From Coprobacillaceae bacterium (GTDB lineage: Bacteria; Bacillota_I; Bacilli_A; Erysipelotrichales; Coprobacillaceae): DNA of 32,000 nucleotides. A program made the position numbers and the translations under genes. Numbering within the stretch: the stretch's first letter is position 1; every line of letters begins with the position of its first letter. The notes beneath the pieces were generated by a model, which was not told where the DNA came from, did not search any database, and worked only from the letters and a program-made list of their open reading frames with translations. The stretch is from the NCBI GenBank assembly GCA_963675515.1, contig OY776328.1, positions 540,001-572,000 of the forward strand. Direction: 5' to 3'. Shown one piece after another: positions 1 through 32,000 of this stretch.

Positions 1-752
1 TCATCTTCGGTCTTGTCCGTCACCTGTTCACAATGACGAGTTACGATGATTTCAATACGGCCATTTATACGATTGTCCAAAAACCACTGGTAAGCCTTGG
101 AGCCAGCCCGATCACCTACATCCTGCTTATCGTTGTCTGCTCGCTGCTGTGGTTCGTGGGAATCCATGGGGGAATGATTGTAATGCCGATCCTAAGCATG
201 CTTTACATGCCGGCATTGCTTGAAAACCTGGCTGCATTTGAAGCCGGGACTCAGCTGCCAAATATCATCACCTATTCGACCTGGTCGCTTATTGCTTCAT
301 TGGGTGGGGCCGGAGGAACATTGGGGCTTTGCATCCTGATGCTGTTCCTGTCGAAATCGGTCCGCTACAAGACACTGGGCAAACTGGCAATCGGTCCGGG
401 CATCTGTGGCATCAATGAGCCGATCACCTTCGGTTATCCGATGATGCTCAATACTGTCATGCTTATCCCGATGGTGGTCACTCCGGTGGTCACATTCCTG
501 ATCAGCTATTTTGCGATGTCGGCCGGTATCGTCCCAAGTCCAAACGGGGTGACTGTCGCCTTGGGAACACCGGTAATCTTCTCGGGACTGATGGCCATCG
601 GCTGGCAGGGAGCAGTGCTGCAGGTGTTCCTTATTGTGATCCAGATGGCGTTCTACTTCCCTTTCTTCAGACTCTCAGACAAGATGGCGTATGATGAGGA
701 ACAGGCCAACGAACAAGTCAAATCAATGGAAGAAAAAGCGGTAAACGCATAA
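1..752 (+). CDS. PTS EIIC subunit, lactose/cellobiose (Lac) family; 3' part only, the gene starts upstream of the window
   Basis: The frame is open from the window edge, with no stop before the Met at 33. The product is a polytopic hydrophobic protein. Its WFVGIHGG and GINEPITFGYP motifs align with VIGIHGT and NINETMTFGLP of the complete EIIC at 7565-8884. The residues before Met33 (IFGLVRHLFT) also align with that paralog. Confidence 0.85.
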   Translation, partial: IFGLVRHLFTMTSYDDFNTAIYTIVQKPLVSLGASPITYILLIVVCSLLWFVGIHGGMIVMPILSMLYMPALLENLAAFEAGTQLPNIITYSTWSLIASLGGAGGTLGLCILMLFLSKSVRYKTLGKLAIGPGICGINEPITFGYPMMLNTVMLIPMVVTPVVTFLISYFAMSAGIVPSPNGVTVALGTPVIFSGLMAIGWQGAVLQVFLIVIQMAFYFPFFRLSDKMAYDEEQANEQVKSMEEKAVNA

Positions 753-815
753 TTATCCATGGAAGAGTGGGATGTTTCCATTCTTCCATGTCAACTTAGA
801 AGTTAGGAGAACTTT

Positions 816-2288
816 ATGAAACCGAATATTGTCTATTTTGTCGCCGACCAGATGAGATGTGATTCCCTGGCCCATATGGGCAACGAGGCAAGCATCACCC
901 CGAATCTCGATGGCCTGGCAGGGGAGGGCGTTTCGTTTAGAAATGCCTACTGCCAGAATACAGTCTGCGTGCCCTCGCGGTGCAGCTTTTTGACCGGCCT
1001 CTATCCCCATACAACCGGTCATCGGACCATGCACTTCCTGCAAAATCCCGATGAACCCAATTTCCTAAGGACAATGAAACAAAGCGGCTACGAGGTGATC
1101 TGGATCGGACGCAACGATATCATCCCGGCGGACCGGTCCAAGGTAGATTATTGCGATGTCTATTTCGACGGTCTGGAAAAGATCGACAAGAAAGACATGG
1201 TCAAGAGTCGTGGCATGAGACACCATGAACCTAAGGAAGTGGATTTCACCGCACCGGGTTATTACGCCCATTACATCGGCAAGATAAGTGAATTGCAGGC
1301 CCGCAACGGCTCAGGCATGATGAATGACTGGGTTGCCCTGGAGAGTGCGATGGAATATCTCGAGCAAAGAAAAAGCGACAAGCCTTTTTTCCTCTATCTG
1401 ACATTGACCTACCCTCATCCGCCTTATGCCTGCGAAGATCCGTGGTTCTCGATGATCGACCGGACCTTGGTGAAAAAGCGGAGGCCTGGTGCGATGACAT
1501 TGAAAGACAAACCATCAATGCTCCAGGAAATCGCCAGAAAACAGAACCTTGCCAACTGGGGCGAGGCCAACTTCACCGAGATGCGGGCGACTTACCTGGC
1601 GATGGTGGCCCGGTTCGACCACCAGTTTGGAATGCTTAAGGAAAAACTGAAGGAACTGGACATCTATGACAATACAAGCATCTTTGTCTTTAGTGACCAT
1701 GGCGATTACACGGGCGATTACGACATTGCCGAAAAAGTCCAGAACTGCTTCGACAACCCGGTATGCAACATTCCCCTGATTGTAAAACCGGCCAAACAGT
1801 TCGCGGTGAATCCGAGGATTTCCGAGGCTCTGGTTGAGCTCGTCGACCTGAGTGCGACGGTTGCTTCGATGTGCGATGTGGAAATCGAGTATGTCCAATT
1901 CGGAAAATCATTGTTGCCGGTATTGGAAAAGGAACAGGAACACAAGGATGCGGTTTTTTGCGAAGGAGGCCGGATCCATGGCGAAACCTGGGCCATGGAA
2001 AAAGGGCACGGGCCTGAGTCGGAATACTGGCCCCGCCTCGATACCCAATCAAGCGAAGGTCCGGAACATACCAAGGCGGTCATGATCCGGATGGGCGATA
2101 TGAAATATGTCTACCGTCTTTACGAATCGGAAGAACTGTACGACCTTGCAAGCGACCCTGATGAGCTTGAAAACATCATCAACGATCCTGATTGCAGGCA
2201 GCAGGTGATGGAATTCAAATCCCGGATGCTTGACTGGTTTGTCGAAACCGGAGACATCGTTCCCAACCGCCGGGATCTGCGCATTTAA
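816..2288 (+). CDS. Cys-type (formylglycine-dependent) sulfatase, apparently cytoplasmic
   Basis: AGGAG lies 6 nt upstream of the ATG. There is an N-terminal VADQMRCD block and the canonical C-x-P-S-R-x-x-x-L-T-G signature (CVPSRCSFLTG; Cys51 is nt 966-968). No signal peptide or TM segment is visible. Confidence 0.9.
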   Translation: MKPNIVYFVADQMRCDSLAHMGNEASITPNLDGLAGEGVSFRNAYCQNTVCVPSRCSFLTGLYPHTTGHRTMHFLQNPDEPNFLRTMKQSGYEVIWIGRNDIIPADRSKVDYCDVYFDGLEKIDKKDMVKSRGMRHHEPKEVDFTAPGYYAHYIGKISELQARNGSGMMNDWVALESAMEYLEQRKSDKPFFLYLTLTYPHPPYACEDPWFSMIDRTLVKKRRPGAMTLKDKPSMLQEIARKQNLANWGEANFTEMRATYLAMVARFDHQFGMLKEKLKELDIYDNTSIFVFSDHGDYTGDYDIAEKVQNCFDNPVCNIPLIVKPAKQFAVNPRISEALVELVDLSATVASMCDVEIEYVQFGKSLLPVLEKEQEHKDAVFCEGGRIHGETWAMEKGHGPESEYWPRLDTQSSEGPEHTKAVMIRMGDMKYVYRLYESEELYDLASDPDELENIINDPDCRQQVMEFKSRMLDWFVETGDIVPNRRDLRI

Positions 2289-2312
2289 GGAAACGGAAAT
2301 ATCAATACTTTT

Positions 2313-2335
2313 GAGAACTCAGGTTCTCTTTTTTG
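2313..2335 (+). terminator. Rho-independent terminator after the sulfatase gene
   Basis: GAGAAC-tcag-GTTCTC perfect 6-bp stem followed by TTTTTTT. Confidence 0.75.
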
Positions 2336-2508
2336 TGCAATTGAACCCTGGACGTTATCAAAAGCAGGCCAACAGGAGGATGGTGACATGTCGCAGCTCA
2401 TCCCGATCTCCGGGGTGTGATTATCCTAATTGAAGTTGGCAATACATTTCGGGAAATTGGAAATAATAAAAAATGATTGTTTTTGAAATCGGTTTCCTGC
2501 GTTTTTTG

Positions 2509-2536
2509 TTTACATTCCCCGGGAAAAAGGTAAAAT
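2509..2536 (+). promoter_or_regulatory. Candidate sigma-A promoter for the shikimate dehydrogenase gene
   Basis: TTTACA (2509-2514), 16-nt spacer, TAAAAT (2531-2536), about 50 nt upstream of the ATG at 2586. Confidence 0.4.
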
Positions 2537-2585
2537 TGATGTCAAAGCAAATTTCATTGAAGATTACAAGCGGGGGAGACTACAG

Positions 2586-3458
2586 ATGGCACAACGAATT
2601 ACCGGATACACTGAATTGATCGGATTGATCGCCTATCCGATCAGGCACTCCAGCTCGCCAAAAATGCATAATGAGGCATTTGCGAAACTGGGGCTTGACT
2701 ACGCCTATCTTGCCTTTGAAGTCGACAACGAGACCCTCGAGGACACCATCAAAGGGTTCAAAGCGATGAAGGTTCGGGGCTGGAATGTATCCATGCCAAA
2801 CAAGACGGAAATCCACCGCTACCTTGATGAACTCACACCGGCGGCAAAGCTGTGCGGTGCTGTGAATACTGTGGTCAATGACAATGGCGTGCTCACCGGA
2901 CATATAACAGATGGGATCGGGTATATGGAAGCCCTGAAAGATGCGGATATCGATGTGATCAACCAGAAGATGACCATCGTAGGAGCCGGGGGAGCGGCAA
3001 CCGCCATCGCCATCCAGGCGGCGCTCGATGGGGTCAGGGAAATATCCATCTTCAACACAAGAGACAAGTTCTGGGCCAGGGGCAAGAAGACGGTCGCTGA
3101 TATTAATAGCTTTACTGATTGTATCGCATCACTCCACGACCTTGAAGATCTTGACGATCTCAAAAAGGAGATCCAATCCAGTTTTCTTTTCACCAATGCG
3201 ACCGGAATGGGTATGGAGCCGTTTGTCGGGAAAACCTATATTCCCGACAAGTCGTTTTTCCGCTCTGACTTGTACGTGACCGACATCGTCTATTCCCCGT
3301 CTGAAACAGCTTTGCTCAAGCTGGCCAAAGAGGCGGGGTGCAGGACCATGAACGGATTTGGGATGATGCTTTTCCAAGGCGCGGCCGCATTCAAATTGTG
3401 GACCGGCCAGGATATGCCGGTTGAGTACATAAAAGAAGTGATGGATATCAGGTATTAG
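2586..3458 (+). CDS. aroE: Shikimate (or quinate/shikimate) dehydrogenase
   Basis: GGGGGAG SD 7 nt upstream. GLIAYPIRHSSSPKMHN substrate-binding block, NVSMPNK motif and GAGGAATAI Rossmann loop. Length of 290 aa is typical of the family. Confidence 0.82.
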   Translation: MAQRITGYTELIGLIAYPIRHSSSPKMHNEAFAKLGLDYAYLAFEVDNETLEDTIKGFKAMKVRGWNVSMPNKTEIHRYLDELTPAAKLCGAVNTVVNDNGVLTGHITDGIGYMEALKDADIDVINQKMTIVGAGGAATAIAIQAALDGVREISIFNTRDKFWARGKKTVADINSFTDCIASLHDLEDLDDLKKEIQSSFLFTNATGMGMEPFVGKTYIPDKSFFRSDLYVTDIVYSPSETALLKLAKEAGCRTMNGFGMMLFQGAAAFKLWTGQDMPVEYIKEVMDIRY

Positions 3459-3486
3459 AATAAATATCGGCATCAGAACATAGATG

Positions 3487-3530
3487 AAATGACCCTGCGA
3501 TTTTGAGTGTGAATTGCAGGGTCATTTTAA
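3487..3530. terminator. Hairpin terminator between the convergent aroE and chromate-transporter genes
   Basis: AAATGACCCTGC ... GCAGGGTCATTT is a 12-bp perfect inverted repeat. T-run on the plus side, weaker on the minus side. Confidence 0.6.
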
Positions 3531-3576
3531 TATGTATTGAAAGGATAAAGTTATCGGTTTGTTGAAATGAGGGACA

Positions 3577-4113
3577 TCAGATGAACATGTAGCCAACCAT
3601 GCCGACCAGCCCGCATGAAAGCATTGTGAGTATCGGCGAAAACTTGAATTTGCCAAGGAGCACCAGTCCCAGGACGACAATGGCGATCCCGAAATAGTTG
3701 ATCCCCTCTTCGAAGGCCATCAGCTTGAAAATCGAGATCCCGGCACTCATGATCAAAGCGACAACCGCCGGGCGCAGGGCTGAAAGGACGCTTTGGATCA
3801 CGCTGAGATTCTTGTAGCGGTAATAGAGGAAACTGAGGATTCCCACAATGATGATTGAAGGAGTCACACAGCCCAGGGTTGCGACCAATGCGCCAGGCAG
3901 ACCGGCAACCTTGGTTCCCACGAATGTCGCCGAGTTGACGGCGATCGGTCCGGGCGTCATTTCGGCCAAGGTGATCAGATCCGAAAACTCGGTCATGGTC
4001 AGCCATTGCAGTTTGGAAACGATTTGTTCCTGGACCAGGGGGATTGCGGCCATGCCGCCCCCGAAGCTGAACGCTCCGATCTGGAAGAAGCTTATGAAAA
4101 GTCTAATCCACAT
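3577..4113 (-). CDS. Chromate transporter (CHR family), short-chain subunit 2
   Basis: GGAGGTGA SD. 178-aa polytopic protein with FQIGAFSFGGGMAAIP and TPGPIAVN motifs. Overlaps the upstream partner by 11 nt. Confidence 0.85.
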   Translation of the reverse strand: MWIRLFISFFQIGAFSFGGGMAAIPLVQEQIVSKLQWLTMTEFSDLITLAEMTPGPIAVNSATFVGTKVAGLPGALVATLGCVTPSIIIVGILSFLYYRYKNLSVIQSVLSALRPAVVALIMSAGISIFKLMAFEEGINYFGIAIVVLGLVLLGKFKFSPILTMLSCGLVGMVGYMFI

Positions 4114-4681
4114 TTCCTTTCACCTCCACTTTTTGTTTAGACATACTGAAGAAGTTGGCGATTATTCCCACTGAAGCGCAGCCCAGGATTATCACGGTGA
4201 CTGAAAGACCCAGGAACAGTTTAAGGCTAAGGCAAACAGCGAGCAGACTTATGATCAAAGGACTTCTGGTTTTCAACAATTTAAGGGATAGGTCGAATAC
4301 CGTATGGAAGATGATCGCCACCACGCCTGATTGCATCGCACGAAGAAACAATGAAATATAATAGTTGCTCCTGAACTGTTCGTAAAAAAGAGATATTATG
4401 GAGATGATGATGATCGGGGGCAAAACTGTCCCGAGTATCGCAAGCAGGGCCCCGGGCAGCTTTCCGATCTTGAAGCCGATCAATATGGCGGCATTGATGG
4501 CGACGGCTCCAGGTGCCGACTGGGCGATGGCGATAAGGTCGAGCATTTCGTTGTCCTCGATCCAGCCAAGTTCCTCCACAAATTTGGCCTTCATCAGCGG
4601 GATGATGACATAACCTCCGCCGAATGTGAATGATGACAGGTAGAAAGTCGAACTGAACAATGTCAGGTATTTATTTTTCAT
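4103..4681 (-). CDS. Chromate transporter (CHR family), short-chain subunit 1
   Basis: GAGGAGG SD. 192-aa polytopic protein with FTFGGGYVIIPLM and SAPGAVAINAA motifs, paralogous to the downstream half. Confidence 0.85.
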   Translation of the reverse strand: MKNKYLTLFSSTFYLSSFTFGGGYVIIPLMKAKFVEELGWIEDNEMLDLIAIAQSAPGAVAINAAILIGFKIGKLPGALLAILGTVLPPIIIISIISLFYEQFRSNYYISLFLRAMQSGVVAIIFHTVFDLSLKLLKTRSPLIISLLAVCLSLKLFLGLSVTVIILGCASVGIIANFFSMSKQKVEVKGNVD

Positions 4682-4779
4682 TTGATGTTCCTCCTCGCTA
4701 TCATTCTAATCCAGATTGATGTATAATAAAAATACATAAAACAAATACAACTTATATTGAAATTGTTATGGAGGTTGAG

Positions 4780-5643
4780 ATGAATATAAACTACTTGCGG
4801 ATTTTCAAAGCTGTTTGTGACGAAGGCGGGGTGACCAAGGCCAGCAAAAAGCTGTATATCGCCCAGCCTTCGGTGTCCCTGGCAATCAAGGAACTTGAAA
4901 AGAATTATGAGGTCAAGCTGTTCGATCGGATCTCGCGCAAGCTTATTTTGACCGCCAAAGGGCAGCAGCTATATGATTATGTGACCGACATCCTGCCGCT
5001 TATTGACGAGATCGATGAGAAGCTCAAGGAAGGCGACCAGGTCGGCGGCAGGCTAAGGATCGGCAGTTCGGTGACTTTCGGGAATTACTATCTTATCGAC
5101 CTTGTCTCCGCTTTGAAAAAGGAATATCCTCAGCTGGAATTCCAGCTGACAATCGACTCTTCATATGCGATTGAGGAGCTGGTCGCAAACAACGGTGTGG
5201 ACCTGGGAATCATTGAAGGGCACAGCCATCTTGAAAACATCCACAGCCGGATCATCCTGGATGACGACCTGGTCTATGTAAAAAGCAGGGATTTCGAGCG
5301 GAAGATCGAAACGTATGATGATCTCAACAACTGCGAGGTGCTGCTTCGCAACCTCGGATCGGCCCATCGCGAGATCTTTGATGGGCTGATGAAAGCCCAC
5401 GACATCAATCCCAAGATAGTGATGGAATCGATCAGCACGAGCGCCCTGATCGAGGGGTGCATCCACGGGCTGGGACTGGCTTTTTTGCCCCACAAGTTTA
5501 TCGAGGACTACCTTGAAAATGGGCTGGTAACTATTAGCGCATTGCCGGTTGTCAAACGGAACTATTTCCTGATCACCCATCAGAACAAATATGTGAGCAA
5601 CAATATGGAGATTTTCATCAGACAATTGGAAAAAATCAGGTGA
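4780..5643 (+). CDS. LysR-family transcriptional regulator, divergent from the chromate-transporter pair
   Basis: N-terminal LysR wHTH (MNINYLRIFKAVCDEGGVTKASKKLYIAQPSVSLAIKELE) plus a substrate-binding-like C-terminal domain. I prefer the ATG at 4780 (GGAGG 5 nt upstream) over the ORF-track start at 4768. Confidence 0.88.
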   Translation: MNINYLRIFKAVCDEGGVTKASKKLYIAQPSVSLAIKELEKNYEVKLFDRISRKLILTAKGQQLYDYVTDILPLIDEIDEKLKEGDQVGGRLRIGSSVTFGNYYLIDLVSALKKEYPQLEFQLTIDSSYAIEELVANNGVDLGIIEGHSHLENIHSRIILDDDLVYVKSRDFERKIETYDDLNNCEVLLRNLGSAHREIFDGLMKAHDINPKIVMESISTSALIEGCIHGLGLAFLPHKFIEDYLENGLVTISALPVVKRNYFLITHQNKYVSNNMEIFIRQLEKIR

Positions 5644-5694
5644 CAATTCCGTTTTGTGTGGTAGAATGTCTTTTATTGTTTAAGAGGTAAGAAT

Positions 5695-7410
5695 ATGGAT
5701 AAAACGAAAATGGAAGAATTCCTGTCTGTCGCCAGGGGTGAAAAGCCAGCTGAGCTGGTGATTGTAAATTGCAGGATTGTCGATGTCTACTTAAAGAGGA
5801 TCGTAACGGGAAATGTCGCCATCCATGACGGGTTGATTGTGGGTATCGGCGATTACCAGGGCGAAAAGACAGTCGATGGAAAAGGTAACTATCTTGCACC
5901 GGGGCTGATCGATTCCCACATCCACCTTGAATCGACGTATCTTGGAGTGGAGCAGGCGGCAGGGTTGATGATGGCTCGGGGGACAACGACGATAATAGCC
6001 GATCCCCACGAGATAGTCAATGTCGCAAACAATGCTGGCATGCAATACATGCTTGACGCCGGGGCGAATACGCCTTTGTCGATCAAGTACATGCTCCCTT
6101 CATGTGTTCCAGCCTGCGCGATCGAGGATCTTGTCACGCCGTTCACTGTGGACGACATGCGCCATTTTGCGGGCCATCCCGACGTCATCGGTCTTGGGGA
6201 AATGATGGATTATCCAGGACTGGTTGGCGGTGATGAAGGGGTGTTGGACAAGATTGTCTTTGCCCATGAAAACTCCCTGATTATCGACGGGCATGCCCCG
6301 ATGCTAGGTGATGGCACCCTGGATGGCTACATCGGCTCATCGATCAGGACCGACCATGAGTGCACGAGTGTCGATGAGCTTAATGAACGAATTGCCCGGG
6401 GCATGTATGTTATGCTGCGCAACGGCTCGGCAGCCCGGGATCTTGAAAACCTCCTGCCAGGAGTAAATGAGACCACATCCCGTTATTGCCTGCTTTGTAG
6501 CGATGACAAGGAGGTCGAACACATGATCAACCAGGGCCATATTGACCAAAGCCTGCGCATCTGCGTCAACCATGGCATCGACCCGCTGACGGCACTGCAA
6601 ATGGCAACCATCAATGCGGCGCAGTGCTATCGCCTTGATGATCGCGGGGCGATCGCTCCGGGAAAACGGGCGGATCTGGTTTTCTTCAAGGATCTCAAGG
6701 ATTTCAAGGTCATCCGGGTCATGATTTCCGGCCAGACTGTTTTTGATAACGGAAAAATCCAGGTGGAAATCAAACCGATTGGCTATGGAAGTGTCGCCAA
6801 CTCGATGCATGTCAGTGATTTTTCAATCGAGAGGTTGAAAATCAAGCTCAAAGATAAAAAGGTCATCGCAATGGAAACCCTGGCCCATTCCCTGCTGACA
6901 AGGAAGATCGAAGTGGTTCCTGATCGTGACGAACATGGATGGTTCAAGTTTTCAAATGACGGCCTCAACAAGATCGCGGTGATCGACCGCCATAAGGGTA
7001 GCGGTGCCATCGGGCTGGGGCTGATCAGGGGATTTGGCATCACTAAGGGAGCATTGGCGCTGACCATCGCCCATGATTCGCATCACCTGATCGCCATCGG
7101 TGCCAATGACCGCGACATGGCGGTTGCGGTGAACCGGCTTAATGAATGCCAAGGCGGAATTGTCGTCGCAAACGACAATCAGGTGATCGCAGAACTCCAA
7201 ATGCCCATTGCCGGGTTGATGAGCGATCTGCAACCAGATCAGGTCAAAGACAGGCTCAAGGACATCCATGAAAAGTGCCACAAGGTGCTGGGTATCCAGG
7301 AGGACGAACCAATTGTGAAACTCTCGTTCATGGCCTTGCCGGTCATCCCGGAGATAAAAATGACCCCGAAGGGACTTTTCGATGTTACCCGATTCGAATT
7401 TGTGGACTAG
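5695..7410 (+). CDS. ade: Adenine deaminase (amidohydrolase superfamily)
   Basis: AGAGG SD. GLIDSHIHLEST metal-binding HxH block and IADPHEI. 571-aa two-domain length is typical of adenine deaminase. Confidence 0.88.
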   Translation: MDKTKMEEFLSVARGEKPAELVIVNCRIVDVYLKRIVTGNVAIHDGLIVGIGDYQGEKTVDGKGNYLAPGLIDSHIHLESTYLGVEQAAGLMMARGTTTIIADPHEIVNVANNAGMQYMLDAGANTPLSIKYMLPSCVPACAIEDLVTPFTVDDMRHFAGHPDVIGLGEMMDYPGLVGGDEGVLDKIVFAHENSLIIDGHAPMLGDGTLDGYIGSSIRTDHECTSVDELNERIARGMYVMLRNGSAARDLENLLPGVNETTSRYCLLCSDDKEVEHMINQGHIDQSLRICVNHGIDPLTALQMATINAAQCYRLDDRGAIAPGKRADLVFFKDLKDFKVIRVMISGQTVFDNGKIQVEIKPIGYGSVANSMHVSDFSIERLKIKLKDKKVIAMETLAHSLLTRKIEVVPDRDEHGWFKFSNDGLNKIAVIDRHKGSGAIGLGLIRGFGITKGALALTIAHDSHHLIAIGANDRDMAVAVNRLNECQGGIVVANDNQVIAELQMPIAGLMSDLQPDQVKDRLKDIHEKCHKVLGIQEDEPIVKLSFMALPVIPEIKMTPKGLFDVTRFEFVD

Positions 7411-7435
7411 CTTGCGCTGGTCCTTTTTTATTTTT
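7404..7435 (+). terminator. Rho-independent terminator after ade
   Basis: GGACTAGC-ttgc-GCTGGTCC 8-bp stem (one G-U pair) that contains the TAG stop, followed by TTTTTTATTTTT. Confidence 0.75.
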
Positions 7436-7512
7436 CGGCAGGAATTTTCATTATTTTAGCCCAAATCGAAGACATGATGGCATCCTGTTGCCAAAGATGT
7501 CAGAACCGCTTC

Positions 7513-7525
7513 TGAAAGCGCATCC
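7513..7525 (+). promoter_or_regulatory. Candidate cre (CcpA) site upstream of the beta-glucoside EIIC gene
   Basis: TGAAAGCGCATCC matches the core of the cre consensus TGNAANCGNWNNC. It lies 40 nt upstream of the EIIC start. Confidence 0.35.
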
Positions 7526-7564
7526 GAACTGATAAGATGATTACAGTTGAAAGGAGAGTTTACT

Positions 7565-8884
7565 ATGGGTGATTATTTAACTGAGAAGTTATTAGTGGTT
7601 GCTTCCAAGATGTCGTCGCAACGGCACATGGTCGCAATCAAAAACGCATTTACGGCATTGTTGCCAATCATCATTACCGGGGCCTTCTGTGTCCTGTTTG
7701 CCAATGTTGTCACTTCGACGACAACTACAGGTATTTCGTTGGCCAAACTGCCAGGGATGGCGTGGCTGTCGAATTTCACTGACATGTTCAACGCGGCATA
7801 CTATGCCTCATTGAACTTCCTGACAGTGCTAGCGGTCATTTTGATCGCAATCGAATTGGGGAAAGAGTTGAAACACAAGGAAACAATCGTGCCGATCGTG
7901 GCATTGTCTTCCTATATCAGCTTGTGCGACACTTTCTTGAAAACAAGCGTGGAAGGTCTGGCTGACCCGGTGACTATCGTCAACGTATTGCCAAGAGCCT
8001 TCACCAATGCCCAAGGTCTGTTTTTGGGGATGATCACGGCTTTGATCGCCACTGAAATCTATGTGAAAATCGTTGACAGTCGCAAGCTGGAAATCAAGAT
8101 GCCTGAAACGGTTCCGACGAACGTTTCCCATTCATTCAATATCCTGTTCCCATCAGTGATCACGATCCTGCTGATTTCCGGATTCGGACTGCTTTTCAAG
8201 ACAGTGTTTGGAATGACTCTTTACGATGCGATCGGGACAATGATCCAGACACCGCTTCGCGGGGTTCTTACCGGTCTTCCGGGTTACCTGCTTATCTTTG
8301 CCTTGTCTTGTGTTTTCTGGGTTATCGGGATCCACGGTACCCAGGTGCTAAAACCGGTTTACCAGGCGACAATGCTTGAGGCGGTGTTGGCCAACACCGA
8401 ACTTGTGAACGCCGGGCAGGCGCCAAAATACATCCTTAATGAAGCCTTCATTTCGGTGTTCACGACAATGTCGGGAGCGGGGATCACAATCGGACTTATC
8501 ATCGCGATTCTGGTCGCTTCAAAACGTGATGACTTCAAAGCCATCGCCAAACTTTCTATAGCGCCTGGTATGTTCAATATCAATGAAACCATGACATTCG
8601 GTTTGCCAATAGTGCTAAATCCGCTGTTCATGATTCCGTTTATCTTGGCACCGATTCTTACCGCATCATTCGCTTATTTCATGACCGTTATCGGATTTTG
8701 CGGCTATATGGTCTATGCGGTCCCTTGGACAACGCCGCCGCTGCTTATCGCCTGGCTTGCATCAGGGGGATCCATGGGAGCTGTAGTCACCCAGGCGATC
8801 TGTATCGTCATTTCCACTTTGGTATATCTGCCATTCGTGTTCGCATCAAATAAAACTATCAATCAAGAACCAGTCAGTGAATAA
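7565..8884 (+). CDS. PTS EIIC subunit, lactose/cellobiose family (beta-glucoside/cellobiose type)
   Basis: AAAGGAGAG SD before the ATG at 7565; the ORF-track start at 7547 is a TTG inside the SD region. About 10 TM segments, with VIGIHGT and NINETMTFGLP motifs. Confidence 0.9.
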   Translation: MGDYLTEKLLVVASKMSSQRHMVAIKNAFTALLPIIITGAFCVLFANVVTSTTTTGISLAKLPGMAWLSNFTDMFNAAYYASLNFLTVLAVILIAIELGKELKHKETIVPIVALSSYISLCDTFLKTSVEGLADPVTIVNVLPRAFTNAQGLFLGMITALIATEIYVKIVDSRKLEIKMPETVPTNVSHSFNILFPSVITILLISGFGLLFKTVFGMTLYDAIGTMIQTPLRGVLTGLPGYLLIFALSCVFWVIGIHGTQVLKPVYQATMLEAVLANTELVNAGQAPKYILNEAFISVFTTMSGAGITIGLIIAILVASKRDDFKAIAKLSIAPGMFNINETMTFGLPIVLNPLFMIPFILAPILTASFAYFMTVIGFCGYMVYAVPWTTPPLLIAWLASGGSMGAVVTQAICIVISTLVYLPFVFASNKTINQEPVSE

Positions 8885-8895
8885 GGAGTAGTCAT

Positions 8896-9138
8896 ATGAA
8901 CCGCAGCCGTAAAGAGAACATCATGGATTTGAAGCAACAATTAAACACGCCAAGTACCAATTCAATCAAGGCGTTCACTCGTTACAAGTTGGCGACTTAC
9001 ATGTTCAATATTGTCTTCCCGCCATATGGTCTCTACCGGCTATGGTCCAAGCAAAGTGAATTTTGCCTAAGTGAAAAGGTCGCCCAATCTTTTGTGGTGA
9101 GTGTTTATGTAACGACTTTAATCCAATCATTGATTTAA
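8896..9138 (+). CDS. Small hypothetical protein (80 aa), possibly membrane-associated
   Basis: AAGGAG 7 nt upstream of the ATG. Starts 11 nt after the EIIC stop and is followed directly by a terminator. Two hydrophobic stretches. I recognise no family. Confidence 0.5.
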   Translation: MNRSRKENIMDLKQQLNTPSTNSIKAFTRYKLATYMFNIVFPPYGLYRLWSKQSEFCLSEKVAQSFVVSVYVTTLIQSLI

Positions 9139-9158
9139 AAGTCCTTCGGGACTTTTTC
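9137..9158 (+). terminator. Rho-independent terminator after the EIIC and small-ORF unit
   Basis: AAAAGTCC-ttcg-GGACTTTT stem-loop, with T-rich tail. Confidence 0.7.
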
Positions 9159-9190
9159 ATATTGGTAAAAACAACCCGATTTGATTTAAA

Positions 9191-9207
9191 ATTTGATAAA
9201 ATCAAAT
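9191..9207. promoter_or_regulatory. Perfect palindrome, candidate operator in front of the RpiR gene
   Basis: ATTTGAT-AAA-ATCAAAT (7-bp arms) 12 nt upstream of the RpiR start. A third ATTTGAT copy lies at 9179-9185. Confidence 0.35.
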
Positions 9208-9218
9208 GGGTGATAAAT

Positions 9219-11586
<2,368 letters not shown>

Positions 11587-11625
11587 GCGGATAGATCCCG
11601 CCAGTATTTGACAAGGAGAAATTAA

Positions 11626-12549
11626 ATGGATTTGACTGTAGTGATCAATGTCATGGTTCAGCTGTTTTTGGTTATGGGACTTGGCTATTTCATGATGAAA
11701 AAAAGCATATTGGACCGCGAGATATTGAAGAAATTCAATTACATAGTTCTTTCCATAACCACTCCGGCTCTGATTTTCGCATCGGTCTGCGGCGAAAATG
11801 ACGCTTCGGCCGACGTGGTCTTGTATGTGGCGGCAGTCGCATTCGCCTTTTATCTGATTTTACCGGTTGTCGCTTTCGTTCTTATCAAGATATTGAGAAT
11901 AAAGAAACCCCGCCAGGGACTTTTCATCTTCATGACGATCTTCTCGAATGTCGGATTCATAGGATTCCCGGTGATGAAATCGATATTTGGCAACACGGCC
12001 GTATTCTACACCGCGATTTTCAACCTTATGTTCAATTTTGAAGTGTTCACCCTCGGGGTGCTGCTTATCAACCGCGACAAGGGAGAGAAGGCGACCATCG
12101 ATTTCAGGAATCTGATCAACCCCGGGGTCATATCTTCGGTTCTGGCCATCATCATTTACTTTGCGAATCTGCAGATGCCATCTATCCTGATCTCGACCGC
12201 GGAGATGGTCGGAGGTATGACGACCCCGCTGGCCATGATCATCATCGGAGCAAACCTGGCCCTGATGGATATCAAAGAGGTTTTCAATGAGCTGATTGTC
12301 TATCCGTACACGCTGATCAAGCAGATTATCCTCCCGGTAATAGCGTTTCCGGTGATCGCCTACTTTATCAAGGATCCTCTTATCCAGGGGATCACCCTGG
12401 TCAACCTGGCCATGCCGGTGGGCAACAGCGCGGTCCTTTTTGCGACCCAGTACGATCATGATGTGTCGCTGGCGGCCAAGACGGTGTTCATCACAACTTT
12501 GTTTTCCGTATTCACCATTCCGCTGATCGTCGGACTGTTCCTTGCCTGA
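11626..12549 (+). CDS. AEC (auxin efflux carrier) family permease
   Basis: AAGGAG SD. 307-aa protein with about 10 TM segments and the layout typical of the AEC/malate-permease family. Only a 39-nt gap after the GH1 gene. Confidence 0.8.
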   Translation: MDLTVVINVMVQLFLVMGLGYFMMKKSILDREILKKFNYIVLSITTPALIFASVCGENDASADVVLYVAAVAFAFYLILPVVAFVLIKILRIKKPRQGLFIFMTIFSNVGFIGFPVMKSIFGNTAVFYTAIFNLMFNFEVFTLGVLLINRDKGEKATIDFRNLINPGVISSVLAIIIYFANLQMPSILISTAEMVGGMTTPLAMIIIGANLALMDIKEVFNELIVYPYTLIKQIILPVIAFPVIAYFIKDPLIQGITLVNLAMPVGNSAVLFATQYDHDVSLAAKTVFITTLFSVFTIPLIVGLFLA

Positions 12550-12572
12550 TCCTGGATTCCAGGATCTTTTTT
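12548..12572 (+). terminator. Rho-independent terminator after the AEC permease gene
   Basis: GATCCTGG-att-CCAGGATC 8-bp stem followed by TTTTTT. Confidence 0.78.
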
Positions 12573-12615
12573 GTCGCCCATATGAAGGCAAATCAGTGTA
12601 ATCATCCTGATAGTA

Positions 12616-12624
12616 TGTTATAAT
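12616..12624 (+). promoter_or_regulatory. Extended -10 promoter element for the aminopeptidase gene
   Basis: TGtTATAAT (TG at 12616-12617, TATAAT at 12619-12624), 23 nt upstream of the GGAGG SD and ATG at 12648. The -35 is poor. Confidence 0.45.
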
Positions 12625-12647
12625 TATCAATATTTGGAGGAATTATT

Positions 12648-13874
12648 ATGTTTAAGGAAAACTTGAAAAAATACGCCCGCCTGCTGGTGGAGAGCGGGCT
12701 GAATGTCCAAGAAGGGCAGGTTGTGGCGATAATGGCCACAATCGAAGCGGCGGAACTGGTCCGTGAAGTCACCAAGGCGGCATATGCAAAAAAAGCCAAG
12801 GAAGTGCGGGTGCTTTACGATGACGAATTCGTGACTCGCCAGAAATACCTGAATTCGCCCCTTGAGGTGTTCGAGAATGTGCCAAAATACATCAGTGAAT
12901 TCCGTAACGAGCTGGTCAACCAGGATTCGTGCATCCTGTTTTTGCGCGGTGACGATCCGGAGCTGCTCAAGGGATGCGACCGTGAAAAGGTTGCAACTTA
13001 CACTAAAAACATGATGCTGGCGCTAAAACCGTTCAACGACAAGCGGGACAACATGGAGCTTTCATGGTGTATCGGGGCAGTCCCGTCAGCTGCCTGGGCC
13101 AACAAGGTCTACCCGGACATGGCGACCCATGAGGCCATCGAAGCCCTGTGGCAGGCCATCTTCAAGGTGACACACGTGACCAGTGAAGATCCGGTGGCGT
13201 TCTATGCGCAAAACAAGATCAATTTCGAAAACCGGGTGAAATATCTCAATGACCTGAAGATCGAGTCCCTGCACTACAAAAATTCGCTGGGAACCGATCT
13301 GGTTGTCGAACTGCCTGAAAAGTATCTTTTCGCCGGCGGGGGCAGCTATCTTTCCAACGGGGTGTACAACTTCCCGAATATCCCGACTGAAGAGGTTTTC
13401 ACCGTCAACAAGAAACACGGAGTCAATGGGATTGTCTACTCTTCGATGCCGCTCAACTATCATGGCAATCTGATCGAGGACTTTTCGTTCCGGTTTGAAA
13501 ACGGGAAAATAATCGAAGCCAAGGCGCGCGTGAATGAGGATGTCCTCAACGACATGATCTCACTTGATGAAGGGGCAAGCTATCTAGGCGAGGTCGCCCT
13601 GGTTCCATATGACAGCCCGATAAGCAATCTCAAAACGCTGTTTTATATGACCCTGCTTGATGAGAACGCTTCTTGCCATTTTGCCATCGGCAATTCCTAT
13701 ATCGAGTGCCTGGATGGGGGACTTGAGATGAGCAAGGAAGAAAAAAAGGTGCAGGATGTCAATGAATCCCTGACCCATGTCGATTTCATGGTGGGGACGG
13801 GAGATCTGGAGATTATCGCCACGACAAGAGACAATAAAAAAGTGCCGATTTTCAAAAACGGCAACTTCGTTTAG
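12648..13874 (+). CDS. Aminopeptidase, M29 (PepS/AmpS) family
   Basis: GGAGG SD. 408 aa with the N-terminal LKKYARLLVESGLNVQEGQ block and the C-terminal HFAIGNSY...HVDFM metal-binding blocks characteristic of thermophilic-type M29 aminopeptidases. Confidence 0.85.
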   Translation: MFKENLKKYARLLVESGLNVQEGQVVAIMATIEAAELVREVTKAAYAKKAKEVRVLYDDEFVTRQKYLNSPLEVFENVPKYISEFRNELVNQDSCILFLRGDDPELLKGCDREKVATYTKNMMLALKPFNDKRDNMELSWCIGAVPSAAWANKVYPDMATHEAIEALWQAIFKVTHVTSEDPVAFYAQNKINFENRVKYLNDLKIESLHYKNSLGTDLVVELPEKYLFAGGGSYLSNGVYNFPNIPTEEVFTVNKKHGVNGIVYSSMPLNYHGNLIEDFSFRFENGKIIEAKARVNEDVLNDMISLDEGASYLGEVALVPYDSPISNLKTLFYMTLLDENASCHFAIGNSYIECLDGGLEMSKEEKKVQDVNESLTHVDFMVGTGDLEIIATTRDNKKVPIFKNGNFV

Positions 13875-13902
13875 AAAACACAGGCCTAAAAGCCTGTGTT
13901 TT
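13875..13902. terminator. Bidirectional terminator shared by the aminopeptidase and TPR genes
   Basis: AAAACACAGGC-ctaaaa-GCCTGTGTTTT perfect 11-bp stem. The stop codon of the minus-strand TPR gene (13886-13888) sits in the loop, and its last 5 codons form one arm. Confidence 0.7.
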
Positions 13903-15586
13903 CCTGTTGGGATGAATGATTGTCGAGGATTTTCTCGATTTCCTGATACCGGGGGTCGCCGGCCTGGTAATACAGATAGGCCAGCTCCTGGTATATGTTC
14001 ATTATGAAATTCTGGAAATGGGGGTCGATCTTGCCAAGCTCCTGGGCGTTGGAAAGCGACATCAGACAGAAATCAATGGCTTTTTCACTGTCCTGGCGCG
14101 CCTGGAAGTATTTGGTGAACAGCTTGTATGTCTTGGCTTTTTCCTCATAGAGGTATTCGACCTGGGCGATCTGGCTTTTTTCGAGCAACGATTCAAGTAT
14201 CATCAGGTTGTCGTATACCTCGTCGAGGTCTTTGAGGGCCAGGTGGTTCTGGGCGATCAGCCGGTAAATCGGGGCGTACTGGATCTTGTCGACATAGATC
14301 TGGTCGTAGCAGTTTAGTGCGGCTTTGAGATTTGTGAGCGACTGGCCAAATTCATGGAGGTAGTAGTCGGTCTCGCCGATGATAAGATAACAGCTGCCAA
14401 TCAGGAAGTAATAACGTTCATCAGTAACCTTTATCCTGGAAAAGTGTTCCAGGGCGATCTGTCCGTAATCCTTGGCCTGGTTGTAATCCTTGAGACCTAG
14501 GTGGCAAACCGCCAGCACCCGATAGACCACGGCGATGTCGTACACGATCAGGTCTTCGTCGCTTTGGTTCTTAGCGATGTTCTGGAATGATTTGAGGGCC
14601 TTGTGGGCGAACTCGACAGCCTCGACGTAACGGTCGAGATGGCTGCAGGTTTCGCTGACCGTCAGATAGATGGGACCCAGGGCATAGGCGTCCTCGTCGT
14701 TTGTTTTCAGCAGGTAGAAAAGCGACTTGTTGAGCGAGTCGAGCAACTGGGTGTTCTGGTTCATGTTTCTTTGAAGCGTTGCCAGGACGAGATAGCTGTC
14801 AGCCAGATTTGATATGCCTCCGGCATCGTCGGGACTGAGCTTGTACAGTTCAAGGCGGGCCTGGATGGCTGCCTGGGCCGATTCGAGGGCCGATTCATAT
14901 TGGTTCAAACTGGTGTGCAACCGGGTTACCTGCTGGTGGTAAATCGCCAGGTAGAGCAGGTAATTGCGGCTTTTCTTGTTTTCAAACAGCGACAAATAGC
15001 GCCAAGATTCTTTGAGTGACTCTTCGACCTGGTCGAACTTTTGCATGTTAAGCAGGTGGTTTGTGTGAATGAGGTTGTTGAACCCGATTTCGTGGATCTG
15101 CACCGGTTTGAGATATCCGGTATCGATCTTGTTGAGACTTTGCAGGTACATCTCGTACTCATGGTGCATCTTTTTCTGGTGGTAGTAATTGATCAGGTTG
15201 ATCAGGGAATTGACATACATCGGGATGAAGATATCGTCATCAACCGACAGTTCCTGGTAATCATCGACTCCCCCGCGCAGATATTCTTCAGTGTTCTTGG
15301 AAAAATCAAGCTTGACCGAAAGGCTGCCAAGAAGGCTGTTGATGTAGGCCCGGTCCTGCAGGCTGACTTCGCTTAAATCCAGATTGACCAAAGCCTCGAA
15401 GGCTTCCTCGTATGATTCAAAGGCGTTAAGCAACGAGGCGTATTTGATGGAGAAATAAACCTGTCCTTCCCTGGTCAGGCGGTGAGACAAAAGCAAGTCC
15501 TCGTACAATATTATCAGTTCACCTGCGGTCTGCTCATCCAAAGGGCGGTTTTCCAATTCTTCTATTTGTTTCACTATATCTTCCAT
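13886..15586 (-). CDS. Hypothetical all-TPR-like repeat protein (566 aa), function unknown
   Basis: AGAGAGG SD. Roughly a dozen helical repeats of about 40 aa with the TPR-like Y..A......AL pattern (YEEAFEALVNL, YESALESAQAAIQ, YVEAVEFAHKALKSF, YNQAKDYGQIALEHF, FGQSLTNLKAALNCY, SEKAIDFCLMSLSNA). No HTH, TM segment, signal peptide or catalytic motif seen. Confidence 0.8.
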   Translation of the reverse strand: MEDIVKQIEELENRPLDEQTAGELIILYEDLLLSHRLTREGQVYFSIKYASLLNAFESYEEAFEALVNLDLSEVSLQDRAYINSLLGSLSVKLDFSKNTEEYLRGGVDDYQELSVDDDIFIPMYVNSLINLINYYHQKKMHHEYEMYLQSLNKIDTGYLKPVQIHEIGFNNLIHTNHLLNMQKFDQVEESLKESWRYLSLFENKKSRNYLLYLAIYHQQVTRLHTSLNQYESALESAQAAIQARLELYKLSPDDAGGISNLADSYLVLATLQRNMNQNTQLLDSLNKSLFYLLKTNDEDAYALGPIYLTVSETCSHLDRYVEAVEFAHKALKSFQNIAKNQSDEDLIVYDIAVVYRVLAVCHLGLKDYNQAKDYGQIALEHFSRIKVTDERYYFLIGSCYLIIGETDYYLHEFGQSLTNLKAALNCYDQIYVDKIQYAPIYRLIAQNHLALKDLDEVYDNLMILESLLEKSQIAQVEYLYEEKAKTYKLFTKYFQARQDSEKAIDFCLMSLSNAQELGKIDPHFQNFIMNIYQELAYLYYQAGDPRYQEIEKILDNHSSQQENTGF

Positions 15587-15606
15587 AGGGCACCTCTCTT
15601 TATTTC

Positions 15607-15635
15607 ATTTTATCATCTTATTGAAAGCGTTACAA
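15607..15635 (-). promoter_or_regulatory. Candidate sigma-A promoter of the TPR gene
   Basis: On the minus strand: TTGTAA (15635-15630), 17-nt spacer, TAAAAT (15612-15607). It would give a short leader containing the SD. Confidence 0.45.
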
Positions 15636-15737
15636 ACAAATATCCCGGCAATCGGGAGCGCTACCAAGTTTTTGTGTAACTTATCAATGACGGAAGTTGA
15701 CTTTTGGCTAACAAAAACCAGAATCGGCTCTTAGGTG

Positions 15738-15766
15738 TTGAAAATTACCTCTTGAGCAAGTAAAAT
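15738..15766 (+). promoter_or_regulatory. Candidate sigma-A promoter of the three-gene HTH operon
   Basis: TTGAAA (15738-15743), exact 17-nt spacer, TAAAAT (15761-15766). Confidence 0.5.
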
Positions 15767-15808
15767 TAAGGTGAATAAGCGAATCGGTTTAAAATGAAGA
15801 GGTCTATT

Positions 15809-16933
15809 ATGAATGAATTTGTTTCGTTATTGAACGACTATATTGAAAACTCGGGAATATCGCAAAGCCAGATTTCGCGGGAAGTGGATATCGGCCGGAC
15901 CAAACTCAACAAATGCCTTAACGGCAAACGGAATCTGACATATCAGGAATTGGAGAAGATATGCAACTATCTTGGCCTTTCCAATTATCAAGAAAGCCTC
16001 CTTAAAGAAGCCTATGCCAACCGTGATCTTACGAGGATGCAACTGGCTAATTTCAAGGAGCTGGAAAACTTGTTCAGGAATATCTGCGATGTCAATAAGA
16101 TTGACCGCAATCAGCTGGTGATCCACCCCGTAAACAGGATGGCGTTCACCCACAGCCATTACTTTGGCCGCCTTAATGTGATAACGATGATCAAGAAGAT
16201 CGTCCGTTCCCATTATGACCAGCAATCCAAGGTTGATCTGGTCATGAATCTGCCACTCTATGACAACCTGCTGCGCCAGTTCTTTATCGAGATACTGTGC
16301 AACTTCAATTCCAATTTCCAGATAAACCATCTTGTACCGGTCAATCTCGACGACAGTCTGGTAAATGAGAATCTCAATGTCCTCAACGTCCTCAATCAGG
16401 TGTTGCCTCTGGCGATGTTGGGCCAGTACCGCTACAATTGCCTTTATTTCGATGCCTATCTGCTTAAAAACGAGTTCAATATCTACCCGTATTTTATCAT
16501 TGTCAACGACACCGCCATGTTTGTTTCCAATGACCTGAAAAACATGCGGATCGAGACCGACATCGAGGCTGTGCGCTACTATATGAAAGTCATCGAATTG
16601 CAGAAACTCTCGTCCAAACCGCTGGTCACCCTGACAAGCGATGTGCCCGAGGGAATCTATGATTTTGTCTTCAGCGATGATGCGAAACTCATGGAAAAGT
16701 ATTCGGCCAGGAAAATATATTCGATCAGCGAACTCGATAATCATTTCTGCGAGAAATTCAAAAGGGCTCGAACCGGCGTCAATGATGATGGAAACATCTC
16801 CGTGCTGGTCAGGGATGACATGATTGTAATCAAGCCAGCCGTTGATCGTAGCGATTGCTTAATAATTGAAAACCGGACGTTAATCAAAAACGTCAAGGAT
16901 TACGTCAGGGCCAATATTCCCAATAATTTTTGA
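15809..16933 (+). CDS. HTH (XRE/Cro-like) protein with an uncharacterised C-terminal domain, paralog 1
   Basis: GAGG 6 nt upstream of the ATG at 15809; the ORF-track ATG at 15794 lacks an SD and is the alternative. The N-terminal SGISQSQISREVDIGRTKLNKCLNGKRNLT is a classical HTH. The C-terminal blocks are shared with the next two genes. Confidence 0.8.
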   Translation: MNEFVSLLNDYIENSGISQSQISREVDIGRTKLNKCLNGKRNLTYQELEKICNYLGLSNYQESLLKEAYANRDLTRMQLANFKELENLFRNICDVNKIDRNQLVIHPVNRMAFTHSHYFGRLNVITMIKKIVRSHYDQQSKVDLVMNLPLYDNLLRQFFIEILCNFNSNFQINHLVPVNLDDSLVNENLNVLNVLNQVLPLAMLGQYRYNCLYFDAYLLKNEFNIYPYFIIVNDTAMFVSNDLKNMRIETDIEAVRYYMKVIELQKLSSKPLVTLTSDVPEGIYDFVFSDDAKLMEKYSARKIYSISELDNHFCEKFKRARTGVNDDGNISVLVRDDMIVIKPAVDRSDCLIIENRTLIKNVKDYVRANIPNNF

Positions 16934-16953
16934 CCCTGAGGAAAGGAGTAACC

Positions 16954-17880
16954 ATGTTTGGAGAAACATTAAAAACGATAATCGATGACAGCGGCATTTC
17001 GCTATCCAGGATATCCCGGGCGAGTGGAATATCGCGGTCGATGCTCTACAAGGTTATCAAGGATGAAAGCCAGCTTTCTAACGAGAAATTCACTCAGTTG
17101 ATCGAAGCCGCTCTGTTTGGACCTGGTCAGATAAACGAACTGATGGACGCCTATCTTTCCAACTGCACTGGAAACTGTGATGGAAGTGGTCTTATCCGGG
17201 CCTTGAATTTTATTGAGAATCTTCAAAGGAACGAGTCGCGCAAAGTAGTGGAGCCAGTCGAGCTGGTCAATTCAGCCGGATATACAATGTTGTCTGATCA
17301 AAAAAAGATCGCCAACACGATCAGCCAGGCATTGTCCAACTATAAGCGGGAATTGCTGATACTCAACCAGGAAAAATCGCGGATCGAGAAGCATATCCCC
17401 GAGTCGGGCAAGAACATCATCGTCATGAAAAACATCTCCGACTTGTCGCGGAAGGTCACCAATCTCAATGATGGCCTGCTGGCATGCCTGCGCAACCCGG
17501 ATATATATTTCTGCTATACTACGGTGCCTACGCTAAACATCTCGATCTATGACAACTATCTCCTGGTTGATGACATACTGTATATGTACAGCTGCGACCT
17601 GACGATTATGGCATACACAAGCAACCCCAAGCGGATCAGCTTTTTCAAAAAGATATTCTTCGAGCGGCTGGAGAATTCGAGCAGGTATTTCCAGGTAGAG
17701 CCGCTGTTCAAAAGCTATCAGGAAGTTCTCAAGGTATCTCCAAATCAGAGCATAATTTTCAAGGACAACCATTATTACATCAAAAACAGAAACAAGGCAT
17801 TGATCCTGGACAAGATGCTTGAACAGGATCTAAGAGATTATTTCACCAGAGGAGCCCACAATGTCGAAATTCACCAGTAA
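16954..17880 (+). CDS. HTH (XRE/Cro-like) protein with an uncharacterised C-terminal domain, paralog 2
   Basis: GAAAGGAG SD before the ATG at 16954; the ORF-track start at 16930 is a TTG overlapping the upstream stop. HTH is SGISLSRISRASGISRSMLYKVIKDESQLS. Starts 20 nt after paralog 1. Confidence 0.8.
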   Translation: MFGETLKTIIDDSGISLSRISRASGISRSMLYKVIKDESQLSNEKFTQLIEAALFGPGQINELMDAYLSNCTGNCDGSGLIRALNFIENLQRNESRKVVEPVELVNSAGYTMLSDQKKIANTISQALSNYKRELLILNQEKSRIEKHIPESGKNIIVMKNISDLSRKVTNLNDGLLACLRNPDIYFCYTTVPTLNISIYDNYLLVDDILYMYSCDLTIMAYTSNPKRISFFKKIFFERLENSSRYFQVEPLFKSYQEVLKVSPNQSIIFKDNHYYIKNRNKALILDKMLEQDLRDYFTRGAHNVEIHQ

Positions 17881-19303
17881 ACTGCAGGAGTTGATCGAGA
17901 AGTACGATATCCCCCCTTCAAAACTGGCCCGGGCCCTGGGCATCGACAAGGATGACCTGACGCAGGTATATGACGAGTCAATCGCCCTGACCAGGGATAA
18001 CTACTCGATGCTTGTAAATACAATGGACCTCAATTTCATTGAAGCCCGGGAGCTTGACCAGCTGTTCAATATCTATCTTTTTGGCGAAGACGAATACAAC
18101 TTCAAGACGAGAATAAAGGAATTTCTCGAACAGATATCCTTCAAGATAAGCTGGGATCTTGAAAGCGGATATTTTTGCGAGAATGCCAGTCTTTACAAGG
18201 ATGTCTATCAGGATGGCTTCTATCAATATGACAGCCAGATGTCGCTGATTCTTGCAATCAAGAGGGTTGTCAACGCCTCGCTGTGCAACGAGGCCAAGAC
18301 CAAGATCCGCCTTGTCTACAATTTCGACAACGAGTTCTTGCTTGGGTATTTCTACGAGATATTTTCAAGCTATCATGTCAATCTGGAAATCACCCAGCTT
18401 ACCACTTTTAACGGATTGCACAACGGCAAGTTCGATCTCAATATCCTTTCATATCTGATTTCCCTGATCCTGGCATCCAATCTCAATTATAATTGTCACT
18501 ACAACAACGATTACCAGAAACTGGTGGCGGGTGATTTTAGCAACTATATGATCGTCAATGAAAAGATGTTCATTTTCGACGACCAGCTAAGCCGGGGAAT
18601 GCTTATCTTCGATGCCGGGCAGGTCGACGCCTTCACCAGGAAATTCGACCAGTCGATCGGGCTTTTCACACCGGTGGCATACCGCTGCGACTCGATCGAC
18701 AGCTTCAATGAAATCTACAGCCAGGTGAATCAGGAGATGGTCTATTACTCGATCGAACCGGGGGTCTACCTGAACAATTTTCTGACCAAGGAAATGCTTG
18801 TGAAACACTACAACTACGACCCGGAAGACACTCAAAGGATCACCGACAAGATGCTTGAGGCATTGGGAAAAAAGAAAAAACAGCGTGTCTACAAGACGGT
18901 GACCACGATCGACGGTCTGAAGGATTTTGTCGTCAATGGCATAAACAATTCCTTCCCGCAGTTTGGCGATAAATGTTACAGCCTCCAGGAAAGAAGGGAA
19001 ATCATGGAGAAAATCATCGCCGGAGTCAAAGACGATACATATCAGCTAAACATCATCAACACCAGGAGTCTTATGCTGCCCCAGTCGATCGTTGTCGTGG
19101 CTTCGCATCAATCCGGCCTGTTTTTCACCCTGGTCCGCAATTATGAAAACGAGAACCAGAACATCTCATTCTATTTCAATGACAAGTTTTTAGGGAAGCT
19201 GTTCTGTGATTTCATCGACGGCCTCAAAGATGACGGAATTGCGTACTCCAAAAAGGATACGCTGCTCACGCTGACCCAAATGATGAACGGTTACTTGAAC
19301 TGA
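17861..19303 (+). CDS. HTH (XRE/Cro-like) protein with an uncharacterised, extended C-terminal domain, paralog 3
   Basis: AGAGGAG SD 6 nt upstream. Overlaps paralog 2 by 20 nt. HTH is IPPSKLARALGIDKDDLTQVYDESIALT. Core blocks (NLNYNCHYN, NYMIVNEKMFIFDD) are shared with paralog 1 (YRYNCLYF, YFIIVNDTAMFVSND). Confidence 0.8.
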   Translation: MSKFTSKLQELIEKYDIPPSKLARALGIDKDDLTQVYDESIALTRDNYSMLVNTMDLNFIEARELDQLFNIYLFGEDEYNFKTRIKEFLEQISFKISWDLESGYFCENASLYKDVYQDGFYQYDSQMSLILAIKRVVNASLCNEAKTKIRLVYNFDNEFLLGYFYEIFSSYHVNLEITQLTTFNGLHNGKFDLNILSYLISLILASNLNYNCHYNNDYQKLVAGDFSNYMIVNEKMFIFDDQLSRGMLIFDAGQVDAFTRKFDQSIGLFTPVAYRCDSIDSFNEIYSQVNQEMVYYSIEPGVYLNNFLTKEMLVKHYNYDPEDTQRITDKMLEALGKKKKQRVYKTVTTIDGLKDFVVNGINNSFPQFGDKCYSLQERREIMEKIIAGVKDDTYQLNIINTRSLMLPQSIVVVASHQSGLFFTLVRNYENENQNISFYFNDKFLGKLFCDFIDGLKDDGIAYSKKDTLLTLTQMMNGYLN

Positions 19304-19596
19304 CCGATTCAAATTGATGCGAATCAATGTGACAATTGCCTGTGCGCTATTTTGGTCTAAATGTTGTCACACCTACAGTGGCATATTGCAATGTGGAGCT
19401 TATTAGGCTAGAATGGAATCAGGTAATACGACATGGGGAATAATAATAAAGTCGTATTGCTCAAATTTTGTTGGGGAATCATCTAAGCTCGGGAAAGTTT
19501 TTATATGTGGCGTCGATCAAGGTTAATGGGGATTTCCTTTGACCGGCGGAAACGATTTATTCATAATGTTCAAAGACTTAGGTCTAATCGTTCGAG

Positions 19597-19625
19597 AGAC
19601 AGTTAATTTATTAGCTGTCTTTTTC
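19597..19625 (+). terminator. Plus-strand rho-independent terminator with no annotated gene directly upstream
   Basis: AGACAGtTAAT-tt-ATTAgCTGTCT hairpin followed by TTTTcGTT. It lies about 300 nt after the stop of paralog 3. Confidence 0.6.
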
Positions 19626-19630
19626 GTTGC

Positions 19631-19658
19631 GAAAAAAAGAAGTCTTCGCAAAAGACTC
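19631..19658 (-). terminator. Rho-independent terminator of the hydrolase gene
   Basis: Minus strand reads AGTCTT-ttgcg-AAGACT followed by TCTTTTTTT, immediately after the TAG stop. Confidence 0.6.
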
Positions 19659-20918
19659 CTATTGATTGGATAATTGTCTAGCAATCCATGACCACGAATC
19701 CTCGCCGGTCAGATCGTCGGTTGCCTCATTGTTATCGAAATGGATCCATGACCAGTGTCCATTGTACTTGTGCGGTCCGCCATTGTGGTCCCTGTACCTG
19801 CCGGAAGTGTCGAACACGGAATCGGTAGTGGCGACAGCCAGGGAAGTGGCCCCGGCTTTTTTAAGGCGCTGTATTATCGGCGCTTCATTCAACAAGGGAT
19901 CGACGATTGGATCGTCATTTGAATAAATGAAGTACAATGGCTGATCCTTCAACCGGGCGATATCATCGTTGGTCATCCAGGTGTTTTTCAAGGCGGCGCA
20001 GATGGCCACCCCGGCTTTGTAGTGACCGGGATAGGTCTTCATCATTTCCAATACCATGTATCCACCATTGGAGCAGCCGGTCAGGACGACTTTTTTAGCC
20101 CCGTATTTATTCTTGCAATGGTCGATTAGCTCCTTGAGGCTACTGGTGTAGACGCTTTTGCCATCTTTCGTGTACAAGCCGCTGCCATCATCCATCCACA
20201 TGGTCGGACATTGGGGAACGAGAATCAAGGCATTGTTGACTGCGCTTTGGAAATCCGGACCGGCCAGTGCCGCAGCCTTGTTGGACAGCAACGGTATGAA
20301 AACGTCTGATCCAATTGTGCAACCTTCCCCCATGCCGTGGAGCCATACGACCATTGAGTCCGACCTGGTCTCCGGTTCATAAATGACATACTCATATTCT
20401 TTGCCCGATTCTGTTTGGAAACTTGAGGCATTGAACATGTCCGCTGATGTTGTGAATCCGGTGGCCTGAACCGCTATTTCCAGGGATGTGATTCTTTCAC
20501 CGGATGATTTGACCGATGCCGCCGGCTCAAGAAAGAATTCCAGGAAATAGGGATTGGACCAGGTGTTTTTCTGCGTCTCCATAGAAAAAAGCAGGGGCGA
20601 ACCCTCTTTTGGGGAGACTTCAAGATCCACTGCGACATGATTCGAACAACCGTCGACCATGTTGCCCGAACTGTCACAAAGATGGATGTCGAGCACCTTG
20701 CGCGGGAATTTTCTGACCACCACCGGGAAGCTGGCATCATTCCAGTCGGTCGCCTGCCTGGTTTCGATTACGGTGATGTCTGACGCCTTGATGCTGTCGA
20801 TTGGTCTTTCAAGTTTCAAAACGGCCTTGCCGACCCCCGCGCCCCAGTCATGGCCGGTGACGAAGTAGCTGTAGGTACCGGTGATTGTTGAGTTCGCTTT
20901 GTTGTTCGTTTTTGTCAT
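19659..20918 (-). CDS. Alpha/beta-hydrolase-fold serine hydrolase (putative esterase/peptidase) with an extra N-terminal domain
   Basis: AAAAAGGAG SD. C-terminal half has VVWLHGMGEG and the nucleophile elbow G-x-S-x-G (GCSNGG), then SNDDPIV and a late His. The N-terminal 180 aa or so is beta-rich and unassigned. No signal peptide. Confidence 0.7.
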   Translation of the reverse strand: MTKTNNKANSTITGTYSYFVTGHDWGAGVGKAVLKLERPIDSIKASDITVIETRQATDWNDASFPVVVRKFPRKVLDIHLCDSSGNMVDGCSNHVAVDLEVSPKEGSPLLFSMETQKNTWSNPYFLEFFLEPAASVKSSGERITSLEIAVQATGFTTSADMFNASSFQTESGKEYEYVIYEPETRSDSMVVWLHGMGEGCTIGSDVFIPLLSNKAAALAGPDFQSAVNNALILVPQCPTMWMDDGSGLYTKDGKSVYTSSLKELIDHCKNKYGAKKVVLTGCSNGGYMVLEMMKTYPGHYKAGVAICAALKNTWMTNDDIARLKDQPLYFIYSNDDPIVDPLLNEAPIIQRLKKAGATSLAVATTDSVFDTSGRYRDHNGGPHKYNGHWSWIHFDNNEATDDLTGEDSWSWIARQLSNQ

Positions 20919-20991
20919 ATTGGTCTCCTTTTTGGCTGATGGTTAAATTATATTGCATCTTCAAAGGGAAGTAATTCCAAAATGTGACTGA

Positions 20992-21831
20992 TTACAGGGT
21001 TGCGACGAACTTCTCCTTGTAGGCCGAAGGCTTGATCGAGTAGCGCTCCTTGAAGATCCGGTCAAATGATTTGTAGTCGCTGAATCCGTTTTTCAGGGCG
21101 ATCTGGGTTATGTTGAGGTCGCTGGATTGCAGGTCGATAACGGCGCTTTCCAGGCGCTGGGAATCGATGTACTGCTTCAATGTAAGTCCGGTCCCTTCCT
21201 TGAACAGTCGCGCCAGGTAGCCATACGAAAGGTTGAATTCATCGGCGATGAACCGGGGTGATATCTTGTCGGCGAAGTTGATGTCGATGTAATTGATGAT
21301 GTCGGCGATCACCTGGGAGTTCTTGGATGAACGGGGGCTTTTGTCCTTGTCGATTGTGGCCATGTGACTGAGCATCTCGCCAATCAGGATGGTCGCGTAG
21401 CCGTTGGCGATGATGTTCGAGAATTCCTGTCTGGTGACCTTTACCAGGGAGTCGAGCAGGCTGATTATTTTCTGTTTGACCTCTTGTGAAAGATCGTTAG
21501 TGAAGGTGACATTGTCTATCTGGGGATAGAGCAGTTGAGCGAACTTGTAGTCAATCTGGATCGCATAGCCCTGGTATTCCCTGGGACCTTTATTGATGAA
21601 GGTGTGGATCGAGCGCGAATTGATCACGTGGATGTCATTTGGCCCAATCTCGACCAGGTTGCCGTTTTCCCACAGCTGCGATCCGCCTTTGAGGGGGTAG
21701 ATGACCTCGAGCGAGCGGTGCCAATGCTTGGGAATCTTGTCGGGACGCTCTCCGGTTTTGATGTCGAAATAGATGATTTTCACATATTGGTGGGGGTTGC
21801 GGGATATTTTTTCATAAATGATATTGTCCAT
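20992..21831 (-). CDS. AraC-family transcriptional regulator (cupin sensor plus AraC HTH)
   Basis: AAGGAG SD before the ATG at 21831; the ORF-track start at 21885 has none. N-terminal cupin-like part (HWHRSLEVIYPLKG). C-terminal double HTH (ADEFNLSYGYLARLFKEGTGLTLKQYI ... IALKNGFSDYKSFDRIFKERYSIKPSAY). Confidence 0.88.
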   Translation of the reverse strand: MDNIIYEKISRNPHQYVKIIYFDIKTGERPDKIPKHWHRSLEVIYPLKGGSQLWENGNLVEIGPNDIHVINSRSIHTFINKGPREYQGYAIQIDYKFAQLLYPQIDNVTFTNDLSQEVKQKIISLLDSLVKVTRQEFSNIIANGYATILIGEMLSHMATIDKDKSPRSSKNSQVIADIINYIDINFADKISPRFIADEFNLSYGYLARLFKEGTGLTLKQYIDSQRLESAVIDLQSSDLNITQIALKNGFSDYKSFDRIFKERYSIKPSAYKEKFVATL

Positions 21832-22066
21832 GTTCTTTCTCCTTGTACTATATGATATCAAATTTGAACGTTTTTGAAAACGCAACCAGCGGATTTTATC
21901 GATTTGAAAAAAGACATGTGATCGATCGGGAAACCTTATCTCCTGATATTGAGTGAAATCCAGGGGATTTGGGAAATATTTGATAAAAAGCTAGAAGATA
22001 AAATCTAATCCGTGTATAATTGTTACCGTGTAGTCCGCTACAAATATCCAATTTACAGGAGTTATT

Positions 22067-23041
22067 ATGGCAAAAGCTTTGTTTGTAACAACCAAGAATC
22101 TTGACTATCTGCGAAATGTCCAGGAAATAGACCTGCTCAAAGAGAAATACGCCCAGGTCGATGTGGTCGGTTCTTCTAAAAATAAATACTGGAAGAGACT
22201 TATAACCGTCTATATCAAACTGCTGGCTATCGATGCGTCGGACTATGAGGAAGTGTTTGTCGGTTTCGCGCCGCAACTGATTCTTCCGTTCTTTCATAAA
22301 TTCAAAGACAACAAGCTCACAATCGATTTTTTCATATCGGTCTATGACACCCTGGTGCATGACCGCAGGAAATTCAGGGACAACGGCCTTGCAAGCAGAT
22401 TGTTTCACTGGATTGACAGAAAGACGCTGATGGCCCCGGACAGGATAATCTGCGATACCAATGCCCATGGCGACTTTTTCTCGAAAGAGTTCCAGGTGCC
22501 CCGGGACAGGATCGAAACGCTTTATCTAAGCGCGGACACTTCGATCTTCTATCCGGATCCGGACATTCAAATGAATCAAAAATTCACGGTCTTGTATTTC
22601 GGTTCGATCCTGCCGCTCCAGGGAGTCGAGGTCATTCTCGAGGCGGCAATGATGTTCGAAAATGACGAAGAAATCCAATTCGTGATCATCGGACCATTGA
22701 AGGAAGGGGCGTCCAAACCGATCCAGGGCAATATCGTCTACCACAGCTGGCTGGACCAGAGAACCCTGGCACGCGAAATAAACAAGTGCCATCTCACCTT
22801 GGCGGGACACTTCAACACCTCTGTTGACAAGGCCAAAAGGACCATTCCTGGCAAGGCGTACATCTACCGGGCCTGCGACAAGCCGATGATTTTGGGTGAC
22901 AATCCCGCAACAAGGGAACTTTACCACGAAGGTGATCCGGGCATCTATTTTTGCGAAATGTCCAACCCCAAAGCCTTGGCCGACTTGATCAAGGAAATCA
23001 AAGATGCATATTACAAGGATAAGGGTGAGAGCCATGATTAA
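22067..23041 (+). CDS. GT-B fold glycosyltransferase (GT4/group-1-like)
   Basis: AGGAG SD. C-terminal Rossmann half with FTVLYFGSILPLQGVEVILEAA ... FVIIGPL ... PGKAYIYRACDKPMILGD, typical of group-1 glycosyltransferases. Confidence 0.75.
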   Translation: MAKALFVTTKNLDYLRNVQEIDLLKEKYAQVDVVGSSKNKYWKRLITVYIKLLAIDASDYEEVFVGFAPQLILPFFHKFKDNKLTIDFFISVYDTLVHDRRKFRDNGLASRLFHWIDRKTLMAPDRIICDTNAHGDFFSKEFQVPRDRIETLYLSADTSIFYPDPDIQMNQKFTVLYFGSILPLQGVEVILEAAMMFENDEEIQFVIIGPLKEGASKPIQGNIVYHSWLDQRTLAREINKCHLTLAGHFNTSVDKAKRTIPGKAYIYRACDKPMILGDNPATRELYHEGDPGIYFCEMSNPKALADLIKEIKDAYYKDKGESHD

Positions 23042-24302
23042 GGATTTCATCCTGAACTCAAGGAACGTCAAGAGGGATTCTTTCATCTTCAATACGATTG
23101 GCGCAATTGAGAATTCTTTCCAGACGATGGTGCTGCTTCTTGTCATCACCCGCCTGGGTCAAATCGAAGATTCGTCAATATTCGTCATCGCCTATGCGGT
23201 GGGAAACCTGGTCATGACCATCGGCAAATATGGCACAAGGAACTTCCAGGTGACTGATATCGATGAGCAGTACGGCTTTTTTGAATACATTCTGGCCCGG
23301 GGGGCCACAACCATCCTGCTGTTTCTGGCGGTGGCAATCTACCTGGTCAAAGGGATCGCGCTCGACGGGGCGACCCTTTACAAGACGGGCTGTGTCTTTC
23401 TTGTATGCGTGGCCAAGGCCGTGGATTCCTTCGAGGATGTGTTCCATGGCCGCCTGCAACAGCTGGGCCGCCTGGATATCGCGGCGAAAATCCTGGCAAT
23501 CCGCTACTTTATCTTCATCGTCATTTTTGCGGTTTTGTATGTGATGGTGGCAAACCTGATGGTTGTCCTTGTTGTTGCGAATATCGTCAATATCTTCCTG
23601 TTTGGATATCTCAACCTGGTTGCCGGGGATTGTTACCGGTTCAAACGGCAAAGAAAACCCGGCAAGGTCGTTGCAATGTTGAAGGAAGTGTTTCCTCTGG
23701 CTTTGGGGATGACTCTGATCATGTATCTGGGCAATGCACCCAAATACACGATTGACGGATATTTCACCGATCTTGAGCAGACATCCTTCAACATCATCTA
23801 TATGCCGGTCTTTATCATCGGACTTTTATCGTCATTCATTTTTTCTCCGCTGATGAAATCAATGGCGGAAGCGTGGGCGAGCCGGGAACTGAAGAAATTC
23901 CAGGCGATAGTCAGACGCCAGGTCGGCCTGATTGTCTTTTTCACCCTTGGCGCCATTGGCGGAGGCTATGTGATCGGGTTGAAGTTGCTGGAATTGGTTT
24001 ATGGAGTATCTTTGCAAGGGGAAATGTTCAATCTGGTCTTGCTGCTTGTATGCGGGGGACTGATCGCTTTGATGACGTTCTATATCGCGCTTTACACGAT
24101 CTGGCGCCAACAGAAAATTGTGTTGGTCATCCTGGCTTTGGCGAGTGCCTTCTATTTTATAGGGGCTAACACTATCCTGGTCAACCATGCCACAACCGGT
24201 CTGATTCTGTTCTACCTGGCGGGGCTGATGGTAAGCGATATTTGTCTTATCATCTATGGTGAGTGGATTGTAAAAAATAAGAAAACAAATATTGGAGGCT
24301 GA
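23034..24302 (+). CDS. Polysaccharide flippase-like (Wzx/MOP superfamily) membrane protein
   Basis: The ATG at 23034 overlaps the glycosyltransferase stop (ATGATTAA). About 12-14 TM segments. Its position between a GT and the rml genes fits a flippase, but the assignment is by topology and context only. Confidence 0.6.
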
Positions 24303-24304
24303 AT

Positions 24305-25183
24305 ATGAAAGGGATTATTTTAGCAGGGGGCAGCGGGACAAGACTGTACCCGCTGACACAAGTTACAAGCAAGCAGTTGCTGCCGGTTTATGACAAACCG
24401 ATGATATATTATCCCCTAAGCATCCTGATGGATGCGGGGATAAGGGAGATACTGATCATCTCGACACCCGAAGACACACCAAGATTCCAGAATCTTCTTG
24501 GCGATGGCAGCCAGTTTGGAATCGAGCTGTCATACAAGGTCCAACCTAGTCCTGACGGCTTGGCCCAGGCATTCATTCTCGGTGAAGAGTTCATCGATGG
24601 CGAAGCCTGCGCGATGATTCTAGGGGACAATATCTTCAACGGCCACGGTTTGGTCAAATGCCTAAAAGCCGCGGCAAGCAAGAAAGAAGGGGCGACGGTA
24701 TTTGGATACTATGTCGATGACCCGGAACGTTTCGGTGTAGTGGAATTCAACGACGCAAAACACGCGGTGTCGATTGAGGAAAAACCGGCCCAACCAAAAT
24801 CGAACTATGCGGTCACCGGCCTGTACTTCTATGACGACAAGGTCGTGGAATATGCCAAGGCAATCAAACCTTCACCTAGGGGCGAGCTGGAAATCACCGA
24901 TTTGAACAAGATTTATCTTGAAAAAGGGAAATTGGATGTCGAACTTCTTGGAAAAGGGTTCACCTGGCTTGACACCGGAACCCATGAATCGCTCGTGGAG
25001 GCGACCAACTTCGTCTATACGATGGAAAAACACTCGAACCACAAGATCGCCTGTCTTGAGGAAATCGCCTATCTCAATGGCTGGATCGATGAAAGCAAGA
25101 TGAAAGAGGCAATCGAATTGTACAAGAAAAACCAGTACGGGGCATACCTGCAGGATGTCCTTGATGGCAAGTATATAGTTTAG
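24305..25183 (+). CDS. rmlA: Glucose-1-phosphate thymidylyltransferase
   Basis: [25 protein letters not shown]...[18 protein letters not shown] is the canonical RmlA N-terminus. 292 aa. Confidence 0.95.
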
Positions 25184-25192
25184 GAGTCAAGA

Positions 25193-25771
25193 ATGAAGAA
25201 AATTGAAACGAAAATTCCGGGACTGGTCATAATCGAACCGGATGTCCATGGCGACCATCGCGGCTATTTCATGGAGACATACAATCAGGCCAAGTTCCAG
25301 ACGCTGGGAATCGACAATGTCTTTGTCCAGGACAACATGTCTTTCAGTGCCGCCAAAGGGACGCTGCGGGGCATCCATTTCCAAAACGATCCCATGGCCC
25401 AGGCCAAACTGGTTTCATGCACCAGGGGAAGTGTGATCGATGTGGCGGTCGACCTGCGCAAGGGATCACCGACCTACAAGCAGTGGGTGGCAGTGGAATT
25501 GTCACAGGAAAACAAGAAGTTCCTGTTCATCCCGAGGGGATTCGGGCATGGCTTTTTGACCATCACCGACGATGTCGAGTTCCGCTACAAGGTCGACAAC
25601 CTCTATTCAGGTGAGCATGACCGGGGGATCCGCTATGACGACCCGGAAATAAATGTCGATTGGGGCGGCCTGCTTGGCGACATCGAACCGATTCTTTCAG
25701 CCAAAGACAAAGAGGGGCCGACTCTTAGCGAGTCGGACTGCAATTTCACATATCAAGGAGAAGCGAAATGA
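25193..25771 (+). CDS. rmlC: dTDP-4-dehydrorhamnose 3,5-epimerase
   Basis: AGGAG SD. DHRGYFMETY, LRGIHFQ, AKLVSCTRGSVIDVAVDLRKGSPTY and PRGFGHGF blocks of RmlC cupins. Confidence 0.93.
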   Translation: MKKIETKIPGLVIIEPDVHGDHRGYFMETYNQAKFQTLGIDNVFVQDNMSFSAAKGTLRGIHFQNDPMAQAKLVSCTRGSVIDVAVDLRKGSPTYKQWVAVELSQENKKFLFIPRGFGHGFLTITDDVEFRYKVDNLYSGEHDRGIRYDDPEINVDWGGLLGDIEPILSAKDKEGPTLSESDCNFTYQGEAK

Positions 25772-26790
25772 AAATATTAGTAACCGGGGGAGCCGGATTC
25801 ATCGGCGGAAACTTCGTCCATTACATGGTGGAAAAATACCCAGAAGATATGATCGTCAATCTGGACCTGCTCACATATGCAGGTAACCTGGAAACATGCA
25901 AGAAGGTTGAAGATCAGCCCAACTACAAATTCGTCAGAGGTGACATTGCCGATCGCAAGTTCATCTTCGACCTGTTCGAGAAGGAAAAGTTCGATGTGGT
26001 TGTCAACTTCGCGGCCGAATCGCATGTCGACCGTTCGATCGAGGATCCGGAAATCTTCGTCAAGACCAACGTCATGGGAACGACAACCCTGCTTGATGCC
26101 TGCAACAAGTATGGCATCAAACGCTACCACCAGGTGTCGACCGACGAGGTTTACGGCGATCTGCCGCTTGACCGTCCGGACCTTTTCTTCACCGAACAGA
26201 CTCCGCTGCACACGTCAAGTCCATACTCGAGCTCGAAAGCGAGCGCCGACCTGTTCGTGCTGGCATACCACCGCACCTATGGACTGCCGGTGACCATTTC
26301 CCGCTGTTCGAACAACTACGGACCTTACCATTTTCCAGAAAAGCTGATTCCGCTGATGATATCAAGAGCGCTAAACGACGAACCTTTGCCGGTCTATGGC
26401 AAAGGGGACAATGTGCGCGACTGGCTCCATGTCTATGACCACTGCGTGGCAATCGACCTGATCGTGCGCAACGGCAAAGTCGGGGAAGTGTACAATGTCG
26501 GAGGCCACAACGAACGGACCAACCTCGAGGTGGTCAAGACCATCTTGAAACAGCTGGACAAGCCTGAAAGCCTGATCCAGTTCGTCGAAGACCGCAAAGG
26601 CCATGACCGCCGCTACGCGATCGATCCGGCCAAACTCGAAAACGAGCTTGGGTGGGTGCCGACCTACAATTTCGACACCGGGATCAAGCAGACGATCCAG
26701 TGGTATCTTGACAACAAGGAATGGTGGCAACACATCATCTCCGGCGAATACCAGAATTATTTTGCCGATATGTACGGCAAGAGGCTGTAA
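25768..26790 (+). CDS. rmlB: dTDP-glucose 4,6-dehydratase
   Basis: ATGA start/stop overlap with rmlC. ILVTGGAGFIGGNF, VSTDEVYG, SPYSSSKASADL (YxxxK) and RCSNNYGPYHFPEKLIP motifs. Confidence 0.95.
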   Translation: MKILVTGGAGFIGGNFVHYMVEKYPEDMIVNLDLLTYAGNLETCKKVEDQPNYKFVRGDIADRKFIFDLFEKEKFDVVVNFAAESHVDRSIEDPEIFVKTNVMGTTTLLDACNKYGIKRYHQVSTDEVYGDLPLDRPDLFFTEQTPLHTSSPYSSSKASADLFVLAYHRTYGLPVTISRCSNNYGPYHFPEKLIPLMISRALNDEPLPVYGKGDNVRDWLHVYDHCVAIDLIVRNGKVGEVYNVGGHNERTNLEVVKTILKQLDKPESLIQFVEDRKGHDRRYAIDPAKLENELGWVPTYNFDTGIKQTIQWYLDNKEWWQHIISGEYQNYFADMYGKRL

Positions 26791-27638
26791 TGATGAAGGT
26801 TCTGGTAACCGGAGTCAAGGGCCAGCTGGGATTCGATATCGTCAAGGCCTGCCAGGAGGCAAACATCGAAGCCATCGGGGTCGACATCGAACAAATGGAC
26901 ATCACCGACTATGAAGCGGTATGCAAGGTCATCAAGAAAAGCGAAGTCGACGCAGTGATCCACTGTTCCGCCTATACGGCGGTGGACAAGGCGGAAGAAG
27001 ACGTTGATACATGCAACAGGGTCAATATCGAGGGGACCCGCAACATCGCACTGGTGTGTCAGGAACTGAATCTCAAAATGATGTACTTCTCGACCGACTA
27101 TGTCTTCGATGGCCAGGGGCAAAGACCATGGCAGGTCGACGACGCAGCGAGTCCGATCAATGTGTATGGTCAAAGCAAGTATCTCGGGGAGCAGGAAGTG
27201 AGAAATCTGATTGAAAAACACTTCATTATCCGCATCTCCTGGGTGTTTGGCATCAACGGCAACAACTTCGTCAAGACGATGCTGCGCCTTGGCGATGACA
27301 GGGATGAAATCAATGTGGTCGACGACCAGTTCGGGGCTCCCACCTACACTTATGACCTGGCCCGGCTGGCAGTGGACATGATCCAAAGCGACAAGTACGG
27401 AACCTACCACGCCACCAACGAAGGCGACATTTCATGGTATGAATTCGCCAAGGAAATATTCGCTCAGGCGGGAGTTGAGGTGAAAGTCAATCCGGTTTCA
27501 TCGACCCAGTTCAAAAGCGCTGCCAAACGTCCTTCAAACAGCCGGATGGACAAATCCCGGCTTGACCAGGCCGGTTTCAAGCGATTGCCAAGCTGGCAGG
27601 ATGCTTTGAAACGCTACCTGATCGAACTGCAAAAATAG
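26790..27638 (+). CDS. rmlD: dTDP-4-dehydrorhamnose reductase
   Basis: TAATG overlap with rmlB; the ATG at 26790 is preferred to the ORF-track start at 26721. KVLVTGVKGQLG, STDYVFDG, NVYGQSKYLGE (YxxxK) motifs. Confidence 0.92.
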   Translation: MMKVLVTGVKGQLGFDIVKACQEANIEAIGVDIEQMDITDYEAVCKVIKKSEVDAVIHCSAYTAVDKAEEDVDTCNRVNIEGTRNIALVCQELNLKMMYFSTDYVFDGQGQRPWQVDDAASPINVYGQSKYLGEQEVRNLIEKHFIIRISWVFGINGNNFVKTMLRLGDDRDEINVVDDQFGAPTYTYDLARLAVDMIQSDKYGTYHATNEGDISWYEFAKEIFAQAGVEVKVNPVSSTQFKSAAKRPSNSRMDKSRLDQAGFKRLPSWQDALKRYLIELQK

Positions 27639-27691
27639 ACGATAAGCAATATGGATAATATGTGAAATGCCCCACAATTCCAAAAGGGCAA

Positions 27692-27718
27692 AAAAAGGGC
27701 TTAACAAGCCCTTTTTTG
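27692..27718 (+). terminator. Rho-independent terminator closing the GT-flippase-rmlACBD operon
   Basis: AAAAAGGGCTT-aac-AAGCCCTTTTTT strong stem with T-run. Confidence 0.8.
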
Positions 27719-27865
27719 TTAAACAAGATAATTATTTTTTGATGGACAACAAGGTGCAATTGCGGTAATATTGTTGTTGTGATTTTTTTGGCGAATATTA
27801 GGGATAATAGGGACAAAAACAGCCGAATCCAGCGGCCGAATGCCGGCATGGATAATCGGGAATTG

Positions 27866-27894
27866 TTCAAAAATACATTTATTTATGATATACT
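27866..27894 (+). promoter_or_regulatory. Candidate sigma-A promoter (extended -10) of the GDP-sugar operon
   Basis: TTCAAA (27866-27871), 17-nt spacer ending in TGa, TATACT (27889-27894). It lies 37 nt upstream of the manC ATG. Confidence 0.5.
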
Positions 27895-27930
27895 GGAAAT
27901 AACAGTGAATAGGAAAAATGGAGGAATTAT

Positions 27931-28974
27931 ATGTTAAGCGCATTAATCATGGCCGGAGGACGGGGAACCCGTTTTTATCCATTGTCAACCGATGACCATC
28001 CCAAGCAGTTCTTGAACCTGATCGGGGAGAAGACAATGATCCAGATGACGGTGGACCGTCTGCTGAATATCATGCCGATTGAAAGGGTCTTTGTGGCGAC
28101 CGGGGCCAAGTATGTCGACCTTACCAAGGAGCAGCTGCCGGATTTGCCTGAGGGCAACATCATCGTCGAGCCGGTGGGCCGCAATACCGCACCTTGTGTC
28201 GTGTTTTCTGCGATGCAGGTCAATGCCCTGTTTCCATCGGCCAACCTGGTAGTCCTTCCTTCGGATGCGTTGATCCAGGATGTCGAGGAATTCTGCAAGG
28301 TCCTTCAAGCTGGCGACGCCTTCCTTGACAATAACAAGGAGGCGGTGGTCACAATCGGAATCGAGCCGACAAGACCGGAAACCGGTTATGGCTACATCAA
28401 GCAGACCGACCAGTATGAAGTGGTGAACAACTACCAGATCAAGAAGGTGGAACGCTTCGTCGAAAAACCGGATATGGAAACGGCACAGGAATACCTGGGA
28501 CAGGGCGGTTACTTCTGGAACGCCGGGATTTTCATGTGGAATGTCAACTACGTTGAAAAGCTGGCCAAGACTTACATGGAAGACACTTATAATAAACTCC
28601 TACGGATTGGCATGGTTGGCAGTGAAGGTTACGAATCACGGCTGTTCGAAATCTACCCCCAATGCGAGTCGATCTCGGTCGACTATGCCCTGATGGAAAA
28701 GATCGATACGATCAACGTTATTCCCGGTTCGTTTGGCTGGGATGATGTCGGTACCTGGGCGGCGCTTGAGCGCTACCTGCCTCAAGACGCCAATGGCAAC
28801 ATCACCAAGGGACGTTTCCATGTCGACAACGCCCGCAACAACATCATCTTCTCGACCAAAAAGGAAATTGTCTTTTTAGGCATGGAGAATGCCTTCTGCA
28901 TTGAAGCCGATGACATGATTGTCGTGGGAACCAGGGACCAGCTAAGTGCGGTCCATGAACTAAGAAATAGATAG
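27931..28974 (+). CDS. manC: Mannose-1-phosphate guanylyltransferase (short form, no isomerase domain)
   Basis: GGAGG SD. ALIMAGGRGTRFYPLS nucleotidyltransferase loop, GYGYI, FVEKPD and YFWNAGIFMW blocks typical of GDP-mannose pyrophosphorylases. Confidence 0.82.
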   Translation: MLSALIMAGGRGTRFYPLSTDDHPKQFLNLIGEKTMIQMTVDRLLNIMPIERVFVATGAKYVDLTKEQLPDLPEGNIIVEPVGRNTAPCVVFSAMQVNALFPSANLVVLPSDALIQDVEEFCKVLQAGDAFLDNNKEAVVTIGIEPTRPETGYGYIKQTDQYEVVNNYQIKKVERFVEKPDMETAQEYLGQGGYFWNAGIFMWNVNYVEKLAKTYMEDTYNKLLRIGMVGSEGYESRLFEIYPQCESISVDYALMEKIDTINVIPGSFGWDDVGTWAALERYLPQDANGNITKGRFHVDNARNNIIFSTKKEIVFLGMENAFCIEADDMIVVGTRDQLSAVHELRNR

Positions 28975-28988
28975 ACGAGGTATGAGTT

Positions 28989-31676
28989 TTGGAATACATG
29001 GATGTTTATAACAAGTGGTTGAACGCCGATTTGACCCCGGAATTGAAAGAAGAAATAACCAGCCTTACCGAAGATGAGATCAAGGATATTTTCGGATCGA
29101 AACTGAAATTCGGAACCGGCGGGGTGCGTGAGATATTAGGTGTGGGACCGTCACGCCTCAATGTTTTCACAATCGCCAAGCTGGCCGAAGGTCTGGCCAA
29201 ATATATCGACGCCTATGTGGGGGACCACAATAAGGCGGCGGTCATCGCCTATGACAACCGCGCCTACTCGAAGGAGTTTTCGGCCATCGTCGCATCGGTC
29301 CTGGCCAACCATGACATCAAGGTCTACCTGTTCGACGATCTGCGTCCGACTCCGGAGCTGTCATTCGCGATCCAGGAGCTCAAAGCCTTCGCGGGTGTGG
29401 TCATCACAGCGAGTCACAACACCAAGGAATACAACGGATTCAAGGTGTATAACCATTATGGCAACCAGTGCGTTGTCCATGAGACCAACCGGATCTATGA
29501 ATACATCAACATGGTCGAAGACGGCTTCGATGTCGTCCTGGCAAACGAGACAAAAGAAAAGCAGTATGTCGAGCTGATCGGTGATGCCATCGATAAGAAG
29601 TATTACGATTTGCTTGAAAAAGTGAAATACAACGATGTCGACTACAAGGCGACCAAGATTGTCTTCTCATCGCAACACGGGACCTCGTTCGTTCCGGTTA
29701 CGACAATGTTCGACCGCCGCGGGGTGGACTACCAAATCGTCAAGGAACAATGCTTCCCTTCGACCGAGTTCATCAATACGCCCAACCCGAATCCCGAAAA
29801 CAAGCATGCCTTCGACATGGGAATCGAACTGGCCAAACAGGTTGGCGGAAAATACGTCATCACGACCGATCCTGACTGCGACCGGTTGGGAATCGCCGTT
29901 GAACACAACGGCAAGTTTGTCTTTTTGACCGGCAACCAGACCGGAGCGATCCTGCTTGAATACATCCTGGGAACACTGCAAAAGCAAGGCAGACTTTCTG
30001 AAAACACGATCATCTTCGATACGGTCGTGACCAGCTCGCTTGGAAAAGTGATCGCCAACAACTACGGAGTGAAAAACCAGACGACCCTGACGGGATTCAA
30101 GTTCATCGGGGAGCTTATCTGCGAGTACGAACGGACCAACGAGTTCGATTTCGTCTTCGGTTACGAGGAATCGTACGGTTACCTTTTCAGCGGCATTTCC
30201 AAAGACAAGGATGCGGTGCAATCATGCATGGTTCTTGCCGAAGTGGCCAACTATTATGCGGCCCAAGGCAAAGACCTGGTCGATGTGCTAAACGACATCT
30301 ACCACAAGTATGGCTACTATATCGATGTAAGCAAATCGAAGAAAATCAAGGACTCCAGCGTCATCGTCGAAAATATCCGCAAACTGAAGATCGCCAAGAT
30401 CGGCGGACTCAATGTCACCGGAATGGAGGATTTCGCCAACGACAATGTCTTCGTGCGCCATTCGTACAAGATCCTGCCAAAATCGAACGTATTGAAATAC
30501 TACCTTGAAGACGGTTCATGGTTTGCGGTGCGACCTAGCGGGACCGAACCGAAGTGCAAGTTCTACTACTGCGTGGTGGGGGCGACCAAACAGGCGGCTC
30601 TCGAAAAGCAAAGACTGATCGAAGAGGAGCTGATGGAGCTGATCGAAACCAAGCAGGAACGAAAGGTGGCCTTCATCACCGGAGTATCCGGTCAGGACGG
30701 TTTCTACCTGTCGCGGTTCCTTCTCAACAAGGGTTACGAGGTCCATGGGATGATGCGCCGTTTCTCAGGCAGCGAAGTCAACCTGGAGGCCGAAGTGCTC
30801 GAAGGGATGAGTAACGAGTCGTTCTATCTCCACTATGGTGATCTGACTGACGGCACGAACATCAACCGCCTGATCGAACAGATCAGACCTGATGAGGTGT
30901 ACAACCTGGCATCGCAGTCGTTCGTCTCGACCTCTTACGAGATACCCGAATACACCAATGATGTCAATTCGCTTGGTGCGATCAGGCTGCTTGACGCGAT
31001 CCACAAAACGAAACTCAAAGCCAAGTATTTCCAGGCTTCGTCATGTGTCATGTACGGCAACAACTTCGACCACGTGCCTCAAAACGAGCTGACGCCCTTC
31101 GAGCCCAACTCGCCTTATGGCATATCGAAACTCAACGCCCACTGGACCACGGTGATGTACCGCGACTCTTACAACATCTTCGCCTGCAACGGGATCATGT
31201 TCAACCACGAGTCGCCCCGACGCGACAGCAAGTACGTGACCCGCAAGATCACCAAGGCGGTGGCCAACATCGCCAAGGGCAAACAGGATAGGCTGACATT
31301 GGGGAACCTCGATTCCAAACGGGACTGGGGCTTCGCAGGCGACTATGTCGTGGGAATGTGGCTGATGCTCCAGGAAGCTATCCCAGGTGACTATGTCCTT
31401 TCAACCAATGAAGCCCACAGTGTCCGCGAGTTCGTCGAACTGGCATTCAAGACTGCTCGAATCGAAATCGAGTGGCGCGACAAGGGGATCGATGAAAAAG
31501 GTTATGACAAGAAGACCGGAAAGCTGCTTGTCGACATCGACTCGAAGTATTTCCGCCCGACGAGCATATTGGAGCTCCGGGGCGACAATAACAAGGCAAC
31601 CAAGACCCTGGGGTGGAAGCGCGAACTCTCATTCGAAGACCTGGTTGAACTAATGGTTAAAGCTGACATGCGCTAA
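28989..31676 (+). CDS. Single ORF fusing an alpha-D-phosphohexomutase (PgcA/PMM-like, about aa 1-548) to GDP-mannose 4,6-dehydratase (about aa 557-895)
   Basis: All four phosphohexomutase motifs are present: TASHNTKEYNG phosphoserine loop, DPDCDR Mg loop, GYEESYG sugar loop, RPSGTEPK phosphate loop. These are followed in frame by the GMD motifs ITGVSGQDGFYLSRFLL, SPYGISK (YxxxK) and FNHESPRR. There is no stop between the halves. The start is either TTG 28989 (GAGG 8 nt upstream) or ATG 28998. Confidence 0.85.
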   Translation: MEYMDVYNKWLNADLTPELKEEITSLTEDEIKDIFGSKLKFGTGGVREILGVGPSRLNVFTIAKLAEGLAKYIDAYVGDHNKAAVIAYDNRAYSKEFSAIVASVLANHDIKVYLFDDLRPTPELSFAIQELKAFAGVVITASHNTKEYNGFKVYNHYGNQCVVHETNRIYEYINMVEDGFDVVLANETKEKQYVELIGDAIDKKYYDLLEKVKYNDVDYKATKIVFSSQHGTSFVPVTTMFDRRGVDYQIVKEQCFPSTEFINTPNPNPENKHAFDMGIELAKQVGGKYVITTDPDCDRLGIAVEHNGKFVFLTGNQTGAILLEYILGTLQKQGRLSENTIIFDTVVTSSLGKVIANNYGVKNQTTLTGFKFIGELICEYERTNEFDFVFGYEESYGYLFSGISKDKDAVQSCMVLAEVANYYAAQGKDLVDVLNDIYHKYGYYIDVSKSKKIKDSSVIVENIRKLKIAKIGGLNVTGMEDFANDNVFVRHSYKILPKSNVLKYYLEDGSWFAVRPSGTEPKCKFYYCVVGATKQAALEKQRLIEEELMELIETKQERKVAFITGVSGQDGFYLSRFLLNKGYEVHGMMRRFSGSEVNLEAEVLEGMSNESFYLHYGDLTDGTNINRLIEQIRPDEVYNLASQSFVSTSYEIPEYTNDVNSLGAIRLLDAIHKTKLKAKYFQASSCVMYGNNFDHVPQNELTPFEPNSPYGISKLNAHWTTVMYRDSYNIFACNGIMFNHESPRRDSKYVTRKITKAVANIAKGKQDRLTLGNLDSKRDWGFAGDYVVGMWLMLQEAIPGDYVLSTNEAHSVREFVELAFKTARIEIEWRDKGIDEKGYDKKTGKLLVDIDSKYFRPTSILELRGDNNKATKTLGWKRELSFEDLVELMVKADMR

Positions 31677-31679
31677 TAA

Positions 31680-31712
31680 AAAAGGATGGCAAGTCAGCCA
31701 TCCTTTTATTTT
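31680..31712. terminator. Strong hairpin terminator after the fusion gene, possibly bidirectional
   Basis: AAAAGGATGGC-aagtca-GCCATCCTTTT 11-bp stem. TTTTATTTT follows on the plus side, and an A-run (T-run on the minus strand) lies on the other side. Confidence 0.8.
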
Positions 31713-32000
31713 GAATTTGACTGCAAACAAGCCGATAATCGGGAGATATTGTTTTAATTTACAGTCTGATGTGCTAAAATAGTTTACTAGATGGCCACAT
31801 AGCCAGGATGAATTATTCCGATTTAAAGAAGAAAATTCACGATTGAATTGCGACGTTGCCAAATTCTTATCAGGGGGCGGATACCGCCATTAAACAAGGT
31901 GACCGGCAAAACAGTAGGCAAAATCACATACAAGATCCAGGCCATGTTAAAATGGCAGGCAAAACGGAGATAACGGCAGATGAAAGATGTTGAAATATCG

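Follow-up and report, generated by a model that had tools for sequence, protein, structure and literature searches.

What is the function of a block in which a gene for a TPR-repeat protein lies divergent from an operon of three helix-turn-helix (HTH) paralogs? A first-pass annotation of the window (the whole 32,000-nucleotide stretch of DNA that we analyzed) described a self-contained block of four genes and suggested that it might be a peptide-signaling switch or a defense system. The block is a real unit: five lineages keep it in a syntenic position, with protein identities as low as 38-48%, and it is accompanied by a fifth gene, for a candidate RNA. We think it probable that one Erysipelotrichaceae clade has here an ordinary, uncharacterized locus for transcriptional control, which is chromosomal and has been inherited vertically.

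The four open reading frames, both promoters, both Shine-Dalgarno (SD) arrangements, and the flanking hairpins are all where the first-pass annotation placed them (Table 1). The 207-bp control region between the TPR gene and HTH1 is common to both promoters. Across orthologous loci, both pairs of hexamers are conserved and the spacers vary: the TPR promoter's hexamers are kept in L001, L003, and L017, and the -35 and -10 boxes of the HTH operon promoter are invariant. The open reading frame of HTH1 was listed as 15794-16933 (+), and the start that is conserved among relatives is at 15809. HTH2 follows HTH1 after a gap of 20 nt, and HTH3 overlaps HTH2 by 20 nt and has the SD sequence AGAGGAG. 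Because the three genes have a single sigma-70-type promoter and tight or overlapping junctions, these features indicate that they are co-transcribed and translationally coupled.

Table 1. Features of the TPR-HTH locus, in coordinates of the window
Feature	Position	Strand	Details
Terminator-like hairpin, bidirectional	13874..13903	.	Between M29 aminopeptidase gene and TPR gene
TPR gene	13886..15586	-	Open reading frame, 566 aa; TPR_12 match
TPR gene promoter	15607..15635	-	TTGTAA-17-TAAAAT with TG extension
HTH1-HTH2-HTH3 operon promoter	15738..15766	+	TTGAAA-17-TAAAAT
HTH1	15809..16933	+	374 aa from conserved start; Pfam HTH matches, family profile
HTH2	16954..17880	+	308 aa; SD GAAAGGAG; family profile match
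HTH3	17861..19303	+	480 aa; full-length family member; AlphaFold2 model
Palindrome, candidate operator	19365..19383	.	TGTCAC-N7-GTGGCA; abuts -35 of RNA promoter
RNA gene promoter	19386..19414	+	TTGCAA-17-TAGAAT
Candidate structured small RNA	19421..19628	+	About 205 nt; conservation, compensatory pairs
Terminator of convergent alpha/beta-hydrolase gene	19638..19660	-	Hairpin, -10 kcal/mol

The hairpin at the left end folds with -19.1 kcal/mol (+) and -21.8 kcal/mol (-), with z scores of -5.3 and -7.2. It overlaps the last codons of the TPR gene. At the right end, the first-pass annotation had placed convergent terminators at 19597-19658. Both hairpins exist, but between HTH3 and the one at 19597-19628 lies the conserved RNA gene, which this hairpin closes. 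The terminator of the hydrolase gene is the boundary of the block and lies outside the module.

The 290-bp "spacer" downstream of HTH3 appears to be a strongly conserved gene for a structured RNA. Its 5' end was placed from the position of the promoter, and the predicted RNA has four hairpins and an intrinsic terminator (-15 kcal/mol, + strand). At the nucleotide level, this gene is much more strongly conserved than the flanking genes, even though dS exceeds 1. Compensatory changes are seen at 13 pairs, as compared to 4.6 +/- 1.8 in shuffles (0/500) and no more than 5 in slid controls. The RNA promoter's hexamers are conserved in five lineages while the spacer between them varies, and in every lineage there is one copy of the gene per locus, directly 3' of HTH3. 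No part of the window matched Rfam at the gathering score. In a permissive search, the only model that overlapped the RNA gene was mir-2780, at a chance-level 15 bits (the gathering score is 95) and on the opposite strand of the terminator. From this comparative evidence, we regard the RNA as a new candidate small RNA with good support; to our knowledge, almost no regulatory RNAs have been described in Erysipelotrichaceae. The adjacent palindrome recurs at the corresponding site in L001, L002, L017, and L018; in L003 and L004, it has one or two mismatches. It has no other exact match in the window, and we did not find a motif that is common to the divergent control region and the RNA promoter.

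That the three HTH proteins are paralogs, as first described, is borne out by our comparisons. HTH1 and HTH3 are 27% identical over about 250 amino acids (E = 1e-8). HTH2 is the shortest and most divergent of the three, and its similarity to the others by BLAST is confined to the HTH; against the family profile it scores E = 1.5e-15, across the HTH and linker and, more weakly but still colinear, at the YYY...PYYiit motif. HTH2 is also intact in five lineages. HTH1 matches positions 1-285 of the profile (E = 5e-58). The N-terminal domain of HTH1 is of the XRE/Cro-C1 type, with four Pfam matches above their cutoffs (given in parentheses): HTH_19 at 36.4 bits (30.2), HTH_31 at 29.6 (27), HTH_26 at 29.1 (22), and HTH_3 at 28.3 (23). 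On their own, HTH2 (HTH_3, 18.0 versus 23) and HTH3 (HTH_60, 22.5 versus 24.1) fall below the cutoffs. The predicted model of HTH3 does contain the five-helix HTH bundle.

Searches of Pfam, NCBIfam, PADLOC, and PDB did not place any protein of the block in a characterized family beyond HTH and TPR, which agrees with the first-pass annotation. However, the HTH proteins do have relatives: they are members of a large family from Firmicutes with at least 847 clusters or representatives at E <= 1e-3 (clustered at 50% identity), of which 230 are at E <= 1e-10. The sole source name that we saw for its members is "helix-turn-helix transcriptional regulator." Among 60 members, Pfam identified only HTH families (24-28 of the 60 have matches at E <= 0.01) and nothing in the C-terminal 400 residues.

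The shared C-terminal domain is predicted to have a phospholipase D (PLD)-like fold. In the AlphaFold2 model of HTH3 (pLDDT 86.9, pTM 0.84), the XRE HTH is followed by a helical linker and two PLD-like domains. The best structural matches are to PLD enzymes, which have a two-lobed, tandem beta-alpha fold as well: using Foldseek, HTH3 matched PLD3, PssA, PLD1/2, polyphosphate kinase (PPK), Streptomyces PLD, and TrmBL2 (E from 4e-6 to 1e-3), with probabilities of 0.96-1.0 against many independent structures from the PLD superfamily. A search of BFVD with the same model matched viral PLD proteins. The TM-scores are low (0.2-0.46), so the assignment is at the level of domains, and it comes from one predicted model. 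Unlike PLD enzymes such as those above, Nuc, or the C-terminal domains of PPK, the HTH proteins have this domain fused to a DNA-binding domain, have no match to Pfam's PLDc, and share just 8-10% identity with the enzymes. They also lack the catalytic HxKxxxxD (HKD) motif: a regular expression for it matched 2 of 192 fetched sequences, most of which are family members, and missed the other 190. No H, K, or D is invariant in an alignment of 60 family members. We did not detect sequence similarity between the two halves of HTH3. The model of HTH1 is poor (pLDDT of only 43.7), so we took its domain content from the profile alignment only, which suggests an XRE HTH, a linker, a single PLD-like domain, and a short stretch at the C terminus. 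Roughly, HTH1 and HTH2 retain about one PLD-like domain and HTH3 has two.

The TPR protein appears to be cytoplasmic and clade-specific, with a TPR-like helical repeat. The first-pass annotation called it TPR-like throughout; a single match passes the Pfam threshold (TPR_12, E = 6.4e-9, 36.3 bits versus a cutoff of 30.1, residues 350-406), and the remaining length has no assignment. NCBIfam, PADLOC, and PDB gave no family match. The only matches in PDB, by sequence and by profile, were to a kinesin-light-chain-like protein from bacteria (E = 0.25) and to an unrelated TPR protein (E = 1.5). Orthologs of the block's TPR protein are 82, 79, and 48% identical to it.

The co-occurrence of the TPR gene with the HTH genes holds in the five lineages but breaks down beyond them. 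At nine distant family loci (seven distinct), we found no TPR neighbors and no RNA of this kind. Because these distant members are single genes in unrelated, heterogeneous contexts, the TPR-HTH link, as judged from genomic context, is clade-specific and unproven. The HTH trio is a lineage-specific triplication.

The first-pass annotation also saw a hint of separate ancestry for the block, from a GC content of about 38-43 percent. Neither holds up. The TPR gene is 49.2% GC, which equals its flanks, and the HTH genes are 44-46% GC, with GC3 (0.61-0.66) within the spread of the window; across the four genes, GC3 is 0.61-0.68, versus a window mean of 0.644 +/- 0.034. The flanking genes (GH1, Mem_trans, M29, abhydrolase, AraC, and rml) are also kept in order. 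The evolutionary rate of the four genes is two to three times that of their neighbors. Where dS could be estimated, dN/dS is 0.03-0.15 (0.03-0.09 for the TPR gene and about 0.12-0.15 for HTH2), versus 0.04-0.05 for the flanks, and dS is saturated. Composition, stable synteny, and these ratios show that the block is native and under purifying selection.

In a control locus of this kind, the HTH proteins would be DNA-binding regulators of the one-component type. By analogy to TrmB, the PLD-like module may sense a ligand, mediate dimerization, or both. PLD-fold proteins act as two-lobed units, and HTH1 and HTH2 are single-domain, so these two probably pair together or with HTH3; such a pair would give a unit with two HTHs, which would suit palindromic operators. 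The regulators are predicted to act on the divergent control region, which would give autoregulation and control over the TPR gene, and on the palindrome next to the RNA promoter. The simplest role for the TPR protein would be to bind the HTH regulators as a partner or to modulate them.

Could the locus instead be a split version of RNPP-like peptide quorum sensing, in which a separate TPR protein binds a peptide and controls the three HTH proteins? The genes for XRE HTH and TPR proteins are side by side, RNPP receptors are likewise XRE-type HTH regulators from Firmicutes, and there is a short ORF (MGNNNKVVLLKFCWGII) 3' of HTH3. But in RNPP receptors the TPR is fused to the HTH, and here the HTH proteins have no Pfam match to TPR and already carry a large PLD-like module in its place, which in HTH3 is alpha/beta. 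The TPR protein does not resemble Rap, NprR, PlcR, PrgX, or AimR by sequence or profile (in Pfam, NCBIfam, or PDB). As for the peptide, no small ORF within 15580-15810 or 19290-19660 is conserved. The short ORF, at 19433, has frame-compensating indels in the window; it lacks an ATG and has an in-frame TAA in L004, has lost its ATG in L017, and is constrained as an RNA hairpin instead. We also did not find a signal peptide or Opp genes at the locus. Because there is no conserved peptide ORF, this idea is unsupported, and we consider it extremely improbable. A role in conflict, with fast-evolving HTH-PLD paralogs and a TPR sensor acting against phages or mobile elements, seems quite improbable too. 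Defense systems do include PLD-fold nucleases and TPR sensors, and the raised evolutionary rate and lineage-specific triplication would fit. However, PADLOC matched only HTH1, with generic HTH or controller models (residues 10-76) and a marginal hit to HEC-01A (E = 0.0047, residues 211-287), and gave nothing for TPR, HTH2, or HTH3. There is no HKD motif, NTPase, or effector domain, there are no relatives from phages, plasmids, or viral contigs, and the block has native composition and a stable position between housekeeping genes. Removing these two tempting readings is one result of this analysis.

It is also possible, if doubtful, that this is an ordinary operon of HTH paralogs and that the TPR and RNA genes are independent of it and adjacent through regional synteny. 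Because the whole neighborhood is syntenic, adjacency alone cannot prove a functional link, and the bare distant loci and the lack of a common operator motif agree with independence. On the other hand, the two divergent promoters, which share a short control region, are conserved, the four genes share their raised rate, and the RNA stays beside HTH3 in L004 and L017 even though gene content changes just past its terminator.

Returning to the control locus, the closest likeness that we know of is TrmB/TrmBL2, and, judging from the predicted model, it is at the level of fold and architecture only. These regulators also have an N-terminal, DNA-binding HTH and a long helix, and their PLD-like alpha/beta domain is non-catalytic and serves in effector binding or oligomerization. 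TrmBL2 (5bpd, 5bpi) is a direct Foldseek match to HTH3 (E = 4e-4, TMt 0.37-0.40). In contrast, the HTH of TrmB is a winged helix rather than XRE/Cro type, HTH3 has two PLD-like domains in a Firmicutes protein of about 480 amino acids, and the TrmB models PF01978 and PF11495 are absent from the Pfam matches of the HTH proteins and family members. The modeled fold suggests that the family is the bacterial equivalent of TrmB-type regulators, with an XRE HTH and an inactivated PLD scaffold. In this way, an unnamed family of regulators from Firmicutes gut bacteria gains a predicted fold and a plausible function, with modest practical impact until a ligand, regulon, or RNA target is found. In B. subtilis, SinR and SlrR are adjacent paralogous XRE regulators, and the HTH trio likewise could form heteromers, but its C-terminal domains are unrelated to theirs, there are three paralogs of 308-480 amino acids, and we saw no small SinI-like antagonist at the locus. 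SinR is a weak PDB match, to the HTH only.

A bolder version of the control locus, which we consider unlikely, is that all the genes of the block (TPR, HTH-PLD trio, and RNA) work together as a single regulatory switch of a new kind. In the XRE regulators, a degenerate and non-catalytic PLD pocket would sense a phosphate-bearing ligand, and heteromers of one- and two-domain proteins, modulated by the TPR protein, would drive the RNA via TGTCAC-N7-GTGRCA. Candidate ligands for such a switch would be a nucleotide, polyphosphate, a lipid head group, or a nucleic-acid end.

We conclude that this locus most likely encodes a regulator of the one-component type whose sensor scaffold is unusual and which is triplicated here, together with a new small-RNA candidate. 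The four open reading frames described in the first-pass annotation are present: the gene for a helical-repeat protein (TPR), and three paralogous regulator genes (HTH1, HTH2, and HTH3) on the other strand. A consensus scan also recovered both divergent promoters where they had been placed. Promoter-like matches are frequent in this region (19 versus 9.7 ± 3.0 expected), and we consider these two credible because, across the orthologous loci, their hexamers are invariant while their spacers vary. The gene junctions are as reported as well, with a 20-nt gap containing GAAAGGAG ahead of HTH2 and a 20-nt overlap of HTH2 and HTH3 with AGAGGAG ahead of HTH3, and all three terminator hairpins fold well beyond shuffled controls. 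One correction is the start of HTH1, where we favor the conserved start because of an SD-like GAAGAGG. Another in-frame ATG lies five codons 5' of it (15794-15808); this ATG is also present in the orthologous locus L001 and is absent in L003. The window's TPR protein has a C-terminal extension of 6-7 residues (13886-13906) that is missing in its orthologs and reaches into the bidirectional terminator hairpin.

Features of the locus, with protein identities to the window for the orthologous loci L001 and L017
Feature	Position	Strand	L001	L017	Description
M29 aminopeptidase (flank)			93%	78%	
TPR	13886-15586	-	81%	48%	ORF, 566 aa
HTH1	15794-16933	+	65%	38%	ORF; conserved start 15809, giving 374 aa
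HTH2	16954-17880	+	67%	39%	ORF, 308 aa
HTH3	17861-19303	+	75%	44%	ORF, 480 aa
HTH3, five-helix XRE HTH	residues 3-74				AlphaFold2 model
HTH3, long helix	residues 76-94				AlphaFold2 model
HTH3, two alpha/beta domains	residues about 115-270 and 290-480				AlphaFold2 model
Bidirectional hairpin	13874-13903				Terminator
TPR promoter	15635-15607	-			TTGTAA-17-TAAAAT, consensus scan
Operon promoter	15738-15766	+			TTGAAA-17-TAAAAT, consensus scan
Conserved block					CCTGTGCG, first element 3' of HTH3
Palindrome	19365-19383				TGTCAC-N7-GTGGCA; abuts the -35 of the RNA promoter; sole exact match in the window
RNA promoter	19386-19414	+			TTGCAA-17-TAGAAT; conserved hexamers, variable spacer
Candidate RNA gene	19421-19628	+			About 205 nt; four hairpins plus terminator
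RNA terminator hairpin	19597-19628	+			
Convergent hairpin	19638-19660	-			

AlphaFold2 gave a confident model of HTH3 from an alignment of 60 sequences (pLDDT 86.9, pTM 0.84). (The model of HTH1, from an alignment of just eight sequences, had a pLDDT of 43.7 and was not used.) When the HTH3 model was compared to the PDB with Foldseek, the matches were almost exclusively to the phospholipase D (PLD) superfamily, with E values of 4e-6 to 1e-3: PLD3, phosphatidylserine synthase, PLD1/2, polyphosphate kinase, and Streptomyces PLD. A search of BFVD with the same model found viral PLD proteins. The global TM-scores of the matches are low (0.2-0.46), so the assignment to PLD holds at the level of domains. 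The HxKxxxxD motif is missing from 190 of the 192 sequences that we fetched, and the family alignment has no invariant H, K, or D. Given the model, the Foldseek matches, and the absence of HxKxxxxD, we predict that in these proteins an XRE HTH is joined to tandem PLD-like domains that are non-catalytic; that is, they have the fold of the PLD superfamily but not its catalytic motif. The two halves of HTH3 have no sequence similarity to each other, so an internal duplication was not detected at the sequence level. The archaeal regulator TrmBL2 was also among the Foldseek matches, and the effector domain of TrmB is a member of the PLD clan. Because of this direct match, we view the family as a counterpart of the TrmB regulators by fold and architecture, but it does not belong with them by sequence.

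HTH1 and HTH3 are clearly paralogs, as judged by their alignment (27% identity over about 250 amino acids, E = 1e-8). HTH2 matches the family profile with E = 1.5e-15; the match is strong in the HTH-linker and weak in the central 'YYY...PYYiit...lS.dl' motif, and the order is correct. Word-indexed searches with HTH3 and HTH1 each turned up only four clusters, all of them from contigs with the same block between the same neighbors, and alignment-based re-searching added three clusters; the orphan status that the word-indexed searches suggested was wrong. An exhaustive HMMER search with a profile of HTH1 and HTH3 revealed a family of 847 representative proteins at E ≤ 1e-3 (230 at E ≤ 1e-10), mostly of 470-500 amino acids. 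We fetched eight loci from named genomes (Mediterraneibacter, Blautia, Lachnospiraceae, Fusicatenibacter, Ruminococcus, and other Clostridia), and one member cluster is named Eubacterium sp. The only name for family members in the sources is "helix-turn-helix transcriptional regulator." Pfam reports HTH families and nothing else in 60 members, PDB searches with single sequences or profiles gave HTH-only matches or none, and our literature searches found no characterized XRE-PLD regulator. For all four window proteins, Pfam, NCBIfam, PADLOC, and PHROGs gave just HTH matches and one TPR_12. In a Blautia MAG (L010), a 128-aa fragment that matches the family (27-413, E = 4e-24) lies directly 5' of a 397-aa family ORF (436-1629), which could be one gene split by a frameshift or two genes in tandem.

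The low GC content of the block had been taken as a hint of separate ancestry, and a defense function had been suggested. The composition check did not sustain that hint. The TPR gene has 49.2% GC, similar to its neighbors, and the HTH genes have 44-46% versus a gene mean of 49.2%. The GC3 values of the four genes (0.683, 0.613, 0.615, and 0.663) are all within the window's distribution (0.644 ± 0.034), so the dip in the HTH genes reflects amino-acid composition and not codon usage. PADLOC gave matches to generic HTH models and, for HTH1, one further match that is marginal (E = 0.0047). Scans of viral contigs found no relatives of the TPR or HTH families, and BLAST against phages and plasmids found nothing except one generic TPR match. 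Defense and mobile-element readings of the locus lack any support. Orthologous blocks share an upstream M29 aminopeptidase and downstream alpha/beta-hydrolase, AraC, and rml genes, and one ortholog cluster bears the name "Erysipelotrichaceae bacterium." The exhaustive profile search also found a more distant pair of proteins (P0012 and P0013) in a single 2.63-Mb genome, whose locus has the same four-gene arrangement, the same synteny, and the 20-nt HTH2/HTH3 overlap. TPR is the best conserved of the four module proteins. In the module, dN/dS ranges over 0.03-0.15 in those cases that allowed an estimate of dS, and in the flanks it is 0.04-0.05; saturation of synonymous sites (dS > 1) limits the value of these ratios. 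The module genes are functional and evolve fast, and their inheritance is vertical. The interpretation with the best support is that the locus is native and serves transcriptional control.

It had also been proposed that TPR and the HTH proteins form a split version of an RNPP peptide receptor. We tested three features that define RNPP receptors and found none of them here, and co-occurrence of TPR with HTH homologs outside the clade was not borne out at the distant loci L005-L007 and L009-L016. The family members at these loci are single genes, with neighbors that include PFOR, a choline-binding protein, DUF1275, isochorismatase, Sir2, an MFS transporter, and a surface protein. A TPR-containing gene is nearby in only one context, which is carried by three contigs (L005-L007): it encodes a Ser/Thr kinase within an FHA / FtsK-SpoIIIE operon. 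The TPR region of this kinase shows no similarity to the window's TPR protein, so we rejected kinship between them. Since the distant members are single genes and the sole nearby TPR region is unrelated, the TPR-HTH association is specific to the window's clade, as is the triplication of the HTH genes. Adjacency alone does not prove a functional link, as the whole region is syntenic. The TPR protein itself has one TPR_12 match above the Pfam threshold, no other match in NCBIfam, PADLOC, or the PDB (by sequence or with a four-ortholog profile), and no relatives in JGI metagenome scans. On the gut-metagenome contigs L005 (1-7800), L006, and L007, the distant family member P0053 diverges from an operon that encodes an FHA protein, the TPR-repeat kinase, zinc-ribbon proteins, and a 1517-aa protein with FHA and double FtsK/SpoIIIE ATPase domains that resembles EssC. 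It is possible that P0053 controls a type VII-like secretion cluster at this site.

The first-pass annotation overlooked the stretch between HTH3 and its terminator. These 290 bp, from the HTH3 stop to 19597-19628, are more conserved in DNA sequence than any of the four genes, despite saturated synonymous sites, and contain a conserved, putative gene for a structured RNA. Across five lineages, 13 of 57 base pairs keep pairing with both sides changed (shuffles gave 4.6 ± 1.8, with none of 500 reaching 13, and slid registers gave at most 5), and 93.7% of cells are paired, versus 36-49% in the slid register. In L017, the stem of the first hairpin is almost wholly rewritten in sequence and its pairing is kept. 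Unpaired regions of the RNA carry the conserved motifs GUUGGGG, GCUCGGGAA, AUGGGGAUU (in a loop), CAUAAU, and AUCGUUC. The RNA has no Rfam match, and its pattern is absent from JGI metagenome scans. Covariation and conservation point to a new small-RNA candidate. A 17-codon hydrophobic ORF (MGNNNKVVLLKFCWGII, 19433-19486) overlaps the first hairpin and resembles an SHP/XIP-type peptide. We rejected it as a peptide gene: the window's ORF has frame-compensating indels, its L004 counterpart lacks the ATG and is disrupted by an in-frame TAA, and the ATG is also lost in L017, so the sequence is constrained as RNA and not as peptide.

The palindrome next to the RNA promoter looks like an operator. 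L001 and L017 have an exact match in the same position (in L017, a perfect TGTCAC-N7-GTGACA), and the copies in L003 and L004 deviate by 1-2 mismatches. We propose that the three co-transcribed regulators, which would be of the one-component type, bind DNA via the XRE HTH, and that the PLD-like module serves ligand sensing and/or oligomerization. Since the working unit of PLD-fold proteins has two lobes, it is plausible that HTH1 and HTH2, the shorter paralogs, pair together or with HTH3. The candidate operators would be the divergent control region and the palindrome, and TPR is a candidate interaction partner of the regulators. No operator motif is common to the divergent control region and the RNA promoter. 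GCGCTA occurs in both conserved non-coding regions (AGCGCTACCAA at 15652-15666 and CCTGTGCGCTAT at 19339-19355), which is probably chance, as it is not conserved in L017.

A profile search found exactly one copy of the RNA per locus in the five lineages, always directly 3' of HTH3, including in L004 and L017, which have other genes downstream. Immediately 3' of the RNA terminator, L017 has an insertion of two EstA_Ig_like genes (10858-13699), and in L004, two small genes (4578-5290) replace the hydrolase. Because gene content changes right after it, the RNA terminator is a point where recombination has bounded the module.

Follow-up and report, generated by a model that had tools for sequence, protein, structure and literature searches.

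Three tandem genes in a 32,000-nucleotide stretch of DNA from a Coprobacillaceae bacterium (GCA_963675515.1 OY776328.1:540001-572000; hereafter the window) were shown by profile comparison to be members of an uncharacterised and so far undescribed Firmicutes family of predicted one-component transcription regulators. In the reading that we favour with fair, though not strong, confidence, the genes constitute an operon of ancient regulator paralogs with a catalytically dead, two-lobed sensor of the phospholipase D (PLD) superfamily, and a mixed oligomer of the three products is their likeliest working mode. The family ground plan starts with an XRE/Cro-type HTH at the N-terminus, followed by a long helix and a pair of PLD lobes; paralog 3 has it, as do about 75% of the distant relatives sampled (~480 aa).

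The three tandem ORFs, all on the plus strand, exist with the lengths given in a first-pass annotation of the window (Table 1). Their layout shows a single predicted operon, because the genes are co-oriented, paralogs 1 and 2 are separated by a 20-nt gap holding an RBS, paralogs 2 and 3 overlap (20 nt here and 20-38 nt in orthologs), one conserved candidate promoter precedes them, and no convincing internal terminator was found between them. In an alignment of five loci, both hexamers of this promoter are invariant in all five though the flanks have diverged. The first-pass description of the genes as translationally coupled is literally true for the 2/3 junction only, given the overlap there and the gap with its own RBS at the 1/2 junction. 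Paralog 2 is unlikely to start at the TTG at 16930, which overlaps the paralog 1 stop, since orthologs begin 11-20 nt past that stop.

Table 1 Features of the three-paralog locus (window coordinates)
Feature	Position	Strand	Remarks
TPR protein gene	13886..15586	-	566 aa, without HTH; Pfam TPR_12 6.4e-9
Candidate promoter of TPR gene	15607..15635	-	TTGTAA-17-TAAAAT, extended TG; inferred by consensus scan
Candidate promoter of three-gene operon	15738..15766	+	TTGAAA-17-TAAAAT; consensus scan
Paralog 1	15809..16933	+	374 aa; ORF opens at 15794, likely start ATG 15809, RBS GAAGAGG
Paralog 1, degenerate HKD position	16484..16537	+	YPYFIIVNDTAMFVSNDL; His to Tyr, Lys to Tyr, Asp to Asn; putative mapping
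Paralog 2	16954..17880	+	308 aa; RBS GGAAAGGAG
Paralog 2, degenerate HKD position	17548..17601	+	YDNYLLVDDILYMYSCDL; putative mapping
Paralog 3	17861..19303	+	480 aa
Paralog 3 lobe 1, degenerate HKD position	18536..18589	+	FSNYMIVNEKMFIFDDQL; putative mapping
Dyad	19365..19383	+	TGTCAC-N7-GTGGCA; operator-like, abuts -35 of the small-RNA promoter
Candidate stand-alone structured small RNA	19386..19626	+	~200 nt, about five hairpins; just downstream of the trio
Small-RNA candidate promoter	19386-19414	+	TTGCAA-17-TAGAAT; promoter scan
Small-RNA intrinsic terminator	19596-19626	+	part of the ~200-nt candidate

The XRE-like HTH proposed for all three proteins was confirmed, for paralog 1 by Pfam HTH_19 (36.4 bits against a cutoff of 30.2, E 4.9e-9), with HTH_31, HTH_26 and HTH_3 also above their cutoffs, and for paralogs 2 and 3 by homology to paralog 1. 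Both of the latter fall under the Pfam cutoffs (paralog 2, HTH_3, 17.9 bits versus 23, a weak match at E 3e-3; paralog 3, HTH_60, 22.5 bits versus 24.1); their N-termini match that of paralog 1 at 5e-5 and 1e-8 by BLASTP and at 3.4e-6 and 5.7e-7 by hhalign, respectively. The HTH spans aa 1-58 in paralog 1 and the HTH fold the same residues in paralog 3, where AlphaFold models it as the same five-helix bundle. Family-wide, 72-78 of 100 members match HTH_3, HTH_31 or HTH_26, and the conserved DNA-contact signature on the recognition helix comprises R30, T/S31, K/R35, G39 and R41. Paralog 1 retains all five residues and its recognition helix has a net charge of +5, the signature is partly eroded in paralog 2 with R41 lost, and four of the five are gone from paralog 3. 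The recognition helix of paralog 3, IDKDDLTQVYDESIAL, has a net charge of -4 (minimum among 143 family members, 0) and is acidic in four of the five orthologs, outside the range of these relatives; that of the L004 ortholog is less acidic (+1).

Homology extends beyond the HTH. The direct alignment of paralogs 1 and 3 extends across 255 aa, at E 1e-8 and an hhalign probability of 92%, and a direct comparison of paralog 2 with either of them gave nothing significant past the HTH. An independent family profile, built from 143 distant members with none from the trio clade, matched all three at full length, with E-values of 2e-58 for paralog 1 (hmm 1-290), 1e-25 for paralog 2 (aa 2-276) and 5e-76 for paralog 3 (full length). 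With the HTH removed, the same profile gave 101 bits for paralog 1 and 18.7 bits for paralog 2, the latter precisely over the 'DIYFCYT...YDNYLLVDDILYMYSCDL' blocks and compared with 7.7 bits for the best of 200 shuffles; the L004 ortholog of paralog 2 scored 32.7 bits. In addition, aa 2-246 of paralog 2 matched the distant member P0098 by BLASTP (E 1.4e-8, 271 columns). The internal blocks that the first-pass annotation had regarded as shared are thus homologous, directly between paralogs 1 and 3 and through the profile for all three. As for the similar strand-helix ending in D-Y/F that it had also listed, the location stands, at the conserved C-terminal family element I.E.....aF.DF, and the statistics are weak, hhalign putting both paralog 1 (E 0.003) and paralog 2 (E 0.3) at one template position; paralog 1 orthologs give secondary HMM matches at that position too. 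The three copies are ancient, diverged paralogs and not recent duplicates; each is at least as close to distant family members as to its operon neighbours.

The downstream domain, described earlier as alpha/beta-looking and unrecognised, is alpha/beta in all three proteins, and sequence models match the HTH alone: no curated model in Pfam, NCBIfam, PADLOC, PHROGs or a PDB sequence search covers the sensor part, a PDB search with the family profile returned HTH chains only, and Pfam PLDc and PLDc_2 have no match in the trio or 100 relatives. It need not be called unrecognised, as AlphaFold and Foldseek make its fold recognisable. As modelled, the domain is a PLD-superfamily fold (beta-alpha-beta-alpha-beta-alpha-beta4-alpha, usually a two-lobed unit), duplicated in paralog 3. 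The AlphaFold (AF2) model of paralog 3 (pLDDT 90.5, pTM 0.89) places a long helix at aa 59-95 and the PLD-like lobes at aa 120-266 (lobe 1) and aa 279-479 (lobe 2), and the two lobes give a collinear hhalign match (E 0.04). In the model of paralog 1 (pLDDT 67), the long helix covers aa 59-97 and lobe 1 aa ~117-268, and of lobe 2 only the last strand-strand-strand-helix element is left (aa ~330-370). For paralog 2, a sequence-based assignment gives a strongly diverged lobe 1, whose family match is weak (18.7 bits), and a lobe 2 cut to the short terminal element. Every strong PDB or BFVD match of the paralog 3 model is a PLD-superfamily protein or TrmBL2 (PDB: F13 9e-7, PLD3 3e-6, PssA 2e-5, TrmBL2 6e-5, PLD1/2 and Zucchini; the top three in BFVD are PLD phosphodiesterase proteins), with Foldseek probabilities of ~1.0 for F13, PLD3, PssA, PLD1/2 and Zucchini. 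TrmBL2 and the sugar-binding domain of TrmB, both also among the significant matches of paralog 3, match the paralog 1 model best; this model also matches NucT (TMt 0.56) and Zucchini (TMt 0.47). Global TM-scores against PLD enzymes are low, at 0.2-0.3 (single lobes, 0.4-0.56), so that the fold call derives from the consistency of the Foldseek probabilities rather than from tight superposition.

The canonical PLD catalytic motif is HxK(x)4D(x)6G(S/T)xN. In a register assigned by eye from the family alignment and AF2 strands, the HxK..D residues are absent from both lobes, all three paralogs and the family consensus, with aromatic residues or Asn instead (YPYFIIVN.. in paralog 1, YDNYLLVD.. in paralog 2, FSNYMIVN.. 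in paralog 3; consensus FPYYIIT). Judged by its sequence, the module cannot be a phosphodiesterase, since the catalytic His, Lys and Asp of PLD lobes are replaced; presumably it is a binding module rather than an enzyme, a dead PLD-fold domain that is probably used as a signal sensor. We consider it very improbable that the paralogs are nucleases or phosphodiesterases of the PLD family that belong to a defence or toxin-antitoxin-like module and use the HTH as a control domain. Many nucleases have a PLD fold, the structural matches include Nuc, NucT, Zucchini and PLD3, and PADLOC HEC-01A weakly matches paralog 1 (E 0.005), but to the missing catalytic residues are added the lack of any significant PADLOC or PHROGs match beyond the HTH and a chromosomal, syntenic locus without mobile-element features.

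Per lobe, the trio fold resembles that of PLD enzymes, including the single-lobe Nuc, NucT and Zucchini, and the two-lobe arrangement of paralog 3 that of vaccinia F13, PLD3, the phosphatidylserine synthase PssA and PLD1/2; the trio differs from all of these by lacking the HKD motif and by its fusion to a DNA-binding domain. The closest likeness in overall architecture among regulators is to TrmB and TrmBL2, which are sugar-responsive regulators of archaea and some bacteria. TrmB comprises an N-terminal HTH, a dimerisation helix, a PLD-like domain and an extra C-terminal effector-binding domain (PMC4877046). The AF2 models (matching 5bpi/5box for TrmBL2, 2f5t and 3qph for TrmB) show the same order of HTH, long helix, PLD-like domain and further C-terminal domain. 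However, the trio HTH is of the five-helix Cro/C1 (XRE) type and that of TrmB a winged helix, and the second C-terminal domain is a PLD-like lobe in the trio family (paralog 3) and a beta-barrel subdomain in TrmB. The TrmB winged HTH (Pfam PF01978) matched none of the trio and four of 100 relatives (best E 0.043), and Regulator_TrmB had no match at E<=1 in either set. FAM83 proteins, vertebrate signalling adaptors of unrelated context and partners, are also among the Foldseek matches of paralog 1. Their DUF1669 is comparable to the trio module, being a PLD-like fold that is no longer catalytic and instead acts as a binding scaffold (PMC6008594).

The RRNPP (Rgg, PlcR, ComR) and XRE-DUF5753 (WhiJ/Scr1) regulators likewise fuse an XRE HTH to a sensor domain. 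In RRNPP proteins this sensor is an all-helical TPR in the same polypeptide, whereas that of the trio is alpha/beta and PLD-like, and the TPR at this locus is a separate neighbouring polypeptide without an HTH. RRNPP membership was ruled out by the alpha/beta models and by the absence of a Pfam TPR profile match in the trio, in keeping with the first-pass view that this is not an Rgg/PlcR-type sensor. Its impression of a distant resemblance to DUF5753/WhiJ found no backing, as neither the trio nor 100 family members matched a DUF5753 or Scr1 profile at E<=1; we know of no solved DUF5753 structure.

In an exhaustive HMMER search, 1,305 cluster representatives reached E<=1e-3, and 423 of them reached <=1e-10. 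The family, of at least 1,305 clusters, includes Erysipelotrichaceae, Eubacterium, Oscillospiraceae and Tyzzerella and is limited, as far as sampled, to gut Firmicutes. Most members are single genes of ~480 aa (104 of the 143 distant members are 475-499 aa long), and the sampled contexts outside the trio clade hold one family gene per locus. The trio with its divergent TPR gene was found only in five syntenic loci of Erysipelotrichaceae-type genomes, where all three genes are intact in every locus, down to 38-44% identity, and are under purifying selection (dN/dS 0.09-0.15). These distributions bear on the possibility that the paralogs are three independent homodimeric regulators, each with its own ligand and operator, lying side by side and forming no heteromer. 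The family normally occurs as single genes in a variety of contexts, the distance among the three copies is as great as that between them and other members, and short forms like paralog 1 occur alone elsewhere (P0107 at L016 and P0123 at L017), so a truncated lobe 2 by itself needs no partner. We nevertheless judge independent homodimers unlikely, while giving them more weight than any other alternative, as paralog 3 has lost most of its conserved recognition-helix residues and turned acidic beyond the range of its relatives, and as the tight operon with its overlapping 2/3 junction has been kept over such divergence.

The mixed oligomer is plausible and is favoured by a complementary pattern of erosion. 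Paralog 1 lacks the first ~110 residues of lobe 2, yet its conserved DNA-contact residues are all in place; paralog 3 has retained both lobes and lost the basic DNA-contact residues; and paralog 2 is intermediate. This loss of complementary parts suggests that the three copies work together and, with the conserved operon under purifying selection, gives indirect support to the first-pass idea of a hetero-oligomer or combinatorial switch. By analogy with TrmB, the long helix would be the dimerisation element, and the dead two-lobed module might hold its ligand, a small molecule or a phosphate-containing compound, in the cleft between the lobes; binding of this ligand would alter DNA binding. 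Most likely, a mixed oligomer would assemble via the long helix and/or lobe pairing, with paralog 1, and perhaps paralog 2, on the operator and paralog 3 as the intact sensor.

In the paralogous XRE switch SinR/SlrR/SinI of Bacillus subtilis, some of the proteins bind DNA poorly or not at all. As paralogous XRE-type proteins encoded together they offer a model for the mixed oligomer, which for the trio is only proposed, but they are small, all-helical and without a sensor domain, where the trio carries a PLD-like one. An anti-repressor or decoy of this kind would be a special case of that heteromer model, opposite in sign, in which a non-DNA-binding paralog 3, with or without paralog 2, titrates the DNA-binding paralog 1 into inactive heteromers to give a bistable switch. 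The acidic helix of paralog 3, the long helix following the HTH in all three and the established SinR/SlrR precedent for heteromerising paralogous XRE proteins fit such a switch; we hold it improbable, in that the sensor of paralog 3 is whole and strongly constrained (72-75% identity), beyond what a simple decoy needs.

The favoured mixed oligomer would be likely to act on the promoter of its own operon, on the divergent TPR gene or on the small-RNA promoter nearby, which has the conserved dyad beside it; no operator motif of the operon promoter region was found to recur at the small-RNA promoter. The TPR gene adjoins the trio in all five syntenic loci (including L001, L002, L003 and L004), and its candidate promoter region is conserved in their alignment. 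Its product, 48% identical in the most distant locus (dN/dS 0.05-0.09), yielded no PDB relative. The dyad occurs once in the window at zero mismatches, is the only one conserved in five of five loci and is a perfect GTCAC-N7-GTGAC in L004. It looks like an operator, and a tie between it and the trio regulators is conjecture. The adjoining small-RNA candidate has no match in Rfam. It shows 78% mean nucleotide identity across the five loci, where synonymous sites are saturated, and a folding z-score of -2.9; in the alignment 94% of cells are paired (40-52% in slid controls) and nine pairs carry compensatory changes, compared with 0 of 500 shuffles.

The three regulator genes of the trio encode paralogs in which an XRE-like helix-turn-helix (HTH) precedes a common downstream domain, as the first-pass annotation had proposed, and this is confirmed by BLASTP, hhalign and an independent family profile. 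Against the Cro/C1-type HTH models of Pfam, paralog 1 exceeds the cutoffs, which paralogs 2 and 3 fail to reach. Direct alignment of paralogs 1 and 3 is significant over 255 residues (BLASTP 1e-8, hhalign probability 92%), while matches of paralog 2 to either are confined by both methods to its first ~90 residues. Because direct comparisons of paralog 2 detect the HTH alone, its wider relationship required a profile of 143 distant relatives, none from the trio clade. This profile recovered paralog 3 at full length (5e-76), residues 1-286 of paralog 1 (2e-58) and residues 2-276 of paralog 2 (1e-25). With the HTH removed, paralog 1 scored 101 bits and paralog 2 18.7 bits, compared with 7.7 bits for the best of 200 shuffles, and the paralog 2 ortholog in the syntenic locus L004 reached 32.7 bits in the same test; chance similarity among the trio is rejected. 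The HTH-less match of paralog 2 coincides exactly with the two internal blocks that had been described as shared, bearing them out. The strand-helix motif ending in D-Y/F, also described for all three proteins, agrees in position with the conserved terminal element of the family (identical template position for paralogs 1 and 2, with secondary HMM matches there in paralog 1 orthologs) but has little statistical support, with hhalign E-values of 0.003 (paralog 1) and 0.3 (paralog 2).

An AlphaFold2 model of paralog 3, made with a 150-sequence alignment (pLDDT 90.5, pTM 0.89), consists of a five-helix HTH (aa 1-58), a long helix (aa 59-95) and two alpha/beta lobes (lobe 1, aa 120-266; lobe 2, aa 279-479). 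Its top 50 Foldseek matches in the PDB were all to the phospholipase D (PLD) superfamily, among them vaccinia F13 (9e-7), PLD3, phosphatidylserine synthase, PLD1/2, Zucchini and the archaeal regulator TrmBL2 (6e-5), and a viral structure library gave the PLD answer again. The paralog 1 model was poorer (pLDDT 67), with best matches to TrmBL2 and the TrmB sugar-binding domain, followed by PPK1, NucT, Zucchini and FAM83. Lobes 1 and 2 align collinearly (E 0.04), which fits an old internal duplication. The models and their PLD-superfamily matches thus bear out the earlier view of an alpha/beta sensor, and a TPR/RRNPP-type sensor is rejected. The likeness to DUF5753/WhiJ regulators found no support, membership by sequence being rejected on Pfam and NCBIfam profiles that see only the HTH. 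The domain had also been called unrecognised, which holds for curated sequence models and not for its fold: none of 100 family members had a Pfam match outside the HTH, and searches of NCBIfam, PADLOC, PHROGs and, with the family profile, PDB sequences returned the HTH only.

At the positions matching the catalytic HxK(x)4D motif, in a register read from strands and motif without residue-level superposition, paralogs 1, 2 and 3 read YPYFIIVN, YDNYLLVD and FSNYMIVN, respectively, and the family consensus is FPYYIIT. With these residues replaced, the module is a pseudo-PLD; an active PLD nuclease, the catalytic reading of the same fold, is rejected as very unlikely on the missing motif. As modelled, the sensor domain is a pseudo-PLD that follows an XRE HTH in the same chain, an arrangement resembling that of TrmB. 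The logic of an HTH plus a PLD-like domain is that of archaeal TrmB regulators, which however carry a winged HTH, whereas the bacterial family described here joins a Cro/C1-type HTH to a dead PLD sensor; matches to PF01978 and Regulator_TrmB are absent, and the family is not TrmB by sequence. A literature search for descriptions of XRE-PLD or TrmB-PLD proteins found no relevant account. A weak PADLOC match to HEC-01A on paralog 1 (aa 211-287, window 16439-16669; E 0.005, 13.7 bits) lies over the degenerate HKD hairpin; noise, or a distant trace of the PLD fold, is its probable origin.

The XRE-pseudo-PLD proteins are a sizeable, unannotated family. A word-indexed search found four clusters per paralog, suggesting an orphan family, which was overturned by an exhaustive HMMER search that recovered representatives of at least 1,305 clusters (E<=1e-3), 423 of them at <=1e-10. 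Length falls between 475 and 499 aa in 104 of the 143 best distant members; those that carry a name belong to Eubacterium sp., Oscillospiraceae and Tyzzerella, labelled merely 'helix-turn-helix transcriptional regulator' or 'hypothetical'. Relatives of the window itself are from Erysipelotrichaceae, and a genome scan with the paralog 3 family returned one MAG. A fold can thereby be assigned to two-thirds of a protein that had no curated model, in at least 1,300 clusters of gut-Firmicutes regulators annotated just as HTH regulators, and the design recurs, with a dead PLD sensor joined to an HTH in bacteria and a PLD-like domain joined to one in archaeal TrmB; this fold may be commoner as an effector-binding module than thought.

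A survey for tandem multiples and TPR neighbours found the three paralogs with the TPR gene in five syntenic Erysipelotrichaceae-type loci (the window and L001-L004), in one of which orthologs are 38-48% identical; sampled loci outside this clade each hold a single family gene, in varied surroundings and with no adjoining TPR gene. In L012, L013 and L015, loci of distant members representing two distinct contexts, the family gene is split by a frameshift into overlapping or adjacent ORF pairs (L012/L013 7001-8439, 367+112 aa; L015 4573-6020, 326+152 aa) that between them span the 480-aa profile completely; they reflect frameshifts or errors of assembly rather than paralogs in tandem. Several distant members adjoin genes for very large surface proteins (Big_1/Big_2, CHAP, Flg_new, cohesin/dockerin) or exopolysaccharide synthesis (L016 3015-5813, L017 2955-6788, L010 14704-15521, L012 1-1606), and the window itself has a glycosyltransferase/rhamnose cluster at 22067-27638. 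A role of the family in controlling genes of the cell surface is thereby hinted at.

The trio is organised as an operon, divergent to the TPR gene. The two divergent promoters, of the TPR gene and of the operon, flank a near-palindrome, GGGAGCGCTACC / GGAGCGCTACC (GTAGCGCTAC in L001-L003), at window 15654-15665 (+), which is conserved in four of the five loci but not in L004. A search for an operator of the operon came back empty; no dyad or 7-mer is common to the intergenic region of operon and TPR gene and the promoter of the small RNA. Across window 15001-20000, GC is 0.43-0.47 in the trio and downstream spacer; the flanks, to which the TPR gene belongs, have 0.49-0.51. A separate origin or a relaxed composition could explain the difference.

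Features of the trio locus (window coordinates unless a locus is named)
Feature	Position	Strand	Product or layout	Basis
TPR protein	13886-15586	-	566 aa, without HTH; divergent to trio	
Promoter-like TTGAAA-17-TAAAAT	15738-15766		trio operon	both hexamers invariant in 5/5 related loci, flanks diverged
Paralog 1	start ATG 15809; ORF opens 15794	+	374 aa	RBS and orthologous gene calls
Paralog 2	start ATG 16954	+	308 aa; 20 nt past paralog 1 stop	RBS GGAAAGGAG and orthologous gene calls
Paralog 3	start ATG 17861	+	480 aa; 20-nt overlap with paralog 2 stop	RBS and orthologous gene calls
Candidate small RNA with upstream dyad	19365-19626; L001 ~8580-8850; L002 13561-13821; L003 11504-11764; L004 11588-11853	+ (window)	~200 nt RNA	own promoter, conservation, structure

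Each paralog resembles remote members of the family more than it does its operon neighbours, and the copies are therefore old. All three are under purifying selection (dN/dS 0.09-0.15, with dS saturated), and their parts have been lost in a complementary manner. The family signature of the recognition helix (R30, T/S31, K/R35, G39, R41) is complete in paralog 1, with a net charge of +5; paralog 2 has lost R41 and carries 0 to +2, and paralog 3 has lost four of the five residues and is acidic: of its five orthologs, three carry -4 and a fourth -2, the family minimum being 0. Conversely, lobe 2 is intact in paralog 3, lacks its first ~110 residues in paralog 1 and is almost wholly gone from paralog 2. 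DNA reading and sensing are thus apparently divided among the paralogs, making the trio a natural example of subfunctionalisation, and the erosion is worth experiment. We infer that the long helix after the HTH would dimerise, that the dead two-lobed module would bind a ligand, and that the three proteins may assemble into mixed oligomers, with paralog 1 as the reader of DNA and paralog 3 as the sensor. A rival is a titration switch of the SinR/SlrR kind; another is that the three act as independent regulators. The deletion in lobe 2 is in itself no proof of partner dependence, because the short distant members P0107 (L016 6001-7035), P0123 (L017 1793-2908) and P0105 share the paralog-1-type internal deletion, joining lobe 1 straight to the final strand-strand-strand-helix of lobe 2, yet are solitary rather than tandem.

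Beyond paralog 3, a 355-nt spacer surpasses the genes in nucleotide conservation, with a mean identity of 78% against saturated synonymous sites. A dyad, GTCAC-N7-GTGRC, occurs in all five loci and abuts the conserved TTGCAA-17-TAGAAT promoter of a candidate small RNA with about five hairpins and an intrinsic terminator. Its structure has 94% of cells paired (40-52% in slid controls), compensatory changes at nine pairs (against 0 of 500 shuffles) and three UGGGGA motifs, two of them within hairpin loops. Rfam had no match at the gathering threshold, what it listed at E<=10 was noise, and a metagenome pattern scan gave a single chance match, within an ABC-ATPase gene. A 17-codon ORF inside it (MGNNNKVVLLKFCWGII, window 19433-19486, +) is probably noncoding, since its start codon and frame are lost in L004. 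The candidate looks like an undescribed element, itself new, that would belong with the trio to a clade-specific block; a functional link between the two is conjecture.

We suggest, as an unlikely scheme, that the TPR gene, trio operon and small RNA are a single clade-specific device, in which an ancestral single-chain regulator was split into an obligate heteromer (paralog 1 as DNA reader, paralog 3 as intact pseudo-PLD sensor and paralog 2 as adaptor) that would control the small RNA through the GTCAC-N7-GTGAC dyad. Because proteins of the PLD fold typically grip phosphodiesters, what the dead two-lobed module senses in this scheme might be nucleotide-like or a nucleic acid, possibly the small RNA itself. 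Relatives of the TPR protein were undetectable in the PDB, PADLOC and PHROGs libraries. It is better conserved than each of the three regulators, at 79-82% identity in the near loci and 48% in L004, compared with 63-75% and 38-44% for the trio.
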